Below are positions 1-64,000 of a stretch of 64,000 nucleotides of DNA, piece after piece. Source of the stretch: Nitrososphaerota archaeon (GTDB taxonomy: Archaea > Thermoproteota > Nitrososphaeria_A > Caldarchaeales > Caldarchaeaceae); contig JBEPYN010000001.1 of the NCBI GenBank assembly GCA_041641305.1, positions 576,001-640,000 on the forward strand, written 5' to 3'. Under the pieces are notes generated by a model, which did not search any database, was not told where the DNA came from, and saw only the letters and a program-made list of their open reading frames with translations. Positions within the stretch are counted from its first letter, which is position 1. Every line of letters begins with the position of its first letter. The position numbers were made by a program, and so were the translations under genes.

Positions 1-686
1 TCAATAACAAGCTTGGTTATCCTACTGACGGTGGAATCCCTAAACGGCTTCTCCGCAACAAGCTCCAGCGAGCCCGTTAAGTTAAGCGTTCCAGAGAGAA
101 CCACATCCCCAGGCTGCTTCTCAACTGGTATTGACTCACCAGTTACTGTTGACTGGTCTATTGTGGAGCTTCCCGCCACGATGCGGCCGTCAACTGGTAT
201 GCGCCAGCCAGGCTTGACAACCACGATGTCGCCGACCTCTATCTCCTCTACGGGTATCTCCTCAACCTTGTCGACGCGCTTGACGAGGGCGCGCTGGGGG
301 AGGAGCGACGCCATCCGCCGCGTGATGTTCCTAACCTTATCAACGGTATAATCCTCCAGCGTCTCGGCGAAGTGGTAGAGTATCAGGACGGCCGCGCCCT
401 CCTCATAGAAGCCTATCGCGGCCGCTCCCACCGCACCGGTGAGCATGAGGACATCGGTGTTGAACGGGTTGCTCCTAAACCTGCGCACAGCGTCATAAGC
501 AACGGGGACGGCGACCAGCAGGAGAGCAACGCCAGCCAGGAAATGCTCAACAGGGCCTCCCAAGCCCTGCCAGAGCATCGCGAGAGCCGCGAGAAGGAAG
601 GCTAAAGCTACTAAAGCCAGAACGAGCCGCTTTGACAGGCGGCTCTCATATTCCTCGCTCTCGCTATGCTCGTGCCCACCAGTCAA
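1..686 (-). CDS. Heavy-metal-translocating P1B-type ATPase (ZntA/CadA-like), 5' part; runs off the window start
   Basis: Manual minus-strand translation from TTG 686 (or 698) gives TM helices, then PVDGRIVAGSSTIDQSTVTGESIPVEKQPGDVVLSGTLN (actuator TGES motif). Absent from the ORF track because it has no stop in the window. Confidence 0.9.
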   Translation of the reverse strand, partial: MTGGHEHSESEEYESRLSKRLVLALVALAFLLAALAMLWQGLGGPVEHFLAGVALLLVAVPVAYDAVRRFRSNPFNTDVLMLTGAVGAAAIGFYEEGAAVLILYHFAETLEDYTVDKVRNITRRMASLLPQRALVKRVDKVEEIPVEEIEVGDIVVVKPGWRIPVDGRIVAGSSTIDQSTVTGESIPVEKQPGDVVLSGTLNLTGSLELVAEKPFRDSTVSRITKLVI

Positions 687-750
687 AACAAACGTCAAGA
701 CAGAACACCAGCTCCGCTATCATATAAGTATTTTCGTCAATTGATAATTG

Positions 751-1474
751 GATAGTGTCCGGATAAGGGACTATATTTAAAGGCCGGTCTTCGATGATAA
801 TCTGCGTGGATGCCGTCGCCCTGATCTCGAGCTGTTTCGTGCGCAACAAAAAAGCCGTGAGGTGAAGGTCCTCGCTGTCTTGGAGTACATGTTCCGCGGT
901 AGCTGTAGGAGGGTCTCTAAAGTTCTGAGAAGTCTACTGTACACGATCTTGCTAGGAAGGTATCCTCAACGGTAGCAGTAGCCTCAGAGCCGAAGCGTAG
1001 GAGGTGCATAGCTGTTGATGAGACTAAGCTCAGGGTTAAGGGCGCTGTCGTCTACGTCTGGTCAGCTGTAGACGTCGATTCCGGCGAATTGCTGGCTCTA
1101 GAGGCTTCATACGGGAGGAGCTGCCTCAACGCGTTAACCTTCCTGAAAAAGGCCCTCAATATGTGCTTGAACAAACCTAAGGTTATAGTCGATAGGGGTC
1201 CATGGTATATCGTTGAGCATATGCTCAACAAAGTATCCGTGGGCGTTACAGAGGCTAGGGCTGGAATACGAGCACCAGAGGTTCGGAATGAGGAACAGGG
1301 TAGAGAGGTTCTTCAGATACCTAAAAGAGAGGACAGGATTATATCATAACAAATTGAGCGCGAAGAACTACGAACAAGGAATAAAGAACCTAAACTTGCT
1401 CCTAAATCTCTTCACGCTATACTACCAAACCGTTAGGAACGGGGGTGGGTAGAGGTGCTTATCCGGACACTATC
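751..1474 (+). mobile_element. IS6-family insertion sequence, 724 bp, inactivated
   Basis: Perfect 17-bp terminal inverted repeats: GATAGTGTCCGGATAAG (751-767) and CTTATCCGGACACTATC (1458-1474). Encloses DDE transposase fragments. No target-site duplication visible. Confidence 0.93.
806..1452 (+). pseudogene. IS6-family DDE transposase pseudogene
   Basis: Fragments IAVDETKLRVKG..YVWSAVD, IVDRGPWY and RNRVERFFRYLKERT lie in different frames. Lesions: frameshift in the A-run at ~850, frameshift/deletion at ~928, and a 28-bp insertion at 1209-1236. Confidence 0.9.
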
Positions 1475-1559
1475 GCTTAAATGATTTAGAGACGGGTTTT
1501 ACACTTTCTTGGGGAAGGTCTTCGGCATTGTTTGTTCTTCTCTCTTAGGGTTTCATAAT

Positions 1560-1925
1560 TACTCACCTTTACAAGGTGACGACTACGTAACATGACGCTA
1601 CCCCGGAATCATCACTGGCATACCGAGATGAAAAAAGGAAAGAAGGAGGGGTTGTATACACCACCTTCATCTCCTACGCCTTCGCCCAAGACTTTCCCCG
1701 CGGAACGCCCGACTGTCTTCCGCCCGCATGTCATCACCCTCTGGAGTATGGGGTTGACGCCGCAGGCGCCGGCTGGTTTCTGTCACCCTTCATAGGGAAA
1801 GGTTCATTAGGAGCCCTCACCCAATATACCCTCGGCAGGGGCTGCCGGAGGGGTCTTGGGAAGGACTTCCTCCCCTTCCCCTCCAAGTGGCAGACCCTGA
1901 CACTGGGGGCCTTGGGTGAAGGCTT
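1560..1925 (-). ncRNA. Putative structured RNA overlapping and following the 3' end of the TnpB-like ORF (omegaRNA/sotRNA-like)
   Basis: Stems 1813-1824/1912-1923, 1847-1853/1878-1884, 1858-1865/1868-1875, 1574-1583/1730-1739, 1625-1632/1666-1673, and hairpin 1563-1579. Imperfect pairs are G-U only on the minus strand. Confidence 0.55.
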
Positions 1926-2580
1926 TCTCGACGGCTGTTGTAAGGTTGTCTAATGCCTGTTTGTATTCTCTGAGCTCTTTTCCGAGGTGGGTGTCGAGCA
2001 GGTGGAAACCGTGAAGTAGTAGCGCTGTTCTCGCCAGATTTTTCACCGCCACATGGTCTCTGTCATCTCGGTGTCCGCATTCTTCGCACTTCAGTCTATC
2101 CCATCTGCCTTTCTCATGCTTCATCAGTTTGTTGCATTTTGGACATAGACTGCTGGTGTAGTGGGGAGGCACTGTTACTAGCTTCCCCATCTTTTCGCAT
2201 GCTGTTGACAGTCGTCGTATAAGCTTGGCTATGGGCCAGCTGCTGATGATATGTGACTTTTCAGGGTCTTTTGCTTTTAGCCGCTGCTTTAGCTGACCGG
2301 CGTTTAGCCGCTCCAGAACCACTGCCTGTGTATTCGATGCAAGCCTCTTCACTAAACCGGCTGATTTGTTCACCCAGTCGTTGTCCAGGTTTCTAGCATA
2401 TCTCAGCCACGCATATGCTGGTCTTCCATGGATCCTTAGAGACCGCCTGTTAACCCTTCTGACAAACAATAGCTTGCCGACGTTGCGTGAGACACGTTTA
2501 TAACCCCTGAAGCGGATCAGCAGCCCAACCTCAACCTCGGCAACTATGATGTCTCTGACGTTTACGTCCACCACGACCAT
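1807..2580 (-). CDS. tnpB: TnpB/Cas12f-family RuvC plus Zn-ribbon nuclease lacking the N-terminal WED/REC half (257 aa from ATG 2580; ORF track extends to 2694)
   Basis: RuvC-I VVVDVN, RuvC-II VVLERL, YTSSLCPKC...CEECG Zn finger, RuvC-III DRDHVAVKNL. The extra 38 codons in the track are a Gly-rich read-through of an RNA hairpin. Confidence 0.8.
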   Translation of the reverse strand: MVVVDVNVRDIIVAEVEVGLLIRFRGYKRVSRNVGKLLFVRRVNRRSLRIHGRPAYAWLRYARNLDNDWVNKSAGLVKRLASNTQAVVLERLNAGQLKQRLKAKDPEKSHIISSWPIAKLIRRLSTACEKMGKLVTVPPHYTSSLCPKCNKLMKHEKGRWDRLKCEECGHRDDRDHVAVKNLARTALLLHGFHLLDTHLGKELREYKQALDNLTTAVEKAFTQGPQCQGLPLGGEGEEVLPKTPPAAPAEGILGEGS

Positions 2581-2934
2581 TTTTATGGATCCCCGCAGCG
2601 CATAGCTCCGAAGCAGATCTGGAAAATATCCTCCCGCCCCGGCCCCCAACCCCGAAGAGCCGGAGCCGCCAAAGCGTTCTCCAGATCCTCCCATAGCTCT
2701 CCCCGCTCATCCCTAGACCCGGAGGCTGAGACCCCAGGCCTTTGGGATGAGACCTGGGGGCTTGGGTCTAGGGATCATCAAGCACGCTAACTGCCGCCGA
2801 ATGTGTAACATCTGCGTAGGGTCGACAACCCTACTTTCTGCGGGCAGCCGACTACCGCCCTTTTAACGGCCAGGCGACTACCGGCCCTATAGCCCAGCTA
2901 GGCGGGGCTTTCCACTCCTTCTCCTTACCTAGCC
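2581..2934 (-). ncRNA. Putative ~350-nt structured RNA upstream of the TnpB-like ORF
   Basis: Stems 2896-2902/2928-2934, 2816-2822/2828-2834, 2710-2720/2764-2774 (perfect 11 bp, flanked by UGAUGA and AUGA), 2732-2738/2753-2759, and 2615-2626/2677-2688 enclosing a C-UUCG-G tetraloop (2653-2656). Confidence 0.65.
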
Positions 2935-2955
2935 GTTTTCAACTACATTGTCCCG

Positions 2956-2964
2956 ATATAATAA
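2956..2964 (-). promoter_or_regulatory. Archaeal TATA box for the structured RNA/tnpB transcript
   Basis: TTATTATAT on the minus strand, ~22 nt upstream of the first stem, which begins at 2934. Confidence 0.5.
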
Positions 2965-3027
2965 CTTAACTTCCCACTTTCAGATACCTCTTAACTTATT
3001 TGAGGCTACCCTACTATTCACTGTAGT

Positions 3028-4302
3028 ATGCTCCTTAGACGGGTGTCCTTAGATAAGAAGAGACTCCAGGTCAGCATCTCAGGCAAAGTTTTCAATGTGT
3101 GGGGTAGGGAGGACGAGGGTTATGTCCTGAAAGGTGGTCTAAACCTGCTTGAGCACGTGCGGGGTATTAGGCTGTCTGACCTTCCTGAGCATTTGGTGGT
3201 AGAGATTGGTCCTAGGTTATCGGAGAAGTTTGGACTACAAAGAAGATTGAATTTCTCGGCAAGTCGGAAGGCTTTCAAAGTATCCTATCTGCTAACTGCT
3301 TCACGGGAAACTCTGATAGATGTTGAAGAGTATGCGTCAGAGATTGCTCGCAAGGCTGAGGAACATGGATTCAGCTGTCAAACCAGCAAGACGGAAGAAG
3401 AGACCCACATTGAGGCTAGTTACCGGCTGGGCGGAGGAGAGGAGATAGGGTATATTGTGGAGCTTTTCGAGGATGCATTAGCGTCTGCAGAGAGGTCGAT
3501 TGAGCAGAAAGAAAAGAGTATGCGTCAAAAGCTGGAGTACTGGATAGGAAATGTGGAACGGCTTGATGGCCGCATTCTCTCAAAACTGAACGGCTTAGAA
3601 GGCGTGGCTAAATGGATTATCCATCCGCTCACCAGTAAAGAGATAGCGTTCATACTCTTCGGCATCAAGCCTGAGTCGTTTAATCTGGGAGCCAAGCTGT
3701 CTTATGCATTGCTTCAAAGATTCGGGGTCTGGGATGGAGAGACAATAGATAGGCTTAAGGCCTTAGGCATAATCGCATACATGGAAGATAATTCAAGGCT
3801 CTTCTGCACGTTCACAGGATGGCGGGTCAAAAAGCTCCTCGAACAAATGATCTTCTTGGAACCTAAAAGCTTCACCTCATCCACAGCCAGCGGCTACGAC
3901 CCAATCTCCCTCCTCCACTATATCGGGAGGAACTTCCCATCACTGGCAATATCCAAAAGCAGGAGATTCAGAGGAAACAAAGGCGGAGCATTCAGATACG
4001 CCGAAAAAATGCTGAAACAGCTAACCTTCACACATATAGCAGCCCTAGCCGGAATCTATTGGCGGCTTCCCATACCCAAGCAGGTATTAGACGAAACCCT
4101 CAGCCAGCTGGTCAGCCTAGGCTTCATAAGCCACAACAGAAAAATCAAACCCTTCGCCAAATGGATAATAAGCCTGCTAAACGGCTACATCAGAAAAACC
4201 AAACTAGCCACAAACCCAAACCAAAAACAAACCCAGACAACACTGTTCAACTGGAACTGCCTACAAGAAACATTCATAAAACGAATATCTGAAAAACGGT
4301 AA
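3028..4302 (+). CDS. Hypothetical 424-aa protein; two winged-helix-like segments and a C-terminal PIP-box-like motif
   Basis: Long intact ORF with TIDRLKALGII..LFCTFTG and TLSQLVSLGFI wHTH-like patterns, and QTTLFNW at 4234-4254. Confidence 0.7.
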   Translation: MLLRRVSLDKKRLQVSISGKVFNVWGREDEGYVLKGGLNLLEHVRGIRLSDLPEHLVVEIGPRLSEKFGLQRRLNFSASRKAFKVSYLLTASRETLIDVEEYASEIARKAEEHGFSCQTSKTEEETHIEASYRLGGGEEIGYIVELFEDALASAERSIEQKEKSMRQKLEYWIGNVERLDGRILSKLNGLEGVAKWIIHPLTSKEIAFILFGIKPESFNLGAKLSYALLQRFGVWDGETIDRLKALGIIAYMEDNSRLFCTFTGWRVKKLLEQMIFLEPKSFTSSTASGYDPISLLHYIGRNFPSLAISKSRRFRGNKGGAFRYAEKMLKQLTFTHIAALAGIYWRLPIPKQVLDETLSQLVSLGFISHNRKIKPFAKWIISLLNGYIRKTKLATNPNQKQTQTTLFNWNCLQETFIKRISEKR

Positions 4303-4337
4303 AAACCGGGTCAGGTCCGTGAAATTTCTGGAGGCTG

Positions 4338-4461
4338 TCCCGCGGGGCGGATTTGAACCGCCGACCACCCGGTTTCCATGTTGCCTGGCGGGCTGATCTT
4401 CGGCTCAGCCACTTGGCTGACCGCTACAGCCGGGCGCTCTACCAGGCTGAGCTACCGCGGG
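4338..4461 (-). tRNA. tRNA-Tyr(GTA) with a 50-nt intron at position 37/38 (4374-4423)
   Basis: CCCGCGG acceptor stem with C1-G72, D arm AGCTCAGCCTGGTAGAGC, CT-GTA-G anticodon loop, T arm GGCGG-TTCAAAT-CCGCC, and a BHB-like CUGU/AUGG helix. Confidence 0.96.
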
Positions 4462-5030
4462 ACTTTGTTCGAGATGTTGATTTGCTCGGTGTTTTTTAGT
4501 TTTTCGAGGGCTTGGAACCGTTTTGAGAGCATGTACGCGTTTATGGCTAGTAGGGTGATCGCCGCCGCTGTGAGGAATGGGCTGAGGGCTGATACGGCCG
4601 CTACTCCGAAGAAGACGACAGAAACTGGCCATCCGCAGCAGAGGTAGCCGAAGCTTATCACGCTCGCTAGGAGGCCGCCCACCCCGCTCCAAGCCGTCCC
4701 CAGCATACAGGTTCTCAACATGCCGCGGCGATAAAGCGTGAGAAGAAGCCCCGCATTATATCCGACAAGCGCAGAGACCACCAGACCGAGAAGCATGGAG
4801 TAAATGCGGAGGTTGAAGACGAACCCGTCGCCCACAACCTGTAGCAGAGGTCCCGTGTAAAGCTGCGTCTCAACAAACGTGTAGACGAACGCCGTGGACG
4901 CTATGCCTATCCGAGGCGTCTGTATAAGCTGGGCCGCGCCTGTGAAGAACAGGTAGAAGAGAAAATAGGCTATAGCTGATGGAGCCGAGTAAGTGATGAG
5001 CTGTCTCTTCACGGTCTTGTCAGCAACCAT
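4452..5030 (-). CDS. Membrane protein with a CCGW motif, coupled to the SCO gene (possible copper/cytochrome oxidase assembly factor)
   Basis: 192 aa with 4-5 hydrophobic helices and YLCCGW; overlaps the SCO gene end. Confidence 0.7.
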   Translation of the reverse strand: MVADKTVKRQLITYSAPSAIAYFLFYLFFTGAAQLIQTPRIGIASTAFVYTFVETQLYTGPLLQVVGDGFVFNLRIYSMLLGLVVSALVGYNAGLLLTLYRRGMLRTCMLGTAWSGVGGLLASVISFGYLCCGWPVSVVFFGVAAVSALSPFLTAAAITLLAINAYMLSKRFQALEKLKNTEQINISNKVPR

Positions 5031-5623
5031 TCAACTCCCTTCTGATATTCGTCAAAAGGCATGTCAGGTGTGAAGGCGAGGCGGAGAATGTGCTGCCTAT
5101 CTGCACCCAAGACGAGAGCATAATGGTCAACGAGATAGTTTCCCTGCTCATCGGGAGGCTGCTTCGTATAGAAGACGTTGTATAGACGGGCAACTTGCTC
5201 AATTTCTTCAGGCGTGCCTGTTAAGGCTATGATTTTTTCAGAGTAGTAGGATACATATTTTTTCATGGCGTCCACGGTGTCCCTCTCCGGGTCAACCGTG
5301 ATAAATATGAGCGCGACATCGTTGGCTCTGTTTCCGAGAGTTTTGACGAGTTGTGCGTACTTGGTCATGACAAGTGGGCACACGTCGGGGCAGTGTGTGT
5401 AGCCAAAATAGATTAGCACGGCTTTACCCTTAACGCTTGACAAGGTGAATGGGTTTCCGTTCTGGTCTGTGAGCGTGAAGTCTGGGAGAACCCTGTCTCC
5501 CGGGATTTCTATCGCTGGTTTATAGGGTTCGAGCACTTGACGTGATAGAACAGCTGCTGAGGCGCCCGCGGCGACTGCGAGAGCCGCGACGCCTATGAAT
5601 AGCAGCAGCTTTGACCTGTCCAC
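5009..5623 (-). CDS. SCO1/SenC copper chaperone
   Basis: N-terminal anchor, FGYTHCPDVCP, ITVDPERDT and YLVDH motifs; probable GTG start at 5623. Confidence 0.95.
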   Translation of the reverse strand: MDRSKLLLFIGVAALAVAAGASAAVLSRQVLEPYKPAIEIPGDRVLPDFTLTDQNGNPFTLSSVKGKAVLIYFGYTHCPDVCPLVMTKYAQLVKTLGNRANDVALIFITVDPERDTVDAMKKYVSYYSEKIIALTGTPEEIEQVARLYNVFYTKQPPDEQGNYLVDHYALVLGADRQHILRLAFTPDMPFDEYQKGVEWLLTRP

Positions 5624-5707
5624 GTCTAATGTGTGGGGTGTCTTTGTTTTAAGTTTATGCCAGTTTCTTGGCAAAGAATAAAAGCGGTTGCACCGAGTTG
5701 TTGTAGG

Positions 5708-8257
5708 TTGTGTCCTGTTCCTCTTAAGGTTGTGAAGAGGGATGGCAGAGTTGTGGATTTTGATGCAGGACGTATCCGCGAAGCCATACGCAAGGCAATG
5801 GCCGCTAAACGTGTCGAGGATGAAAAACTTCTGGAAAAAGTTGTTGCAACGGTGCTGGAGCAGCTTTCAACACGTTTCGGAGCCGAGAAGATTCCACACG
5901 TTGAGGAGATTCAGGACATAGTTGAGAGCTCTTTGATGGAGCATGGGTTGAAGGAGGTGGCGAAAGCCTACATACTCTACAGACATGAGCGAACAAGAAT
6001 TAGGGAGGAGAAGATGAGGATACTTGAGACGAGCTATGTTGACGAAGTGGACAAAGCCTTCTCGGTCAACGCCCTGAGACTGATGGCAACACGCTACCTT
6101 CTACGCGACAAAGCAGGCCGACTCATCGAGAGGCCTAAGCAGATGTTTCAGAGGACAGCGGCCCTCATCGTGCTGGCGGACATCCTATACGACCCCATGT
6201 TCTTCGACAAACATGGCGGACAGAAAAAATGGGAGATAGATGACGTGGAACTCGAGGAATACGCCGGCCGAATCGGCGTCGGCCCATCCACCAACATGTT
6301 GGAGACAACGTGGAACACACACCATATCGAGAGGCTTACCGCGCTGTACAGACGTTTGAACGAGAAGGGGATGATGAGGAAACATCTGCGGGATGTGCTC
6401 GAGCATCTCAGAAGCCATCCATCCCGGTTCTATGAAAGCTACCGCCGCTACTACGACTTGATGGTTGAGAAAAAGTTTCTTCCCAACAGCCCCACACTCT
6501 TCAACGCAGGCACTGTCCTCGGCCAGCTGAGCGCATGCTTTGTTCTCGACGTCGAGGATGATATTTCCTCGATTATGAGGACGGCTGAGGAGGCTGCGTT
6601 GATTTTCAAGACGGGTGGAGGTGTTGGGATAAACTATTCGAAGCTTAGGCCTGAGGGGGATGTTGTTTCGTCGACGGGCGGTGTCGCATCGGGGCCGGTG
6701 TCCTTCATGCGTATAGTTGACACGGTGACGGATGTGGTTAAGCAGGGTGGTCGTAGGAGAGGCGCGAACATAGGTGTCCTAAACATCAACCACCCCGACA
6801 TAGACAAATTCATAGCCGCGAAGCAGCGGCCGGGGTTTCTAGAAAACTTCAACATCTCTGTGATGGTTACAGCGGATTTCTGGAAACACTACCAAGAGAA
6901 CAGGCCTTATCCTCTTGTTAACCCTCGAGACGGCTCGGTCTGGAGACTTGTGGACACACATAAACTCCTGAGACAAATAGCTGAAAACGCTTGGAAGACA
7001 GCCGACCCCGGGCTACTATACCACGACAACATCAACGAGCTCAACCCACTCAGGGAAGCATATGGCGACATCTACTGCGTAAACCCATGCGGCGAGCAGC
7101 CGCTCTACCCCCACGAATCATGCAACCTCGGCTCCATCAACCTACACGCATTCATCAAAGACGGCCGCCTTGACTGGGATGCTTTGGGAAAATGCATAGA
7201 AACCGCTGTAAGGTTTCTTGACAACGTCGTGGACTTGACCAAGCATCCTACAGAAGCCATCGAGAAGATGACTCTGAGGACGAGGAGGATTGGGCTCGGT
7301 ATAATGGGTTTGGCGGATATGCTGTACGCTCTACGCATACCCTACAACAGTGAGGAGGGGTTTGAGATGATGAGGAGGGTTATGGAGTTCATCGCCTACA
7401 AGGCGGTTGAGACATCGGTTGAGCTTGCGGAGGAGCGTGGCCCGTTTCCCGATTTCTCGAGGTCTTTGTGGGCTAAGGGTTTGCTGCCTTTCAGGTGCCT
7501 GAGGGATGGCGGTGACCTGGCGATGGATTGGGGCAGGCTCGTGGAGCGTGTGAAGAAGGGCATCCGCAACAGCCATCTTCTTACGGTTGCACCCACGGGG
7601 AGCATCTCGATGCTCGCAGACACATCCTCGGGCCTCGAGCCACAGTTTGCTCTTGTCTACCGCAAACAAGTGACAGCCGGCGTCTTCTACTACGCCGACC
7701 CCGTGTTTGAAAAAGCTCTCGATGAACGTGGGCTTCCAAAGCAGGATATATTGAGGAAAGTTGCTGAGAACGGTGGTTCTGTGCAGGGCATTCAGGAGAT
7801 ACCCGAGGATATGCGTAGAGTGTTTGTCACGGCGCTTGACATTCCTTGGTGGGACCATCTAAGGGCCCAGCACGAAATACAGAAGTGGGTTGACGCATCG
7901 GTGAGCAAAACAATCAACATGCCCTCATGGGTGACCGTTGAGGATGTGTTGAAGGCATTTGTCGCCGCTCACAGGCTCAAGCTCAAGGGTGTCACCGTCT
8001 ACAGAGACGGGTCAAAAGCTGCCCAAGTTCTTGTCACACCCACGCAGAGGAACAAACGCTATGAACTATCTTTCACCAACAAAACCACAGAAATTCTCCG
8101 CGGCCTCGGCATAGAAGTCGAGGAAAAACCAGTCGAAACACCTCCTCCCCCCATAATACACACCACATGCCCTCTTTGTGGAAGCACATCAATAGTCTTC
8201 CAAGAAGGATGCGAAAAATGTCTCGAATGCGGATGGATAAGCTGTGTAATTGCATAA
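5708..8257 (+). CDS. nrdJ: Class II (adenosylcobalamin-dependent) ribonucleotide reductase with ATP cone and C-terminal Zn ribbon
   Basis: VVKRDG ATP cone, PNSPTLFNAG, LSACF, NPCGEQ, APTGSIS, and a C-terminal CxxC..CxxC. Start approximate. Confidence 0.95.
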   Translation: MCPVPLKVVKRDGRVVDFDAGRIREAIRKAMAAKRVEDEKLLEKVVATVLEQLSTRFGAEKIPHVEEIQDIVESSLMEHGLKEVAKAYILYRHERTRIREEKMRILETSYVDEVDKAFSVNALRLMATRYLLRDKAGRLIERPKQMFQRTAALIVLADILYDPMFFDKHGGQKKWEIDDVELEEYAGRIGVGPSTNMLETTWNTHHIERLTALYRRLNEKGMMRKHLRDVLEHLRSHPSRFYESYRRYYDLMVEKKFLPNSPTLFNAGTVLGQLSACFVLDVEDDISSIMRTAEEAALIFKTGGGVGINYSKLRPEGDVVSSTGGVASGPVSFMRIVDTVTDVVKQGGRRRGANIGVLNINHPDIDKFIAAKQRPGFLENFNISVMVTADFWKHYQENRPYPLVNPRDGSVWRLVDTHKLLRQIAENAWKTADPGLLYHDNINELNPLREAYGDIYCVNPCGEQPLYPHESCNLGSINLHAFIKDGRLDWDALGKCIETAVRFLDNVVDLTKHPTEAIEKMTLRTRRIGLGIMGLADMLYALRIPYNSEEGFEMMRRVMEFIAYKAVETSVELAEERGPFPDFSRSLWAKGLLPFRCLRDGGDLAMDWGRLVERVKKGIRNSHLLTVAPTGSISMLADTSSGLEPQFALVYRKQVTAGVFYYADPVFEKALDERGLPKQDILRKVAENGGSVQGIQEIPEDMRRVFVTALDIPWWDHLRAQHEIQKWVDASVSKTINMPSWVTVEDVLKAFVAAHRLKLKGVTVYRDGSKAAQVLVTPTQRNKRYELSFTNKTTEILRGLGIEVEEKPVETPPPPIIHTTCPLCGSTSIVFQEGCEKCLECGWISCVIA

Positions 8258-8288
8258 ACCATAAAAATCAACGTTTCGGGAAAAATGC

Positions 8289-8726
8289 ATGCCTGAAGTA
8301 GTGAACAGAGCTAAAGCTGTTTGGCAGGGAGACCTTTTCCATGGACAGGGCACCGTCAGCTTCGACAGCGGAGCGCTTCCAACAGCCGATGTCTCATGGT
8401 CCGCACGCTCCTCAAAGATAAGCGGAAAAACGAATCCAGAAGAACTCATCGCCGCAGCTCATGCCACATGCTTTGCCATGGCTTTGTCCAACATAATCGC
8501 GAAGGAGGGAAAACGAGCTGAGAGACTCGAGGTTACTGCTGAGGTGGTGTTCTCCATCGGCGACCAGGTGAAAATCTCGGAGTCGCGGATAACAGTTGTA
8601 GGAAAAGTGCCGGGAATGGACCAGGCCTCTTTCGAGAAAGCTGCGCAGGCCGCGAAAGATGGTTGCCCAGTCTCCAAAGCGTTAAAAGGAAACGTGAACA
8701 TCACTCTAACAGCCAAGCTTGAATAA
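8289..8726 (+). CDS. osmC: OsmC-family peroxiredoxin
   Basis: TNPEELIAAAHATCF and CPVSKAL motifs. Confidence 0.93.
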   Translation: MPEVVNRAKAVWQGDLFHGQGTVSFDSGALPTADVSWSARSSKISGKTNPEELIAAAHATCFAMALSNIIAKEGKRAERLEVTAEVVFSIGDQVKISESRITVVGKVPGMDQASFEKAAQAAKDGCPVSKALKGNVNITLTAKLE

Positions 8727-9258
8727 AAAAATCCTCGTACCAGCGGCGCTTCTAACCATTTTTCTCGGATTTTTATCAATTCTAGTTTTCTTCGACATCC
8801 AAACACAAGCCACCACAACAACCACCGTCACAAAAAAATCTGAAACCATCTATACGTCAACCACATCGGAGAAGCCGCGGGAGCCGTATGTAAAAATCAG
8901 AGAAGCGGTTTTCTATGTCGAGATAGCTGATGACGATGCGGAGAGGGGAAAAGGCTTATCTGGCAGAGAAAGCCTGCCCGAGGACCGTGGCATGCTTTTT
9001 GTTTTCGAGAACCCGGGCCGCTATAGTTTCTGGATGTATGAAATGCGGTTCGCCCTTGACATTATATGGATAGACGAGGATGGCCGCGTGGTCCACATCG
9101 AGGAAAACCTTCAGCCATGCACACCTAACCAGGTTTGCAGCTCGTACACGCCTTCAGCCGACGCGAAATATGTTTTGGAGGTTAACGCGGGACTTGCCAA
9201 AAAACACGGGATAGTTGTCGGTGATGTGGTTGAGTTTGGGCTGGGCTCAGCCGACTGA
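8719..9258 (+). CDS. DUF192-family exported protein
   Basis: Signal anchor, [22 protein letters not shown], and YVLEVNAG. Confidence 0.88.
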
Positions 9259-10647
9259 GCCCGACATCTCTAGCTCGATGAGTCTGTTGAACTCGACGGC
9301 GTATTCCATGGGCAGTGTTTTTGTGAAGGGTTCGAGGAACCCGAGGACAATCATGTTGAGGGCCTCCTGCTCCGAGAGGCCGCGGCTCATCAGGTAGAAG
9401 AGCTGCTCTTCGCCGATTTTTCCGACCGTCGCTTCATGCGTCGCCGTCGTATCCTCCTCGTTTATCTCGTTGTATGGGTAGGTGTCTGTCCGCGAGATGT
9501 CGTCAAGTATCAGGGCGTCGCATCTCACACTGGACTTGACCCGTTTAGCTCCCTTCGCAACATGCAGCAATCCTCTGTAGGATGTTCGCCCGCCGTCCTT
9601 GCATACTGATTTCGAGGTTATTCGTGAAGTGGTGTCAGGCGCGAGATGCACGGCTTTAGCACCGGTGTCCTGGTGCTGGCCGCGTCCAGCGAAAGCCACC
9701 GACAAAATATCCGCCTTAGCACCCCTTCCGAGTAGATAGACACTCGGATACTTCATCGTCACCTTGCTTCCGATGTTGGCGTCAACCCATTCAACCGTCG
9801 CCCCCTCATATGCGTGGGCCCTCTTGGTCACGAGGTTGTAGACATCGCTGCTCCAGTTCTGGAGAGTTGTGTATCTTACGTAGGCGCCTTTCTTAGCAAC
9901 TATCTCGACGACAGCGGTGTGCAGCGAAGAGGTTGAGTATATCGGCGCAGTGCAACCCTCTATATAATGAACCCTGCTGTAGGGCTCGGCTATGATAAGC
10001 GTCCGCTCAAACTGGCCGACGTTGGCCGCGTTGATTCTGAAGTATGCTTGTAGTGGGTACTGGATTTCCACACCTTCGGGTACGTAGATGAAGCTTCCGC
10101 CGCTGAAGACTGCGCTGTTGAGTGCGGCGAACTTGTTGTCCTCAGGGGGCACGACCTTGCCGAAGTAGGGTTTGAAGATGTCAGCATACTCGCGGAAAGC
10201 TGTGTCGGGGTCGACGAAAATCACACCCTTTTTCTCAAGCTCCTTCTGAAGGCTGTGGTAGACGACCTCGCTCTCGTACTGTGCGCCCACGCCTGCGAGG
10301 AATTTTCTCTCCGCCTCCGGTATCCCCAGCCTGTCAAAGGTCTTCTTGATGTATTCGGGGACATCGTCCCAGCTTCTAGCTTTGCGGTCGCTGGGCTTGA
10401 TGTAGTAGTGTATGCGGTCAAAGTCCACGCCCGATAGGTCTGCGCCCCAGATGGGCATGGGTTTCTTATAGAATATCTCGAGGCTCTTGAGCCGGAATTT
10501 TCTCAGCCACTCCGGCTCGTCCTTGTGCTGCGAAATCTCCTCCACAACCTTCTCCGATAGCCCGGGCTTTGACTTGTAAACGTAAAGCTCCGGGTCCTTG
10601 AAGTCATACTTGCTGTAGTCTATTTCGAGCTTCGTCTGTCCAGCCAT
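9247..10647 (-). CDS. sufB: Fe-S cluster assembly scaffold SufB
   Basis: [30 protein letters not shown] and FYLMSRG. Confidence 0.97.
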
Positions 10648-10712
10648 TTCGCTATAACGCCGTTATCCCCGCTATTATATGTTACACACCTACATCCATA
10701 GGATAAGCGTCT

Positions 10713-12971
10713 TCAAAGGCTCTCCGGCTTTATTGGAAGCTTTTTCACCCGTTTACCGGTGGCGTCGTAAACCGCGTTCGCGATGGCCGCCGGCGTAGGT
10801 ATACACCCTGTCTCCCCTAAGCCTTTGGCTCCGAAGGGGCCCGCGGGGTCGGGCTTCTCGACGAAAACAGCCTTGATAACAGGTGTTTCGAGGGCCGTGG
10901 GCAGAAGATAGTCTGTTAAGGCTGCGTTGACGACGCGCCCCTGCTCAAGAACCAGCTCCTCATACATGGTGTAGCTGAGGCCCATGGCCACTCCCCCGTG
11001 AACCTGCCCCTCAGCAGCCGCCGGATTAATTATACGCCCCGAGTCATGAACAGAGACAATCTTCAACACTTTCACCCACTTCGTCTCGGGGTCCACTTCG
11101 ACAAGAGCAGCCTGTGCGCCGAAGACATAGGCCGCGGAGAGGTTGCCCATCCAGTTCTCGTCCTGCATCTCCGTGGGCGGGTCATAATACACCGACACCA
11201 CTATGTTGCTTCCTCCCTGCCTGAAATGCAGGCGTCTAACTAGCTTGTCGAACTCTATTTTCTTGGCCGGGTTTTGGATGTCGTACACGGTGTTGTTTTC
11301 GAAGACGAGGTTTTCGGGGGTTGTTTGCAGCATTTCGGCGGCGGCTTTGGCGAGTGTTTCTTTTGCTTTTTTAGCGGCCATTAAGGCGGAGTTGCCTGCA
11401 ACGAATGTGGCCCGGCTCGCGTGCGTCCCCACATCCCATGGCCTTATCGAGGCGTCGTCGTTGACAACCCGCACCTTCTCCAAAGGTATGCCCAGTTCTT
11501 CGGCTACTATCTGCGCGATTGCTGTGTCGGAGCCTGTGCCGAGGTCTGTTGAACCCGTTATGACCGTGACGAGGCCGAAGTCGTCTATGGTGAGGATTGT
11601 TCCGCATCCATCGGACCTGTATACGCGTGCGCCTCCGCCGACGTGGAAAAAGGCCGCGAACCCTATGCCTCGGTTGGGCCCGGCCATCCCTCTTCCACGC
11701 CATCCAATCTCCTCCGCTGCTCTCCTCAAACACTCGCGGAGCTCGCACGTGGTTATTCTCATGCCCTGCGGCGTGACGCTGTTGGGTTTGTTGGCGTTGA
11801 GTATGCGGAACATAACAGGGTCCATGCCCAGCTCCTCGGCCAAAGCGTCCATCTGCTGCTCGATGGCGAATGTTATCTGGGGGTTGCCCGCTCCTCTCTG
11901 CGTGCCTGTGTATGGGTTGTTGGTGTAGACAACAGTGGCCTCGAACAAAACCTCGGGAACGGTGTAGAGGCCCGTTGAAGTCGCCATCATCACACGTCCA
12001 TCAAAAGGACCCCATGAAACATACGCACCCGCGTCGAGTATTACACGCGCCTCTCTGGCCAACAGTCTGCCGTCGCGGTCGGCGGCTGTCCGCATGTAGA
12101 TTATCGCCGGCTGCCGCGGAGGCGCGTACTGAAGCTCCTCCTCACGGGTGAACACAAGCTTGACGGGGCGACGTGTCTTCATGGAGAGGACGGCCGCTAT
12201 CGGGTCGAGGGGGTAAACGTCCATGCCGCGTCCAAACGCGCCGCCTATCTCAGGCTGTATCACCCTTATGTTCGCCGGGTTAATTCCGAGGATTTTTCCG
12301 AGCTCGTGGCGGTAGAGAAACGGTGCCTGTGTGTTTGTGTAGACGGTGAGTTCTCCGAGGCTGTTGTAGTGTGCGACAACACCCATAGTTCCGAGCGGTG
12401 AGGCGTTGTTGGAGTGGACTTGGTAGCGGTCTGAGACGACTGCCGCCGCCTTTTCAAACACCTGGTTTATGTTTGCGATGTCGCTGGTTGAGAAACGCAT
12501 CTTGAGGTCTACTACGTTGCTGCCGTTTTCCTCGTGGACGAGAGGAGCGTCCGGTTTCATGGCATCCTCCGGGTCGAAGACACCCTCTAGAGGCTCATAC
12601 TCCACCTCAATAGCTTCAACGGCTTCTTCAGCGGCTTCAGGTGTTTCGGCTGCGACGGCGGCGACCTCGTCCCTCACCGAGCGAACCTTCCCCGTCTTCA
12701 GCGGCGGATGATCCTCAAGGATACCCATGCGTCCAAGCTGCACATCATATCCCGTCACAACCGCCCTCACCCCGGGAACACGCCAGGCCTTCTCGGTGTT
12801 TATCCGCAGAATCCTCGCATGAGGGTATCTGCTTCTCAGTATCTTGGCGTAGAGCATGTTGGGGAGCTCGATATCATCGACATAGCGTGCGGCTCCGACG
12901 ACCTTCAGCCCGCCGTCAATCTTTGGAACGGATTTGCCCACGACACTGTAACGCTCAGCGGTGACAAGCAC
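10713..12971 (-). CDS. Xanthine dehydrogenase-family molybdopterin-binding large subunit
   Basis: ILRSRYPHARI, IGGAFG, QRGAGNPQ, GQVHGG and GAKGLGE. Lacks the CO dehydrogenase VAYRCSFR loop. Confidence 0.93.
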   Translation of the reverse strand: MLVTAERYSVVGKSVPKIDGGLKVVGAARYVDDIELPNMLYAKILRSRYPHARILRINTEKAWRVPGVRAVVTGYDVQLGRMGILEDHPPLKTGKVRSVRDEVAAVAAETPEAAEEAVEAIEVEYEPLEGVFDPEDAMKPDAPLVHEENGSNVVDLKMRFSTSDIANINQVFEKAAAVVSDRYQVHSNNASPLGTMGVVAHYNSLGELTVYTNTQAPFLYRHELGKILGINPANIRVIQPEIGGAFGRGMDVYPLDPIAAVLSMKTRRPVKLVFTREEELQYAPPRQPAIIYMRTAADRDGRLLAREARVILDAGAYVSWGPFDGRVMMATSTGLYTVPEVLFEATVVYTNNPYTGTQRGAGNPQITFAIEQQMDALAEELGMDPVMFRILNANKPNSVTPQGMRITTCELRECLRRAAEEIGWRGRGMAGPNRGIGFAAFFHVGGGARVYRSDGCGTILTIDDFGLVTVITGSTDLGTGSDTAIAQIVAEELGIPLEKVRVVNDDASIRPWDVGTHASRATFVAGNSALMAAKKAKETLAKAAAEMLQTTPENLVFENNTVYDIQNPAKKIEFDKLVRRLHFRQGGSNIVVSVYYDPPTEMQDENWMGNLSAAYVFGAQAALVEVDPETKWVKVLKIVSVHDSGRIINPAAAEGQVHGGVAMGLSYTMYEELVLEQGRVVNAALTDYLLPTALETPVIKAVFVEKPDPAGPFGAKGLGETGCIPTPAAIANAVYDATGKRVKKLPIKPESL

Positions 12972-13050
12972 ATAAATGAAGACTTGGATGCATGGTTTAA
13001 ACTTTGCCGAGGACAGGTTTACACTTAAGTCATGGCTCTACGCTGTATAC

Positions 13051-14214
13051 TTGAGGCTGGTTAGCTTGTTGTTGATGATACCTGGCCCGACTGAGATTGA
13101 TGAACGGGTTATCCGTGCTATGGCGCGGCAGATGATTGACCACCGGTCGGAAGAATTTCATGTGCTCATGAGGAGTGTGGTGGAGAAGTCTCGGAAAATT
13201 TTTGAAACAAACGGCTCCGATGTCTACGTTTTGACGGCTTCTGGGACGGGGGGTGTCGAGGCTGCTGCGGCGAATCTCACACAGCCTGGGGACAAGGTCC
13301 TGGTTCTCTCGGCTGGGTTGTTTGCGGATAGGATGGCGGAGGCATTCGCAGCCTATGGCGCGAACGTTGTTAAGCACCAGCTTGAAAACGGCCAGGGCCC
13401 CAATCCCGAGGCCGTGAAGAAACTGTTGGAGACGCATCCCGACGCAGCTGTTGTAGCTTTTCCATTCAACGAAACCTCCACGGGGATAATCTCGCGCGAC
13501 GTTAAGGAGATTGGCAGGATTTGCCGTGAGCATGGTGCTTTGCTTGTTGTAGATGCTGTGACGGCGGTCGGTGGAGTGAGGGTTGCCGTCGACGAATACA
13601 ACATAGATTTCTGTGTGGCGGGGACGCAGAAGTGTTTGGCTACGCCGCCGGGGCTTGCGTTGGTTACTGTTTCCAAACGTGCTTGGGAGAAGATTGAGCG
13701 GAAAAAGCTTCGTCCACCCTACTTCGACCTCGTCAAGTATAGGCATTTTATGGAGAGGTGGGAGACGCCGTTCACACCAGCGGTTACGCTTTTCTGGGCG
13801 TATGACGAGGCTTTGAACATCATCTTCGAGTACGGCTATGAGAGGTGGCTTGCTCGCCACGCAGCCGGGGCTGCGGGCCTCTACGCCGGCCTACGCACAT
13901 ACGGGCTGGAGTTCTACGCTGGCCCAGGTTTCGAGTCCCCGATTGTTGCGGCTATGCATATTCCTCCAGGGCTCACAGACACGGCTATCCGTGAAACGAT
14001 GAAGAAGAGATATGGTATATTGATTTCGGGTGGTCTCGCGCATTACAAGGGTAAGATGTTCCGCATAGCTAACATCGGGTTGATTACTCGGGAGAAGGTT
14101 GTGAACACGGTTTTTGCTTTGGGGAAGACGTTGAAGTCTCTTGGAATGGATGTGAACGTTTCTGAGGCGGTTGAGAATGCTGAGCATGAGCTTGACCGTA
14201 GCTGGCCGAGCTGA
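13051..14214 (+). CDS. Class V PLP aminotransferase (serine-pyruvate/alanine-glyoxylate family)
   Basis: LMIPGPT, NETSTG, VDAVT, GTQKCL..PPG and TPFTP. Start approximate. Confidence 0.93.
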   Translation: MRLVSLLLMIPGPTEIDERVIRAMARQMIDHRSEEFHVLMRSVVEKSRKIFETNGSDVYVLTASGTGGVEAAAANLTQPGDKVLVLSAGLFADRMAEAFAAYGANVVKHQLENGQGPNPEAVKKLLETHPDAAVVAFPFNETSTGIISRDVKEIGRICREHGALLVVDAVTAVGGVRVAVDEYNIDFCVAGTQKCLATPPGLALVTVSKRAWEKIERKKLRPPYFDLVKYRHFMERWETPFTPAVTLFWAYDEALNIIFEYGYERWLARHAAGAAGLYAGLRTYGLEFYAGPGFESPIVAAMHIPPGLTDTAIRETMKKRYGILISGGLAHYKGKMFRIANIGLITREKVVNTVFALGKTLKSLGMDVNVSEAVENAEHELDRSWPS

Positions 14215-14217
14215 GGC

Positions 14218-14655
14218 ATGTTTTTCGAGGATTTTGAGGTGGAGCGGGAGTTTGTCTCCCGCGAGAGGGTTGTGACATCTTCTGACATAGACCTTTTCGC
14301 GACTTGGACGTGGGCGGCTAACCCGCTTTTTCTCAGCGACGGCTTCGCGAGGGGGAGGGGGTTTCCGCAGCGGATCGCTCCCGGCGCCCTTGTCATATCA
14401 TTCGCCATAGGCCTCCTGTATCAGACAGGTGCTTTCGACAACATAGTTGCTCTCGCGTCGATTGATAAGATGAGTTTCAGGTCGCCGACGATGCCCGGGG
14501 ACAGCATCAAGGCCGTTGCAAAGGTTGTGGAGAAACGTGAGTCCAAGTCTCCTGACCGTGGGCTTGTAAAGCTTGAGGTTACGTGCCATAACCTGACGCG
14601 TGGGGCTGTTGCTTTTTCGGCTGAGATGCTTTTCGTGGTTCTCCGCAAAGCTTAA
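14218..14655 (+). CDS. MaoC/hotdog-fold dehydratase
   Basis: FFEDFEV..., DIDLFA..NPL, RIAPG and F..P..PGD. Confidence 0.88.
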   Translation: MFFEDFEVEREFVSRERVVTSSDIDLFATWTWAANPLFLSDGFARGRGFPQRIAPGALVISFAIGLLYQTGAFDNIVALASIDKMSFRSPTMPGDSIKAVAKVVEKRESKSPDRGLVKLEVTCHNLTRGAVAFSAEMLFVVLRKA

Positions 14656-14680
14656 ACAACTGTTTGGGAGATGTGTTTGC

Positions 14681-15400
14681 GTGGAGCACGGGAGAACCAA
14701 GCTTCTGTATCTTGATGACTCTTATTTGTCGAGTTTTTCGGCTAGGGTTGTTGAGGCCGTTGGCGATGTTGTTGTTTTGGATAGGACGGCTTTTCATCCG
14801 CGTGGTGGTGGGCTTGTCTCTGATGTTGGGGTTCTCCGGTTTGGTGGTGTTGAGGCACGTGTTGTGGAGGCTTTTTTCATGGATTCTGGTGTTGGGCATA
14901 GGGTTGAGGGGCCGTTGCCTGGTGTGGGTGAGGTTGTTGAGGGAGTGGTTGATTGGGGGAAGAGGTATAGGGTTATGAGGATGCATACGGGGCTGCATGT
15001 TTTGGCTGCTACGATGGTTGAGAGAACCGGGGCGTTAATCACTGGTAACAACATCTCTTTTGACGGTGGGCGTGTCGACTTTAGTTTGGAGGCGTTTGAC
15101 CGGAGGGTTATCGAGGATGTTGTGGAGGAGACGAATAGGCGTCTGGCCGAGGATCATCCCGTCAACGTCTATTACATGGAGAGGGAGAAGGTGTTGAGCA
15201 CTCCTGGGATGGTTAAGCTGGCGAATAGGCTTCCTCCCGATGTCCCGGTTCTCAGGATTGTTGAGATAACGGGGCTTGATGTTCAGGCTGATGGGGGTCC
15301 GCATGTGAAAAACACTAGGGAAGTGGGTAGGGTGGAGGTTGTGAAGCTGGAGAATAAGGGGAGGACGAATAGGCGGCTCTATTTCACGGTCTCTCCTTAA
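14681..15400 (+). CDS. alaX: Free-standing alanyl-tRNA editing protein AlaX-M
   Basis: LYLDDSY, RTAFHPRGGG..D, MRMHTGLH and QADGGPHV. Confidence 0.93.
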   Translation: MEHGRTKLLYLDDSYLSSFSARVVEAVGDVVVLDRTAFHPRGGGLVSDVGVLRFGGVEARVVEAFFMDSGVGHRVEGPLPGVGEVVEGVVDWGKRYRVMRMHTGLHVLAATMVERTGALITGNNISFDGGRVDFSLEAFDRRVIEDVVEETNRRLAEDHPVNVYYMEREKVLSTPGMVKLANRLPPDVPVLRIVEITGLDVQADGGPHVKNTREVGRVEVVKLENKGRTNRRLYFTVSP

Positions 15401-15417
15401 ATAAGGGAGCGTGTAAA

Positions 15418-15491
15418 TTGTTTTGATGATGAGACTGACCTGTTCAGAGAGCCGCGTCGCTCGATGAAGAACATACACCTCTCTGAAACAA
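15418..15491 (+). ncRNA. C/D-box methylation guide sRNA
   Basis: Box C ATGATGA 15426-15432; 12-nt guide; D' CAGA 15445-15448; GAGC/GCTC hairpin; C' ATGAAGA 15464-15470; 12-nt guide; box D CTGA 15483-15486; terminal TTGTT/AACAA stem. Confidence 0.85.
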
Positions 15492-15503
15492 ACATCCCCC
15501 AAT

Positions 15504-18500
15504 CTTTCAACCCCCTCTCACGGGACCGCATGTTTTCCGCCGTCCGTGAAGGACAGCTAGAGATAGCCCACTTTCAATTCCCTCTCGCGGGATCAGATAC
15601 GTGGCAGGTTTAGGGTCTTTGGCGAGAGTCTAAACATAGGCGCTTTCAATTCCCTCTTGCGGGATCAGGACGAGTATATCGTCGAGCTCTTGGCTCTTCT
15701 CGACGCTTACTTCTACTTTCAATTCCCTCTTGCGGGATCAGACACCGCTGTGGCGGGTAGGTCGAAACGTAATCTGGATGAAGTTTGTCTCCTTTCAATT
15801 CCCTCTTGCGGGATCAGTGGGGTGGTCGTTTATGACCACCTCAACGACGACAAAGACGAACTTTCAATTCCCTCTTGCGGGATCAGCTGTTGAAGTCATT
15901 AGCCGAAGCATAATCAAAAACGTGATTATTACTTTCAATTCCCTCTTGCGGGATCAGATCTCTGCAGCTGACATAGATAAGAGATTTGTAGGCGGGGTAA
16001 CTTTCAATTCCCTCTTGCGGGATCAGTCTGATGTCTAAGTCCTGAAGATTAAGGCGGTATAGGCTTTCAATTCCCTCTTGCGGGATCAGAGATTAGCCGC
16101 TGAATATGCAGCCATGGTCTCCGCCCAGACTGGCTGGCAATATGTTTCTTTCAATTCCCTCTTGCGGGATCAGTTAGCCAGAGCTCATAGTCGGGGTCTG
16201 GCAGGGAAAAAGAGACAACACTTTCAATTCCCTCTTGCGGGATCAGATGATAATGGATGCGTGCTCGGCGTAGCTAAGGGATGCGAACCTTTCAATTCCC
16301 TCTTGCGGGATCAGGTAGCATCTCAACCAGCTCCCGGTGGTCATCGTCAGACATCGCTCGATACTTTCAATTCCCTCTTGCGGGATCAGGGACACCACTG
16401 CCTAGTGAAGATGCTGTGCGACGACTGCGGTAAAAGACTTTCAATTCCCTCTTACGGGATCAGTGAAATACAGGTGAACGTCGGCCCCCAGCTTGAGCAG
16501 ACCATATCTTTCAATTCCCTCTTACGGGATCAGGGTATATAACAATAGCACAGCCTCCATAACGGTTGACTTTCAATTCCCTCTTACGGGATCAGTGGTT
16601 TTCGAACGTTTCTGGATTACTCTGGCTCTGAACGGCGCCTGCTTTCAATTCCCTCTTACGGGATCAGTGTAGTAGCTGCAGTATGAGCTGCAGAAAGCCA
16701 TTTGGCAGGCCTTGTACTTTCAATTCCCTCTTACGGGATCAGACGTGTATCGCAAGCATTTCAGCCGACTGAATGAGGCCGACATACTGCTATCCGCAAT
16801 CTTTCAATTCCCTCTTACGGGATCAGATACATACAGCCACACGGATACAACAAGGTATTACTCGAGCTATCTTTCAATTCCCTCTTACGGGATCAGAAAA
16901 TCCAGCCTATCACCAGCCCCAAACAAAACGTTACCTGTGGCAGAAAAACTTTCAATTCCCTCTTACGGGATCAGTTTTCTTCAGCAGGCGAGGGCTGGGG
17001 CCTGGCTGGCAGGAGGCCTTTCAATTCCCTCTTACGGGATCAGCAGCGGGTTTTCGCTAGACCATGTGGAGCCATTATAGTATTGCTTTCAATTCCCTCT
17101 TACGGGATCAGAGAACCTTGTGAAAAACCACCATAGCAAGAAGCTGGTCAAGAGCTTTCAATTCCCTCTTACGGGATCAGACATCCATGTCAGTTATAAA
17201 GGCAGGCATCTCAGTTAATCTTTCAATTCCCTCTTACGGGATCAGCCGGCATGGCACCTGCACCGACACCATTTGAAAACCCAAACAACACTTTCAATTC
17301 CCTCTTACGGGATCAGATGCCTCTTAAATTTTATTACGTCGTTCATGGTGTGTGTACTTTCAATTCCCTCTTACGGGATCAGCTGTCCTATAATCCTCTT
17401 CAGCAGCTTGGATGCCAGGTCCATATCCTTTCAATTCCCTCTTACGGGATCAGTCAACCACATCCACCCTGACCATCCCCAACCTAATCTTTCAATTCCC
17501 TCTTACGGGATCAGTTAGTCTCTCTTTACAATTCCACCATTTTTCGGGGATGAAAAACTTTCAATTCCCTCTTACGGGATCAGAAATTGACGAAGAAAGT
17601 TCAGATACAGAAATAGATTATGAAGCTTTCAATTCCCTCTTACGGGATCAGTTTCTCGGAACTCCACGGTGTCTGCGTTGAATGCGTTGAGGAAAATACT
17701 TTCAATTCCCTCTTACGGGATCAGATGAGGGGGGGCGGGCTAGAGCCGCCGCCGACCCGGTGGGTCAAACTTTCAATTCCCTCTTACGGGATCAGATATG
17801 TGACCTGCCCCTTCTGCCTTGGAAACGGAAAACTAACCTTTCAATTCCCTCTTACGGGATCAGGCAAAAGAGTTTAGCTCCAGGCGGGGGGATGTGCTGT
17901 GGAGCTTTCAATTCCCTCTTACGGGATCAGATGCTAAGGTGCGACGTAATAGCGTGGTTACGTGTCGGAGGTTTTTCTTTCAATTCCCTCTTACGGGATC
18001 AGCGGATATACGATTTGGGGGCCGAATCATTACACGCGTGCTTTCAATTCCCTCTTACGGGATCAGTCACTACTTTTGGTTTGGCGTTCATGGGCGTGGA
18101 TACCACTTTCAATTCCCTCTTACGGGATCAGTTGGTTTTGGTTTGCTTTTGCATGCGGTTCCGGGGATTCCCTTTCAATTCCCTCTTACGGGATCAGGAT
18201 AATTCTTGGGGCCTCGCAGGGCGTGAGTGGGAGCTTTGGCTTTCAATTCCCTCTTACGGGATCAGTGCGAGGAACCTCGGCTGGGACATCGGCTTCGCGA
18301 AAACATTCCTTTCAATTCCCTCTTACGGGATCAGTTTCGATAAAGTTTTTATCATCGAAGGCAGAGAGTTGGCCTTTCAATTCCCTCTTACGGGATCAGA
18401 GTATCACTTTCCGCGAAGATATCCACAATATGCCAAACCTCATTTGACTTTCAATTCCCTCTTACGGGATCAGGTGGCCCGCGGCCATGTCCACTACCAC

Positions 18501-18963
18501 CTCGTCGCGCAGATAGCTTTCAATTCCCTCTTACGGGATCAGCCAAACCAAACCCTTCCCGTGTTGTTCGGATCAGCTTTCAAACTTTCAATTCCCTCTT
18601 ACGGGATCAGTAAACCCTTAGTGTCCAGCCACACCCTTGTTTCCTGTGTGTACTTTCAATTCCCTCTTACGGGATCAGGGAAGTTTGACTGTGGCTAATC
18701 CATGGGTTGATTTTTCAAGCTTTCAATTCCCTCTTACGGGATCAGGTCAAGCATCATGTCAGCCATTTACGCAGCACCTCCGGACACCATCACTTTCAAT
18801 TCCCTCTTACGGGATCAGTTGATTGTGTTGGCTTTGCTTATGCGTTTGTTGAGGTGATGTGTACTTTCAATTCCCTCTTACGGGATCAGAACCCTACTCG
18901 AGGCAGTCCACGAACTACCCTGCAACACATATGGATTCTTTCAATTCCCTCTTACGGGATCAG
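15504..18963 (-). CRISPR. CRISPR array: 50 repeats (26 bp, CTGATCCCGTAAGAGGGAATTGAAAG on the minus strand) and 49 spacers of ~35-58 bp
   Basis: Repeats counted by hand. The ATTGAAAG 3' end, degenerate repeats at 15504 and 15571 (trailer) and the AT-rich leader on the right give minus orientation. Confidence 0.98.
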
Positions 18964-19131
18964 TGTGTGTTTTTTCTTTGTTTTTTGAATTTTTGCGGCA
19001 TTTTGTCGCCGCTTGTTTTCAGGCTAAAAATGTTTAGAGGTGCTATTTAGGTTTATCCCACCAAATCACCCATAAAACCTTATAAACAATCAATGAAACC
19101 GCTGGGGAAAATATCTCAGCTATAAGCTTTG
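18964..19131 (-). promoter_or_regulatory. CRISPR leader
   Basis: AT-rich non-coding stretch next to the last perfect repeat, with a TTTATAA TATA-like box at ~19080-19086 on the minus strand. Confidence 0.8.
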
Positions 19132-20358
19132 CTACTGTGTTCTGGGCCGGTGCCGAGTCGTCGAAACAATCGACAAAACATCCCTATCCTTTAGACGATA
19201 ATCACCCGGGAGATGAAGCCCTGTCCGCACATCAACCGCGTAAAGCAGACCCTTCTCAAGCTCCGTGTGAATGGCTCGGGCGAGGTCTTTGACGGTTGAG
19301 TTGGGAGGCATGAGATACGCGTCGGGGAGAACATTTCCAGCTCCGTCGGAGAGCTTCGCGGGATCAGACACCGGATAAACCACACTCATCGCCAAAAGCT
19401 TAAACACAGCAACATTAATCGCAAACTGCACACCCGTCCGCATATACTCGCCCAACACACGAGACTGAATAAACTCCAACGCCCTCTTCTGCTCAGGAGC
19501 CAACTTCGACTCATCAAGAATCCTGAAACTCTCCTCACCCGGAATATACTTGACAAACCCCTTCTGAACAGCCCGTCGAAGAGCAAGCTCCGCCTCAGCG
19601 CTCGCGGGAATAACCATGTAATTCGTCAAAGTATCCCTGAGAACCTCGAAATTGGCCCCCGCCGTCTCAAGATCCATCTTATTAGCCAAAACAATCATCG
19701 GTTTAGAGACCTCGAGAAGCTTCTCAGCAAATTTTCTATCCTCAAGCATCGTCCACTTCTCAAACTCCTCACCCCTAAGCCCGGTAAGACGCAGCGCAGC
19801 CTCGATATGCACCGCAGATATCTTGACACCCTGAAGAGCCTCCGCCAAAGTCTCCACAAACCCCTTCCCAGCCTTCAGGTTGCGGACAATCTTATCCTCC
19901 TGCCTATCGATAAGCCGCATCAACCACATCACAAGCTCCTCCTGAATATCGTAGAAATCAGCCAACGGGTTACCCGTACCCATCTCAGTTATCCGCCCCT
20001 CCTCATCAACACTCCCCGAAGCATCAACCACGTGAATAAGCGCATCAGCCTGAGAAGCAACCGAGAGAAACTGGTTACCAAGCCCCTTCCCAGCCCAAGC
20101 ACCCTTAATCAAACCCGGCAAATCAATAATCTCAACAGGAAGATGCCGATACCCATCTATGCAAAGCGAGTTCCGCGGATTATCAGTCACGTTAAACTCT
20201 CTACAAACACAGGGAGTAATGGCATAGGTTGTCCCATAGTTGGGCTGCTTGGTGGTGAACGGATAAGTCGAGATCTCGGCATACTGAAGAGTAGCAGCGT
20301 TGAAAAACGTCGTCTTACCCGTGTTGGTCTTACCTATCAGCCCTATGCGAACAGTCAT
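19132..20358 (-). CDS. ychF: YchF/Obg-family translation-associated NTPase with TGS domain
   Basis: GKTNTGKTT, YPFTT, DLPGL, GLGNQFL and NKMD; C-terminal TGS domain. Confidence 0.93.
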   Translation of the reverse strand: MTVRIGLIGKTNTGKTTFFNAATLQYAEISTYPFTTKQPNYGTTYAITPCVCREFNVTDNPRNSLCIDGYRHLPVEIIDLPGLIKGAWAGKGLGNQFLSVASQADALIHVVDASGSVDEEGRITEMGTGNPLADFYDIQEELVMWLMRLIDRQEDKIVRNLKAGKGFVETLAEALQGVKISAVHIEAALRLTGLRGEEFEKWTMLEDRKFAEKLLEVSKPMIVLANKMDLETAGANFEVLRDTLTNYMVIPASAEAELALRRAVQKGFVKYIPGEESFRILDESKLAPEQKRALEFIQSRVLGEYMRTGVQFAINVAVFKLLAMSVVYPVSDPAKLSDGAGNVLPDAYLMPPNSTVKDLARAIHTELEKGLLYAVDVRTGLHLPGDYRLKDRDVLSIVSTTRHRPRTQ

Positions 20359-20402
20359 CTAACCCCAACACCATATAACATACCGCTCTGTCAAAAACTT
20401 TA

Positions 20403-21275
20403 TCACACCACCCTGTCAAACCTCTTCAAAACCATAGGAAGCATATGTATAACATCCTCGGCAGTAATGTGCAGACCCAATTTCTCTGCAGCCGCCACAC
20501 CAGCAAGGCCGTTGGCAACAGCCGCTGCGACAGCCGCCTGAAAAGGCGAAACCATCCGCGCGAGAAAACCAGCAACAACACCCGTCAAAACATCACCTGT
20601 GCCACCGACCGTCATCGCGGAAGAAAGAGGCTGCTTCCTATTCACAACAACTTCCACACCATCAGACACCACGTCAACATGACCCTTCAGCAAAACCGTT
20701 ACACCATGAAGCTTAGCCATCCTAAACACGCTCTCAACCCTCTCCTCAACCGTGGAACCCGGCTCCTCACCAAATAGACGCTTAAACTCACCAGCATGCG
20801 GCGTCACAACAGCCCTCGCACCACGGAGATGCAAAAGAACATCGCTGAACAAAGCGGTCGCATCAAGCACAACAGCAATCTCCCTTTCAATAAGAAGCCG
20901 AACAAGCTTAACCACACCCTTCTCACATCCCCCCGCAAGACCCGGGCCAATAGCCGCAGCGTTCACGTTATCAAGCACCTTCGTAATCCTGTCAACAGAC
21001 TTCGACGTCAGCTTGTAGTCATGCAACGGCAGCACAATAAGCGAGGGAGAGAGAGCCCTTATCGCGGTAGCGACTTTCTCCGGCGCGGCTGTGTAAACAA
21101 GGTCTACACCTGTCCGCATAGCGGCCATAGAGACGAGGAAAGGCGCTCCATGATAAAGCCAGCTCCCCCCAACAACGAGAACAACACCGTTATCACCTTT
21201 CCTCGACCAAGCCCGCCGCGGAACACAACCCCTTGCAAGGTCCTCCTCAACCGCCTCCCGCCAAGAAACAGCCAC
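20403..21275 (-). CDS. nnrD: ADP-dependent NAD(P)H-hydrate dehydratase (YjeF C-terminal domain)
   Basis: KGDNG.VLVVGGS, IGPGL, TPHAGEF, LLKG and GGTGDVLTG. Confidence 0.93.
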   Translation of the reverse strand: MAVSWREAVEEDLARGCVPRRAWSRKGDNGVVLVVGGSWLYHGAPFLVSMAAMRTGVDLVYTAAPEKVATAIRALSPSLIVLPLHDYKLTSKSVDRITKVLDNVNAAAIGPGLAGGCEKGVVKLVRLLIEREIAVVLDATALFSDVLLHLRGARAVVTPHAGEFKRLFGEEPGSTVEERVESVFRMAKLHGVTVLLKGHVDVVSDGVEVVVNRKQPLSSAMTVGGTGDVLTGVVAGFLARMVSPFQAAVAAAVANGLAGVAAAEKLGLHITAEDVIHMLPMVLKRFDRVV

Positions 21276-21322
21276 GTCATCAACATCTTTAACCGGCTAA
21301 AAAATCTAAGAATCGCCAGCAC

Positions 21323-22084
21323 ATGGAACAGGACGAGGTCTATCTCCTGGGCGGAGGAGTTTACGCCGTCACGGCGGCGGCGAGACTCAGCCGCGAAGGC
21401 CACAAAGTCAACCTCATAGCCGTGAGCAGGAGGCTCGGCGTTTTCCCCTTCACAGTACTCCCGCAGCAGTTTTTTGCCGAATTTCACCTTAATTCCGCAA
21501 AACACATAGAAGCCTCAATTACCACATCGGAGATAGAGGACGAGAAATTTGAGCTGAGCGAAAATCTGTATGTCTGCCGCACAACACCATTATTAGAGGA
21601 GTTGGTGAAGCTCCACAACATCGGCTACACATCTAAACCACCTCACTCAGCCAAAACAATCAACTGCATAGGAACAACGTGGAAAGAGATACGCTGCATG
21701 CAAACACTCGAAACAGCGGACACTGCGAAAAACATTCTGAAGATAAAACCGGAACCCGGAAAACAGATATCCATCACCTACTACTTCAACGGCCTCGCCA
21801 TCAAAACAACATACACAAAAGCAAAAACATTGACCGAGAAAAATGTGCTGGCCTCGGTCGAGAGAGCGACGGCCTTCACACATCCCGAAACCATGGAGAC
21901 AACGCCAACAATTTCCTTTCTGGGGCCTGATTATGGGGAATGGCGGCCAAACATAGACGAGGCCCTGGCCGAGGCTATGGAGCTTGAGCGGCTCCTATAC
22001 ACAGGCTTGGAGCCGGCGCGACTTAACGTTTTTATCGAGCGAATAATCATAAACCACGCGAAAAGAGGCGAACAACATGGTTGA
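21323..22084 (+). CDS. Hypothetical protein with an N-terminal Rossmann (FAD/NAD-binding) motif
   Basis: VYLLGGGVYAVTAAARLSREGHKVNLI; the remainder is unrecognised. Confidence 0.6.
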   Translation: MEQDEVYLLGGGVYAVTAAARLSREGHKVNLIAVSRRLGVFPFTVLPQQFFAEFHLNSAKHIEASITTSEIEDEKFELSENLYVCRTTPLLEELVKLHNIGYTSKPPHSAKTINCIGTTWKEIRCMQTLETADTAKNILKIKPEPGKQISITYYFNGLAIKTTYTKAKTLTEKNVLASVERATAFTHPETMETTPTISFLGPDYGEWRPNIDEALAEAMELERLLYTGLEPARLNVFIERIIINHAKRGEQHG

Positions 22085-22367
22085 AGACTCCATCGTCCTC
22101 GTGGGAAGGAAGCCGACAATGAACTACGTGCTGGCGACGACTTTGCCCCTCGCAGAAGGCAGAAGAGTAGTCCTGAAGGCGCGTGGGAGAGCAATAGCCA
22201 AAGCAGTAGACGTCGTCGAAGTTGTCCGAAGACGTTTTGTCCAAAACGCTGTAGTCGAAAAAATAAGCATCGGAACAGAGGAGGGCAAAGTCGGAAACGA
22301 CGGCAGACAGCGAAACGTCAGCACCATAGAAATAATACTGAGCCAGCCTAAAACCTCGAAGAAGTAG
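22077..22367 (+). CDS. albA: Chromatin protein Alba
   Basis: VGRKPTMNYVLA, LKARGRAIAKAVDV and NVSTIEI. Confidence 0.97.
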   Translation: MVEDSIVLVGRKPTMNYVLATTLPLAEGRRVVLKARGRAIAKAVDVVEVVRRRFVQNAVVEKISIGTEEGKVGNDGRQRNVSTIEIILSQPKTSKK

Positions 22368-22431
22368 GCAAAGCCCGGACAACTCCGGGTTCATTATATT
22401 TTTATTATATAACAGATTGCATTACTTTAGG

Positions 22432-23067
22432 GTGTTGGCTGAGAGGTCTACGGATTCTGTGTGGGTTGTCTGCAACAAATGTGGAGCGAAAACACTCAAA
22501 GGCCGCTTTTGTATGAAATGCGGCGCACCTCTCACCCAATACACCGCGGCACATTATCACTACCGCTTTAGGGTTGATGTTTTGGGCGAGAAGAATGTGG
22601 GGAAGACATCTTTGATAGAGAAGCTGGTGTCTTCAAGCAATGTGAGCGCAGACCTGGGCTCGACCACATCGGGAGGCTGGATTATAGGGAATGCAGAGGT
22701 GGTCATCGACTTCAGGGAGTCGGACGTAATGCATGCCTCTCTCGATGATAAAACTGACACCGCTGTTCTGGTCTTTGATTTAGGCAACCGCCGCAGCTTC
22801 TTGAAATGCCTTTACTTCCTCCAAAAGTTGAAAACTCTCCCAAATCCTCCCCCCGCTTTCCTAGTGGTTAACATGAAAGACGAGACAGCAGACAGAGAGG
22901 TTAATCAGCAGGAAGCCGTTGAGATGGCCAAGTCGTATGGATTAACCTTCTTAGAGGTATCTACTTCAACAGGCCATAACATCGATAAGCTGCGGAAAGA
23001 GCTTATAAGGAGGCTTCTCAACAAAAAGCTAGAGCAAGTCCGAAGGTTGTTGAGCGATGGTCAGTGA
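22432..23067 (+). CDS. Ras/Rab-like small GTPase with an N-terminal Zn ribbon
   Basis: CNKCG..FCMKCG; G1 GEKNVGKTS; LVFDL..RRSF; G4-like NMKD; G5 FLEVSTSTGHNI. Start approximate. Confidence 0.8.
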   Translation: MLAERSTDSVWVVCNKCGAKTLKGRFCMKCGAPLTQYTAAHYHYRFRVDVLGEKNVGKTSLIEKLVSSSNVSADLGSTTSGGWIIGNAEVVIDFRESDVMHASLDDKTDTAVLVFDLGNRRSFLKCLYFLQKLKTLPNPPPAFLVVNMKDETADREVNQQEAVEMAKSYGLTFLEVSTSTGHNIDKLRKELIRRLLNKKLEQVRRLLSDGQ

Positions 23068-24079
23068 TTCGTTGATCAGGAGACCGAGTGTCGAATCCTT
23101 TGTTAGAAATCTGGAGGCTACAGGGGTTGAATCGGTGGACCCAGTCTTCGAAAATACATCTTATCGTTATCCGCTTGCTGAGGAGTATTTTGGAGAGGAT
23201 GCCGAAACCGTTCTTGAAGAGTTGGCGCAGCTGGGCATCTTCGAGAAAAGGCTGATTGACTCAGCTCTGATGTGTCCAGACTGTGGCACGCTCGCCCAGG
23301 TTCTCAAACCAGTTTGCCCAACATGCAGCTCCGGCCGGCTGGTTAAGGGCAACGTTATTGAACACCTGCTTTGCGGATATGTTGACTTTGAGCACGAGTT
23401 TCTGCGGCAGGGCTTCAAATGCATCAAATGTGGAAAAGAGCTTAAAACACTTGGGGTAGATTACCGTAGAGCCGGAGTCTTTTACAAATGCATGTCCTGC
23501 GGCAGAGTCACAGCGATTCCGGTGAAGAGATGCATTTGCGGTCACTGCGGAAGAGCAAGCACGGAGGAGGAGCTACATCTCAAATCCGTTTATAGCTATG
23601 TTGTGGTCAGAGAAAAATTCGCTGTTCTCAAGGGAGTATTTTTCGACCTCTCCCCACTCATCACACTCATCGAGTCGAACGGCTACGTCGTCGAGTCTCC
23701 CGCAAAAGTTGTCGGAGTGTCCGGTGTGGTGCATGAGTTTACACTCTATGCAAGCAAACCCGGTGCGCCTGCCTCTACAAGCCTCGCTGTCGACATCGTC
23801 CGAGAAGTAGACGACATCAAGTTGTTTGAATTCTTCACAAAAACTTTCGACGTCAAAGCTGGGGCAGCTTTACTTCTCTGCCTAAGCAATACCGATGAGA
23901 AGGCCAGAAAGCTTGCGCAAACCTTTAACATACAGATGCTCGAGTTCTCATCGCCTGACGAACTTGTCGAAAAATCCAAACCATACATCGCCAAAATACT
24001 TGAAAAGTTGAGTAAAAAGGAGTTAGCCGATGAAGCTAATTACCTTGAAGAGCTACTGAAGAAATTAGACAAAGTTTAA
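23057..24079 (+). CDS. TackOD1-like multi-Zn-finger protein with a C-terminal restriction-endonuclease-like fold
   Basis: wHTH-like LEELAQLGIF, six CxxC-type pairs including IEHLLCGY and LGVDY, then GVSGVVHEF. Confidence 0.75.
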   Translation: MVSDSLIRRPSVESFVRNLEATGVESVDPVFENTSYRYPLAEEYFGEDAETVLEELAQLGIFEKRLIDSALMCPDCGTLAQVLKPVCPTCSSGRLVKGNVIEHLLCGYVDFEHEFLRQGFKCIKCGKELKTLGVDYRRAGVFYKCMSCGRVTAIPVKRCICGHCGRASTEEELHLKSVYSYVVVREKFAVLKGVFFDLSPLITLIESNGYVVESPAKVVGVSGVVHEFTLYASKPGAPASTSLAVDIVREVDDIKLFEFFTKTFDVKAGAALLLCLSNTDEKARKLAQTFNIQMLEFSSPDELVEKSKPYIAKILEKLSKKELADEANYLEELLKKLDKV

Positions 24080-24107
24080 ACGGATGTAGAGGCCGCTTAA
24101 TCCGCAG

Positions 24108-25154
24108 ATGGTCTTTAATGGTAGAGGTCTTCTTCCACCTGTATTTCTCAATCTTTTGATTGGATTGTTAGCCGGCGCTTCGAGGATGGGGCTTCTACCC
24201 ATGCTTGTATCCAACGCTGTTCAAAACCATGGTGCACTCATGATGATGGGGTTCATATCCGGCATAATAGTCGTGGAACGCGCCAACACATTAAAGGACC
24301 CGTTTCTGACAGCGGCGTCCATCGCCTTCCCCGCTGGCGGGTTTTTGCTCATCGCCGGCATAGACTTCGCCGCATACTATGCATGGTTCTTCGGCTCACT
24401 GCTCTTCGTCATGTGGTCTGTGAGCTTTCTTGCAAAGTATAGAGGCAGGTATTCTGGCTTTTTCTTTCTCTTCTCATCTTTTCTCAACTTCTTAGGTGTA
24501 TGTTTCTACGCCTTCGGCTATCCAGCCACCTTCTATGTGTATAGCTGGGTGGGCTTCATCGTGTGCTTCATATGCGGTGAGCGGATGGATATGCTTCAGA
24601 TATCGAGGCCCAGCAGCCTCTCCCGTCTGGCAGCTTTTGCGTCGCCGGCCGCCGCCTTAGCAGGCGTCATCTTGGTCCGGAAAGAGCTTATGGCCCTGTT
24701 TTTCCTTCTTCTGTTGCTTGCCGTGACGCGGCACGACCTTGCCATAAGAATGTATAGAAGGCCGGGTTTCAGCCGATTTCTATCCATAGGGGTAATCACT
24801 GCCTACGCTTGGCTAACCGCTGCGGTCCCCATATGGACCTTGTCATCCTCGTGGGACGCGATGCTTCACACAATATTCCTCGGCTTTGTGGGCACGATGA
24901 TTCTGGCCCACGGGCCCGTCGTCTTACCAGCCGTACTGAAAATCAAACACTTTTTCAGCCCACTCCTCTACATACCCTTCATCATACTACAGACGTCCAC
25001 CATCCTACGCATCTGGTCGGGCGTCTTCATCCGCGTCGATGCATGGGCCTTATCCGGGCTGGCCACAATCTCCGCAGTAGCAATTTACGTCTTACTCGCG
25101 TTCTCAACCAACGTCGTAAAGAAAACCTTTTTGAAAAATCGTTTACCTTCCTGA
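24108..25154 (+). CDS. Polytopic membrane protein, NnrS-like
   Basis: HGALMMMGF..ERA, GER and HTIFLGF..MILAHGP; about 11 TM helices. Confidence 0.65.
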   Translation: MVFNGRGLLPPVFLNLLIGLLAGASRMGLLPMLVSNAVQNHGALMMMGFISGIIVVERANTLKDPFLTAASIAFPAGGFLLIAGIDFAAYYAWFFGSLLFVMWSVSFLAKYRGRYSGFFFLFSSFLNFLGVCFYAFGYPATFYVYSWVGFIVCFICGERMDMLQISRPSSLSRLAAFASPAAALAGVILVRKELMALFFLLLLLAVTRHDLAIRMYRRPGFSRFLSIGVITAYAWLTAAVPIWTLSSSWDAMLHTIFLGFVGTMILAHGPVVLPAVLKIKHFFSPLLYIPFIILQTSTILRIWSGVFIRVDAWALSGLATISAVAIYVLLAFSTNVVKKTFLKNRLPS

Positions 25155-25157
25155 AAC

Positions 25158-25952
25158 ATGGTCTTGCGAGGTGAGACTGTCTCATCCATTCTCGCAATAG
25201 CCTCGATAGTGTTGATTCTCATCGAGTATTTTGTCCCTCTTAGCTTTGACCAGCTTGTCACGATAATGGCCTTGGATGGGTTGATTGTGCTCTATCTTGG
25301 CGTGGACCTTGTTAGACGTGCGAGGGCCTCCGGTAATTTGGCCAACTATGTGAGGAGGAGATGGTATGAGGTGGTTGCTCTGGTTCCTATGTTTGCACTG
25401 TATCTGCTTGAGACGCAGACCATTGTTGGAGCGGTGTTGAGAGGCTTTAGGCTTACGCGGCTCCTGAGGCTTTTGCTGGTGACCGCTAGGACGCGGAAAA
25501 CGTTGATACATTTTCTCGAGGTTGTTTCAGTCAGTCGCCTCATCTACCTCCTACTTGTCTCGGCCATCGTGGTTTTCACGGGAACGATCTCGGCATACCT
25601 GTTGGAGGTAGGTGTTGAAGGCTCCAAGATAAGAGACATCGGCGACGCATTTTGGTGGGCGTTGGCAACCGTGACAACGGTTGGATACGGTGACGTTGTC
25701 CCGGTCACGGTGGCTGGACGGGTTGTCGGCTCCGTCCTGATGGTGACGGGAATAGCGATACTGGGCGTCTTCATCTCCTCACTCGGCTCAGCCCTCCTAC
25801 TCGAGCGTGCTGCCCAGAAATCATCAAGCGATGAGCTCAAAGAAATCTTGAAAAAGAAAATAGACATGTTGGAGAACCTCAGCGAAGAGGAGTTGAACCA
25901 GCTGGTCGGGTTGATAAAGGTGTTACACGGGACTTCTCCACGTCGTAGGTAA
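25158..25952 (+). CDS. Voltage-gated potassium channel (KvAP-like)
   Basis: S4 segment LRGFRLTRLLRLL and pore WWALATVTTVGYGD. Confidence 0.95.
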   Translation: MVLRGETVSSILAIASIVLILIEYFVPLSFDQLVTIMALDGLIVLYLGVDLVRRARASGNLANYVRRRWYEVVALVPMFALYLLETQTIVGAVLRGFRLTRLLRLLLVTARTRKTLIHFLEVVSVSRLIYLLLVSAIVVFTGTISAYLLEVGVEGSKIRDIGDAFWWALATVTTVGYGDVVPVTVAGRVVGSVLMVTGIAILGVFISSLGSALLLERAAQKSSSDELKEILKKKIDMLENLSEEELNQLVGLIKVLHGTSPRRR

Positions 25953-25959
25953 CACCGAT

Positions 25960-27084
25960 ATGTCGAAGGGTATCAGAGCCGTTGCAATCCTCGGTCTGGT
26001 CTCGCTGCTCGGAGACCTTGTCTATGAGGGGGGCCGCTCTGTTCTTCCCGACTACATGCGTCAGCTGGGAATGGATGCTTTCATGGTGGGTGCCGCGCTT
26101 GGCGTGGCTGAACTGGCGGGCTGGGCTGCGAGGCCGTTGGGCGGAATGTTGGCTGACAAAACAGGCAGATACTCGTTGGTCGTGAAGCTTGGCTACGCTG
26201 GCCTATTTGTCATCCCTCTTATGGGCTTTGCACCTTTCTGGTGGCTACTGGTCGTGCTTGCTTTTCTCGAGAGGGTTTTCAGGGGGATGCGTGTCCCGGC
26301 CCGTGACGCCATGCTCGTGAGGCTGCGGGGAGATGTGAAGATCGGGAAAGCGTTTGGGCTGCATGAGTTGATGGACCAAGTCGGCGCGGCAGGAGGCCCA
26401 TTACTGGCCATATTCGTGCTGATAAGCCTCCCAATCCCGTTTGTCTACTATATCCTCGCGATACCCTACCTTATTCTCCTCATCGTGCTCACGCGGGTGC
26501 CGACGTATAGGGAAAAAGCCGCTGAGTTGAAGGGGTTGAAGCCTACGAGGGGAGTGGTTCTCATCTCGTTGGCCGCTGCGTTGAACACAGCTGGCTTGTT
26601 GCCCGTGCCGCTTTTACTTTACATGGTTTCTCTCCAGGCAGGCTCAGGGTCGTGGCTCATACCCGCCGCCTACACCATCGCAATGGTTGTGGACGCTTTC
26701 GCCGGACTCATTCTGGGGATACTGTACGATAGATGGGGGATTAAGATAGTTGCCTTAGTGGCACCCGTGTCTGTTTTGCCGACGGTCTTCATCTACTCGG
26801 ATGTGGCGCTTCTCATGGTTGCGGCTTTTTTGATCGGTGTTGTGATCGGTGCGCAGGAATCTATTTTCAGGGCCGCTGTCGCCGACTTGGCTCGTCTCAA
26901 CAGCCTCGGATCAGCCTACGCATCCTATGGACTTGCATTTGGAGCCGGAGCAGCCATCGCGGGCGCGGTCTACGGCTACATGATTCAAACAAACACAGGA
27001 CTCGAATACATTCTTCTATTCACAGCTCTCATGCAAACCATATCCGCTATACTCATCCTAAACGCCGCGAAACAGAAGAAATAG
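25960..27084 (+). CDS. MFS transporter
   Basis: LVSLLGDLVYEG, GMLADKTGR, R.PARDA and AFGLHE.MDQ.GA; 12 TM helices. Confidence 0.9.
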   Translation: MSKGIRAVAILGLVSLLGDLVYEGGRSVLPDYMRQLGMDAFMVGAALGVAELAGWAARPLGGMLADKTGRYSLVVKLGYAGLFVIPLMGFAPFWWLLVVLAFLERVFRGMRVPARDAMLVRLRGDVKIGKAFGLHELMDQVGAAGGPLLAIFVLISLPIPFVYYILAIPYLILLIVLTRVPTYREKAAELKGLKPTRGVVLISLAAALNTAGLLPVPLLLYMVSLQAGSGSWLIPAAYTIAMVVDAFAGLILGILYDRWGIKIVALVAPVSVLPTVFIYSDVALLMVAAFLIGVVIGAQESIFRAAVADLARLNSLGSAYASYGLAFGAGAAIAGAVYGYMIQTNTGLEYILLFTALMQTISAILILNAAKQKK

Positions 27085-27091
27085 TTAATTC

Positions 27092-28066
27092 ATGGATGAC
27101 CTCGACAAGGAGTGGATGATTGCTCTAAGAGATGTTTACCGAGCGCGAAAAATTTTGTCCAAATACTTGACACCGACTCCTCTTCTTTACTCAAAAAAGC
27201 TTTCCAAGGAGTTGGGTGCAAACGTCTACGTGAAGCTTGAGAACATGAACCCGACCAACAGCTTCAAAGTCAGAGGAGGTCTCTATTACATGAGCCTGAT
27301 GCATGACAAGGTACGGGGAGCTGTAACCGCGTCTATGGGGAATCATGCACAATCAATCGCCTACTCTGGCTCGCTCTTCGGAGTGGAGACAACGATTGTG
27401 ATGCCCAGCTGGGTTAACCCTTTGAAAAAAGAGGCGGTCGAAGAGCTTGGGGCGAAAGTTATCACCTATGGAGCATACTATGACGAGGCCGCCGCATATG
27501 CACAGCATTATGCAGAGGAGCGTGGGCTTGTTTTCATCGATCCGATAAATGAGGTGAGGCTGTATCCCGGTGTCGCGACCATGCATCTCGAGGTCGTCGA
27601 GGAGCTTCCCAGCGTGGAGACTGTGTTCAACCCGTTGGGAGGAGGCTCGGGCGCGATAGGCGCGGTCACTGTCTACAAATCCATTAACCCGGCGGTAAGG
27701 GTTTACGCCGTTCAAGCAGAGGGCGCTCCAGCCTTCTATCTCTCCTACAAAAAAGGCATGCTACAATCCACCGACGGAGTCAAAACAAGGGCAGAGGGCC
27801 TCGCGGTGGCCAAAGCCTATGAAACACCTTTCCAGCTGCTCAGAAACAGGCTCGACGACGTCATACTGGTGTCGGATGAAGAGATGGAAAACGCTGTCGT
27901 GAAGCTCTACAACGCCGTCAGACAGGTTGCCGAGCTCGCCGGCGCCGCCTCAACCGCGGCCGCCTACAAATCAGCCGAAAAAATATCCGGAAAAACGGTT
28001 GTCCTCATGCTCACTGGCGGAAACATAGATCATAAACGGTTCGCGGAAATATTAGCCAAACATTAG
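27092..28066 (+). CDS. PLP-dependent threonine/serine dehydratase
   Basis: KLENMNPTNSFKVRG, ASMGNHA, PLGGGSG and TGGN. Confidence 0.92.
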   Translation: MDDLDKEWMIALRDVYRARKILSKYLTPTPLLYSKKLSKELGANVYVKLENMNPTNSFKVRGGLYYMSLMHDKVRGAVTASMGNHAQSIAYSGSLFGVETTIVMPSWVNPLKKEAVEELGAKVITYGAYYDEAAAYAQHYAEERGLVFIDPINEVRLYPGVATMHLEVVEELPSVETVFNPLGGGSGAIGAVTVYKSINPAVRVYAVQAEGAPAFYLSYKKGMLQSTDGVKTRAEGLAVAKAYETPFQLLRNRLDDVILVSDEEMENAVVKLYNAVRQVAELAGAASTAAAYKSAEKISGKTVVLMLTGGNIDHKRFAEILAKH

Positions 28067-28107
28067 CCTAAATATCGCGTAATCCCATTATATTTGGTGT
28101 CGACACC

Positions 28108-28443
28108 TTGGGCAAGCGGAAAATTGTCTCTGAACCCGATGAACTGGATCAGTTGATGGAGCCGGGGCCGGGGGATGTCTACGGGGTGGTGAGCAAGATG
28201 TATGGATATGACAGGCTTTTGGTGGATTGTTCGGATGGTAAGCAGAGGGTTTGCAGGATACGGGGGCAGCTTAAACGCCGGATCTGGATTAAGGAGGGGG
28301 ATCTTGTTCTTGTCTCGCCGTGGGATTTTCAGAGAGACAGCAGAGGCGATGTCTGGTGGCGTTTCACACACAACCAGGCCCTCGAGCTCGCCAAAAAAGG
28401 CGTCATCCCAGATTTTTTGAAAGCCAAACTGGGAGCTTCCTAG
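28108..28443 (+). CDS. eif1a: Translation initiation factor aIF-1A
   Basis: CSDGKQRVCRIRG.LKRRIWIKEGDLVLVSPWDFQ. Confidence 0.96.
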   Translation: MGKRKIVSEPDELDQLMEPGPGDVYGVVSKMYGYDRLLVDCSDGKQRVCRIRGQLKRRIWIKEGDLVLVSPWDFQRDSRGDVWWRFTHNQALELAKKGVIPDFLKAKLGAS

Positions 28444-30023
28444 CCTGTCTCGAGTATCTTTGTCACCACTCCTATGCCCTTTGTTTTCCCCTCCCGGAAG
28501 ACAAACTTGTCACCGGGCTGAATGTAGAAAGGCCTATACTTGAACCGCATTTCCACCCTGCCCGATTCCCCCGCTTTGAGATAGGGTTTGTCGAGTAGTT
28601 TAACACGTGTTGTAGAGGCGATGGTGTGGATGTGGACGATTGGCTCATAGCCTGTGCTGATTCTCGTCGGATGGGAGAGGACGGTGACCTCGGCCTCGAA
28701 AGACCTGACACTCTCGGGGTTGAGGCTTGGGTCACATATGATCATGCCTCTTTCGAGAAGCTCCTCCCTCACCCCTTTCACGGCCACTCCCACAATATAG
28801 CCTGGCTCGGCCTCCGCCAACCGTGTATAATGCATCTCAATACTCCGCGCACGTACGGGCACATAGGCACCTTTCCGCGTCGGCCCCAAGAGAAGCTCAG
28901 CCCCCGGCGTCAAACTCCCCTGCCTAACAGAGCCTGAGACAACATTCCCCACACCCTCAACACTGTAAACCCTGTCAATGTATAGCAGGAATGGTTGATC
29001 TTTTTTCTTTGCCCTTGGAGGCAGCCTCCTAAGCAGATGATAAACAAGGTCATACCCCTGCCGTGTCACAGACGAGATCTTAAACACCGGGACAACCACG
29101 GAGACCTTGTCGACGAGCAGTTCTACGTCGTTGACTGAGTTGACTATGAAAGGTATTCGCCCAACTCGTTTAAGCAGTGATACGATCTCTGACTCGGCGG
29201 CCTGGACTCTGTTTGCGGGAACTTTATCGATCTTCGTCACCAGTATGATGACTGGGATGTCCATCGCAAGCATTATGCCGAGATGCTCCCGCGTGATGTG
29301 GGTGGGGCCGTCGTCGGCGGCGACAACCAAGAAACCGTAGTCTATTTCTTGGCCGAGTATGCCGCGGATGGTTGTCCTCAGCCAAGGCTCATGACCGACA
29401 GTGTCCACAAAGCTCACGAGACGCTCCGATTCGCGGGTGACACGTATTCTCTCAGCCCGGTCAAGCGGGTTCTTCATGAAGTTAGGCTCCGAGCCACGGA
29501 AGCCCAGAACAATGAAGTGGAGGTCGGCTGAGAGATTTCTCTCAACCTCGTGAGGCAAGGTGTCGAGGTAAAGCCATTTCTGGCCGTCGTCCCTCTCACC
29601 GGTAATCAGGCACGCTAGGAAAGTGGATTTCCCGTGGTTGACGTGACCCGCCACAGAGACAACCAAGTGGTCAACACTCGGCCTCGACTGCGTGGTGATA
29701 ATTACTCTCGCAATCAAGCCACCGTTTGAGTCAAACTTCTCAACCCTATCTATCGCAGCCCCGCACTCCGAAGCCACTTGCCTTAAGACGCTGAGGCTTT
29801 CTTCAAGCTCTATCTCAGTTATCCCCGACGCTGTCCCATCGTCTCTAACTCCGAGAATGTAAACAGCGGTCCCGTCGCCGTTCTCCAGCCTATACTTCAT
29901 CTGGCTCGCAAGCTTCTGCCTCTTCTCCGTTCGGAGATGAATCTCGGGAATAAGCTTCTCCTTAAACTCGATATGCATCTTCTCAACAGATGGTATAGTG
30001 AACCTCTTGTTACCAGCCATCAA
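28440..30023 (-). CDS. GTPBP1-family translational GTPase
   Basis: N-terminal IEFKE..QMKYRL..G.G.A.YILGV.DDG domain; GHVNHGKST, DTVGHE and TKID; EF-Tu-like domains II and III. Confidence 0.92.
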   Translation of the reverse strand: MMAGNKRFTIPSVEKMHIEFKEKLIPEIHLRTEKRQKLASQMKYRLENGDGTAVYILGVRDDGTASGITEIELEESLSVLRQVASECGAAIDRVEKFDSNGGLIARVIITTQSRPSVDHLVVSVAGHVNHGKSTFLACLITGERDDGQKWLYLDTLPHEVERNLSADLHFIVLGFRGSEPNFMKNPLDRAERIRVTRESERLVSFVDTVGHEPWLRTTIRGILGQEIDYGFLVVAADDGPTHITREHLGIMLAMDIPVIILVTKIDKVPANRVQAAESEIVSLLKRVGRIPFIVNSVNDVELLVDKVSVVVPVFKISSVTRQGYDLVYHLLRRLPPRAKKKDQPFLLYIDRVYSVEGVGNVVSGSVRQGSLTPGAELLLGPTRKGAYVPVRARSIEMHYTRLAEAEPGYIVGVAVKGVREELLERGMIICDPSLNPESVRSFEAEVTVLSHPTRISTGYEPIVHIHTIASTTRVKLLDKPYLKAGESGRVEMRFKYRPFYIQPGDKFVFREGKTKGIGVVTKILETG

Positions 30024-30250
30024 TGCATCACAATCAGGGAGACAACCGAGGTGATGTTTTCAACCTTCTTAATACGGTTGTTGACAACCTGTTTCAACAC
30101 ATCCATTGACTCGGCTTCAATTTTCACAACCATGTCGAAGACGCCGTATACTCTCTGAGCATCCTTAACCTCCTTGACCGCCCGAAGGTGGCTGAGAACC
30201 TCCTCCTCTCTCCCGGGCCTAACGTTCAGAAGCAGGAAAGCAAGAGCCAT
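30020..30250 (-). CDS. Stand-alone Lrp/AsnC ligand-binding (RAM) domain
   Basis: AFLLLNV.PG.E..V, VYGVFDMVVKIE; 76 aa with no HTH. Confidence 0.9.
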   Translation of the reverse strand: MALAFLLLNVRPGREEEVLSHLRAVKEVKDAQRVYGVFDMVVKIEAESMDVLKQVVNNRIKKVENITSVVSLIVMH

Positions 30251-30300
30251 CGGCTTGCCCAGGTATACAAAGCTCAGCCGCTATAAAAATCTGAAAAAAA

Positions 30301-30663
30301 TTACTTGAACCTGTATCCGCAGTAGAAGCAGACGATGGCATCGACCTCGTTGAGCGCTCTGCAGCTGGGGCAGTGGAAAGAGGTGACAAGCTTGATCTCC
30401 TCCTTCCTTTGGATGACCGGTTCCTCCGCTGGAGAAGGCATGCAAACAAGTGTTTCAACCTTTATGACGTTGGGCTGCTTAGCCAAGATTTCATAAACCC
30501 TTTGAGAAAGCTGCTCTACACTGTCAGCAGATACAAAGAGCACGGCGTCAAAACGGCCGAAAACGCTGTGAGCGGAAATTACTCCGGGCATAGACCTGAG
30601 CGCGACTATTTGGTGACTTGTGCCCGGTACTGTGCGTATAAGGACGTATGCGAATACCTTCAT
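30301..30663 (-). CDS. Lrp/AsnC RAM domain fused to a C-terminal Zn ribbon
   Basis: From ATG 30663: AYVLIRTVPG, VFGRFDAV, then CPSC..CFYCG. Confidence 0.85.
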   Translation of the reverse strand: MKVFAYVLIRTVPGTSHQIVALRSMPGVISAHSVFGRFDAVLFVSADSVEQLSQRVYEILAKQPNVIKVETLVCMPSPAEEPVIQRKEEIKLVTSFHCPSCRALNEVDAIVCFYCGYRFK

Positions 30664-30914
30664 CAGCCGTTCCCGCGGAACATCACGATGCAGGTCTCTG
30701 TGCGGACCACGTTTGGGATTTTCTCGATGACCTTGTAAAGAACCTGTGACAGTGTATTCATGTCCTCGACTTCCAGGGTTATGATTGCGTCGTATCTTCC
30801 GAAGACCGAGTCGGCTGCGACAACCCCCTTTATCGCGGAGGCTTCTTTGAGAAACTTGACGATGTCCTCGGATGTGCCGGGTTTCGCGGAAACAAGAACA
30901 TATGCCTTGACCAT
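30663..30914 (-). CDS. Stand-alone Lrp/AsnC RAM domain
   Basis: AYVLVSAKPG, VFGRYDAII and VVRTET. Confidence 0.9.
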   Translation of the reverse strand: MVKAYVLVSAKPGTSEDIVKFLKEASAIKGVVAADSVFGRYDAIITLEVEDMNTLSQVLYKVIEKIPNVVRTETCIVMFRGNG

Positions 30915-30920
30915 GGGCCG

Positions 30921-32357
30921 TCACACGTCGAAGTAGAGGTAGAACTCGTAGGGATGCGGCTTGGTGGCAACGTCTATGAATGACTTGAGCTGGAGCTCTG
31001 TGAAAACCTCTATCAGGTCATCGGTGAAAACGGGTTTGAGGAACTCGTGGTCGCTCAGCAATTCCTCTACAGCCTCGCGAAGCGAGCCGGGAAGCTCCCG
31101 TATCCCGAGCTGCTTTCTCCTCTCGGGACTGAGCTTGTAAATGTCCTCGTTAACGGGGTCGCCTGGGTCAATCTTCTTCTTTATTCCATCGATGCCGGCA
31201 GCAGCCATCGCGGCGAAGCATAGGTAAGGGTTGGCTGATGGGTCGGGTGTCCTAAACTCTATTCTCTTTGACTTCATAGAGGAACGGCCTCTGTAGTAAA
31301 CTGGTATGCGTATGTTGGCGGATCTGTTTGACCTGCTCCACGCTATGAAAACCGGCGCCTCGTATCCTGGGACAAGCCTCCTGTAGGAGTTTGTTGTGGG
31401 GTTGGTTATGGCTGTCAACGCGCGGCTGTGCTCGAGAAGGCCTCCCACAAAGTATCTGCCCAGCTGGCTGAGCTCCGCATAGTCGTCTTTCTCGTCGTAG
31501 AATAGGTTGACGCCGTTTCTCCAAAGGCTAACATGGACATGCATGCCTGATGCGTTGTCTCCAAAAATCGGCTTGGGCATGAACGTGGCCACCATGCCTA
31601 GGTTGTTTGCGATAACACGTGACACATACTTGTATGTCTGGGCCTTGTCAGCCATCTTGGTCAACGTGTCAAACCTCATGTCTATCTCACACTGTCCCGC
31701 CGTCGCAACCTCATGGTGATGCGCGTCAACTTCAATGTTGAAGTACTCAGTTAAGACTCTGCAGACCTCGTTCCTGTACTCCATCAAGCTGTCCTGCGGA
31801 GGCACTGGATAGTATCCCTCCTTAAACCTGATGGGGTGCTGTGTCCCTCCAGAGTTCCAAGCAGCCTCTTTGGACTCGATTTTGTAGCTGACGCCTTCGA
31901 AGGGTGATTTCACGTCCCAGTGGACCTTGTCGAAGACGAAGAACTCTATTTCAGGGCCCCAGTAGGATGTGTCGAAGCCCTGTGCCTTGATGTATTCCTC
32001 TGCTTTCTGGGCCACGTAGCGCGGGTCTCTGCTGAATCTTCCGCTTCCAAACCCTCTGTAGACGTCGCAGATCATCCGCGCTGTTTTGTTGGGGCCGTTG
32101 CTCCACGGAAGAATTGCGAAGGTGCCTGGGTCGGGTTTTAGAACCATGTCGGATTCATGGATGTCGGCGAACCCTCTCAGCGACGAGCCGTCGAGCTTCG
32201 CCACACCTTCTCGCAGAGTGTCTTCAGTGAGGTAAGCTGATGTGATTGTGACGTGGTGAAGCTTGCCGGGCAGGTCCGTCAGCTGTAGGTCTATGAATCG
32301 GATGCCATTCTCCCTTACGCGCTCAACAATTTCTGTTAATTCCATCATCTTGTTCAC
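30921..32357 (-). CDS. glnA: Glutamine synthetase type I
   Basis: DGSS, GPEIEF, HHEVA, FMPKP, SGMHVH, RLVPGYEAP and RIEFR. Confidence 0.98.
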   Translation of the reverse strand: MNKMMELTEIVERVRENGIRFIDLQLTDLPGKLHHVTITSAYLTEDTLREGVAKLDGSSLRGFADIHESDMVLKPDPGTFAILPWSNGPNKTARMICDVYRGFGSGRFSRDPRYVAQKAEEYIKAQGFDTSYWGPEIEFFVFDKVHWDVKSPFEGVSYKIESKEAAWNSGGTQHPIRFKEGYYPVPPQDSLMEYRNEVCRVLTEYFNIEVDAHHHEVATAGQCEIDMRFDTLTKMADKAQTYKYVSRVIANNLGMVATFMPKPIFGDNASGMHVHVSLWRNGVNLFYDEKDDYAELSQLGRYFVGGLLEHSRALTAITNPTTNSYRRLVPGYEAPVFIAWSRSNRSANIRIPVYYRGRSSMKSKRIEFRTPDPSANPYLCFAAMAAAGIDGIKKKIDPGDPVNEDIYKLSPERRKQLGIRELPGSLREAVEELLSDHEFLKPVFTDDLIEVFTELQLKSFIDVATKPHPYEFYLYFDV

Positions 32358-32408
32358 CGCTCAACAAGTTTTATTTAACCAAAGAGCCAATATTTAATGC
32401 TATTTTTT

Positions 32409-32442
32409 GTCGGATAGCCGACGAATAATTTTTCTTTCGTCG
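32409..32442. promoter_or_regulatory. Candidate operator(s) upstream of the glnA TATA box
   Basis: CGACGAA-N10-TTCGTCG (32419-32442) overlapping GTCGG-N4-CCGAC (32409-32422); TTAAATA box at 32391-32397 on the minus strand. Confidence 0.45.
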
Positions 32443-32498
32443 TTTTGACCATTACATTGGCAAGTCACGTTTTTTAATCGGCGGAAGATGGCAAAAGC

Positions 32499-32852
32499 AT
32501 GAGACCCGCCGCTCTGTTACTTGTTTTGCTTCTTTCTCTTTGGCAGCTTGCTCAAGGTTTGGCGATGCGTTTCGAGATGGTTGAGCCTGAGATGGTTCGC
32601 CCTATTCATATCGGGGTGGGCGTTTTGACAGCTCTCATACTGCTTGGCCTCGTCAGGTCTGCGAGAAGACAGGGTGAACGCATCGGCTCAGACCTCACTT
32701 TCATTTTCCTGTTGATAGTTTTTCAGGGTTTGGCGGGGCTGTTCATCCTAGCCGAAATCACGTTAGCGGCTGTGATACACCTTGTTTTGTCGTTTTTTGT
32801 CGTGGGAGCCGTGGCTGGTGCACTGGTTTTAGCCGCGTCTGAGCAGGGTTAG
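32499..32852 (+). CDS. Small 4-TM membrane protein with His residues (possibly heme-binding)
   Basis: Hydrophobic ORF with IHIGVG, FQGLAG and IHLVLS. Confidence 0.65.
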   Translation: MRPAALLLVLLLSLWQLAQGLAMRFEMVEPEMVRPIHIGVGVLTALILLGLVRSARRQGERIGSDLTFIFLLIVFQGLAGLFILAEITLAAVIHLVLSFFVVGAVAGALVLAASEQG

Positions 32853-33253
32853 GCTTTAAACAGATAGAGAGACAACGCCGCCACCGTCACCGTCAAAACA
32901 TGAGCGGCGGTACATAGGATGCAGACCGCTCCGATGAGACCGAGCTCAACATAGACGAGTAATGCCACAGCGGCCACGCCTACAACCGACCATCCCAACA
33001 CAAGCTTCTCAAACCGTTTACTGTTGTTGGCTAGCATGGATAATGACGCCGCAGCAGCAAACCATACAACACCGTAGAAGGCGGTCGGCACGCCGAGAAA
33101 CTTTGCATATGGGCTGGAAAGCACTGTATCACATGACAGAAAACTGGATATTTCACAGAACTGCGGCGGGGGCAGGAGAGTCAGGTAAATGCTTAGAAAA
33201 AGTCCCATGAGCGAGACTGCGAATATCAGATACGGAATCATCTCTTTTTTCAT
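32849..33253 (-). CDS. Vitamin K epoxide reductase (VKOR) family protein
   Basis: FCEISSFLSCDTVLSSPYA and AVCILC. Confidence 0.93.
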   Translation of the reverse strand: MKKEMIPYLIFAVSLMGLFLSIYLTLLPPPQFCEISSFLSCDTVLSSPYAKFLGVPTAFYGVVWFAAAASLSMLANNSKRFEKLVLGWSVVGVAAVALLVYVELGLIGAVCILCTAAHVLTVTVAALSLYLFKA

Positions 33254-33843
33254 CCGAGGAGCTTGTCGAGTTCGTTTGCCAAGGCTTCGTAGGTCTGCTC
33301 GCCCTCAAGTTTTGCGGATATTATGCCGTTTTTGTTCACGACTATGTATGTGGGTGTTCCGCGTACACCGTATTGGCGGAAGATTTCGAGCTGAGCGTCG
33401 AAGCCGACAGGCCATGTTACGCCATAGTTTTTGATGAACTGCGCCGTTTTCTGCGCATCAGTGTTGTATCCTCCAGCAACCGTGATGAAAACCACACCTT
33501 TTTCAGCGTAGTTTTGGTGAAGTCTCTCCACGATGGGCGCCATGTTCCGGCAGTGAACACACCATTCATGGATGAAGTCGATGAAGTATATTTGTCCCGT
33601 GTCTGGTCTAAAGGTGACCTTCTCCTGCTTCAGACCCGTCGCATCGATTAGGTCGAGGCTGAAAGGTGTGGCAACGTCGCCTGTGTTGACGGAGTTTCCC
33701 TGCCCTGTCGTGGCTATTGTGGAGAAGTTTCCTGAAGGCGGAGTAGCCACCAAGTAGGCGATGAATGCTACAAGCAGAGCGGCCGGTAGGACTGCCAAGT
33801 AGGTAGATAACTGACGCTTCTTCTTAGCCTTCTTGGGAGGCAT
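33250..33843 (-). CDS. Membrane-anchored TlpA/thioredoxin-like disulfide oxidoreductase
   Basis: WCVHC and YGVRGTPT; translationally coupled to the VKOR gene. Confidence 0.92.
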   Translation of the reverse strand: MPPKKAKKKRQLSTYLAVLPAALLVAFIAYLVATPPSGNFSTIATTGQGNSVNTGDVATPFSLDLIDATGLKQEKVTFRPDTGQIYFIDFIHEWCVHCRNMAPIVERLHQNYAEKGVVFITVAGGYNTDAQKTAQFIKNYGVTWPVGFDAQLEIFRQYGVRGTPTYIVVNKNGIISAKLEGEQTYEALANELDKLLG

Positions 33844-33935
33844 TTTGTCCCAACCGTCTCTCATCCACAGCCAGCTATTAATCATTTTTGAAAAACTCTT
33901 ACAGAGTTATATTGTTGGTCAAGAGTTTTCAGACA

Positions 33936-35339
33936 ATGGCTGTGCAGAGTAGGCTGCTTCTCCTCGGTCTTCTGGTTGGGATTTTTCTTGCGGCGATAGA
34001 CTCGACGGTGGTGGCGGTGGCCCTGCCGTCGATAGTTTCATCTCTTGCGGGGTTGGAAATTTACAGCTGGGCTTTCACGGCGTATATTCTCACTTCTACG
34101 GTGACGGGGCCGCTGTGGGGTAAGATCAGCGACATCTATGGCCGCCGCTACATCTACGGGGCCGGTGTCGCGATTTTTCTCGCCGGTAGTTTGCTCTGTG
34201 GGGTGGCGCAGGATATGGTTCAGCTGGTGCTGTTCCGCGGGATACAGGGCCTCGGCGGCGGTGCTCTGCTTGTTCTCACCTTCACCATAGTGGGTGAAAT
34301 CTTCACATTAAAGGAACGGGCTAAAGCCACGGCCTACACCTCCTCTGTCTGGGCCATAGCAAGCATCGTGGGCCCTCCTCTCGGCGGGTTCATAGTCGAC
34401 AGCGTTGGATGGCGGTGGATATTTTTGATAAATCTTCCAGTCGGGCTGCTCTGTCTCACCGCGGTTACACGTAGCCTCAAATCCACAGCACATGCAGAAT
34501 CCAAGATTGACTTCAGCGGCTCTATCCTGTTCCTAATCGCTGCTTCTGCGCTACTGCTTTACCTATCAGAGTTTCAAAACATCGGCGAGACAGCGCCACT
34601 CATCCTGTTAACATCTGGAGCGGCTTTCACGCTTTTCTTCTACAACGAACGCAGGTCACCCAGCCCCCTCATCCCGTTCCACCTCTTCCGAGAAAAGCTT
34701 CTCCGAACCGGGTTTATAGGCAACCTATTGGCAGGGTTTGTTTTCTTCGGCATAATAGCCTACATGCCTCTTTATCTCCAGACGGTCCTAGGCTACTCCG
34801 CCACCTTTTCCGGATTGCTGCTTCTCCCCCTCGTCCTCGGATGGGTTGTCAGCTCCAACGCCGCCGCACAGTTGGCAATCAGAGCTTCTCTAAAGATCCC
34901 AGCCATATTGAGCGGTGTCTTCCTCTTGATTGGAACGCTGTTTCTGATGCTTGCTTCGGGTAACATGCCTGTTTTGTTGACGGGGTTTGCTTTGACAGGT
35001 TTGGGCATGGGCTTCACCGTCTCCACTTTCCTCATCGCCACGCAGACCGTTGTTCCACGGGGGGTTCTCGGTGTCGCAACCTCCTTGCTCAGCTTCCTAA
35101 GGCTGATGGGTGGAGCTATCTCGGCCGCTGTGCTCTGGCTTCCCATAGGGGCGATGGTTAGAGACCTAGAGCTGCAGCAAAGCGTCGTCGTCACCCTTTC
35201 CGAAGCGGAGAAAGCGGCTTTCAGCGCAGGCTTCTCACAATCCCTCGCAATAGCAGTTGCAGCTTCTGCCGCGGCCCTCGCACTATACCTGTTCACACCC
35301 AGCATCAAGCTCGCCAAACTCGGCGACAAACCATCCTAA
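33936..35339 (+). CDS. MFS drug:H+ antiporter (DHA2, 14 TM)
   Basis: LAAIDSTVV.VALP, GKISDIYGRR and WRWIFLINLPVG. Confidence 0.93.
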   Translation: MAVQSRLLLLGLLVGIFLAAIDSTVVAVALPSIVSSLAGLEIYSWAFTAYILTSTVTGPLWGKISDIYGRRYIYGAGVAIFLAGSLLCGVAQDMVQLVLFRGIQGLGGGALLVLTFTIVGEIFTLKERAKATAYTSSVWAIASIVGPPLGGFIVDSVGWRWIFLINLPVGLLCLTAVTRSLKSTAHAESKIDFSGSILFLIAASALLLYLSEFQNIGETAPLILLTSGAAFTLFFYNERRSPSPLIPFHLFREKLLRTGFIGNLLAGFVFFGIIAYMPLYLQTVLGYSATFSGLLLLPLVLGWVVSSNAAAQLAIRASLKIPAILSGVFLLIGTLFLMLASGNMPVLLTGFALTGLGMGFTVSTFLIATQTVVPRGVLGVATSLLSFLRLMGGAISAAVLWLPIGAMVRDLELQQSVVVTLSEAEKAAFSAGFSQSLAIAVAASAAALALYLFTPSIKLAKLGDKPS

Positions 35340-35381
35340 ACCGCTCGAAAGGAATTTATCATCCCCCTGAAGCATAATCAT

Positions 35382-37007
35382 ATGCCGAAATACATCTTCG
35401 TAACAGGCGGCGTCGTCAGCAGCGTCGGCAAAGGAACTGTGGCCGCCTCTATTGGAAAAATCTTATCGGTACGTGGTGTGAAAACTGGGTTTCTGAAGAT
35501 AGACCCATACGTCAACGTCGACGCCGGAACACTAAACCCCTTCTCACATGGAGAAGTGTTTGTAACAGACGACGGCGCGGAAACAGACCTCGACCTCGGC
35601 TGGTATGAACGCTTTCTCGACGTTAGAACATCGAGGAAAAACAACATAACAACCGGGCAAATCTATGCAGAGGTCATCGCGAGAGAGAGGCGAGGCGACT
35701 ACCTTGGCCAGTGTGTCCAGATAGTTCCTCACGTGACTGATGAGATTAAGAGAAGGATTCGGGAGGCTGCGGATGGTGTGAATGTTCTGATTGTTGAGGT
35801 TGGTGGAACAGTTGGGGATATCGAGGGTCAGCCGTTTCTAGAGGCGGTTAGGCAGATGCGTCTCGAGGAGGGTGTGGAGAACACCTTGTTTGTCCACGTC
35901 GCGCTTGTGCTCACCCTCAAGGCGACGGGCGAGTTCAAGACAAAGGCGCTTCAACACAGCGTCAACACCCTCAGAGCACTTGGCATCCAGCCAGACATCA
36001 TCGTGGCGAGAAGCGACAAGCCGATAGACCAGGAGGCGCGGCGCAAGATTGCCCTCTTTGGCACAATCTCGGAGAAAGCCGTCTTTTCATCCCATGATGT
36101 CGACTGTGTATACAAGGTTCCGGTGGTTTTGGAGAAGCAGGGTATGGGTGATTTCTTGGTTACCCGTCTCGGACTATCGGCATCGACACCGGACTGGAGA
36201 GAGTGGAATCATGTGTTGGCGCTGTATGACAACGCGGCTTTCCCTGTCAAGATAGCTGTCTGCGGAAAATACACGAAGCTCGCCGACTCCTACGTAAGCG
36301 TTAAGGAGGCTCTGCAGCATGCGGGCGTGAACATAGGCGCCCGCGTGGAGATTGACTGGGTCAACACAGAGGAGTTTGAAAACGGTTCAAGGAGTTTGGA
36401 GACACTCCGCGGCTATGACGGTGTTTTGGTGCCTGGGGGCTTTGGGAAAAGAGGGACTGAGGGGATGATTGAATGCATAAAATTCAGCAGATTAAACGAC
36501 ATCCCATTCCTCGGAATATGTTTCGGCTTGCAGCTCTCTGTCATAGAGTTTGCGCGCAACGTCTGCGGCCTCGCTGGGGCGAACTCGACTGAGCTAAGCC
36601 CGGAGACACCTCATCCCGTCATCGACCTTATGCCTGAGCAGCGGCGGATAAAAGAGTTCGGCGGAACCATGAGGCTTGGCGCATTAACCGTGAAACTCGT
36701 CAAAGGCACCTTGGCGCATAGATTGTATGGAGCAGATGAGATTCGCCAGCGACATCGGCACAGGTATGAAGTTAACCAAACATACTGGGAGACGCTGCAG
36801 AGGAATGGCTTGGTCTTCTCCGGTTTTTCACCTGAGGGAGACCGCGTCGAGGTCGTCGAGTATCCCTTGAACCGGTTCTTCCTCGCGACACAGTTTCATC
36901 CCGAGTATCTCTCGCGACCAAACAGGCCCGACCCAGCGTATCATGGGTTTGTGAAAGCTGCGATGGAGAGGAGAAAGGCTCTCAGGACAGCTGAGGCCAT
37001 GGCCTAA
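35382..37007 (+). CDS. pyrG: CTP synthase
   Basis: KYIFVTGGVVSSVGKG, GGTVGDIE, GICFG, RHRHRYE and QFHPE. Confidence 0.98.
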   Translation: MPKYIFVTGGVVSSVGKGTVAASIGKILSVRGVKTGFLKIDPYVNVDAGTLNPFSHGEVFVTDDGAETDLDLGWYERFLDVRTSRKNNITTGQIYAEVIARERRGDYLGQCVQIVPHVTDEIKRRIREAADGVNVLIVEVGGTVGDIEGQPFLEAVRQMRLEEGVENTLFVHVALVLTLKATGEFKTKALQHSVNTLRALGIQPDIIVARSDKPIDQEARRKIALFGTISEKAVFSSHDVDCVYKVPVVLEKQGMGDFLVTRLGLSASTPDWREWNHVLALYDNAAFPVKIAVCGKYTKLADSYVSVKEALQHAGVNIGARVEIDWVNTEEFENGSRSLETLRGYDGVLVPGGFGKRGTEGMIECIKFSRLNDIPFLGICFGLQLSVIEFARNVCGLAGANSTELSPETPHPVIDLMPEQRRIKEFGGTMRLGALTVKLVKGTLAHRLYGADEIRQRHRHRYEVNQTYWETLQRNGLVFSGFSPEGDRVEVVEYPLNRFFLATQFHPEYLSRPNRPDPAYHGFVKAAMERRKALRTAEAMA

Positions 37008-38269
37008 ACCACGGGTTTTCTCCTGCCAAGCTTCACCCGCAGCGTAAGCAGTCTTTCACCTCTAAACAAAAACGCCGCCAACCCTATGATGGCAACCGTC
37101 CACGCAACCATTACCGCGACGTGCAGCAATATGTTGAGGTAGCTGGACTCGAGTATTGCCTGTGTAGCAAGCATGAGATGGGTGTAGGGGTTGACTAGGA
37201 TGATTGTTGCAAACGGTTGCTGTAGGGTGTGGATGCCTCCCATCAGAAAAAGTAGCAGGGGTAGCAGGATTAGAGGTATCTGTAGAAGGCTCGCCAATTG
37301 TTGACTGCCTCTCACGTCCCCGGCCAACACACCAGCCAAAACACCGATCCCAAGGGTCATAACCAAGGCGAAAAAAAGCACCATAGCAAGCAGAATGAGG
37401 TTGAGTGGAGAGAGGTCCAAACTTAAGCCGATGCCCGCGAAAGCCCTAATCCTGGAGAAGTAGAAGATGAACCCGGCCATCAGGGATGCTGTGCCCAGCA
37501 AAGCAACCACGGTAGAGCCCAGCAGCTTAGAGGCCAAAATGGTTGACCTGCTGATTGGATAGGTGAGGAGCATTTCTAGGGTTTTCGCCTCCTTCTCAAG
37601 ACCGATGCTGGTCGCCGCAACCGTTCCCGAAGTTGTGATAACAATTATTAGAACCATGGGTATCATGATGGTGGATGCGAAAAACTGTTGAAACAGTTGC
37701 CCGACCTCCGTCTCTGAAAGTGTTTGTTCACGGTAGAGAACCTCGCTTGACAGGGATATGGGCTGCCTGTAGAAAGAAACAGCCACACCCTCCTCCGATG
37801 CCAAGGCTTCACCCACCAAAGAAGCGGCCGCTAAGACTTTGTCACGCACATCTCCGACTTTGCCGAACTCTGTTACCGAGGATGAGCCGAGCTTCAAAAC
37901 AAGGCTCACCATCGGCCTATTTTTCCTCTCCAGCTGTGATGAGAAGCCGTCTGGAATGATGACCACGGCGAGTGCTCGGCTGTTTTTCAAAAGCTCGGAG
38001 ACATCATCGCCTACGTTCTGGACAATCTCTGGATTGAGGCCCGTTTTTTTCAGAGCTTCCAAAAAAAGTGAAGCATATCTGCCTCCGTCTTGGTCGACTA
38101 CTATAACCGAGGTCGTGGAAACGGCTCCGCCATCAGACTCGCCCACAGGCCCCATGGCTAACCCTAACAGCGGAAATATTACGAGGGGCATGAGCACAAC
38201 CCCTATCAAGATTGTTTTCTCACTTAGCAGCTCTCTCAGCTCCTTCATCAAAAGAGGTGACAGACTCAA
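37004..38269 (-). CDS. ABC-2 type permease (NatB-like)
   Basis: KELRELL and EKEAKTLEMLLTYP..R..IL.SK. Confidence 0.9.
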   Translation of the reverse strand: MSLSPLLMKELRELLSEKTILIGVVLMPLVIFPLLGLAMGPVGESDGGAVSTTSVIVVDQDGGRYASLFLEALKKTGLNPEIVQNVGDDVSELLKNSRALAVVIIPDGFSSQLERKNRPMVSLVLKLGSSSVTEFGKVGDVRDKVLAAASLVGEALASEEGVAVSFYRQPISLSSEVLYREQTLSETEVGQLFQQFFASTIMIPMVLIIVITTSGTVAATSIGLEKEAKTLEMLLTYPISRSTILASKLLGSTVVALLGTASLMAGFIFYFSRIRAFAGIGLSLDLSPLNLILLAMVLFFALVMTLGIGVLAGVLAGDVRGSQQLASLLQIPLILLPLLLFLMGGIHTLQQPFATIILVNPYTHLMLATQAILESSYLNILLHVAVMVAWTVAIIGLAAFLFRGERLLTLRVKLGRRKPVV

Positions 38270-38982
38270 GATATTCCACCGACCTTTTTGACGAAGAGCT
38301 CCTCAAGGTTCTGGACGTGGTTGGACGCTGTCAATTCTCGTGGTTTTCCCTCGGCTATGACCTGTCCTCTGTGTATGAGTGCTATGCGGTCGCAGAGGTA
38401 GTCGACCTCGAGCATGTTGTGGCTCGAGACTATGAAGGTTGTTCCCCGCTCCGTGTATTGTCGGATGATTTTTCTCACGTATACGCTGTGCTCAACATCG
38501 AGGCCCGCGGTTGGCTCGTCGAGGATGGCGAGCCTCGGCTCCACCATCAAGCAGCTGGCAAGCAAAATTCTCCTCTTCATCCCCTTGCTGTATTCACCCA
38601 TCCTCCGGTCAACGGCATCGCCAAGCCCAGATATCTCAACACCTTGTTCAACAGCCGAGGAGCCGAGACCATACACCCTGCCAACCATTTTGAGGAAACT
38701 TCTGCCGGTGAGGTTTTTGTAAACACCTGCTTCTTCTGGCAGATATGTGATCATTTTCCTGACCTCAGAAGCTTCTTTCACCACGTCTTTCCCAAACACC
38801 TTGGCTGTGCCGCGGCTGGGGTGGAGTAGTGTCGCCAGTATTCTGAAAGTCGTTGTCTTTCCCGCGCCGTTGGGCCCAATAAGCCCGAAGACACCGCCCT
38901 CCTCCACAACCAAGTCAACACCCCTTAGCACCGGGTTGTCTCCGAAAAACCGCCAAACCCCATCGGCCACAACGGCATCCAT
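38266..38982 (-). CDS. ABC transporter ATP-binding protein
   Basis: GPNGAGKTT, YSKGM, LDEPT and SSH. Confidence 0.95.
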   Translation of the reverse strand: MDAVVADGVWRFFGDNPVLRGVDLVVEEGGVFGLIGPNGAGKTTTFRILATLLHPSRGTAKVFGKDVVKEASEVRKMITYLPEEAGVYKNLTGRSFLKMVGRVYGLGSSAVEQGVEISGLGDAVDRRMGEYSKGMKRRILLASCLMVEPRLAILDEPTAGLDVEHSVYVRKIIRQYTERGTTFIVSSHNMLEVDYLCDRIALIHRGQVIAEGKPRELTASNHVQNLEELFVKKVGGIS

Positions 38983-39026
38983 ACCATATCTTCCAAATAC
39001 ATCAATAAATTGTTGAACACGGTGTT

Positions 39027-39887
39027 TTGGCGACGTTGTGGGAGCAGCTTCCGGCTGTCTATGGTTTGGCGTCGGCGATTAGCTGGGGTGCTGGAGACTT
39101 TTACGGAGGATACGCATCCAAAAAAGCAAGCGTGCTCATGGTTGTGGCTGTTTCACAGGCCCTCGGCTGCGCCCTCCTTCTAACCCTCGCCACAATATCG
39201 GGAGAGAAGCCGCCGACAACCAACGACATCTACTGGTCAGCCGCGGCCGGCTTCTTCAGCGGCCTCGGAATAACGCTTTACTACGCCGCGCTCTCACGTG
39301 GGTTGATGGGCATCGCCGCCCCCGTCACAGGTGTTTTGACGGCTGCGGTGCCCGCTGTAGCTGGTGCTTTTCTCGAAGGCGCGCCTTCACCTCTTCAAGC
39401 CACAGGGTTCCTTCTAGCTTTCATCGGCATATTCCTCGTCACCGGCCCGGATGTGAACAGGCTTGACGTAACACGTCAGCTCGCTCCAGCAGCGGCCGCT
39501 GGCCTCGGCTTCGGCCTCTTCCTCGTAACCATCGGACAAGTCTCGACGGGCCACTACTACCCCCTCGCAATCTCGAGGATTGTCACGGTCTCGATGGTCC
39601 TCGCCGCATCCCTAGCAAAAGGCGGCACCTCTCTAAGCAACAGCCGTCTCCCAACCCTGGCAGCAGGCATCTTCGACACAGGAGGCAGCTTCTTCTACCT
39701 ACTGGCCCGTCAACAGGGAAGGCTCGACGTATCGGGCGTGCTCTCATCACTCTACCCCGTGTCAACCGTTCTCCTAGCAAAACTAATCCTCGGCGAAAAA
39801 CTCGGCAAACAAAAAACAGTGGGAATACTATGCGCCGCAGCAGCGACAACCCTAATACAAATAGCAAACATTTACACGAACGGCTGA
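39027..39887 (+). CDS. DMT/EamA-family transporter
   Basis: WGAGDFYGG and LSSLYPVSTVLLA..ILGE; 10 TM helices. Confidence 0.9.
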   Translation: MATLWEQLPAVYGLASAISWGAGDFYGGYASKKASVLMVVAVSQALGCALLLTLATISGEKPPTTNDIYWSAAAGFFSGLGITLYYAALSRGLMGIAAPVTGVLTAAVPAVAGAFLEGAPSPLQATGFLLAFIGIFLVTGPDVNRLDVTRQLAPAAAAGLGFGLFLVTIGQVSTGHYYPLAISRIVTVSMVLAASLAKGGTSLSNSRLPTLAAGIFDTGGSFFYLLARQQGRLDVSGVLSSLYPVSTVLLAKLILGEKLGKQKTVGILCAAAATTLIQIANIYTNG

Positions 39888-39913
39888 GCTGATGTCGTTT
39901 CGTGTGTTAGTTG

Positions 39914-42900
39914 TTATGGTGGTGGAGGCGGTGGTGGAGGGGGACGTCTAAACCTTCGTATCAATACAAGGGTGACTGCTGCGGCTGCTAAGATGATTGC
40001 AGGAGTTATTAAGATGGGTTGAATTGATGTGGAGGTTTGGGTTTCTGTGTGTTGTGTTGTGGTGGTTTTTGTTGTCGTAGGCGTTGTGGCCATGGTTGTG
40101 GTGGCTCGTGTGGTGGCGATTGTTGTCGTAGCTATTGTCGTCGTTGTCCTTGTTTGGACTGGCTCCCAAACGGCTTTAAGGGTTACTGGTTTTTCTGCCG
40201 TGAATTTTAGCGGGTTTTGGTCAGAGGTTATGTCGCCTGTCCAGCCTTTGAATACATATCCCTGAGGCGCGGTTGCTTTCAGGGTCACTTTATCTCCCAG
40301 TTTATAGAAGCCCGCGCCGTCCACAAGGCCTATGTTTGTTTCTGCTTTTACCTGAACATATACAGTGTACAGTTCTTCAAGATTTAGAACAGCTTTGTCC
40401 TCAAGTCTAACTGTGACTAGGGGCTGGTTCGTTTCAAGTCTCCATCCCGTATTCTCGAGTGGCGACTGTATTGTGATTACATATGTTCCTGCAGGTAGCC
40501 TAAGAGTGGTTGTTGTGTTTTCTATTTTTAGCAATATTTGTTTTTGGCTGCCTGGCAGAGATATCTTAAGCGGCATCCCTTTGACGGCGTCAACTAGTTC
40601 CTTTTTCCCTGTAACCATTAAGTTGGCGTGAACTGCCAGGGGCATCATTTTGTATGCTGGTGCAAATCCTTCTTTTCCGGCTATGATGTGGACATAGTTT
40701 ATACCTGCTTTGGATGGCGTGAGTGTGTAGGAAAATGTCCCATCCTGTTCTGTTGTTATGTTAGCTATCCGTCTTATCTGTCCATTTGCCTCTATGATGG
40801 AAATTGAGACAGTAGCCCCGGGTACACCATTTGAACCAAACTGGTCAAAGACCTTCCCCTTTATCGTGGTTGGTTTATCTACGGTTGTCTTGTCGACTGT
40901 GAAGTTTAGCCGGAGACCCGGTAGGGGCTGTCCTATGCTTAGTTGGTATCGGTTGTCTATGATTACAGGGATTTTCAAAAGCTCCCCGTAGCTGATATTT
41001 AGATGTATCGGGATTGTTCGGATGCTTTTTGTATTACCCCAGTTATAGGTTATGTATAGGTATGCATCTACGCCTTTCTCGTCTGTTCCGTACACATTGA
41101 GGAAGTATATTCCCGGTGTCATCGCGAATGTTTCGAGCACTTTCGGGAACGAGCCGTAGCCACTATATCTTAGAGCATTTTCAGAGTATGAGGCGCCATG
41201 GTCTGGATGGTACCCTGCTATGTTGCCAAGAGAATCCTCCAAAGCTAGCTCCAAAAATGGTGGATCGACGAATATTGCTCCAGAAGCAATCCATCCTGCT
41301 GCAGATGTCGGAATGACCTCCGGAGGCGCGTTGATTTTTTGAGCATAACTATTAACTAGGTCGCTGACTGCTTTGCCGTTGTACTCCTGAGTTAACTTTA
41401 CCGCCTGTTCTACTGCCTTATCTATATCTGTGCCTGGTTTGACGTCTAATTCAAGCTTAGGTAGTTGTATTTCGGTCAACTTAGTGTCATAGTTGTCAAT
41501 CTTGAATGAGCCAAGGGACGCACCCGAAACGGTCTGCACTTCCACCTTGGTCGGAGTTAGCGGTGGAAGACCCTGTCCCGAATAAGTCGAGCCTACTTGA
41601 TAGTATACACGCATCACATATTCCTTTTCATCTATTTTTTTGTTAAACTCAACATAGCCCAGCGAGTATGCTTGAAGGTATTTTTGCTGGTTATCGAGAA
41701 TTTTCTCCTTCACGTCTTGAGGCAAATCCATCCCTGCGAGTAGATTGACAACTTGGCTGTATGTCATCAAGCTGCCGTCTGGGTTATAGTAAACAGGAAG
41801 ATTTCCTCCCACGAGTGCGAAAATGGTTTGTGCTTCTAAGAGATCCTTCTGTAGGTCTTTCAAAGATTGTTCGACCTTCTTGTTAGCTTCGGCAAGTGAT
41901 TCGGCGAATTTATCGGCGTCTCCTTTTTTGTAGGCGTCTATTGCCTGGTCTAGCAGCACATTTAATTCATTAGAGGCTTCAGAATTAAAATTGTTTAGCA
42001 ATTTTTGCGATGGATCTCTAGAAGTTTCATCAACATTTGTAGAATAAACTGTGTTTTCTGATAATACGTCCGCGGAGACTTCAGCGACCGCTTTGTTTGT
42101 CTCCGATATAGTGCCAGTACCGCCTCCAGCTACAACGTCGCTTGAACCCTGTATGATGGTTCCCCAGTACCATTCCCATGGGCTTTCATCCGGTATCATA
42201 TACAAGTATGCAAATTTATCCGATGCGACAACCGGCTGGGCAGGCTCTACGGCAGAGCTGTTAGTGGCAAACACACGGAAAACATCAAATGACGCTAGCG
42301 AGCTAGGTACATAAGCGTAAAACTCTGGGCTATCCGCCGCTAATCCCGTGAGTCGATTGTAAACAGTTTGTGGCACAACCCCCTGTAGCGCTGTAACGTT
42401 GTCTTTAGTAACGAAAAGCACCCTGCCTCCTTTGGTCAAGACATAATAAAATGAGTGACTTGTGGAGAAGGGGGATGACTGCTGCGACCTATGCACTGCA
42501 ACTCCCTCCATCAATGAATCATACACAAATCTCTTGAACATTATTTCCCGCGTCAGCTTTATCTCGCCCATAAACGGGTCAACAATCATAAAAGCTGCTA
42601 TCATGTCTTGAGCATGGATTCCGCCGTTAGAGATGTATACTTTTCTACCATCGTAGCCAACGATGTAAGCGCTTGACTGAGTAATAGTCAAAGGGTACAT
42701 GGCAAAGACATAAGAATGGTTGGTCAAGTCCTCCAACAAGTGCCACGACCCAATCTTGTATAGCCGGCCTTGAAGGTATGCGGATCTGCCTACTACTTCG
42801 TCGATATCCATGCCTTTGAGAAGCTCCGGAGAGGCTAGAGTTAGTGCAAAAATAGATGAGGAGTATGCCCCTAACTCACCATTGAACCGCGTCTTCACAA

Positions 42901-44458
42901 AACTGGGAACATAAGACATGTAGCCGTTTATCCATAAATTGCGTAGGGTCCATCTATAGGTGGAGTTATTAGGCCGCTGAACCTCGTGAGTAATGTAAAG
43001 TGGAGAAGAATATCCTGGATAAGCAGGGTCTCCAAGCGCTAGAACGACACCGTTAAGTAGAAACTGAATCCTAACTCTTGCCCTTCTAATATCTATCCCG
43101 GGGGTCAGGAGACCATTTGGAAGCGACGCGATATATGATGCAGCATACCTGTCAGCTGGCACGAACCTAGCTGTTATTCTATACCCCGCTGCTATAGGCA
43201 TGGTAAGCGTAAAACTATGATTACCGTTTACGAAATCGTATAACCTTGAATCGGACCACACCGGATACTCGAACTTCAGCCTCGACACATACTCAATAGG
43301 CGGAGTAGGCCCTACGTACAAAACTATCCTTTCGCCTACTGGTTCTTCCAACCCACTGGAAGGCACGATATAGACCCTTGGCTGGACATCAGTAAGGTCG
43401 AACATCTTTAGAGGTTCCATATATTCTTTGAACGCCTCCTCAAATTCGTCTTGTACAGAAATCACAGGCGGCAAGGTCACCCCCTCGATCGGTGAACTAG
43501 TTTTCCGGATCGTTTTCTTGAACGAGGGGTCCATATCGACCCATGAATTGTTTATGTAAGCCCTTACCCACAAATGTCTAAGCCAGACAACATCGTTATC
43601 CGGGTCATACTGGTCAAGGAGATAAGAGTAGGTCAGGATCTTTAACATTGACTCTTTGTTCCAGACACCTAACGTGTCCATGATGACTTTTGATTTGACA
43701 CCCACTAACCCGTAAACATAACGCGCTGGAGTACCTGTGGCTCTCAGCAAAGCCACCAATAAGCTCGATTGGTCAAAGGAGTTTCCATACAGATCATAAT
43801 ACGTTCTTATCGGCCCCCTCATTACTCCCCAGTAAGCATCAAACAAAACATTGTTTCTAACGAATTCATACAAGGCTACACTTGTGTTTCCTAATTCTTT
43901 TGCAAGAGCATAAAACATGAATGGAACAGGCGTGTACTCATCGGAGGCTAAGTCATGAACAGACTTGGGAGCATCCATTACATGAGCGACTTCACTTATT
44001 GAAACAACCATTTTGAGTGTCTTTGGTGTTTTTTGCTGATTAGCCCATACTCTCACCACTATCGTAACTTCTCCATCAAAAGTAGGTATGAAGACCATGC
44101 GCGGGTTTATTCTTCCTACTGCATCACTTCTAGAAACAACTTGTTCAAATGTTAATGACAAATTTCCCTTAAGCACTTGACCATCCTTAATCAATAATAC
44201 TTGGGCATAGTATTGAAGACCTGCTTCGACGTCTGTAGAGTTCACGGAAATTAGGTACTTTGCTCTTTTTACATGAGCGGCCGGGATAGAAAGAGTTTCA
44301 GCTGTAGCGAGAACTCCGTCAATTCTCAAACCTCCATCAAACTGTAGAACATATTCTTTGGTTGATGGGGTTATGCTGCCGTCGGATCCCCACGCAGAAC
44401 CCGGAATTGTAGAAATAACTAAAAGAACCACGAGACCAGCCACAAGTACCTTAAACAT
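39914..44458 (-). CDS. 1514-aa cell-surface protein: transglutaminase-like domain, Ig-like/InlB-B-like repeats, Thr-rich stalk, C-terminal TM and poly-Pro tail
   Basis: Signal peptide; GNSFDQSSLLVALLRATGTPARY..HLWV..WVDMDP; GYVFKGWTGD repeat; Thr-rich linker; TM helix; RRFRRPPPPPPPPP. Confidence 0.85.
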   Translation of the reverse strand: MFKVLVAGLVVLLVISTIPGSAWGSDGSITPSTKEYVLQFDGGLRIDGVLATAETLSIPAAHVKRAKYLISVNSTDVEAGLQYYAQVLLIKDGQVLKGNLSLTFEQVVSRSDAVGRINPRMVFIPTFDGEVTIVVRVWANQQKTPKTLKMVVSISEVAHVMDAPKSVHDLASDEYTPVPFMFYALAKELGNTSVALYEFVRNNVLFDAYWGVMRGPIRTYYDLYGNSFDQSSLLVALLRATGTPARYVYGLVGVKSKVIMDTLGVWNKESMLKILTYSYLLDQYDPDNDVVWLRHLWVRAYINNSWVDMDPSFKKTIRKTSSPIEGVTLPPVISVQDEFEEAFKEYMEPLKMFDLTDVQPRVYIVPSSGLEEPVGERIVLYVGPTPPIEYVSRLKFEYPVWSDSRLYDFVNGNHSFTLTMPIAAGYRITARFVPADRYAASYIASLPNGLLTPGIDIRRARVRIQFLLNGVVLALGDPAYPGYSSPLYITHEVQRPNNSTYRWTLRNLWINGYMSYVPSFVKTRFNGELGAYSSSIFALTLASPELLKGMDIDEVVGRSAYLQGRLYKIGSWHLLEDLTNHSYVFAMYPLTITQSSAYIVGYDGRKVYISNGGIHAQDMIAAFMIVDPFMGEIKLTREIMFKRFVYDSLMEGVAVHRSQQSSPFSTSHSFYYVLTKGGRVLFVTKDNVTALQGVVPQTVYNRLTGLAADSPEFYAYVPSSLASFDVFRVFATNSSAVEPAQPVVASDKFAYLYMIPDESPWEWYWGTIIQGSSDVVAGGGTGTISETNKAVAEVSADVLSENTVYSTNVDETSRDPSQKLLNNFNSEASNELNVLLDQAIDAYKKGDADKFAESLAEANKKVEQSLKDLQKDLLEAQTIFALVGGNLPVYYNPDGSLMTYSQVVNLLAGMDLPQDVKEKILDNQQKYLQAYSLGYVEFNKKIDEKEYVMRVYYQVGSTYSGQGLPPLTPTKVEVQTVSGASLGSFKIDNYDTKLTEIQLPKLELDVKPGTDIDKAVEQAVKLTQEYNGKAVSDLVNSYAQKINAPPEVIPTSAAGWIASGAIFVDPPFLELALEDSLGNIAGYHPDHGASYSENALRYSGYGSFPKVLETFAMTPGIYFLNVYGTDEKGVDAYLYITYNWGNTKSIRTIPIHLNISYGELLKIPVIIDNRYQLSIGQPLPGLRLNFTVDKTTVDKPTTIKGKVFDQFGSNGVPGATVSISIIEANGQIRRIANITTEQDGTFSYTLTPSKAGINYVHIIAGKEGFAPAYKMMPLAVHANLMVTGKKELVDAVKGMPLKISLPGSQKQILLKIENTTTTLRLPAGTYVITIQSPLENTGWRLETNQPLVTVRLEDKAVLNLEELYTVYVQVKAETNIGLVDGAGFYKLGDKVTLKATAPQGYVFKGWTGDITSDQNPLKFTAEKPVTLKAVWEPVQTRTTTTIATTTIATTRATTTMATTPTTTKTTTTQHTETQTSTSIQPILITPAIILAAAAVTLVLIRRFRRPPPPPPPPP

Positions 44459-44723
44459 TTAAAAAGATCAACGAAATGGCAGATAAAAAAATTTCGTAGC
44501 AGCCTTTATGGTACATCTCCACACGATGCTCTACCAGCTGTTCGTGTTCCATGAACACAATATCAAAAGGCTCGAGGGAACTGGCGTGTTATCACAAAAC
44601 TTGCTCTGCCTAAACGCCATATTCGCAACCAATTATACATAAATACATAAGGGAGGAACACTGTGTACCGCGCTAATACAAACAGCAAACATATAAAAAA
44701 CAACCTCGACACGAAAAAGCGTG

Positions 44724-44797
44724 GCCGGGGTAGCTCAGCCTGGTAGAGCGGCGGGCTGTTAACCCGTCGGTCAGCGGTTCAAATCCGCTCCCCGGCG
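44724..44797 (+). tRNA. tRNA-Asn(GTT)
   Basis: GCCGGGG/CCCCGGC acceptor stem, CT-GTT-AA loop and TTCAAAT T loop. Confidence 0.97.
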
Positions 44798-44899
44798 CAC
44801 GGTAAATATTCTTCATATCGGGCATCTCCGCGACGTCTCTATTGTACAGCTGCTGAACGAAAAAGACGCCTTTTTACAAGGCCCTCGGAGAAGAGTCTA

Positions 44900-45787
44900 T
44901 CAGCCACTCGTCAAAAACACTTCACGAGGACTGACACCGCTCAACTCAAGCAGCCTAACTGCATGTTTGACGATGTCTCGGATATTGTAATTCGTTTCGA
45001 CAAAAAGCTTTCCGACAGCCCTTTTCGACCGAAACGGTTCGCCATTCTCGTGTACTGGCCGGATGTTGACTAGATAGGTTGTACCTTCTCCTGTTTTGAT
45101 TGGTGGTTGGGGGAGTTTACCTGTTGAGTCGAGCCATTCGACAGCGGCTGTTAAGATGTCCCGCCACCACTTCAGTTGATAGGATTTTCCGTCGGGGAAA
45201 ATGATTTTTGTGTATTTCAGTCGGTCACCTAATTTCGGTGAAAAATCTGAGAGGGGTGTGCCTCCTGTTGGTTGGGTAATCTTCTCGGTTATGTCGGTTA
45301 TGATTGATTTTTGTGCTGGCCCGTTTATTCCTGCGTACCGCATTATGGCGAATGCTCTTCTCACGACCTCGACGGCGTCCATCGACTGAATATCCCAGTC
45401 AACTATCTTCTTCTCCTGGAGAGGTTTCTGAATGCTTGTATCATAAACCTCCCACCGGGAGCCGTCTGTCGCGATAAAGTATCTCACACCCTCGGAGACG
45501 CAGTAGGAAATTTGTTGAAGCAAATCCTCCTGCTTGCCCAATGGCTTCGCACCCACGAAAGCCAGCCTCTGGCCGTTCTGAAATAGGGCGTAGTCGGGGC
45601 GCCCCGCCTGTGTCGAGACCTCGGGCCTAACAAGCCTGGCGTCCTCAGTATCCCATCCAAGAGCTCTAAGCAAAGGGTCTATCAACACATACCTTGTCAA
45701 AGCCTCGCTGGACTGAAGATCCTTCTGATATGTGCGGATACGATTCTTAAGCTGTTCAATAAGTGAAACAAGCTCCTGAAGCGGCAT
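44900..45787 (-). CDS. HsdR N-terminal-type (PD-D/ExK) nuclease domain fused to a SeqA-C/RAMA-like domain
   Basis: SEALTRYVLIDPLLRALGWD..V.PE..RPDYAL..AK..ATDG..WEVYD; C-terminal WRDIL..VEWL..LFVETNYN. Confidence 0.75.
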   Translation of the reverse strand: MPLQELVSLIEQLKNRIRTYQKDLQSSEALTRYVLIDPLLRALGWDTEDARLVRPEVSTQAGRPDYALFQNGQRLAFVGAKPLGKQEDLLQQISYCVSEGVRYFIATDGSRWEVYDTSIQKPLQEKKIVDWDIQSMDAVEVVRRAFAIMRYAGINGPAQKSIITDITEKITQPTGGTPLSDFSPKLGDRLKYTKIIFPDGKSYQLKWWRDILTAAVEWLDSTGKLPQPPIKTGEGTTYLVNIRPVHENGEPFRSKRAVGKLFVETNYNIRDIVKHAVRLLELSGVSPREVFLTSG

Positions 45788-45877
45788 AGAAGAGGTTTTT
45801 CATCCACCGATATATGCGTATTGTCTGCGTAGATTTTGCTGATGGGTAGTTGTTGAAAGATTAAATTGTTGTGGCTT

Positions 45878-46288
45878 ATGATGGTTTTTGGTTTGGGCGA
45901 AGCACAGTTCGAGATCATACTTGACCATTACCGTAACCCGCGTAACTACGGCGAGCTCGGGGACGCTTCCGTGAAGGTGAAGGACTCGAACCCGCTGTGC
46001 GGGGATGTTGTGGAGGTTTTTCTCAAGATTAACAGCGAAGGTGTGGTTGAGAAGGCCACTTTCCGCGGACATGGATGCGCCATCAGCCAAGCATCGGCCT
46101 CCATGCTCATAGAGTCTATTCAGGGCAAGAAGCTCGAGGAACTCAAAACACTCGATAAACAGCATATCTTTGACATGCTGGGGATTGAGGTCGGCCCCGT
46201 GCGGGTGAAATGCGCCCTTCTTCCGCTCAAGGCTTTGAAGGCCGCTGTCTACAGCTACCTTGGGCTTAAGCTGGAGGATGAGGAGTAG
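45878..46288 (+). CDS. SufU/IscU-type Fe-S scaffold
   Basis: ILDHYRNPRNYG, NPLCGD, GCAISQASAS and RVKCALL. Confidence 0.95.
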   Translation: MMVFGLGEAQFEIILDHYRNPRNYGELGDASVKVKDSNPLCGDVVEVFLKINSEGVVEKATFRGHGCAISQASASMLIESIQGKKLEELKTLDKQHIFDMLGIEVGPVRVKCALLPLKALKAAVYSYLGLKLEDEE

Positions 46289-46315
46289 CTTTTATCCCTC
46301 CATGACATCATCCAT

Positions 46316-47482
46316 TTGTTGAAGCTGGTCAAAGACCCTGTCCACGGCTACATCACCATATCGGATACGGAGAGAAAGCTCGTCGACACATCGGCAGTCC
46401 AAAGACTGCGGCGAATAAGCCAGCTGCCCCTCGTCTACCTCGTTTACCCCGGTGCGAGACACAGCCGCTTCGACCACTCCCTCGGCTGCATGCATCTTGC
46501 GGGAGAGTTCGCCGACCACCTCAACCTCGACAGCCATGAGAGAAACCTACTCAGAGCATCGGCGCTGCTACACGACATCGGCCACACACCCTTCTCACAC
46601 CTCTTCGAGCAGCTTCTAATGGAAAAGGGGATGAGCCACGAAGACATGAGTATGAAAATTGTGCAGGAGGATGACGAGGTTGCGTCGGCTCTCGAGTCCA
46701 TGGGCCTCGAGGTTAAAGAGGTTGTGGACGTTCTACATGGTAAGTCTCGGCTAAGCGGCCTCGTCTCGGGACCCCTTGACGTCGACCGTTTAGATTTCCT
46801 ACTCAGGGACGCCTACTTCACCGGCGCGACATACGGCATAGTAGATGTCAAACGAATCATAAGACTCACTCATCTTCTCGAGGACGGGCCAGCGGTCGAC
46901 AGCAGAGGAACGGGCGTCGTCGAGGAGCTCGCCATCGCCCGCTACCACTCCTTCATCAACATCTACTTCCACCACGCTGCAAGAGCGGCTCAGAACCTTC
47001 TCCTCAGAGCGGCTAAAATGCTCGGGGATGAGCTTGACTTCAGCTCGATGAGTGTCCAAGAATATCTCGAACACGACGACTACACAGCATGGTGTCTGAT
47101 GAAAAGCAGGGAGAAAAGCAGACCCTACATCAAAAAGCTTGAGAAAAGAATTCTGCCGAAAAGAGTTTTTGAGCAGAAGTTTCTAGGCGCAGATGGGCCG
47201 CGGATAAATTACTCGGATACATCTCTGCTGGAGTCGTTGATAGCGGAGAAAGCGGGAACAGAGCCTGCGAAAATCTACGTTGACTACAGCTACGCGCCTC
47301 CGCTGACAAAATACGGGCCCGGAGAAGTCAGAATACATCCATCACCTGAAACAGGTTCATGGATTATCCAGCAACTCTCGCAGCCCCTCAGGCTTGTGAG
47401 GGTCTACGCCGACCGGGATGTAACAGACCTTGAAAAAATTAGGAAAGCGGCGTATGAGGTTATTTCCTCAGAGATGGAATAA
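46316..47482 (+). CDS. HD-domain phosphohydrolase (dNTP triphosphohydrolase-like)
   Basis: DPVHG, QRLRRISQL, HSRFDHSLG, LLHDIGH.PFSH and DVDRLDFLLRD. Confidence 0.93.
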   Translation: MLKLVKDPVHGYITISDTERKLVDTSAVQRLRRISQLPLVYLVYPGARHSRFDHSLGCMHLAGEFADHLNLDSHERNLLRASALLHDIGHTPFSHLFEQLLMEKGMSHEDMSMKIVQEDDEVASALESMGLEVKEVVDVLHGKSRLSGLVSGPLDVDRLDFLLRDAYFTGATYGIVDVKRIIRLTHLLEDGPAVDSRGTGVVEELAIARYHSFINIYFHHAARAAQNLLLRAAKMLGDELDFSSMSVQEYLEHDDYTAWCLMKSREKSRPYIKKLEKRILPKRVFEQKFLGADGPRINYSDTSLLESLIAEKAGTEPAKIYVDYSYAPPLTKYGPGEVRIHPSPETGSWIIQQLSQPLRLVRVYADRDVTDLEKIRKAAYEVISSEME

Positions 47483-48065
47483 ACTGGGCCAAGCCCTCGA
47501 AAATCTGCTGTGAAACAGTTTCGACAGGCTTCTCGCCGTCGACGACCACAACTCTAGGAAACTTTCGCAGAACACGGCGGTAAGCCCTGCCAACCCTGGT
47601 GAGAAAAGTTTTCCTCTCATATCTCTGAAGGTTTTTGCCAAGACGTTTAACCGCTGTCTCAGGGCTGATGCTCAGATATACGACTATGTCGGGCTTTGCT
47701 GCGAAGCGGTTGACCTCATATACCCAACGGCTCCTCCCCACCGCCACAGACTGGTAAGCCAGCGACGACACCACCGAACGGTCTGAAACAACAAACACCC
47801 CCCTATCCCTAGCCGACATAATCTTCTCTCTGAGAACCAGCCTATCGGCTGCGAAGAGAAGAGCCAAAACCTCTTCAGACAATTTGACACGACCCCTAAG
47901 AGCATCTTTTATCAGCCTACCGATTTTCCCGTCGGTGGGCTCGTGGACAAGCATGACCCGCATACCTCGGCGTCTCAGCTTATCCGCAATAATCTTGGCC
48001 TGTGTTGTTTTCCCCGCACCATCAATTCCCTCAACGGCAATATAGAAAACCTGCTTCAACGCCAT
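47460..48065 (-). CDS. tmk: Thymidylate kinase
   Basis: EGIDGAGKTT, LLFAADR and SDR...SSLAYQ. Confidence 0.96.
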   Translation of the reverse strand: MALKQVFYIAVEGIDGAGKTTQAKIIADKLRRRGMRVMLVHEPTDGKIGRLIKDALRGRVKLSEEVLALLFAADRLVLREKIMSARDRGVFVVSDRSVVSSLAYQSVAVGRSRWVYEVNRFAAKPDIVVYLSISPETAVKRLGKNLQRYERKTFLTRVGRAYRRVLRKFPRVVVVDGEKPVETVSQQIFEGLAQFIPSLRK

Positions 48066-48098
48066 TTCTTTTTTGCGCAGGGATTTAAGATAGGGGGC

Positions 48099-48172
48099 TG
48101 GACCGGCGGGGATTTGAACCCCGGACCTTCCGCGTGCGAGGCGGACGATCTTCCAGACTGATCTACCGGCCC
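48099..48172 (-). tRNA. tRNA-Ala(CGC)
   Basis: GGGCCGG/CCGGTCC acceptor stem with G3-U70, and CT-CGC-AC anticodon loop. Confidence 0.96.
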
Positions 48173-48366
48173 CATGTTACGTTGTTGGTTTTTGATTTAA
48201 GGTTTAGCTTCGCAGCTAAATCATTTTTTAACCGGTTTGGGCATGAAGGCGGGTATGTGACTTGCTGTGAAACAGTCCAAACCCGCGGGAGGTTCTGACC
48301 TGTCTATTGTCTAAAAGCTTCTCCTCGATGGTTACGATGATGCGAAGCGGAGACCTGATGTCGTCT

Positions 48367-49635
48367 TCAGTCATGTAATAGCTCCACCTCCACTTCCTCC
48401 CCTTCCTCAAACCCTTCCACTCCTTCAGGCACCACCAGTAATCCGTCGGCCTTAGTTAATGTAGAGAGGAGACCTGAGCCCGTGGTCATCAGGGGTTCAA
48501 CCAAAACCCCTTCTGGAGTTCTCTTGATACACACCCTGACAAAAGTCCTTGTCAAGGCCGGGTTTGCAACACGTCTAGTCAATTTACCTCTCACTGTGCA
48601 TGTCATGAAGTTTTTTCTACCGTAGGTTTTCTCGAGCAGAGGTTTAACAAACAGCTTGAAACCCAAAGCGGCTGATACAGGATATCCCGAGAGCATGAAG
48701 ACCGGTTTACCTCTGACGACTGCGGCGCCTGTGGGCTTGGCTGGCCTAATCCTGACACCATGAAAAATGACTTCGGAGTCGCCGACCCTGTTCAAAGCTT
48801 CGGGCACAACATCCTTCGCACCGACGCTTGTTCCACCCGTTACAATGAGCATATCCAAAACATCTATGGATTCGGAAATCTTTGCAGCTATAAGTTCTGA
48901 ATCATCCTCCACCGTTCCCAAATCCACCGGATCAGCCCCATGCTCCTCCAGCATTGCTTTGAGCATCGGTTTTGAGCTGTTTATGACCTGGCCTTCTCTG
49001 GGCTGGGAGCCGGGTTCAACCAGCTCGCTTCCCGTGCTCAGGACACCTACCCGTATTTTCTTGTAGACAGGTATGGTTGTTATGTTTAGAGAAGCTAGTG
49101 CGCCTATGTGCCATGATCTTATCCGTGTTCCTCGTGCAACAACCAACTCATTCACTCTAAAATCCTCGCCAATTCTCGATACGTTTTGTAGAGGATGGAC
49201 TTGGCGGGTGACCTCCAAAACATGTTCGCCGATTTTTTTAGCATATTCAGCCATAACCACTGCATTAGCCCCTTCTGGAAGAGGCGCGCCGGTGTAGATT
49301 TCAACAGCCTCGCCACGCTCAACCTTAGGAACCTCCGATACTCTGCTCCCAGCCTGTGAGACACCCTTGACAACGAGATATACTGGGTTGTTCGGCGACG
49401 CGCCATAGGTGTCTTCAGCCAACACCGCATAACCATCCACAGCGCTCTTTTCAAAAGACGGCACATCAACAGGTGAAGAAATATCTTCGGCACAGTACCT
49501 GCCCAAACACTGTTCAAGAGAAACTTTCTCTACACCGGGAGAAGCGGTTGATATTTTTTCGGCGAGTAGTGATAATGCTTCTGAGAGGGTTGGTAGGGTG
49601 GCGAAGCCGGTCATCCTACGTGTTGACATGTTCAT
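48367..49635 (-). CDS. moeA: Molybdopterin molybdenumtransferase MoeA
   Basis: SAVDGYA, IYTGAPLP.GA.AVVM.E, STGSEL, TGGTSVG and GYPVS. Confidence 0.96.
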   Translation of the reverse strand: MNMSTRRMTGFATLPTLSEALSLLAEKISTASPGVEKVSLEQCLGRYCAEDISSPVDVPSFEKSAVDGYAVLAEDTYGASPNNPVYLVVKGVSQAGSRVSEVPKVERGEAVEIYTGAPLPEGANAVVMAEYAKKIGEHVLEVTRQVHPLQNVSRIGEDFRVNELVVARGTRIRSWHIGALASLNITTIPVYKKIRVGVLSTGSELVEPGSQPREGQVINSSKPMLKAMLEEHGADPVDLGTVEDDSELIAAKISESIDVLDMLIVTGGTSVGAKDVVPEALNRVGDSEVIFHGVRIRPAKPTGAAVVRGKPVFMLSGYPVSAALGFKLFVKPLLEKTYGRKNFMTCTVRGKLTRRVANPALTRTFVRVCIKRTPEGVLVEPLMTTGSGLLSTLTKADGLLVVPEGVEGFEEGEEVEVELLHD

Positions 49636-49903
49636 CTACCTTTGTTTTGTTGGTTAGCTTTTTTAGCCGTGTTGCGTGTATGTCTGGTTCTTAGGGCTGC
49701 ACGGGATTTCTCTGCCACACCTCTTCTCCCCGTGTCTATTCTTAGAGAGGGCCTGGTTAATCTCGCAAGCTTATCCACCATTTTTCCAGTGTCCACGCAT
49801 ACTCTCCTGAGGTTGGGTGACTGGATTTGGCCATGCATCTGGCTACAGAGTAAAGTTGATGTTTTTAAGCGTTAAAATAGCCGTTGAAGAGAGTTTGGGC
49901 TGG

Positions 49904-50830
49904 TTGTTGCCGACTGTTGAGAGGGGCGATGTCTGCAGCGTCTGCCGCGAGGGCAGGGTTGTCTACTTTAGGGTGTATTCGGGGGAGAGACTTTGCAGGT
50001 CATGTTTTGTCAAGACTTTTGATAAGCGGGTTGTCCGAACTATCGGGCGCTATAAGCTGTTCAACCCTGATGATAGAATAGCTGTGGCTGTCTCAGGCGG
50101 CAAAGACAGCCTATCTCTCCTCTATGTCTTGAAAAAGATTGAGAAAAGGTTTCCACGCGCCAGTTTGTTGGCGGTTACGGTGGATGAGGGGATTGAGGGC
50201 TACCGTGACGAGGCTCTGGATTATGTTGAGGAGGTGACACGGATGCTTGAGGTGCCTCTTTACAAGACGAGTTTCGAGGAGCTGTTTGGAAAAAGCTTGT
50301 CTGAGATAGTTGCCTCTAAACAGTTTAGAGCGAGTGGATTGGCTGCCTGCAGCGTCTGCGGCCCGTTGAGGCGGCGGGCGATAAACATCGCCGCAAAGAG
50401 GGCGGGAGCGACTGTGATAGCGACGGCTCATACTTTGGACGATGTTGTGCAGACCTATTTTCTCAAGGCTTTCCGCGGAGAACTGGGTACATCCGAGATA
50501 GGGCTGAGGCTTGAAGGGCCTTTCATACCACGTGTAGCACCCTTCAGGCTCACGCCTGAGCGGGAGGTGGTCTTCTACGCATACCTCCACAACATACCTT
50601 TCCAGAGCCAGGTCTGCCCCAACGCTGCGGACAGCATGCGAAACATGATACGCAGGTTTCTCGCAGAGTTTGAAGAGAGATATCCGGGCGCGCTCTTCGC
50701 CGCACTCAAAAGCTTCGAAAAAACAACACCCCTCGGAAAGAAGATGCAGCGTGTCTGCAGCAACTGCGGCGAGCCCAGCAGTAGAATGCTTTGCCGCGTC
50801 TGCGAGCTAACACATTCCCTCATACACTAA
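49904..50830 (+). CDS. tRNA 2-thiolation protein (TtuA/Ncs6, TIGR00269-like)
   Basis: N- and C-terminal Zn fingers, SGGKDS, DEGI.GYR and CSVCG..RR. Start approximate. Confidence 0.92.
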   Translation: MLPTVERGDVCSVCREGRVVYFRVYSGERLCRSCFVKTFDKRVVRTIGRYKLFNPDDRIAVAVSGGKDSLSLLYVLKKIEKRFPRASLLAVTVDEGIEGYRDEALDYVEEVTRMLEVPLYKTSFEELFGKSLSEIVASKQFRASGLAACSVCGPLRRRAINIAAKRAGATVIATAHTLDDVVQTYFLKAFRGELGTSEIGLRLEGPFIPRVAPFRLTPEREVVFYAYLHNIPFQSQVCPNAADSMRNMIRRFLAEFEERYPGALFAALKSFEKTTPLGKKMQRVCSNCGEPSSRMLCRVCELTHSLIH

Positions 50831-50831
50831 G

Positions 50832-52007
50832 TCATATCTGGAAGAACCCGAAGGTCGCGTAGGTGAAGGAAATGTTTGCTATGACGAGTGCTATACATAG
50901 TAGAGCTGCGGCGTTGGCGATTACTTTTGCATGTCGGCCGTCTTTCACAAACTTCTCCAAAACAGCTCTGAGGACAAGGTTGCCGTCGAGCATGTAGATT
51001 GGCAGCATGTTGAAGACGGCTACGCCTATGGAGACGAGCTGAAGCCAGTAAAGTGTTCTATAGAAGCTGTAGGCGGAAAGCGGGTCCAGCCAAGTGATGC
51101 GGGAGGGGAAATATGTGTCAACCTGTGTGACACCGAGGCCTCTCAGTACACTGCCCAGCGTGAACTCCTTGCCTCTCGCGTCTGGGTTGGTGTTGAAAAC
51201 ATACTCGTCTGTGAGGGTTTTGACGCGGATGGTCTCTTTTATGACTATGTTTGTGCCGAGTGTGCCTCGGTTGACGGGAACATCTTCTACGGAGACGATT
51301 ATGTCGTTGACTTTGATGCGGGAGTTAGGCTCTACCTGAACTGCGATCAAACCTGCTTCCTGAGGAGAGAAGGCTCCGAACATCAGCATAAGCGCCAGCA
51401 GCCCGACGGCTATGTTTGCGAAGGAGCCTACCGCGGCAACTCTCATACGTGCTCCGGGGCTGGCTGACTTGAAAGCCTCCTCATCGGGTTCGACGAAGCC
51501 GCCGGGCACTATGAAGATCATGAAGATGCCGGCGGATTTTACGGGCAGGCCTTCTCTTCTGGCCGCTATGCCGTGCAACCCCTCATGGGTAATCAAAACT
51601 ATGGCGAATGCGAGGAACAGGTAGGGCAGGTTCTCGAGACGTATTGTCACTCCGATTATCAGGGGTATTACGATGTTTTGTCCACCGACTTGCTCCGGCC
51701 TGAACAGATATGTTGATAGATTTGTTGAAAGTATGTAGACTGCGAGAGCCATCAAGCCGAAGCCTGTAGCCACCGCAGCTCGTGACAGCGCGTCCCAGAA
51801 CCTCGGCAATTTCTCAGCCAAGATATCGAGTGGCTTCGTGATGCTGCGGCTTTTGATTATCAGAAAAAGCGGGTAAAGCGTGACCGATAGATTCGAAGCT
51901 GCTTCTCCACTCCCCCGCCGTCTCAAAAAAACCCTGTACACCATGAATGCTGCTACCCATCCGACAGCCAGCACAGCGAGGGCCTCGTAGATCGAAACCA
52001 TCGTCAC
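50832..52007 (-). CDS. Site-2 protease (M50) with PDZ-like insert
   Basis: THEGLH, GGFVEPDE, GSFAN and FNMLP..LDG. Confidence 0.94.
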   Translation of the reverse strand: MTMVSIYEALAVLAVGWVAAFMVYRVFLRRRGSGEAASNLSVTLYPLFLIIKSRSITKPLDILAEKLPRFWDALSRAAVATGFGLMALAVYILSTNLSTYLFRPEQVGGQNIVIPLIIGVTIRLENLPYLFLAFAIVLITHEGLHGIAARREGLPVKSAGIFMIFIVPGGFVEPDEEAFKSASPGARMRVAAVGSFANIAVGLLALMLMFGAFSPQEAGLIAVQVEPNSRIKVNDIIVSVEDVPVNRGTLGTNIVIKETIRVKTLTDEYVFNTNPDARGKEFTLGSVLRGLGVTQVDTYFPSRITWLDPLSAYSFYRTLYWLQLVSIGVAVFNMLPIYMLDGNLVLRAVLEKFVKDGRHAKVIANAAALLCIALVIANISFTYATFGFFQI

Positions 52008-52079
52008 CCATGCGAAACCCGATAAAATATAGGTTTACGGCTGACGCGTATTTTTATAGCACAACATAGTTTACCGCAC

Positions 52080-52700
52080 ATGCCCTCGTCAAATGAGCAG
52101 AATTTGGTGGCGAGGAAAACCGTTCGAGCCACACTGAAGCTTGTGATGTATGCGGTTCTCTACGTGGCTGCGACGGCTGTTTTTCAGCTGCTGCTCTATG
52201 ATGTGCTTCCGAGATATGGGATTGTTCTCGGTGACTATGCCGTTTATGGACAGGTTCTTTTGGCGCTGGGTTTTGGATACTTGATTGTATCAAGCGTCAG
52301 CGCATTTGTATACTGGACCATGAGAGTTCATTATGACCATCCCGTCGCAGCCGCAGTTAGAAACTTAACCAGGATACTTGGGTTAGGTGCTTTGTTGGCC
52401 GGCATAGCTGGAGGAGTCGGTGGAGCGGCATCGGGCGTGGCCCTGGGAGGCTTCATCGGCATAGTGATTGGTTTCGCGTCTCAGCAGATTCTCGGACAAG
52501 CTCTTGCAGGGCTTTTCGTTCTCATGACACGGCCTTTCAAGATAGGCGACACCGTCAACATCGCTGGCGAGGAAGGCATGGTCGAGGACATCACAACCCT
52601 CTTCACAATAGTCGCGAAACCCGATGGCACAAAAACACTCATACCCAACAACGCAATCATCGGCGGAAAAATCCACATCAAACAAGCTCAACAGTTATAG
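52080..52700 (+). CDS. mscS: Small-conductance mechanosensitive channel MscS
   Basis: IGFASQQILG..LAG, RPFKIGD and IPN. Confidence 0.9.
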   Translation: MPSSNEQNLVARKTVRATLKLVMYAVLYVAATAVFQLLLYDVLPRYGIVLGDYAVYGQVLLALGFGYLIVSSVSAFVYWTMRVHYDHPVAAAVRNLTRILGLGALLAGIAGGVGGAASGVALGGFIGIVIGFASQQILGQALAGLFVLMTRPFKIGDTVNIAGEEGMVEDITTLFTIVAKPDGTKTLIPNNAIIGGKIHIKQAQQL

Positions 52701-52724
52701 AAAAGGAAAACACCTCTTGTCCAA

Positions 52725-53147
52725 ATGCCCCACTACATCAGATGCATACAGGAGGAGACGTGGCTGACAGAGTCGAGGTCGCTTACCACTTGGCGTGCGT
52801 TGGAGAAGCTGGCTAAACAGCTTATGCCCGACACCGTTATCCAACTTCCTCTAAAGCCAAAAACCTATACCCGTGAAGAGGCGGTGGCTTGGACAAACTT
52901 TTTCTTCAAAGTGAGAGACTACAAACCCAAGCCGCCGGTCGACGTTTCTGGTTATTATGTCGCGCCGCATGTGATTGATTTTGAGAAACTTGCCACGGCC
53001 TTGGGCACCACGGCCGAGGAGGCTGCGATAATTGTTAAAACTCTTGACAAGACACTGATGCTTGCCGCGGCGGAGGAGGCTCTTCAAGCTGTTTTGCACA
53101 GCAGCCAGTTTGGTCATTCTGTCGAGCTTGTTAAAGGCAGGGTTTAG
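52725..53147 (+). CDS. Conserved hypothetical protein resembling the crenarchaeal PaRep2a family
   Basis: YIRCIQEETWL..R..TTWRALE and W..FFFKVRDYK pattern, recognised from memory only. Confidence 0.55.
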   Translation: MPHYIRCIQEETWLTESRSLTTWRALEKLAKQLMPDTVIQLPLKPKTYTREEAVAWTNFFFKVRDYKPKPPVDVSGYYVAPHVIDFEKLATALGTTAEEAAIIVKTLDKTLMLAAAEEALQAVLHSSQFGHSVELVKGRV

Positions 53148-53686
53148 TCGTCGCCTTTTCTGAAGAGTTCGCCGAGGTCGAGCAGCAGAATTATGCCTTT
53201 CTCGGATGGAAATGGTTTTCCCTGTCCAAGGTCTTCCAAAGCGTCTTCAGCCCTGTTGGTCAACTCCTCGAAATCCTGTTTCTCCACTGGGATTAGGAAC
53301 ACCGAGAAACGCGGCGACTCCTCAATCTCCTTGAGATCCGAGTCAGTCACGGGGAAAACAACCCAAGTCAGCCTCCGAAGCCTGTGCATGGGAACCGCGA
53401 TAACCCAGAGGTCGAAACCCTCCCCCCGAAGAGGCGCCATCAAAGTAAACGAGGCAGATTCCTTGAAACCGCTCCAAAGCTCCATGTAAAACTCCGCCGG
53501 AACACCCACCATCAACAAATTTTTCCCCGGAAGGCCCGAGAACTCCTCAGCATCTATCTCTCCCAGCGCCGTAATAGTCCCGGGCAGAACCCTGTTTTCA
53601 TAGCCCTCATAAATTTTGAAAACCTCTTTGTAAGACTCAATCTTTGACAGAGAATCGAGCAACCTCTCTTCTTCGCCGTTTTTCAA
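53144..53686 (-). CDS. Hypothetical acidic protein
   Basis: 180-aa ORF filling the gap; no recognised motif. Confidence 0.65.
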   Translation of the reverse strand: MKNGEEERLLDSLSKIESYKEVFKIYEGYENRVLPGTITALGEIDAEEFSGLPGKNLLMVGVPAEFYMELWSGFKESASFTLMAPLRGEGFDLWVIAVPMHRLRRLTWVVFPVTDSDLKEIEESPRFSVFLIPVEKQDFEELTNRAEDALEDLGQGKPFPSEKGIILLLDLGELFRKGDD

Positions 53687-53813
53687 CGGCTAATGACTGT
53701 TCACCGTGTTATGAAAAGGTTTTCTTCAAATCTCTCGGGGAGGCTTTAGCTGCGGTATTACGCTCAGCCGCCGACCCTCTGGCTGCAGAGAGTATGGATG
53801 TGGTAGTTGTTGC

Positions 53814-55229
53814 TTAGGTTGCTTGTGTACGGGTTTGTTTTCCCAGCTTATATTCGTCGTGGATTGCTTTGACGGCTTCTGGGCCGTCGTTTTCCTTGAC
53901 GACGAAGCTGATGTTTAGCTCCGAGCTTCCCTGCGCTATCATTCTGATGTTTATTCCGCGGGATGCCACGGCTCCGAAGACCTTGCTCGCCACCCCGGGT
54001 GTGCCCTTCATGCCTTCGCCGACCACGGCAACCACCACCACATCCTCCTCAGGCTCGACTGCTGCGACAATGCGGGTTCCCAGCAGCGACTTCTCGATGG
54101 CTGTGACCGCTTTGTCGAGATGCCGACGCTTGATTATGAGCGATATGCTGGACTCGGATATGCTCTGCGAAATCATCATCACGTTGATTCCCGCGTGGTA
54201 AAGTGTTTCGAGAATCTTCGCGGCTGTTCCAGGCTCACCCACCATGCTGGGGCCCTTGACCGTGAGCATCGCTGTGTCGTTGACCAACAGCACCGCTTTA
54301 ACGGGTGAGCCTGTTTTCTCCGAGGTGTCGCATATCAAAGTCCCTTCAGCCGAGGGGTTGAACGTATTTCTTATCCGCACAGGTATTTGTGCAGCCATTA
54401 CAGGCTCGAGGGCCCTTGGATGGAGTCCCTTGGCTCCGAACAAAGCCATCTCAATAGCCTCGTTGTATGAAATTTTTCTTATGACGACGGCGTCGGGGAT
54501 GAGCTTGGGGTTGGCCGTCATCAGGCCGTCGACGTCGCTCCAGAGCCAGACCTCGTCGGCTGGCAGGCTGCTCGCCAGAATTGTTGCTGTGTAGTCTGAG
54601 CCGCCTCTTCCAAGAGTTGTCGTAACTCCTTCCTCGTTGGTTGCGATAAAGCCTGTGACGACCGGTGTTACCCCCTCGTCAAGCATTCTCCCTATTCTTC
54701 GCCTGATGTTCAGCCTCGTCACCTCGAGCAGCGGAGCAGCTTCTCCGAAGTTGGAGTCTGTGACTATGCCTGCCTCGCCGCCGTCGAGATACTGTGCCTT
54801 CACTCCGAGTGAGTTGAGCGCCCCAGCCATCACAAGCGTAGAGAATTTTTCTCCAAATGAGAGGACGTAGTCAGTGCTGCGCGGTGTTGCTTCTCGTAGA
54901 TACAGTATTCCGAGAACGGCTCTTCGGAGCTCTCTGAGCCATTGTTTCAGGGTCTCCCCTGTTTCCTCTCTAACCCGCTCATCTGTTACTGCATCAAGCA
55001 GCCCAAGATGGTGTTCCTCAATAGCGGAGAGCCTTTGCTCAACCTCTTCACCACGTCCGCGGCGGGCGGTTTCGACAAGCTGCAGCAGGTCGTCGGTTGT
55101 GTCGCCTGAAGCCGAGCAAACAGCCACGACCTCGTTCTTGTCGGTGTGTTGTTTGACGAGGGTTGCGCAGTGTTTTATCAGGTCGGCTGTCGCGAGAGAT
55201 GAACCTCCGAATTTCATCACAATCCTCAA
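53814..55229 (-). CDS. lysC: Aspartate kinase with two ACT domains
   Basis: VMKFGGSS, TTLGRGGSDYTA, SDVDG and QGSSE. Confidence 0.96.
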   Translation of the reverse strand: MRIVMKFGGSSLATADLIKHCATLVKQHTDKNEVVAVCSASGDTTDDLLQLVETARRGRGEEVEQRLSAIEEHHLGLLDAVTDERVREETGETLKQWLRELRRAVLGILYLREATPRSTDYVLSFGEKFSTLVMAGALNSLGVKAQYLDGGEAGIVTDSNFGEAAPLLEVTRLNIRRRIGRMLDEGVTPVVTGFIATNEEGVTTTLGRGGSDYTATILASSLPADEVWLWSDVDGLMTANPKLIPDAVVIRKISYNEAIEMALFGAKGLHPRALEPVMAAQIPVRIRNTFNPSAEGTLICDTSEKTGSPVKAVLLVNDTAMLTVKGPSMVGEPGTAAKILETLYHAGINVMMISQSISESSISLIIKRRHLDKAVTAIEKSLLGTRIVAAVEPEEDVVVVAVVGEGMKGTPGVASKVFGAVASRGINIRMIAQGSSELNISFVVKENDGPEAVKAIHDEYKLGKQTRTQAT

Positions 55230-56251
55230 GCCTTTTCACCAGCCTCCGAGCGATACATCTTAATTGAAATGATGTCGCGGATGACAGCGGTCGCGGTCTC
55301 CACACCCCCCGCACCCTTCCCCGATATCACGTGGCTTCCCGAGTAAGCGGTTTTGAACCTGACAGCGTTCATGGCCATCTTAACGGCCAGTGGGTCTTTG
55401 GCGTCGATTTCCCGAGGCTTGACCTCCAGCACGCCCTGCCCCGCGTAGCCTATCAGCCGCATCGCTTTCCCCGTCACACGGGCTCTATTTACCTCTTGAG
55501 AGGATAAAGTATCTATACCCTCGACCTTGACATCGTTAATTGTTGCCTTCATGCCGAGCACCTCGTTGGCGAGGATTGTGATTTTACAGGCAGTGTCGAG
55601 GCCCTTGATGTCGAGGGTTGGGTCGGCCTCCGCATATCCCAGACGCTGAGCCTCGGCAAGCGCCTGCTTAAACTCGAGACCCTCTTCCTCCATTCTCGTC
55701 AGGATGTAGTTCGTGGTCCCGTTTAGTATACCCTCTATATGTTCAACCCTGTCCGCCTTGCTGCATTCCCTAGCGAAGGCGAGGACAGGCATGCCTCCGC
55801 CCACGGTTCCGCTGAATTTGAGCAGTATCCGCCGTCTGCTCGCCATCTCCTTCAGAGCAGGCATGTAGAGAGCTAGGGCGCCTTTGCTGACTGTGACAAC
55901 ATCCATACCGTTGAGAATGGCTTTGCGGATAATGCTGTAGCTCGGCTCGCCGTCGACTATGTTTGTTGGGGTTGCGTCGACGAGCACATCTGCCTCAGCA
56001 TCCTCTAACGCGTCGAAAATGTTGTTGAAGGTTTTGGCGTCGGCGACATGTGTTACTCCCCCTTTCTTCTTCGCTTCCAGCAACTCTTCGGAGCTGAAGC
56101 CAGTTGGCCTATGCACCGCTCCGCTGCGGTCCGCCGCGTAAACCACTCTCACACCCAGCCCATACCGGGCGACCAGCTCATACCTGTTAGCCGCTATGAG
56201 TTTGAGAAGGCTTTGACCCACGACGCCCAAGCCAACCAGAGCTATCCTCAA
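55226..56251 (-). CDS. hom: Homoserine dehydrogenase
   Basis: GLGVVG, GILNGTTNYIL, GYAEADP and GAGG.ETA. Confidence 0.96.
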   Translation of the reverse strand: MRIALVGLGVVGQSLLKLIAANRYELVARYGLGVRVVYAADRSGAVHRPTGFSSEELLEAKKKGGVTHVADAKTFNNIFDALEDAEADVLVDATPTNIVDGEPSYSIIRKAILNGMDVVTVSKGALALYMPALKEMASRRRILLKFSGTVGGGMPVLAFARECSKADRVEHIEGILNGTTNYILTRMEEEGLEFKQALAEAQRLGYAEADPTLDIKGLDTACKITILANEVLGMKATINDVKVEGIDTLSSQEVNRARVTGKAMRLIGYAGQGVLEVKPREIDAKDPLAVKMAMNAVRFKTAYSGSHVISGKGAGGVETATAVIRDIISIKMYRSEAGEKA

Positions 56252-56416
56252 ACCATAGTCGAGCAGCTACGGGGCCTAAAATACCTCTCAACACTATACA
56301 TTTTCCACAGTTTAGCCGTAACTGGAAAAGGGTTGGGTTAGTGGATTGATGCGATACCCACCCGCCTTGTGGCTATTCTTGCAGAAACCTGCCTGTGTTG
56401 AGACGGGTAAACAGGG

Positions 56417-56821
56417 CTATACCTTCTTGAGGTTATTGACTAAGACAACCAGCCCTATTATCGCTATGATAAGGCCTGCCACTGTGGCGAATGTGATGCT
56501 GAGAAACGGGTAAACGGGGAAGAATATCGGCGCATTACCCATTAGACCCATGCCGATCAGAAGGAGAATAAGCCCAACAACAATCGGCCCCACTCTCGAC
56601 ATGTCAACCGTGGGTGAAACAAGCGAGACACCGCCACGGCGAGGAATCAACAGAGCGGCAAACGTGTAGAGAACAACCATCACGGGAGGCGAGACAATTA
56701 AGAGAATGACGCCGACAAGGCGGAGCAGGTTTGGGTCAACGTTGAGATACTCTCCCAAACCGCCGAAGACACCTGCCAAAACCCTCCTAGAATCGCTTCT
56801 CTCCAACGCTTTTGCGGACAA
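56417..56821 (-). CDS. PspC-domain membrane protein
   Basis: LERS.S.RVLAGVFGGLGEYLNVDP.LLRL. Confidence 0.88.
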   Translation of the reverse strand: MSAKALERSDSRRVLAGVFGGLGEYLNVDPNLLRLVGVILLIVSPPVMVVLYTFAALLIPRRGGVSLVSPTVDMSRVGPIVVGLILLLIGMGLMGNAPIFFPVYPFLSITFATVAGLIIAIIGLVVLVNNLKKV

Positions 56822-56899
56822 TCCTGCAAGTCATCGATGTTACCGTATTAAAGTGTTTAATTGCTTAAATATTCGGCCACAATTCTACGCAGCCGGGAT

Positions 56900-58621
56900 A
56901 TGGTGCAGGTGGTTCTGACCTTTGACCCCTCGCTGGGTCATAGGTTTCATGACTTTCCGCTGCTGAGCTTCCTGCCATGCGCCCCTGTCAAGTTCATCCC
57001 TTCACCTATTTACCACTATCTAAGCCTCCCAGATGTGCCGTTTGACGAGGCTGGACGCGCGCTGCTGGCACCATACGCCATCAGAAAAATAGAGGCCTGT
57101 CTGGTGAAGAAGTCGAAGCTACAGGTTGTCGTGGCTCATCCGAAGCTTGTCTCAAGGTTCATAGGCCCTGACACAAAAATCATCGGCGTCAACACCATGG
57201 ACCCCCTCGGCCTCGGTCCTCTAACCCTGATGTTCAACAACGCTGGACGTGAGAAGTCATGGGTCACGAAAGAGTTTGAGGACCTGATGCATCGTATACA
57301 TGTAGCGAAAAAGAACACGGGGAGCAGGGCTAAGGTTTTGGTCGGCGGCTCTGGCGAATGGGAGTTTGAGCACAGGCCCGAGATGATTGAGAAACTTGGA
57401 ATAGACCATGTGGTGCAGGGTGAGATGGATGACGTTGTTCATCTATTGTTTGAGCAGCTGATAGAGGATAGCCTCGACCACAGCATCTTCATGTATGGAC
57501 ATAAGACAACTACCTTCGACGCCCACGGCAGACCCTTCATACGCTACGTCAAAGACGATGCAGGCAGGTTCATCTGCAGAAACCCGGCGTCCCGATACCG
57601 TCTCCCAAAAATCGAGGACATCCCAACCATCGTTAACCCGGCGATAAGCGGCCAAGCGGAGATAATGCGCGGCTGCGGGATTGACTGCGACTTCTGCGAG
57701 GTCACTACAAGGCCTCTCCGCTACTATCCGCCTGAGAAGGTTGTTGAAGAGGTTTTGGTCAATCTACGGGGTGGGATAAACAACGCTTGGTTTGTGACGG
57801 ATAATCAGTGGGCCTACATGGTCCGCGACCCCATGTTCTGGCCCAACAAGGAGGCGATTTTCCGGCTCTACAGGGCTGTGATGCATCATGTCTCAAAGGC
57901 TAACCCTATGCATGCAACGCTCGCCCCCGTAGCAGCAGACCCTGAAGCAGCGATGGGAGTGGCTAAAATCGTTGGAGCGGGGCCGGACAAGCACATCGGT
58001 GTACAGATAGGGCTTGAGACAGGCAGCGACAAACTCGTTCTCAAACACATGGTCAACAAGGCTAAGCCCTTGAAGGTTGGTGTGGATGGAACATGGGCCG
58101 AAATCGTGGTCGAGGCCCAGAAGATATACAACGCCGCCTACTGGATACCGGCGTACACCATCATCCTGGGACAGGAGGGTGAAACGGATGAAGACAGCTG
58201 GGACACCATCGGCCTCATCAACTACATGGCTTCGCTGAACCTCTACTTCACCGTAACACCCATGGCTCTAGTCAACCTCGGAAGCCTCCGAGGCACAAAC
58301 GTTTTGACAGATGTTTACGCAAACCTCACACCGGCTCAGGCAGCACTAATCTACATCTGCTGGCGAAACACAAAACGTATGGCCCAGTCGGTCGCCTTCA
58401 AAATCGCCAAGGACAACTTCCTCTTCCGCATCCTAACAACAAGCATACTGAACGTGGGCGCAAACTTCTGGCTCGACAGGCTAGAAAAATATTTCGCAAG
58501 GCTGGGTAAAGAGTATGAAAGGGCTATTGACAAGGCGAAAAACTATGTACACATCAAGACCATGGGAACAGATTTCAACAAGCTGCGGCAGATGTATAAG
58601 GCTATGAAAGTCTCCGTCTGA
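56900..58621 (+). CDS. Radical SAM protein (B12-binding-like N-terminal domain)
   Basis: APYAIRKIEA, MDPLG, VLVGGSG, EIMRGCGIDCDFC and GLETGS. Confidence 0.92.
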   Translation: MVQVVLTFDPSLGHRFHDFPLLSFLPCAPVKFIPSPIYHYLSLPDVPFDEAGRALLAPYAIRKIEACLVKKSKLQVVVAHPKLVSRFIGPDTKIIGVNTMDPLGLGPLTLMFNNAGREKSWVTKEFEDLMHRIHVAKKNTGSRAKVLVGGSGEWEFEHRPEMIEKLGIDHVVQGEMDDVVHLLFEQLIEDSLDHSIFMYGHKTTTFDAHGRPFIRYVKDDAGRFICRNPASRYRLPKIEDIPTIVNPAISGQAEIMRGCGIDCDFCEVTTRPLRYYPPEKVVEEVLVNLRGGINNAWFVTDNQWAYMVRDPMFWPNKEAIFRLYRAVMHHVSKANPMHATLAPVAADPEAAMGVAKIVGAGPDKHIGVQIGLETGSDKLVLKHMVNKAKPLKVGVDGTWAEIVVEAQKIYNAAYWIPAYTIILGQEGETDEDSWDTIGLINYMASLNLYFTVTPMALVNLGSLRGTNVLTDVYANLTPAQAALIYICWRNTKRMAQSVAFKIAKDNFLFRILTTSILNVGANFWLDRLEKYFARLGKEYERAIDKAKNYVHIKTMGTDFNKLRQMYKAMKVSV

Positions 58622-58853
58622 TGGCCAAGGACACAGCAGCAAACACGGCGAATGCGGTGACAAGGGAGCCTAACCCGATGTAGACAAACAGCTGCGCATC
58701 ACCCGTCTCAGCCCGCTGCACCCTTGCCTCAGGTGTCGCCGCCAAAGCCTGAACCTCATTCTTCAAAGAGGTTTCCGCGAGAAAGACCCCTGTAAACAGT
58801 GTCGCGGCGACTACAACCCCCAGGACCTGAGGCAGAAGCTTTCTCAACAACAT
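58602..58853 (-). CDS. Small 2-TM membrane protein
   Basis: Two hydrophobic helices; lies downstream of the wHTH-TM gene. Confidence 0.6.
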   Translation of the reverse strand: MLLRKLLPQVLGVVVAATLFTGVFLAETSLKNEVQALAATPEARVQRAETGDAQLFVYIGLGSLVTAFAVFAAVSLAIRRRLS

Positions 58854-58886
58854 CCATACATCATCTCCTGTTCATAAGTCCAGAGA

Positions 58887-59312
58887 TTAGAACGGTTTTT
58901 TACGCCATGTTCGCAGGGCTTCGTAGAGGGATGTGGCGGATGCTGCTGCTCCGAGGGTCATGGCGTAGAGGTCCGGGGACTCGGGATGCGTCAAGATGTA
59001 GAGGAGTGTGAATGTTATGAAGAGTGTTGCATAGAAGGCCATGCGTGGGAGCAGCCTGCCGCCTACGAGTATGAATGACTGTAGAACGGAGATATCGACT
59101 TTTTCAACCGCCCGGTATGCGCCTTTTTCATCCTTTTCCAACACACCGAGGGCGTGAAGCTTCTCGAGATGGTGGAACGCAACACTGGGGCTTGACAACC
59201 CGAGTCCACGTTGAACATCCCTGACGCCAACAGGCCGACCAGCCTTCAATACATAGATGTAGATGTCAAACGTCCTACCTCTCAGCTCGGCTTCAACCCT
59301 TCTACGGTCCAT
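58887..59312 (-). CDS. Membrane-anchored winged-helix transcription regulator
   Basis: VGVRDVQRGLGLSSPSVAFHHLEKL..LG, followed by two TM helices. Confidence 0.85.
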   Translation of the reverse strand: MDRRRVEAELRGRTFDIYIYVLKAGRPVGVRDVQRGLGLSSPSVAFHHLEKLHALGVLEKDEKGAYRAVEKVDISVLQSFILVGGRLLPRMAFYATLFITFTLLYILTHPESPDLYAMTLGAAASATSLYEALRTWRKKPF

Positions 59313-59372
59313 AAACAGCCTCCATCACACAACGTAACCACTATTAAAAAGGTGTTAGTTACCTGATGCGGG

Positions 59373-59591
59373 TTGAATATTGGGAAAATGCTCGGCTACC
59401 TGCTCATGTTTCTGGCCGTCGGCGGAGCTATATTATATGCTCTCTGGCTTCTCGGCGCTATTCCTTTTCTCGACCCAGAGGCCGCGGTCAAGACCACAGC
59501 CCTATTGGTCATGTTGTTTCTTTTCCTTGTCATAGGCTTCATAGGCTACGTCGCCGCCACAACAAAGCCGCCCAAGCCGATCAAACGTTAA
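59373..59591 (+). CDS. Small 2-TM protein
   Basis: IGFIGYVAATTKPPKP tail, of a type seen in archaeal small membrane proteins. Confidence 0.7.
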   Translation: MNIGKMLGYLLMFLAVGGAILYALWLLGAIPFLDPEAAVKTTALLVMLFLFLVIGFIGYVAATTKPPKPIKR

Positions 59592-59624
59592 AATCAAAAG
59601 CAGGCATGCAGTTTAATTTGCTGG

Positions 59625-59696
59625 GCCGGGGTGGCCGAGCAGCGAGGCGGCGGCCTGCAGAGCCGCTCTACAGGGGTGCAAATCCCCTCCCCGGCT
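59625..59696 (+). tRNA. tRNA-Cys(GCA)
   Basis: GCCGGGG/CCCCGGC stem, CT-GCA-GA loop, U discriminator and T loop TGCAAAT. Confidence 0.93.
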
Positions 59697-61354
59697 CATT
59701 TTCGCAGAGTTTCCACGATGTGTTTGGCCGCGATGTATGCGAAGGTGCAAGCTGGCCCGAGTGTGGAGCCTGGCCCTGGGTATGTTCCTCCGAAGACAGC
59801 TGCTGTCGTGTTTCCCGCTGCGTAGAGGCCGGGTATCGGGTGTCCGTCGATGTGCATTACGCGTGCTTGTTCGTCGGTTAGGAGGCCGCCGCATGTTCCG
59901 AGTTCGCCTGGGTAGATGGCAGTCGCGTAGAAGGGTGGTTTAGCGAGTGGGCCGAGGTTGGGGTTGGGCTTGACACGGGGGTCGGAGTAAAACCTGTCAT
60001 AAGCACTTTCTCCACGGCGAAAATCCTCATCCACACCCTTTACAGCCATCTCGTTAAACCGCTTAACAGTCCTCAGCAAACCTGTCTCATCCACACCAAT
60101 CTTCGAAGCGAGCTGCTCAAGCGTCTTGGCTCTAACAAGATACTGTGGGCCGGTTGCTTTTTCAGGTGTCTGGCCCGGCATAAGGGTTCCGAAGAGATAG
60201 TTGGACCTGTGCCTCTGGTCGATTATCAGCCACGCAGGTATGCAGGGTGTTGTTTTATGGTGTTTGTAGATGCTGTGCCAGCAGTCTACATAGGAGGCTG
60301 ACTCGTTCATGAACCGTTCACCGTTTGCGTCAACGATTATGCCGAAGGGGAGAGAGCGCTCTGCGAGGATGAAAACAGGTTTTCCGTCCGGTGTTATGGC
60401 TATGGGCCCGCCCCATGCCTTGTCCATCAGAGCCGTCGCAGCCCCTATTTTGACAGCGGCCTGTATCGCGTCGCCTGTGTTTCCCGGAGAGCCGACGGCC
60501 CACTCTGTTTTAGTCGGGTTGGGCAGATACTTTTCACGCATGGATTGGTTGTGTTCAAAGCCGCCTGATGTGAGTAGAACTCCGCCACGCGCAGAGACCA
60601 CTACATCCCGGCCCTCGTGATTGATCACGGCACCCGTAACACGTCCATTCTCAACAACCAGCTCTTTGAGCGACGACTCAAGCCAAAACCTGACACCCTG
60701 TCTCAGACAGAGGTAAAGAAGCTGCCCCACAAGCGAGCCGCCCAAGGTCAAGGGCTTGCGTCCCAGAAGACTGTGGCCGATTAAGCGTGCCCCCATTCTC
60801 AGAAAAGCGGCTATGCCTATTCTGCTTCGCGCCAGATACATTTTCCACGCCTCGTTTGTGTGTATGGGGATGGGGGGCGCACCGGGGTAGCGTCTCAGCT
60901 TCTTGGCCCAGGGCCCCAGTTTACGGGCGTCGAAGACCGCGCCTTCTATGCATCGGCCTTTTACCGAGCCGCCTGGAGCCTCGGGATAGTAGTCGGGGTA
61001 TCCGAGCGCCGGCCTCCATCTAAACCCCATGTCAGCGAGAAACTTCACCATCTCGGGGCCATGAGTCAGGTAGGCTCTCAGTTTCTCGGGAGAAGTTGCT
61101 TCACCGGCCTCGGGAACAACATGGCTTAGGTAAGTCCACGCCGCCTCAAACGAGTCCTCAACACCGGCCGCCCTCGAGACATGGTTATTAGGAATCCAGA
61201 GGCCTCCGCCAGACATCGCGCTGGAGCCTCCCACCAAATCGGTTTTCTCCACAACCAGAACCTCGCACCCTGCGCTTCTAGCGGTGAGGGCGCCCACAAG
61301 TCCCGCAGCCCCGCTTCCCACAACCAAAACATCTACAGCTAACCCGCTCAACAA
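59696..61354 (-). CDS. 3-ketosteroid-delta1-dehydrogenase-like FAD-dependent oxidoreductase
   Basis: VVGSGAAG, GGSSAMSGGGLWIPNN, YPDYYPE.PGG, RFMNE, GLYAAGN and YPGPGSTLG. Confidence 0.88.
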   Translation of the reverse strand: MLSGLAVDVLVVGSGAAGLVGALTARSAGCEVLVVEKTDLVGGSSAMSGGGLWIPNNHVSRAAGVEDSFEAAWTYLSHVVPEAGEATSPEKLRAYLTHGPEMVKFLADMGFRWRPALGYPDYYPEAPGGSVKGRCIEGAVFDARKLGPWAKKLRRYPGAPPIPIHTNEAWKMYLARSRIGIAAFLRMGARLIGHSLLGRKPLTLGGSLVGQLLYLCLRQGVRFWLESSLKELVVENGRVTGAVINHEGRDVVVSARGGVLLTSGGFEHNQSMREKYLPNPTKTEWAVGSPGNTGDAIQAAVKIGAATALMDKAWGGPIAITPDGKPVFILAERSLPFGIIVDANGERFMNESASYVDCWHSIYKHHKTTPCIPAWLIIDQRHRSNYLFGTLMPGQTPEKATGPQYLVRAKTLEQLASKIGVDETGLLRTVKRFNEMAVKGVDEDFRRGESAYDRFYSDPRVKPNPNLGPLAKPPFYATAIYPGELGTCGGLLTDEQARVMHIDGHPIPGLYAAGNTTAAVFGGTYPGPGSTLGPACTFAYIAAKHIVETLRK

Positions 61355-61399
61355 ATAACAGATGTGGCCAAAGCATTTTAGCTTTTCAGAACAGAGGTT

Positions 61400-62062
61400 T
61401 TATCCGAAGGCTCTGTCTCCAGCGTCTCCCAGACCGGGCACGATAAAGCCCTTCTCATTCAGCTTCTCATCTATCGCGACGGTGAAAATCTCTATCTCCG
61501 GGTAAACCGAGTGAACACGGCGTATCCCCTGCCTCGTGGAAATCACCGTTGCGAACATCAGCCTCTTAGGCCTTCCGGCTTTGTAGACTTGTTCAACCAC
61601 TTTCAGCATGGTTGAGCCAGTGGCCAGCATGGGGTCTGCTACAACAACTATCTCGGAGCCGTTTAATCTGGGTATTCGCAGATATGTTAGCTCGATTTCG
61701 AAGTCCAAGCCACCTGCATATGTTTCCTCAACTCTTCTCGCACTGACTACGCCTTGCCGTGCTGTGGGGAAAATTTTCAGCAAACCCTCGGCAAGCGGCA
61801 TAGCAGCTCTCAAAACAGTTATGAGAACTATGTTGTCTATGTCAGGTATCTCGACGCCCTCCGCCTCAATCTCCAAAGGTGTCGTAACACGTCGCGGTGA
61901 AACGGGAAGGTGGCGGGCTATCTCAAACCCAATCAGCCTCCCCAGCTTAACAAGCCCTTTACGGAACTCAATCTGCCCCGTCGACTTGTCGCGAAGCCGT
62001 GTCAAAACCATCTGAGCATAGGGATGGTCGAGCACATAGACGTTGGGCAAGCTATTGACCAC
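61400..62062 (-). CDS. upp: Uracil phosphoribosyltransferase
   Basis: LRDK, VLRAA, DPMLATGST and IVPGLGDAGDR. Confidence 0.97.
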   Translation of the reverse strand: MVNSLPNVYVLDHPYAQMVLTRLRDKSTGQIEFRKGLVKLGRLIGFEIARHLPVSPRRVTTPLEIEAEGVEIPDIDNIVLITVLRAAMPLAEGLLKIFPTARQGVVSARRVEETYAGGLDFEIELTYLRIPRLNGSEIVVVADPMLATGSTMLKVVEQVYKAGRPKRLMFATVISTRQGIRRVHSVYPEIEIFTVAIDEKLNEKGFIVPGLGDAGDRAFG

Positions 62063-62134
62063 AGAAAACCACCAACCATAAATGCAGAAGACTTGATTAG
62101 TTTTTCGGATAAATATCCGCTAAAGAGCATTAAA

Positions 62135-63520
62135 ATGATGGCGGAGCGTGGGGGATGTTTAATCGGCGTCGACGTGGGGACAACGGCTGTTAAGGCTGTT
62201 GCCGTCGACGAGTGCTGTGAGCTTCTCGCTGAGGCAAGGCTGCCGCTCAACCTCTTTTCACCATCCCGCGGCATCTTCATCCATGACGCCGGCGAAATCG
62301 GGGACAAGGTGTTTGAATCGCTTAAACGTTTGATGGATAAACTGGGTGGGGGAAGGGTTGAGGCCGTGGGTGTGACCGGGCAGAGTGTTTCTCTCGTTCT
62401 TCTCGACGAATCCGGTAACCCCGTTTACCCTGTCTTGAGCCATCTTGACAAAAGAGCTGAATTGGCTGCAGTGGAGATGAAGGGTTCTCTCGGTGAGATG
62501 GGATACATCGGGCGAAAACTTGTCGGCAACCTTCTCTGGCTCAAAAGAAATGAGCCTAGTGTGTTTGAGAAAGTGGCGAGGGTCTTGGATGTGAAAGAAT
62601 ATGTTGGATTTTTGTTGACGGGGCGGAGTTCTGTGGATGAGTTGTGGTTCATGGTTGAGGATGTGTGGCGGCTTTGCAGGGATGCGGAAATCAATCCGGA
62701 CCTGCTGGGCGAAGTCATGAGTTATAGAGATGTTTTAGGTTATGTGAGTGACGATGCCGCGAGGCGTGCCGGCTTGAGGCGAGGTGTTCCCGTTGTCGTT
62801 GCTTTGGGGGACAGTCTAGCGGCCATGATTGGCTCAGGCGTCGTCAACGAGGGGGAGATGGTGGATGTAGCAGGGGCCACAGAGGTCATGGCCATGCTGG
62901 TGAAAGAAAAAACACCCTCCTCCTATCCATCATACATCACCGGCCTAAACATGATGAGCATCTCTCCCCCGCTCGGCCTTATGCACAAATGGCTAGTCGA
63001 AACATTTTCTCCAAACCGTGACTACATGTCTTTTGAGAAGCTAGCCGAAAATGTTCCACCAGGCGCCGACGGCCTGATGTTTGTTGTCGACGGGTCTAAG
63101 ACGTCGAAGAATGTGGAGGCTTCGCTTGTCAATTTATCCTATTGCCATGGCTGGGGCCATGTTGCGCGCAGCTTTTTCGAAGCAGCCGCCTATGAGCTGC
63201 GTCGTGTAGTCGAGTTGTTTGAGCAAGTTACCGGGGTGCGGAGAATTGTATCGAGCGGGGGCGGCGCTACACGTTTTGTTACAAAGCTCAAGGCAACTGT
63301 AGTTGGAAAAACGTTCCAGGTACCTGAGATACGTGAGACATCGGCCTTGGGCGCAGCACTTACAGCAGGCACAGCTACAGGCCTCTACAAAAACCTTCGA
63401 GAAGCGGCATCACAAGTCAAAATCGCCGAAACCATTCATGGTGGAGAACAGACAACCTACGAAAACCATTACCGAAAATATCTCGACGCCAAAAACAGGT
63501 TGATACAGGACGGCCGATAG
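62135..63520 (+). CDS. FGGY-family carbohydrate kinase (xylulokinase-like)
   Basis: IGVDVGTTAVK, VTGQ, GD and SGGG..ETSALGAA; probable start at 62135. Confidence 0.9.
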   Translation: MMAERGGCLIGVDVGTTAVKAVAVDECCELLAEARLPLNLFSPSRGIFIHDAGEIGDKVFESLKRLMDKLGGGRVEAVGVTGQSVSLVLLDESGNPVYPVLSHLDKRAELAAVEMKGSLGEMGYIGRKLVGNLLWLKRNEPSVFEKVARVLDVKEYVGFLLTGRSSVDELWFMVEDVWRLCRDAEINPDLLGEVMSYRDVLGYVSDDAARRAGLRRGVPVVVALGDSLAAMIGSGVVNEGEMVDVAGATEVMAMLVKEKTPSSYPSYITGLNMMSISPPLGLMHKWLVETFSPNRDYMSFEKLAENVPPGADGLMFVVDGSKTSKNVEASLVNLSYCHGWGHVARSFFEAAAYELRRVVELFEQVTGVRRIVSSGGGATRFVTKLKATVVGKTFQVPEIRETSALGAALTAGTATGLYKNLREAASQVKIAETIHGGEQTTYENHYRKYLDAKNRLIQDGR

Positions 63521-63568
63521 AGAAGTTTTCGTAACCCTTAATATCCTCTGATACCTTTTTGGCCCGGG

Positions 63569-64000
63569 TTGCAGGCTGAGGATGCGGAGGTTAAGCGGCT
63601 CGCCGAGCTCAAGACCTTTCTCGAGCAGCGGCTGAGTGACTTGGAGAAGGAGGCCGAGGCTGTCAGGTCTTTACTCGAATTGGTTGACCGTGAGCTGGTT
63701 GCTAAGAGTTTCAAGAGGGCACAGCCACCTCCCGAGCAGGCCGAGAAAGAGGTGGCGTCGCTGCGGATGATCAGAAGCAGGGCTGGCAGCCTACTCGCAA
63801 CCATGACCCTGAAGGAAAAGGAGGCACGCATAGTCTTCAACCCAGAAATCCGCGTAACACAGGACATGAGACCATTCTCCTCCTTCCTGCTGAGGAAAGT
63901 GCTCGACTCCATGAGAGAAACCGACTTGCAGAAGGTCGCAGAAGGGAAGCTCGACCAATCCGATGTGTTGACCTATGAGGTAGTCTATGACGGCGACGTC
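63569..64000 (+). CDS. Conserved hypothetical protein with an N-terminal coiled coil; runs off the window end
   Basis: Manual translation LQAEDAEVKRLAELKTFLEQRL..SFKRA..PFSSFLLRKVL, open to the end of the window. Confidence 0.75.
   Translation, partial: MQAEDAEVKRLAELKTFLEQRLSDLEKEAEAVRSLLELVDRELVAKSFKRAQPPPEQAEKEVASLRMIRSRAGSLLATMTLKEKEARIVFNPEIRVTQDMRPFSSFLLRKVLDSMRETDLQKVAEGKLDQSDVLTYEVVYDGDV

Follow-up and report, generated by a model that had tools for sequence, protein, structure and literature searches.

To our knowledge, every characterised TnpB, Fanzor and Cas12 protein carries its WED/REC recognition lobes and its RuvC nuclease in one polypeptide. TnpB itself is the accessory RNA-guided nuclease of IS200/IS605 and IS607 elements, and its 'typical' clade has a DRDxN motif in RuvC-III (Altae-Tran et al., 2023, PMC10691335). 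The question raised by the locus described here, which lies near the start of a 64,000-nucleotide stretch of DNA from a hot-spring archaeon (the whole stretch is referred to as the window), is what a TnpB-type nuclease works with when the recognition half is missing from its gene. A first-pass annotation made from the letters of the sequence had described the gene as a RuvC-only open reading frame starting at ATG 2580 and lying between two structured RNAs. The gene and its motifs are the following:

1807-2694, minus strand: short TnpB-like gene, with a RuvC domain and a TNB zinc ribbon (295 aa)
2557-2571, minus strand: RuvC-I aspartate
2305-2316, minus strand: RuvC-II glutamate
2053-2064, minus strand: RuvC-III DRDH motif
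2134-2145 and 2077-2088, minus strand: cysteine pairs of the CxxC..CxxC ribbon

The short TnpB keeps the RuvC-I aspartate, the RuvC-II glutamate, the RuvC-III aspartate and the CxxC..CxxC ribbon, and WED/REC are absent, as profile matches, the position of the core and the AF2 and Foldseek results show. Pfam PF07282 (Cas12f1-like TNB) is matched at 51.5 bits (cut-off 26.3) and PADLOC Cas12f profiles match the RuvC/TNB part, while the NCBIfam model guided_TnpB (NF040570) is matched over model positions 265-388 of 389 only (70 bits, cut-off 100) and residues 39-228 align to positions 184-368 of 403 in phrog_506. That the last two models are matched in their C-terminal part alone bears out the annotated loss of the WED/REC/HTH half. 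In full-length TnpBs of the phylum the equivalent core begins at residue ~160-240, and only about 40 residues precede RuvC-I in this reading frame. The structure prediction that the annotation had called for yields a confident RuvC fold, with pLDDT >90 across roughly residues 30-250 and a disordered stretch at residues 1-24, and the top Foldseek matches of the model are Cas12g and Cas12f chains (E ~1e-6 to 1e-5) and TnpB chains. Some annotators label it merely as a zinc-ribbon protein.

Translation from ATG 2580 would give 257 aa, and from ATG 2694, 295 aa. The homologues retain a helix, LLxRYxxKGxL, immediately upstream of RuvC-I, and the variation across its 15 codons follows a codon rhythm (entropy 1.07/0.78/1.51 at positions 1/2/3). 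Translation therefore starts further upstream than 2580, with ATG 2694 as the most likely site. A purine-rich, SD-like stretch can be read in the sequence a few bases upstream of that ATG, and the slice upstream of the conserved helix codons shows no codon periodicity in a rough measurement. The RuvC-only content given for the frame from ATG 2580 stands on the domain matches and the AF2 model, but the start probably does not, and the shift leaves the conclusion on the missing lobes unchanged.

The gene belongs to a family of about 45 homologous loci, all in the archaeal order Caldarchaeales, with identities down to 40%; the searches gave 42 metagenome loci and 8 genome loci. When 400 genomes of the phylum were searched it was present in 10, all Caldarchaeales, in a single copy each. 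The close homologues are all short: this holds for the 11 database homologues at 53-76% identity, and no protein >450 aa with the core of the short TnpB was found, which is weak evidence. In a tree with 20 full-length TnpBs the short proteins form a single branch (support 98/92), and no support was found for gene fission of a full TnpB as its origin. The D/E/D triad and the four cysteines are invariant in 32 distinct proteins, in agreement with the annotated retention of all three catalytic acids and the zinc finger, and the dN/dS check that had been proposed gives a median of 0.09 (69 pairs), which points to strong purifying selection. Presence of the module varies within the genus, and a complete sister genome shows an IS-linked deletion; two strains carry it at the same locus, three divergent types occur inside one genus, and the genomic context differs between genera. 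A dispensable and patchy module of this kind fits conflict with mobile elements better than a housekeeping role. Neither tnpA nor a recombinase or other transposase was found in the module, as the annotation had stated of the vicinity, none of the family was found on viral contigs, and when the window's 99%-complete genome was searched in six frames, with read-through, using a TnpB profile, no other TnpB was found, full-length ones included. Decayed IS copies lie near the locus, and one homologue is frameshifted.

On the 3' side of the gene lies an RNA with the following elements:

1629-1924, minus strand: conserved structured 3' RNA, which shares the final 39 sense codons and the stop codon with the gene and continues ~180 nt past them
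1637-1674, minus strand: terminal hairpin of the 3' RNA
1629-1638, minus strand: T-run that ends the 3' RNA

This RNA is located where TnpB genes carry their omegaRNA, it is the most conserved non-coding part of the module, and it is conserved in every short TnpB homologue, a distant subgroup included. Over the 36 pairs counted, 93% of the alignment cells are paired, compared with 43-59% when the partners are slid, 18 of the pairs show a compensatory change, and the folding energy of 1629-1924 is lower than chance would give (RNAfold z = -4.3). The stems that were said to overlap and follow the 3' end of the gene are thus a covarying RNA, but the annotated extent was too long: similarity to the sister MAG ends at 1632, positions 1560-1628 are not conserved, and the conserved element is 1629-1924. 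Searches with nhmmer and the alignments of this RNA and of the 5' RNA found neither one in 20 full-length TnpB loci of the phylum, whose 3' regions have no sequence similarity to the 3' RNA. In several lineages tRNA genes lie ~70-280 nt past the T-run.

The only poorly conserved stretch lies within 1640-1682, and in the predicted fold it makes up the 5' arm and the loop of the terminal hairpin. The matches of 1621-1682 in the whole genome are at chance level (blastn-short, <=14 nt), and two 20-mers from the 1640-1682 stretch have no exact match in IMG/VR, so that neither these searches nor folding identified a guide or a target for the 3' RNA.

The region upstream of the gene holds a second group of structures:

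2956-2964, minus strand: TATA-like A/T-rich box, followed after ~20-30 nt by the first conserved stem (read from the sequence)
2895-2935, minus strand: stem P1 of the 5' leader, a long-range stem of 8 bp around a purine-rich loop
2868-2886, 2842-2860 and 2816-2834, minus strand: three hairpins phased at a 26-nt period, each a 6-bp stem capped by a 7-nt UAGUCGN-type loop
2709-2775, minus strand: long hairpin just upstream of ATG 2694, present in the MFE and centroid folds, lineage-specific
2636-2666, minus strand: putative hairpin over the Gly/Ser-rich first codons of the reading frame (read from the alignment)

The nested hairpins annotated downstream of a TATA box prove to be a folded, covarying leader (2800-2936, P1 and the three phased hairpins), and other lineages have an A/T-rich box at the equivalent relative position. 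All eight pairs of P1 have changed on both sides among 22 distinct sequences, and the phased hairpins differ in stem sequence yet stay complementary, with loops that hold a U-Y-G core across lineages. Compensatory changes affect 17 of the 26 pairs of the leader, a count to be read with the knowledge that the structure was supplied by hand and the sequences re-aligned with the covariance model, so that the alignment leans towards the structure and the slid-partner control is the fairer one; RNAalifold on a MAFFT alignment, in which loop lengths differ, recovered 7 pairs only. The covariance model (R1) has a single match in the window, at 2800-2936 on the minus strand (99 bits), the RNAfold z-score of 2695-2940 is -2.8, likewise beyond chance, and the 26-nt hairpin period, at 2834-2888, is the only repeat reported by Tandem Repeats Finder on 1-12000. 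Outside the leader, the 2709-2775 hairpin persists in the Pelearchaeum locus, where its changes are compensatory, and is absent in Wolframiiraptor-type loci, and the arms of the 2636-2666 hairpin appear, from a reading of the alignment, to change together between lineages.

Both flanks were to be tested for covariation, and both have it (18/36 pairs on the 3' side, 17/26 on the 5' side). The pairing types also agree with the strand that had been proposed: G-U cells outnumber A-C cells by 117 to 10 in the 3' RNA and by 60 to 24 in the 5' leader, and both RNAs are on the coding strand. Nor is the upstream region a decayed WED/REC remnant, as the annotation had already supposed: the six-frame TnpB profile matches the RuvC half alone, and the region is occupied by the covarying hairpins. 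The reading of the gene as a functionless TnpB remnant in decay, its hairpins due to chance, was considered and rejected, and we regard it as barely credible. It could draw on the NCBIfam score under the cut-off, the zinc-ribbon-only label, the decayed IS copies nearby and the frameshifted homologue, but it is contradicted by the invariant catalytic and zinc residues, the dN/dS of 0.09 and the covariation in both flanks, and also by the confident predicted fold and by the recurrence of the short form across ~45 loci that diverge to 40% identity. Equally far-fetched is a ribozyme- or intron-like RNA, self-processing or mobile, with the nuclease frame in a loop. This had been offered as the alternative in the first-pass annotation, and structured RNA on both sides of the frame would suit it, but neither RNA has an Rfam family over 1-8000 at E up to 1 (a tRNA and a chance-level IMES-1 row only), nhmmer with both RNA alignments found no additional copy of the 5' or the 3' RNA in the genome, and a reverse transcriptase or maturase is absent.

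The last component is encoded divergently:

3028-4302, plus strand: partner gene, encoding a 424-aa orphan protein with an N-terminal beta domain, a ferredoxin-like alpha/beta domain, a long helix and regions that weakly match MarR-like winged helices

A homologue of this gene adjoins the short TnpB, nearly always divergently, in most loci with enough upstream sequence. Its family is narrow (30 cluster representatives among 1.8 billion proteins), and the protein has no family match in Pfam, NCBIfam, PADLOC or PHROGs and nothing meaningful in a PDB sequence profile search. The AF2 model is good (pLDDT 88.9, pTM 0.81), and it has no Foldseek match in PDB or BFVD with E <=0.001. VIA-align, in a wide and a second look, returned generic alpha/beta and winged-helix rows (Z <=8.2), and only weak rows came from the ESM Atlas (features, shape). 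MarR-family chains are matched by regions 168-283 and 289-395 at Z ~6 and rmsd 2.6-5.6 Å, a level common for unrelated models, and 0 of 18 family members match MarR/wHTH Pfam families at E up to 0.1. No Cas12 or TnpB chain and no likeness to WED/REC is found among the matches listed by Foldseek and VIA-align. The invariant residues of the family are Gly, Phe, Ser and Pro only, which leaves out Asp, Glu, His, Tyr, Lys and Arg, and the partner has no invariant residues of catalytic type. A tRNA gene adjoins the partner gene in the window.

The distant subgroup of short TnpBs has the 3' RNA and lacks both the partner family and the 5' hairpin module. The hairpin module is therefore present only alongside the partner, an association that rests on essentially one phylogenetic split. 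In locus L037 of that subgroup a neighbouring 245-aa reading frame fails the partner profile, and it is only marginally similar to the 253-aa frame that neighbours the gene in L039.

Taken together, the short TnpB, the 3' RNA, the 5' leader and the divergent orphan make up a conserved, Caldarchaeales-specific module of ~3.3 kb (1629-4302). The suggestion that RNA, or a partner acting in trans, substitutes for the lost lobe has gained from this a linked candidate gene in a genome with no full-length TnpB; the substitution itself belongs to the following proposal. The module may encode a multi-component ribonucleoprotein whose catalytic subunit, the small RuvC protein, stays bound to the 3' RNA. 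This RNA would be an omegaRNA descendant, cut out of the protein's own mRNA or ending it. The orphan partner would provide the nucleic-acid recognition that is the role of WED/REC in an ordinary TnpB, and would probably dock on the loop motif of the 5' hairpins, a step proposed because the hairpins occur only where the partner occurs and the 3' RNA accompanies every short TnpB. As a whole, this ribonucleoprotein reading has a probability that we place just short of even. Its fuller form, a natural split RNA-dependent nuclease in which a ~230-residue RuvC/TNB core receives recognition from a winged-helix-like partner and two structured RNAs, is possible but rather doubtful.

Another way of looking at the module is to separate its parts. 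The protein might be an unguided toxin or defence nuclease, the partner a transcription factor for the divergent promoter, and the RNAs cis-regulators or an RNA antidote. This is unlikely but deserves serious weight, given the divergent layout, the MarR-like winged-helix matches of the partner, the three RNA repeats that immediately precede the nuclease gene, the lack of a guide or target in the genome and IMG/VR searches, and the dispensable, patchy distribution. It does not readily account for a 424-aa partner with two extra domains in a narrow orphan family that evolves with the module, nor for the absence of a PADLOC defence family match to that partner; variable stems with conserved loops, and an excess of G-U over A-C, speak against double-stranded operator sites, and the 3' RNA sits exactly at the omegaRNA position as the most conserved non-coding part. 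Improbable, in turn, is a mobile element. The partner would then be a recombinase or transposase that has escaped recognition, with the short TnpB as its accessory nuclease, and the 5' and 3' hairpins would mark the ends of the element in single-stranded DNA, as such signals do in IS200/IS605. The differing contexts between genera, the tRNA genes past the T-run and beside the partner gene, the three types in one genus and the ability of hairpins in single-stranded DNA to form G-T pairs as well could all be read in this way. Against it, the module is single-copy in each of the 10 carrier genomes, absent from the viral contigs and at the same locus in two strains, the partner has neither a transposase family match nor invariant residues beyond Gly, Phe, Ser and Pro, and the hairpins follow the TATA-like box and are set well back from the ends of the unit.

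With the ribonucleoprotein reading in mind, the module can be set beside known systems. With TnpB it shares the RuvC fold, the D/E/D triad, the DRDH-type RuvC-III, the CxxC..CxxC TNB insertion and a conserved structured RNA across the 3' end of the reading frame. Unlike TnpB, it has no WED, REC or HTH (~170-230 N-terminal residues), no transposase and no IS ends, it possesses an extra structured 5' leader and a linked orphan partner gene, and its 3' RNA has its terminal hairpin and T-run within the conserved unit, with no guide found. Being single-copy, with no transposase and no second copy of its flanks, it does not reside in an IS200/IS605, IS607 or IS1341 element. Cas12f and Cas12g, miniature type V CRISPR effectors, are the best structural matches to the model, but they have 400-750 aa, in contrast to the 295 aa of the short TnpB without WED/REC, and Tandem Repeats Finder on 1-12000 found no CRISPR array within 12 kb, where there are no cas genes either. 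In type III toxin-antitoxin systems, RNA repeats precede the nuclease gene, and the short tandem structured units directly upstream of the short TnpB gene may recall the ToxIN type; the nuclease fold is unrelated, however, and here there are just three non-identical units and an additional 3' RNA.

The known domesticated forms (TldR, Cas12k, Cas12m) have kept recognition and lost cutting, and TldRs keep the N-terminal RNA- and DNA-binding lobes. TldRs, the TnpB-like nuclease-dead repressors (bioRxiv 10.1101/2023.11.30.569447), resemble the short TnpB as TnpB derivatives outside a transposon, with a fixed neighbour gene and their own RNA. Their RuvC catalytic residues or RuvC-III are lost, as the family name conveys and as described for flagellin-linked clades (PMC10691335). 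The short TnpB is the reverse, with invariant catalytic residues and no N-terminal lobes: the family has gone the opposite way to the domesticated forms, losing the recognition lobes while keeping an intact, selected nuclease and an omegaRNA-like element, and it has come to include a second RNA and an orphan partner. The locus could be a very small RNA-dependent nuclease system, and a new one. If the split nuclease is real, no smaller catalytic module would be known in the TnpB/Cas12 lineage, and it would offer a new build for a programmable nuclease; if such a particle works, the specificity of a RuvC core can come in trans, which bears on the origin of TnpB from a bare RuvC nuclease and on very small editors. 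If the protein is instead an unguided nuclease restrained by RNA, it would represent a novel outcome for TnpB genes. Wolframiiraptor gerlachensis (locus L086), which carries the short TnpB, has been cultivated (PMC9246946).

The short TnpB, a minus-strand RuvC protein with a TNB zinc ribbon, belongs to a module (1629-4302) that also comprises a 3' RNA, a 5' leader and a divergent orphan partner gene. The module is flanked by a decayed insertion sequence on one side and an intron-containing tRNA gene on the other.

Features of the module and its flanks, in window coordinates
751-1475: decayed IS6-type element; inverted repeats at 751-768 and 1459-1475, transposase frame broken
1629-1924, minus strand: 3' RNA, delimited by nucleotide conservation, from within the last ~40 codons of the short TnpB to a T-run (1629-1638)
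1807-2694, minus strand: short TnpB ORF, 295 aa (257 aa if begun at ATG 2580)
2709-2775, minus strand: further long hairpin, common only to the nearest lineages
2816-2834, 2842-2860 and 2868-2886, minus strand: three 19-nt hairpins with 26-nt spacing
2895-2902 with 2928-2935, minus strand: 8-bp long-range stem, the first stem of the 5' leader
2956-2964, minus strand: TATA-like box, ~20 nt upstream of the long-range stem
3028-4302, plus strand: partner ORF, divergent from the short TnpB, 424 aa
4338-4461, minus strand: tRNA gene with intron (Rfam, 55.7 bits; missed by ARAGORN in bacterial mode)

The short TnpB is a complete RuvC domain with a zinc-ribbon insertion, preceded by ~40 residues and devoid of WED, REC and HTH elements, a conclusion that follows from the extents of its profile matches and from its predicted structure. 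The only Pfam domain is the TNB zinc ribbon (Cas12f1-like; 51 bits, cut-off 26.3), while the NCBIfam model guided_TnpB aligns at positions 265-388 of 389 (70 bits, under its cut-off of 100) and phrog_506, a TnpB-type family, matches residues 39-228 with its positions 184-368 of 403. In the phylum's full-length TnpBs (20 compared), the equivalent core starts at residue ~160-240. In the AlphaFold2 model, for which 12 homologues were used, pLDDT exceeds 90 from about residue 30 to residue 250, and the tails (1-24 and 254-295) are disordered; chains of Cas12g, Cas12f and TnpB head its Foldseek matches (E 1e-6 to 1e-4). The first-pass annotation, which had noticed the retained RuvC and zinc finger and the missing WED/REC/HTH half, agrees with these results, but its start at ATG 2580 has to be revised. 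A short helix directly ahead of RuvC-I, LLxRYxxKGxL, is kept among homologues and its 15 codons have a clear codon periodicity (entropy 1.07, 0.78 and 1.51 at positions 1, 2 and 3), which is absent from the Gly/Ser-rich stretch farther upstream. Translation therefore begins before ATG 2580, and the start codon would most simply be ATG 2694. The codons of the first 24 residues overlap a hairpin whose arms co-change between lineages.

A protein search recovered 11 relatives (53-76% identity, 141-363 aa), and all 11 lack the N-terminal lobe; no relative longer than 450 aa was found, which is weak evidence. In a scan of 400 genomes of the phylum, the short TnpB is confined to the window's own order, with one copy in each of 10 genomes, and the family (E 1e-75 to 1e-156) is well separated from ordinary TnpBs (E 1e-19 or weaker). 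Contig scans added 42 metagenome and 8 genome loci, with record titles (Caldarchaeum, Pelearchaeum, Wolframiiraptor, Calditenuis and HR02) that belong to the Caldarchaeales or 'Aigarchaeota'; the viral contigs searched contained no relatives. The Asp of RuvC-I, the Glu of RuvC-II, both DRDH Asp and all four Cys are invariant in 32 distinct short TnpBs, the median dN/dS over the core is 0.09 (pairwise Nei-Gojobori, 69 pairs with dS limited to 0.05-1.5), and in a maximum-likelihood tree a branch with 98/92 support separates these 32 proteins from 20 full-length TnpB RuvC domains. Taken together, the invariant residues, the low dN/dS and the single branch indicate a functional protein family and not a fragment, and the tree fits one old truncation event. 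Three divergent module types occur within the genus, each in different genomes. No other TnpB was found in the window's genome (99.3% complete), so a full-length helper acting in trans is excluded for this organism.

Every homologue conserves the 3' RNA, even those of a distant subgroup with 40-45% protein identity. Its nucleotides are read in different frames among lineages or fall beyond the stop codon, so the constraint acts on the nucleic acid; the C-terminal protein tail (254-295), as noted, is disordered. An alignment of 23 sequences was used to compare 36 pairs, 32 taken from RNAalifold and the rest from one helix added by hand, with a control in which partners were slid by 1-3 columns: standard pairs occupy 93% of cells versus 43-59%, 18 pairs are altered on both sides versus 10-12, and the covariation score is 0.372 versus 0.08-0.16. 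For four of the five measures the observed value lay beyond all 500 shuffles, and RNAfold gives z = -4.3. With 117 G-U cells against 10 A-C cells, the structure belongs to the coding strand, as had been proposed from G-U pairs. The structured 3' flank described earlier is thus conserved and covarying as far as the T-run; the stretch 1560-1628, which had been included in it, is not part of the unit, since the window resembles a second Ca. Caldarchaeum subterraneum MAG without interruption between 5688 and 1632, where the similarity ends.

The 5' region had been considered not to be decayed coding DNA, and this judgement stands: the N-terminal half of TnpB has no profile match there or elsewhere in the genome, which rules out a WED/REC remnant, and covarying hairpins occupy the region, beginning ~20 nt past the TATA-like box (earlier put at ~22 nt). 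The stems of the three 19-nt hairpins differ from one another and among lineages while keeping complementarity; their loops (UAGUCG, UAAUCG, CAGUUG, GCUCGA and UUUGA) are similar within a lineage and have a U-Y-G core in common across lineages. In a MAFFT alignment of 14 sequences with a hand-made structure, 79% of cells are paired (slid, 30-59%) with 13 compensatory pairs. A covariance-model re-alignment of 22 distinct sequences gives 83% (slid, 36-57%), with 17 of 26 pairs compensatory, among them 8 of 8 in the long-range stem; since this re-alignment follows the structure by construction, the fairer comparison is that with the slid control. The model has a single match within the 64-kb window. 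The variable stems, the conserved loops and the excess of G-U over A-C cells (60 versus 24) argue against double-stranded operator sites and for hairpins that would act as RNA; hairpins of single-stranded DNA are possible but less likely. In one metagenome locus (L064, 168-330), an A/T-rich insert with three copies of ATCTTACTG stands in place of the first two hairpins; the third is intact, and the short-TnpB core ORF there has an internal stop.

Of the loci with sufficient upstream sequence, most have a partner homologue beside the short TnpB, and a profile of seven members matched 46 open frames across short-TnpB loci, 26 of them full-length; no other gene neighbour is common between genera. 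The pair has been rearranged yet kept together, since in Caldarchaeum sp. QQ_201709 (L036 / L087) the partner lies downstream on the same strand. A full HMMER search across 1.8 billion cluster representatives yielded only 30 proteins, the full-length ones partner-sized and the others shorter pieces, and Pfam, NCBIfam, PADLOC and PHROGs gave no match. The AlphaFold2 model is confident (pLDDT 88.9, pTM 0.81) and consists of a small beta domain, a ferredoxin-like alpha/beta domain (~residues 60-165) and a long helix; regions 168-283 and 289-395 of the model align to MarR-type winged helices (Z ~6). Structure searches gave no outstanding match, and no Cas12/TnpB chain was among the matches listed. 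Across 18 members, no residue other than Gly, Phe, Ser and Pro is invariant, a pattern that points to a binding or scaffolding role for the partner and not to an enzyme.

The distant subgroup (L008, L009 and L089) retains the 3' RNA and has no match to the partner family or the hairpin module, from which it appears that the nuclease is paired with the 3' RNA and the partner with the 5' hairpins, on what is essentially one split. At two of its three loci the short TnpB is adjoined by an ORF of 245 aa (L037, 8434-9171 minus) or 253 aa (L039, 10824-11585 minus); the two have marginal similarity over ~70 N-terminal residues (E 5e-8, two-sequence BLASTP), and the former does not match the partner profile.

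Beyond the anatomy, conservation, selection and linkage observed for the module, a tentative proposal, a little short of even odds, is a particle in which the RuvC protein would be the catalytic subunit and the partner would stand in for the lost recognition lobes, together with the 3' RNA and perhaps the 5' hairpins. The 3' RNA would be a descendant of omegaRNA, as suggested by where it lies, overlapping the end of the ORF. The weakest point of this proposal is the absence of any guide: the one poorly conserved stretch, within 1640-1682, folds as a terminal hairpin and gave no target in the window's genome (matches of at most 14 nt) or in IMG/VR (two 20-mers, exact matches). The main rival, unlikely though to be taken seriously, has the nuclease acting unguided, under the control of a winged-helix regulator and of an RNA that works in cis or as an antidote. 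That the module is a mobile element, with a novel recombinase, is improbable. A dead fragment is scarcely credible given the selection on the family, and an intron-like RNA is equally so, the window's genome containing no second copy of the 3' RNA or the 5' leader RNA.

Compared with known systems, the module would work like TnpB and descends from it, although the short TnpB departs from two defining features of TnpB: it has no WED/REC lobes and does not reside in an insertion sequence. Nuclease-dead TldR-type derivatives retain the N-terminal lobes, and the short TnpB family is their mirror image. In flagellin-linked TldR-type clades, the RuvC catalytic residues and RuvC-III have been lost (PMC10691335). 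A full-text literature search of incomplete coverage found no description of a RuvC-only TnpB family or of a link between TnpB and Caldarchaeales; the family, although derived from TnpB, is probably new, and an earlier description is possible.

In a second strain (L083) the module occupies the same locus as in the window, and a different but related IS copy (67% identity, opposite orientation) lies just beyond the T-run (4089-4524). The module is absent from G018, a complete genome of the same genus, where the last ~55 nt of the partner ORF remain beside the tRNA with an IS copy directly joined (L091, G018:C1:90955-96915, ~1129-1490). As only this remnant abutting the IS is left, the module can be dispensed with, and an IS-linked deletion removed it from this genome. 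The related copies at the T-run and at the scar suggest that elements akin to the decayed IS6-type element form a local hot spot that erodes the module.

The tRNA gene of the window is convergent with the partner, 36 nt past its stop codon. At six other loci (L061, L062, L063, L068, L084 and L088), tRNA genes (Glu-CTC, Phe-GAA and Met-CAT) lie downstream of the T-run and convergent with the module, ~70-280 nt away where the position was checked; this proximity may be fortuitous or a sign of integration beside tRNA genes.

Follow-up and report, generated by a model that had tools for sequence, protein, structure and literature searches.

Nearest described systems and the layout of the locus

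The described architectures nearest to the locus analysed here are those of the TnpB ωRNAs (reRNAs), including the sense-overlapping sotRNAs of IS1341-type tnpB genes (PMC8612924, PMC4615843), and of the IStrons, in which a 5′ group I intron ribozyme, an IS605 tnpB gene and a 3′ ωRNA are combined (10.1101/2023.11.20.567912, PMC4227781). Our locus is found within a 64,000-nt stretch of DNA from a Nitrososphaerota archaeon (the window, from whose first letter all positions are counted). As in the ωRNA systems, structured RNA is physically tied here to a TnpB-family RuvC gene, and the 3′ RNA of the locus (1923–1656) overlaps the end of the ORF in the same way. In contrast to the ωRNAs, however, the RNA that concerns us most lies 5′ of the gene and has no guide-like end (the guide of an ωRNA being its last 16–20 nt), it is also found with LAGLIDADG genes, no Rfam model matches it, and the protein has neither WED nor REC. 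With the IStrons the locus shares the order of 5′ structured RNA, nuclease ORF and 3′ RNA, as well as a 3′ end that must pair back with the 5′ RNA and 5′ and 3′ folds that can compete; group I introns host LAGLIDADG genes too. Rfam nevertheless reveals no group I or group II signature here, the host is archaeal and, since the unit is intergenic with its own promoter (TATA) and terminator (T-run) outside any host gene, there are no exons to join.

In the IscB and IsrB systems a large structured RNA (the HEARO ωRNA) also sits 5′ of a RuvC nuclease gene, and there protein domains have presumably been replaced by the RNA. Our protein is, in contrast, of the TnpB/Cas12 type (zinc finger, then DRDH) and HEARO is not matched; moreover, because the RNA's first stem, P1, begins ~21 nt after the TATA box, no room is left for a 5′ guide of the IscB kind. 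In the hok/sok system, 3′–5′ pairing between fbi and tac keeps the toxin mRNA stable and silent, and removal of the 3′ end triggers refolding. There, as predicted for our locus, the extreme 3′ end of an mRNA pairs over a long range with a 5′ element, but hok/sok belongs to bacteria and includes an antisense RNA, and in our locus the 5′ partner would be a loop closed by a stem, with three additional hairpins after it. In literature searches on TnpB in Aigarchaeota, on truncated or domesticated TnpB and on TnpB together with LAGLIDADG we found neither this RNA nor the RuvC-only form nor the partner protein described, and no TnpB reduced to RuvC and zinc finger in the TnpB surveys and reviews consulted. 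The features of the locus are the following.

3028–4302, plus strand: P0002, a divergent gene for a 424-aa protein outside the known families, a candidate for a regulator or for a partner that binds RNA
2975–2982, minus strand: conserved TGAAAGTG motif, kept in all subfamilies including the LAGLIDADG loci, a candidate regulator-binding site
2956–2964, minus strand: TATA-like box TTATTATAT, with AT-rich boxes at the same place in relatives
2896–2934, minus strand: P1, a 7-bp stem (2934–2928 with 2902–2896) with a 25-nt purine-rich loop, from covariation
2816–2886, minus strand: hairpins H1 (2886–2868), H2 (2860–2842) and H3 (2834–2816), from covariation
2776–2815, minus strand: variable linker (40–65 nt in TnpB-type loci), from comparison of the loci
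2706–2775, minus strand: module B, with an outer stem (2775–2764 with 2720–2709) and an inner 10-bp hairpin (2759–2732), from folding and alignment
2692–2701, minus strand: start codon (2694–2692) in its conserved context G(A/G)AGC(C/U)AUG, from alignment; the context also precedes LAGLIDADG ORFs
2636–2666, minus strand: hairpin within codons 10–20 (outer 8 bp, 2666–2659 with 2643–2636), from alignment
1807–2694, minus strand: gene for a 295-aa TnpB-like protein of RuvC and zinc finger, without WED or REC, from Pfam, profiles and a structure model
1656–1923, minus strand: second conserved structured RNA, at the ωRNA position, sharing the final 115 nt with the ORF and extending 150 nt past the stop
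1631–1655, minus strand: pyrimidine tail ACAACCCCUCCUUCUUUCC, then a T-run (likely terminator), complementary to the P1 loop

A conserved 5′ RNA and its complementarity to the 3′ end

The 5′ element is a genuine structured RNA, conserved among hot-spring Caldarchaeales (“Aigarchaeota”) and not described before. The original prediction had proposed a 5′ RNA at 2581–2965, and this 385-nt region folds to a minimum free energy of −169.8 kcal/mol, compared with −152.9 ± 5.2 kcal/mol for 100 dinucleotide shuffles, none of which reached as low a value (z = −3.26). Structured RNA is indeed present there on the minus strand, but the part at 2581–2694 is protein-coding. For the comparative analysis about 70 loci were fetched and a covariance model, R1, was made of P1 and H1–H3; it finds the RNA in 34 of these loci, 23 of them distinct, and the comparison set as a whole amounts to about 25 distinct related Caldarchaeales loci. 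P1, which is the opening stem of the original prediction, shows compensatory changes in six of its seven pairs. The three hairpins that follow have a 6-bp stem and a 7-nt loop each (UAGUCGC, UAGUCGG and UUGUCGA here), and 13 of their 18 pairs are compensatory, with 94–99% of alignment cells paired. H3 had been foreseen as a GUAGGGU/ACCCUAC hairpin, and the predicted repeat CGGUAGUCG, at 2883–2875 and 2857–2849, corresponds to the loops of H1 and H2. When P1 and H1–H3 are taken together, both partners have changed in 19 of 25 pairs, and pairing is kept in 96.1% of cells over the 23 distinct sequences, against 32–51% in controls with slid partners, and the covariation score was reached by none of 500 shuffles. 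Since the G·U pairs in this alignment occur on the gene strand only, it is the gene strand that folds.

The sequences of the H1–H3 loops are constant within a subfamily (for example nAGUCGn, GCUCGn or UAAUnGn) and different between subfamilies, as would be expected if a protein bound there and the sites co-evolved with this partner, itself evolving fast. Judging from this pattern, the three hairpins are likely candidates for such sites. The family had not been recognised when the RNA was predicted, and Rfam does not place it either: Rfam 15 at the gathering score returns nothing but tRNAs, both for the window and for nine homologous loci, and relaxing the threshold to E ≤ 10 adds only chance miRNA-type matches within 1500–3400, with no Intron_gpI, no HEARO and no C/D or K-turn family. 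The RNase P RNA and SRP RNA of the genome are found with high scores at other places, which together with the Rfam result rules out a known housekeeping RNA, a match to which the original prediction had named as one that would refute it. The element and its downstream gene are single-copy in the 1.66-Mb genome.

The second structured RNA has the position that is characteristic of an ωRNA, at the 3′ end of tnpB and overlapping the end of the ORF. Nucleotide conservation over 1923–1631 is independent of where the stop codon of each homolog falls, and two helices covary, one of 13 bp (1923–1911 with 1825–1813) with six compensatory pairs and another of 9 bp (1893–1885 with 1788–1780) with four. 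The LAGLIDADG loci do not have this ωRNA-like RNA. Similarity to a 95%-identical relative stops directly after the T-run that follows the tail.

The P1 loop (2926–2912) is complementary to the tail (1655–1631), 1.26 kb downstream, and this relationship holds in every locus, with the two strands changing together: 22 distinct loci each have 10–19 positions that are complementary, with duplex energies from −19 to −33 kcal/mol. In the window GAAGGAG faces CUCCUUC, while other subfamilies pair UAGGAGGGG with CCCCUCCUA, GGUAAAGG with CCUUUACC or UGUGAGGG with CCCUCACA, and yet another has a perfect 13-bp helix of AAGAGAGUGGAGG with CCUCCACUCUCUU. In four independent subfamilies a U on the purine strand is matched by an A on the pyrimidine strand, and when loops and tails of seven subfamily representatives are assigned to each other in all 5040 permutations, the cognate assignment is the single best one. 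The mismatches in the loop–tail alignment (nine G·U versus five A·C) fit an RNA helix and a DNA-level inverted repeat alike. A bulge–helix–bulge splicing motif at this helix can be rejected, as bulges are found on one strand only and some of the helices are perfect.

From linker to nuclease

The linker that follows H3 reaches up to ~200 nt in LAGLIDADG loci, where it is A/C-rich. Could it serve as a guide? Between this genome and the 95%-identical relative 4 of 42 linker nucleotides differ, an ordinary divergence and therefore not spacer-like, and a search of the genome with the 385-nt region, linker included, gave elsewhere only short and weak matches at chance level. On these two grounds we rule out the linker as a guide.

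The original prediction had further drawn a perfect 11-bp stem flanked by UGAUGA and AUGA in the manner of a C/D kink-turn, and had read the RNA as bound by L7Ae and possibly switching. The perfect stem exists (2710–2720 with 2764–2774) within module B, whose outer stem of 12 bp encloses the inner hairpin. The layout of module B is confined to one subfamily group, and other groups have different hairpins in its place. Over nine sequences its stem and inner hairpin are 94–96% paired, with changes that are one-sided and mostly wobble-preserving and with no compensatory pair. The alternative helix that had been proposed, CUCAUCCC (2751–2744) with GGGAUGAG (2713–2706), is also present on the minus strand. 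It overlaps both the outer stem and the inner hairpin, is 98.6% paired over nine sequences and contains two AU↔GC compensatory pairs, which probably go back to one event; RNAalifold favours it. Since stem and competing helix are both conserved, both folds are compatible with the data, and a conformational switch or a partial pseudoknot in module B is possible from these alignments.

An L7Ae-bound kink-turn RNA that changes conformation would account for the UGAUGA and AUGA words around the 11-bp stem in this genome, where they resemble those flanking the helix in box C/D and other L7Ae-bound kink-turn RNAs, and for two mutually exclusive helices that are both conserved. The words (UGAUGA at 2780–2775, AUGA at 2710–2707) have, however, given way to unrelated sequence in L052, L043, L044, L040 and L011, all of which retain the stem; they and the UUCG loop discussed below are found only in this genome and its 95%-identical relative, so that L7Ae binding is unsupported. 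Furthermore, a kink-turn is characterised by a conserved 3-nt bulge and, after it, tandem sheared G·A pairs beside a canonical stem, but no tandem G·A pairs can be drawn here, and Rfam matches no C/D or K-turn family. This part of the original prediction we consider very improbable.

Where does the gene begin? The conserved start is the ATG at 2694, whose G(A/G)AGC(C/U)AUG context takes the form GGGGAGAGCUAUGG in the window, and therefore the last ~115 nt of the region first reported as RNA are coding: 2581–2694 encodes the first 38 codons of the TnpB-like protein. A start at the ATG at 2580 is ruled out, as protein-level conservation (LLxRYxxKG) reaches beyond it on the 5′ side, and a start codon is absent from this position in most homologs. 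The second predicted repeat, GAGCUAUG, is likewise present, at 2699–2692 and 2608–2601. Besides these coding nucleotides, the predicted pairing with the 3′ end of the gene unit and the tie to a nuclease gene and a partner protein go beyond what had been predicted.

Within the coding part lies the hairpin that the prediction had described as a 12-bp stem enclosing C-UUCG-G. The C-UUCG-G does occur in a hairpin at 2666–2636 (UUCG at 2656–2653), with about 11 pairs including G·U and one bulge rather than a clean 12 bp, and the UUCG itself, which is not conserved, is incidental. What is conserved is the loop motif GGGGUUG. In the outer stem one of the eight pairs is compensatory among nine close sequences (CG in four, GC in four), and in more distant subfamilies other letters pair, at the cost of amino-acid changes (e.g. 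S-G/A-G to S-R/R-E). In the LAGLIDADG loci the GGGGUUG motif sits in the untranslated leader, so that it is an RNA element and not a requirement of the peptide.

The protein itself matches Pfam PF07282 (E = 1.5e-13). It has the D-E-D triad (D43, E128 and D213) and the CxxC…CxxC zinc finger of the TnpB family (C184, C187, C203 and C206), all invariant in 11 sequences, but lacks the N-terminal WED/REC part. Of TnpB profiles only the final third is matched: NCBIfam guided_TnpB over positions 265–388 of 389, with 69.8 bits against a cut-off of 100, and the profile alignment covers residues 268–379 of ISDra2 TnpB. The N-terminal 185 aa of TnpB are missing here. About 38 residues precede RuvC-I, 24 of them disordered according to the model. 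Conserved words of the protein are LLxRYxxKG and, after it, VxVDVNV. Foldseek matches are to the RuvC parts of Cas12g, Cas12f, TnpB and Fanzor2, and when the model is superposed on these proteins, their RuvC and zinc-finger parts align with it over ~200 columns. Residues 1–24 and 257–295 are modelled with pLDDT below 50, and both segments overlap conserved RNA helices. Homologs with 50–76% identity come only from Caldarchaeales genomes and hot-spring metagenomes (Ca. Caldarchaeum, Pelearchaeum, Wolframiiraptor and Calditenuis), and IMG/VR contains no relative of the nuclease.

Two nuclease families, a partner gene and possible roles of the RNA

The same RNA frame carries either of two unrelated nucleases. 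In L111, L112, L127 and L131 the R1 match is found before a LAGLIDADG_3 gene and not before TnpB. Like their TnpB-type counterparts, these loci possess an AT-rich box and TGAAAGTG, the hairpins and P1, the GGGGUUG hairpin and a start context of the form GAGCCAUG, and a pyrimidine tail follows directly after the ORF, complementary to the locus's own P1 loop. The comparison of L012 (TnpB type) with L111 (LAGLIDADG type) illustrates this: the hairpins are near-identical, the loops differ and the tails differ in the matching way. The LAGLIDADG family is a large one, with 312 clusters in these archaea. R1 is present in 7 of 75 Caldarchaeales species genomes, always in one copy (L111 and L112 are among these seven), and a sample of 132 genomes from outside the order but within the phylum gave no match. 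The genes around the locus vary from locus to locus; tRNA genes are found within 3 kb in 9 of 25 loci, and in L100, L104, L074, L076 and L127 a convergent tRNA gene follows directly after the tail. Some copies of the locus are pseudogenes.

On the other side of the promoter lies P0002, whose family (370–450 aa) is encoded upstream, in the divergent orientation, in nearly all loci for which the flank is long enough, and downstream in one subfamily; the partner gene is present in 12 of 75 species genomes. Pfam, NCBIfam and PADLOC contain no match to P0002. Its AlphaFold2 model has a pLDDT of 89; a Foldseek search of the PDB with it returned nothing at E ≤ 0.001, and VIA-align gave at most Z = 7.9, for one domain, with weak winged-helix/MarR-like matches (Z ~ 6) over residues 169–424. 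The family comprises only 28 clusters among 1.84 billion representatives, and a word-index search likewise found few members. Between the two divergent genes the TGAAAGTG motif sits ~10–25 nt upstream of the TATA-like box. The 3′ end of this box is 21 nt upstream of P1, so that transcription probably starts a few nucleotides before P1.

What is the role of the RNA then? We read the interval 2940–2636 (minus strand) as the 5′ domain of an RNA frame that is conserved in Caldarchaeales, is built around a nuclease gene and does not depend on the kind of nuclease, and we propose that it is a cis-acting leader in which the tail closes the P1 loop, H1–H3 are protein sites and the neighbouring protein is the regulator. 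We give this reading a probability of roughly 0.4. For the effect of the fold-back, the protein partner and any switch we infer the following. The transcript would begin at the TATA-type promoter, a few nucleotides before P1, and contain in order P1, the three hairpins, the linker, the subfamily-specific module, the start codon, the GGGGUUG hairpin, the ORF, the tail and the T-run, the ORF part in this stretch being the RuvC-only TnpB with its own ωRNA-like 3′ RNA. By folding back on the P1 loop the tail would close the 1.3-kb mRNA, comparable to fbi and tac of the hok toxin mRNA, and in the closed form both ends would be protected and expression of the potentially harmful nuclease would be restrained. 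If the tail were lost or displaced, module B might refold via the competing helix. H1–H3 would be bound by a protein, for which the 400-aa winged-helix-like neighbour is the obvious candidate, and the same protein may also bind TGAAAGTG between the two promoters. Counting against a leader, more than 120 nt of covarying structure and a dedicated protein would seem to be much for such a role.

With WED and REC absent, this TnpB would seem to require a substitute made of RNA or protein, which favours a role in a ribonucleoprotein. The 5′ RNA might be excised and act in trans, joined to the ωRNA-like RNA by the loop–tail helix to give a bipartite scaffold that replaces WED and REC, the whole being a minimal RNA-guided nuclease. 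Such a scaffold would explain why the D-E-D triad and the zinc finger are kept while the N-terminal 185 aa of TnpB are gone, why two covarying RNAs flank the nuclease and why the tail is at the guide position, the 3′ end of the ωRNA-like RNA; LAGLIDADG proteins, for their part, can also act as RNA-binding maturases. We nevertheless regard it as unlikely, since the 5′ RNA and the tail also serve LAGLIDADG genes that have no ωRNA-like RNA, no segment resembles a guide (the linker being ordinary in its divergence and matched elsewhere in the genome at chance level) and the tail is already taken by its own 5′ loop. The position of the tail, exactly that of a TnpB guide, together with its complement 10–25 nt downstream of the likely transcription start, would alternatively suit an ωRNA guide that directs the ribonucleoprotein against its own leader, at the DNA or the RNA level, so that the locus would repress itself in the manner of the TldR repressors, which are derived from TnpB. 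Covariation of guide and target would be expected for such an arrangement and is observed. However, the pairing persists in LAGLIDADG loci without TnpB or ωRNA, bulges and mismatches break the helices after 8–10 bp in several subfamilies, a DNA self-target would be cut as the catalytic residues are intact, and there is no WED domain for reading a TAM; self-targeting therefore appears to us quite improbable.

The loop and tail could also be features of the DNA, inverted repeats or single-strand hairpins that mark the ends of a mobile element moving with its homing-type nuclease. Both nuclease families are typical of selfish elements, the distribution is patchy and single-copy (RNA in 7 and partner gene in 12 of 75 species genomes), gene neighbours differ between loci, tRNA genes are nearby (within 3 kb in the nine of 25 loci noted above), pseudogene copies exist, and the wobble counts of the loop–tail alignment (G·U 9, A·C 5) would suit a DNA repeat too. 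The purine segment is, however, not terminal, lying inside the P1 stem, which covaries with G·U pairs on the sense strand; conservation extends upstream through the promoter and TGAAAGTG into the partner gene; and there is one copy per genome, with the family not found in IMG/VR. We think that there is little chance of this being the explanation. Two further constructions, which we hold to be possible but doubtful, would go beyond the cis-acting leader: either the 5′ and 3′ RNAs, joined by the loop–tail helix, form a ~550-nt RNA that is the partner of a 230-residue RuvC-only TnpB core and replaces WED and REC, which would make this the smallest RNA-dependent nuclease of the TnpB/Cas12 line, or the frame is an independent non-coding RNA gene, working together with the 400-aa orphan protein, and was colonised by two families of homing-type nucleases.

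With this locus a well-supported class of structured RNA joins the few large non-coding RNAs known from archaea. It also documents that the ends of a 1.3-kb gene unit are complementary and covary, and that one RNA frame is used by two unrelated nuclease families. If the RNA does replace lost protein domains, it would bear on the minimisation and evolution of RNA-guided nucleases, and if the fold-back is regulatory, it would represent a new archaeal means of silencing selfish nucleases.

A second long-range pairing, between GGGGUUGG (2651–2644) and CAACCCC (1756–1750), was considered and dropped because CAACCCC pairs locally in the hairpin GUCAACCCC...GGGUGAUGAC. An automatic covariation scan of MAFFT alignments was informative for the 3′ RNA only and, because of indels, missed the loop–tail helix and most of the 5′ hairpins. 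Many LAGLIDADG proteins, as called, have translated leader and tail sequence at their ends.

The 3′ RNA and the downstream edge of the unit

The nuclease ORF is overlapped at its 3′ end by a second conserved structured RNA, which contains two long covarying helices and terminates in a pyrimidine tail complementary to the 5′ RNA, with which the tail would pair.

Window 1631-1923 (-): second conserved structured RNA, in the omegaRNA position
Window 1807-1920 and 2620-2694 (-): disordered nuclease termini, coinciding with RNA helices

Disorder is predicted for the first 24 and last 39 residues of the nuclease, and it is apparently the RNA, not the protein, that dictates the sequence of these two stretches. 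Similarity to a 95%-identical relative (L054/L099) is lost immediately past the T-run, and the flank at window 1500-1630 (-) is wholly unlike that of the relative; judged from this comparison, the end of similarity is the edge of the conserved unit.

Nuclease replacement and decay

At four related loci the 5′ RNA, detected with its covariance model R1 (51-65 bits), lies upstream of LAGLIDADG_3 homing-endonuclease-like genes that replace TnpB, and a matching pyrimidine tail directly follows the LAGLIDADG_3 ORF in each.

5′ RNA + LAGLIDADG_3 units found with R1
L111 1501-2885
L112 1625-225 (-)
L127 2137-3570
L131 2257-3625

The unit decays in some lineages, since some RuvC-only TnpB copies carry premature stops or frameshifts (L085, L088, L105/L017) and the partner gene is broken into two in L111.

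The partner gene and neighbouring elements

The RNA/nuclease unit is adjoined in nearly all loci by an orphan gene, and often by tRNA genes.

Window 3028-4302 (+): orphan 424-aa protein gene
Window 2975-2982 (-): TGAAAGTG, flanked by the two divergent promoters
Window 4338-4461 (-): intron-containing tRNA (53-nt insert), 36 nt past the partner gene

The orphan protein has no family in Pfam, NCBIfam or PADLOC, and its family comprised only 28 clusters in a world-wide search. Its structure model is confident; fold searches gave no clear match, with weak MarR/winged-helix-like matches (Z about 6) for the modelled C-terminal half. TGAAAGTG, the most conserved intergenic word across all subfamilies, may be an operator. 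Five other loci have a convergent tRNA directly after the tail, an adjacency which may hint at insertion of the unit beside tRNA 3′ ends.

Convergent tRNAs after the tail
L100 3639-3715
L104 3679-3754
L074 3718-3794
L076 3833-3909
L127 3650-3722
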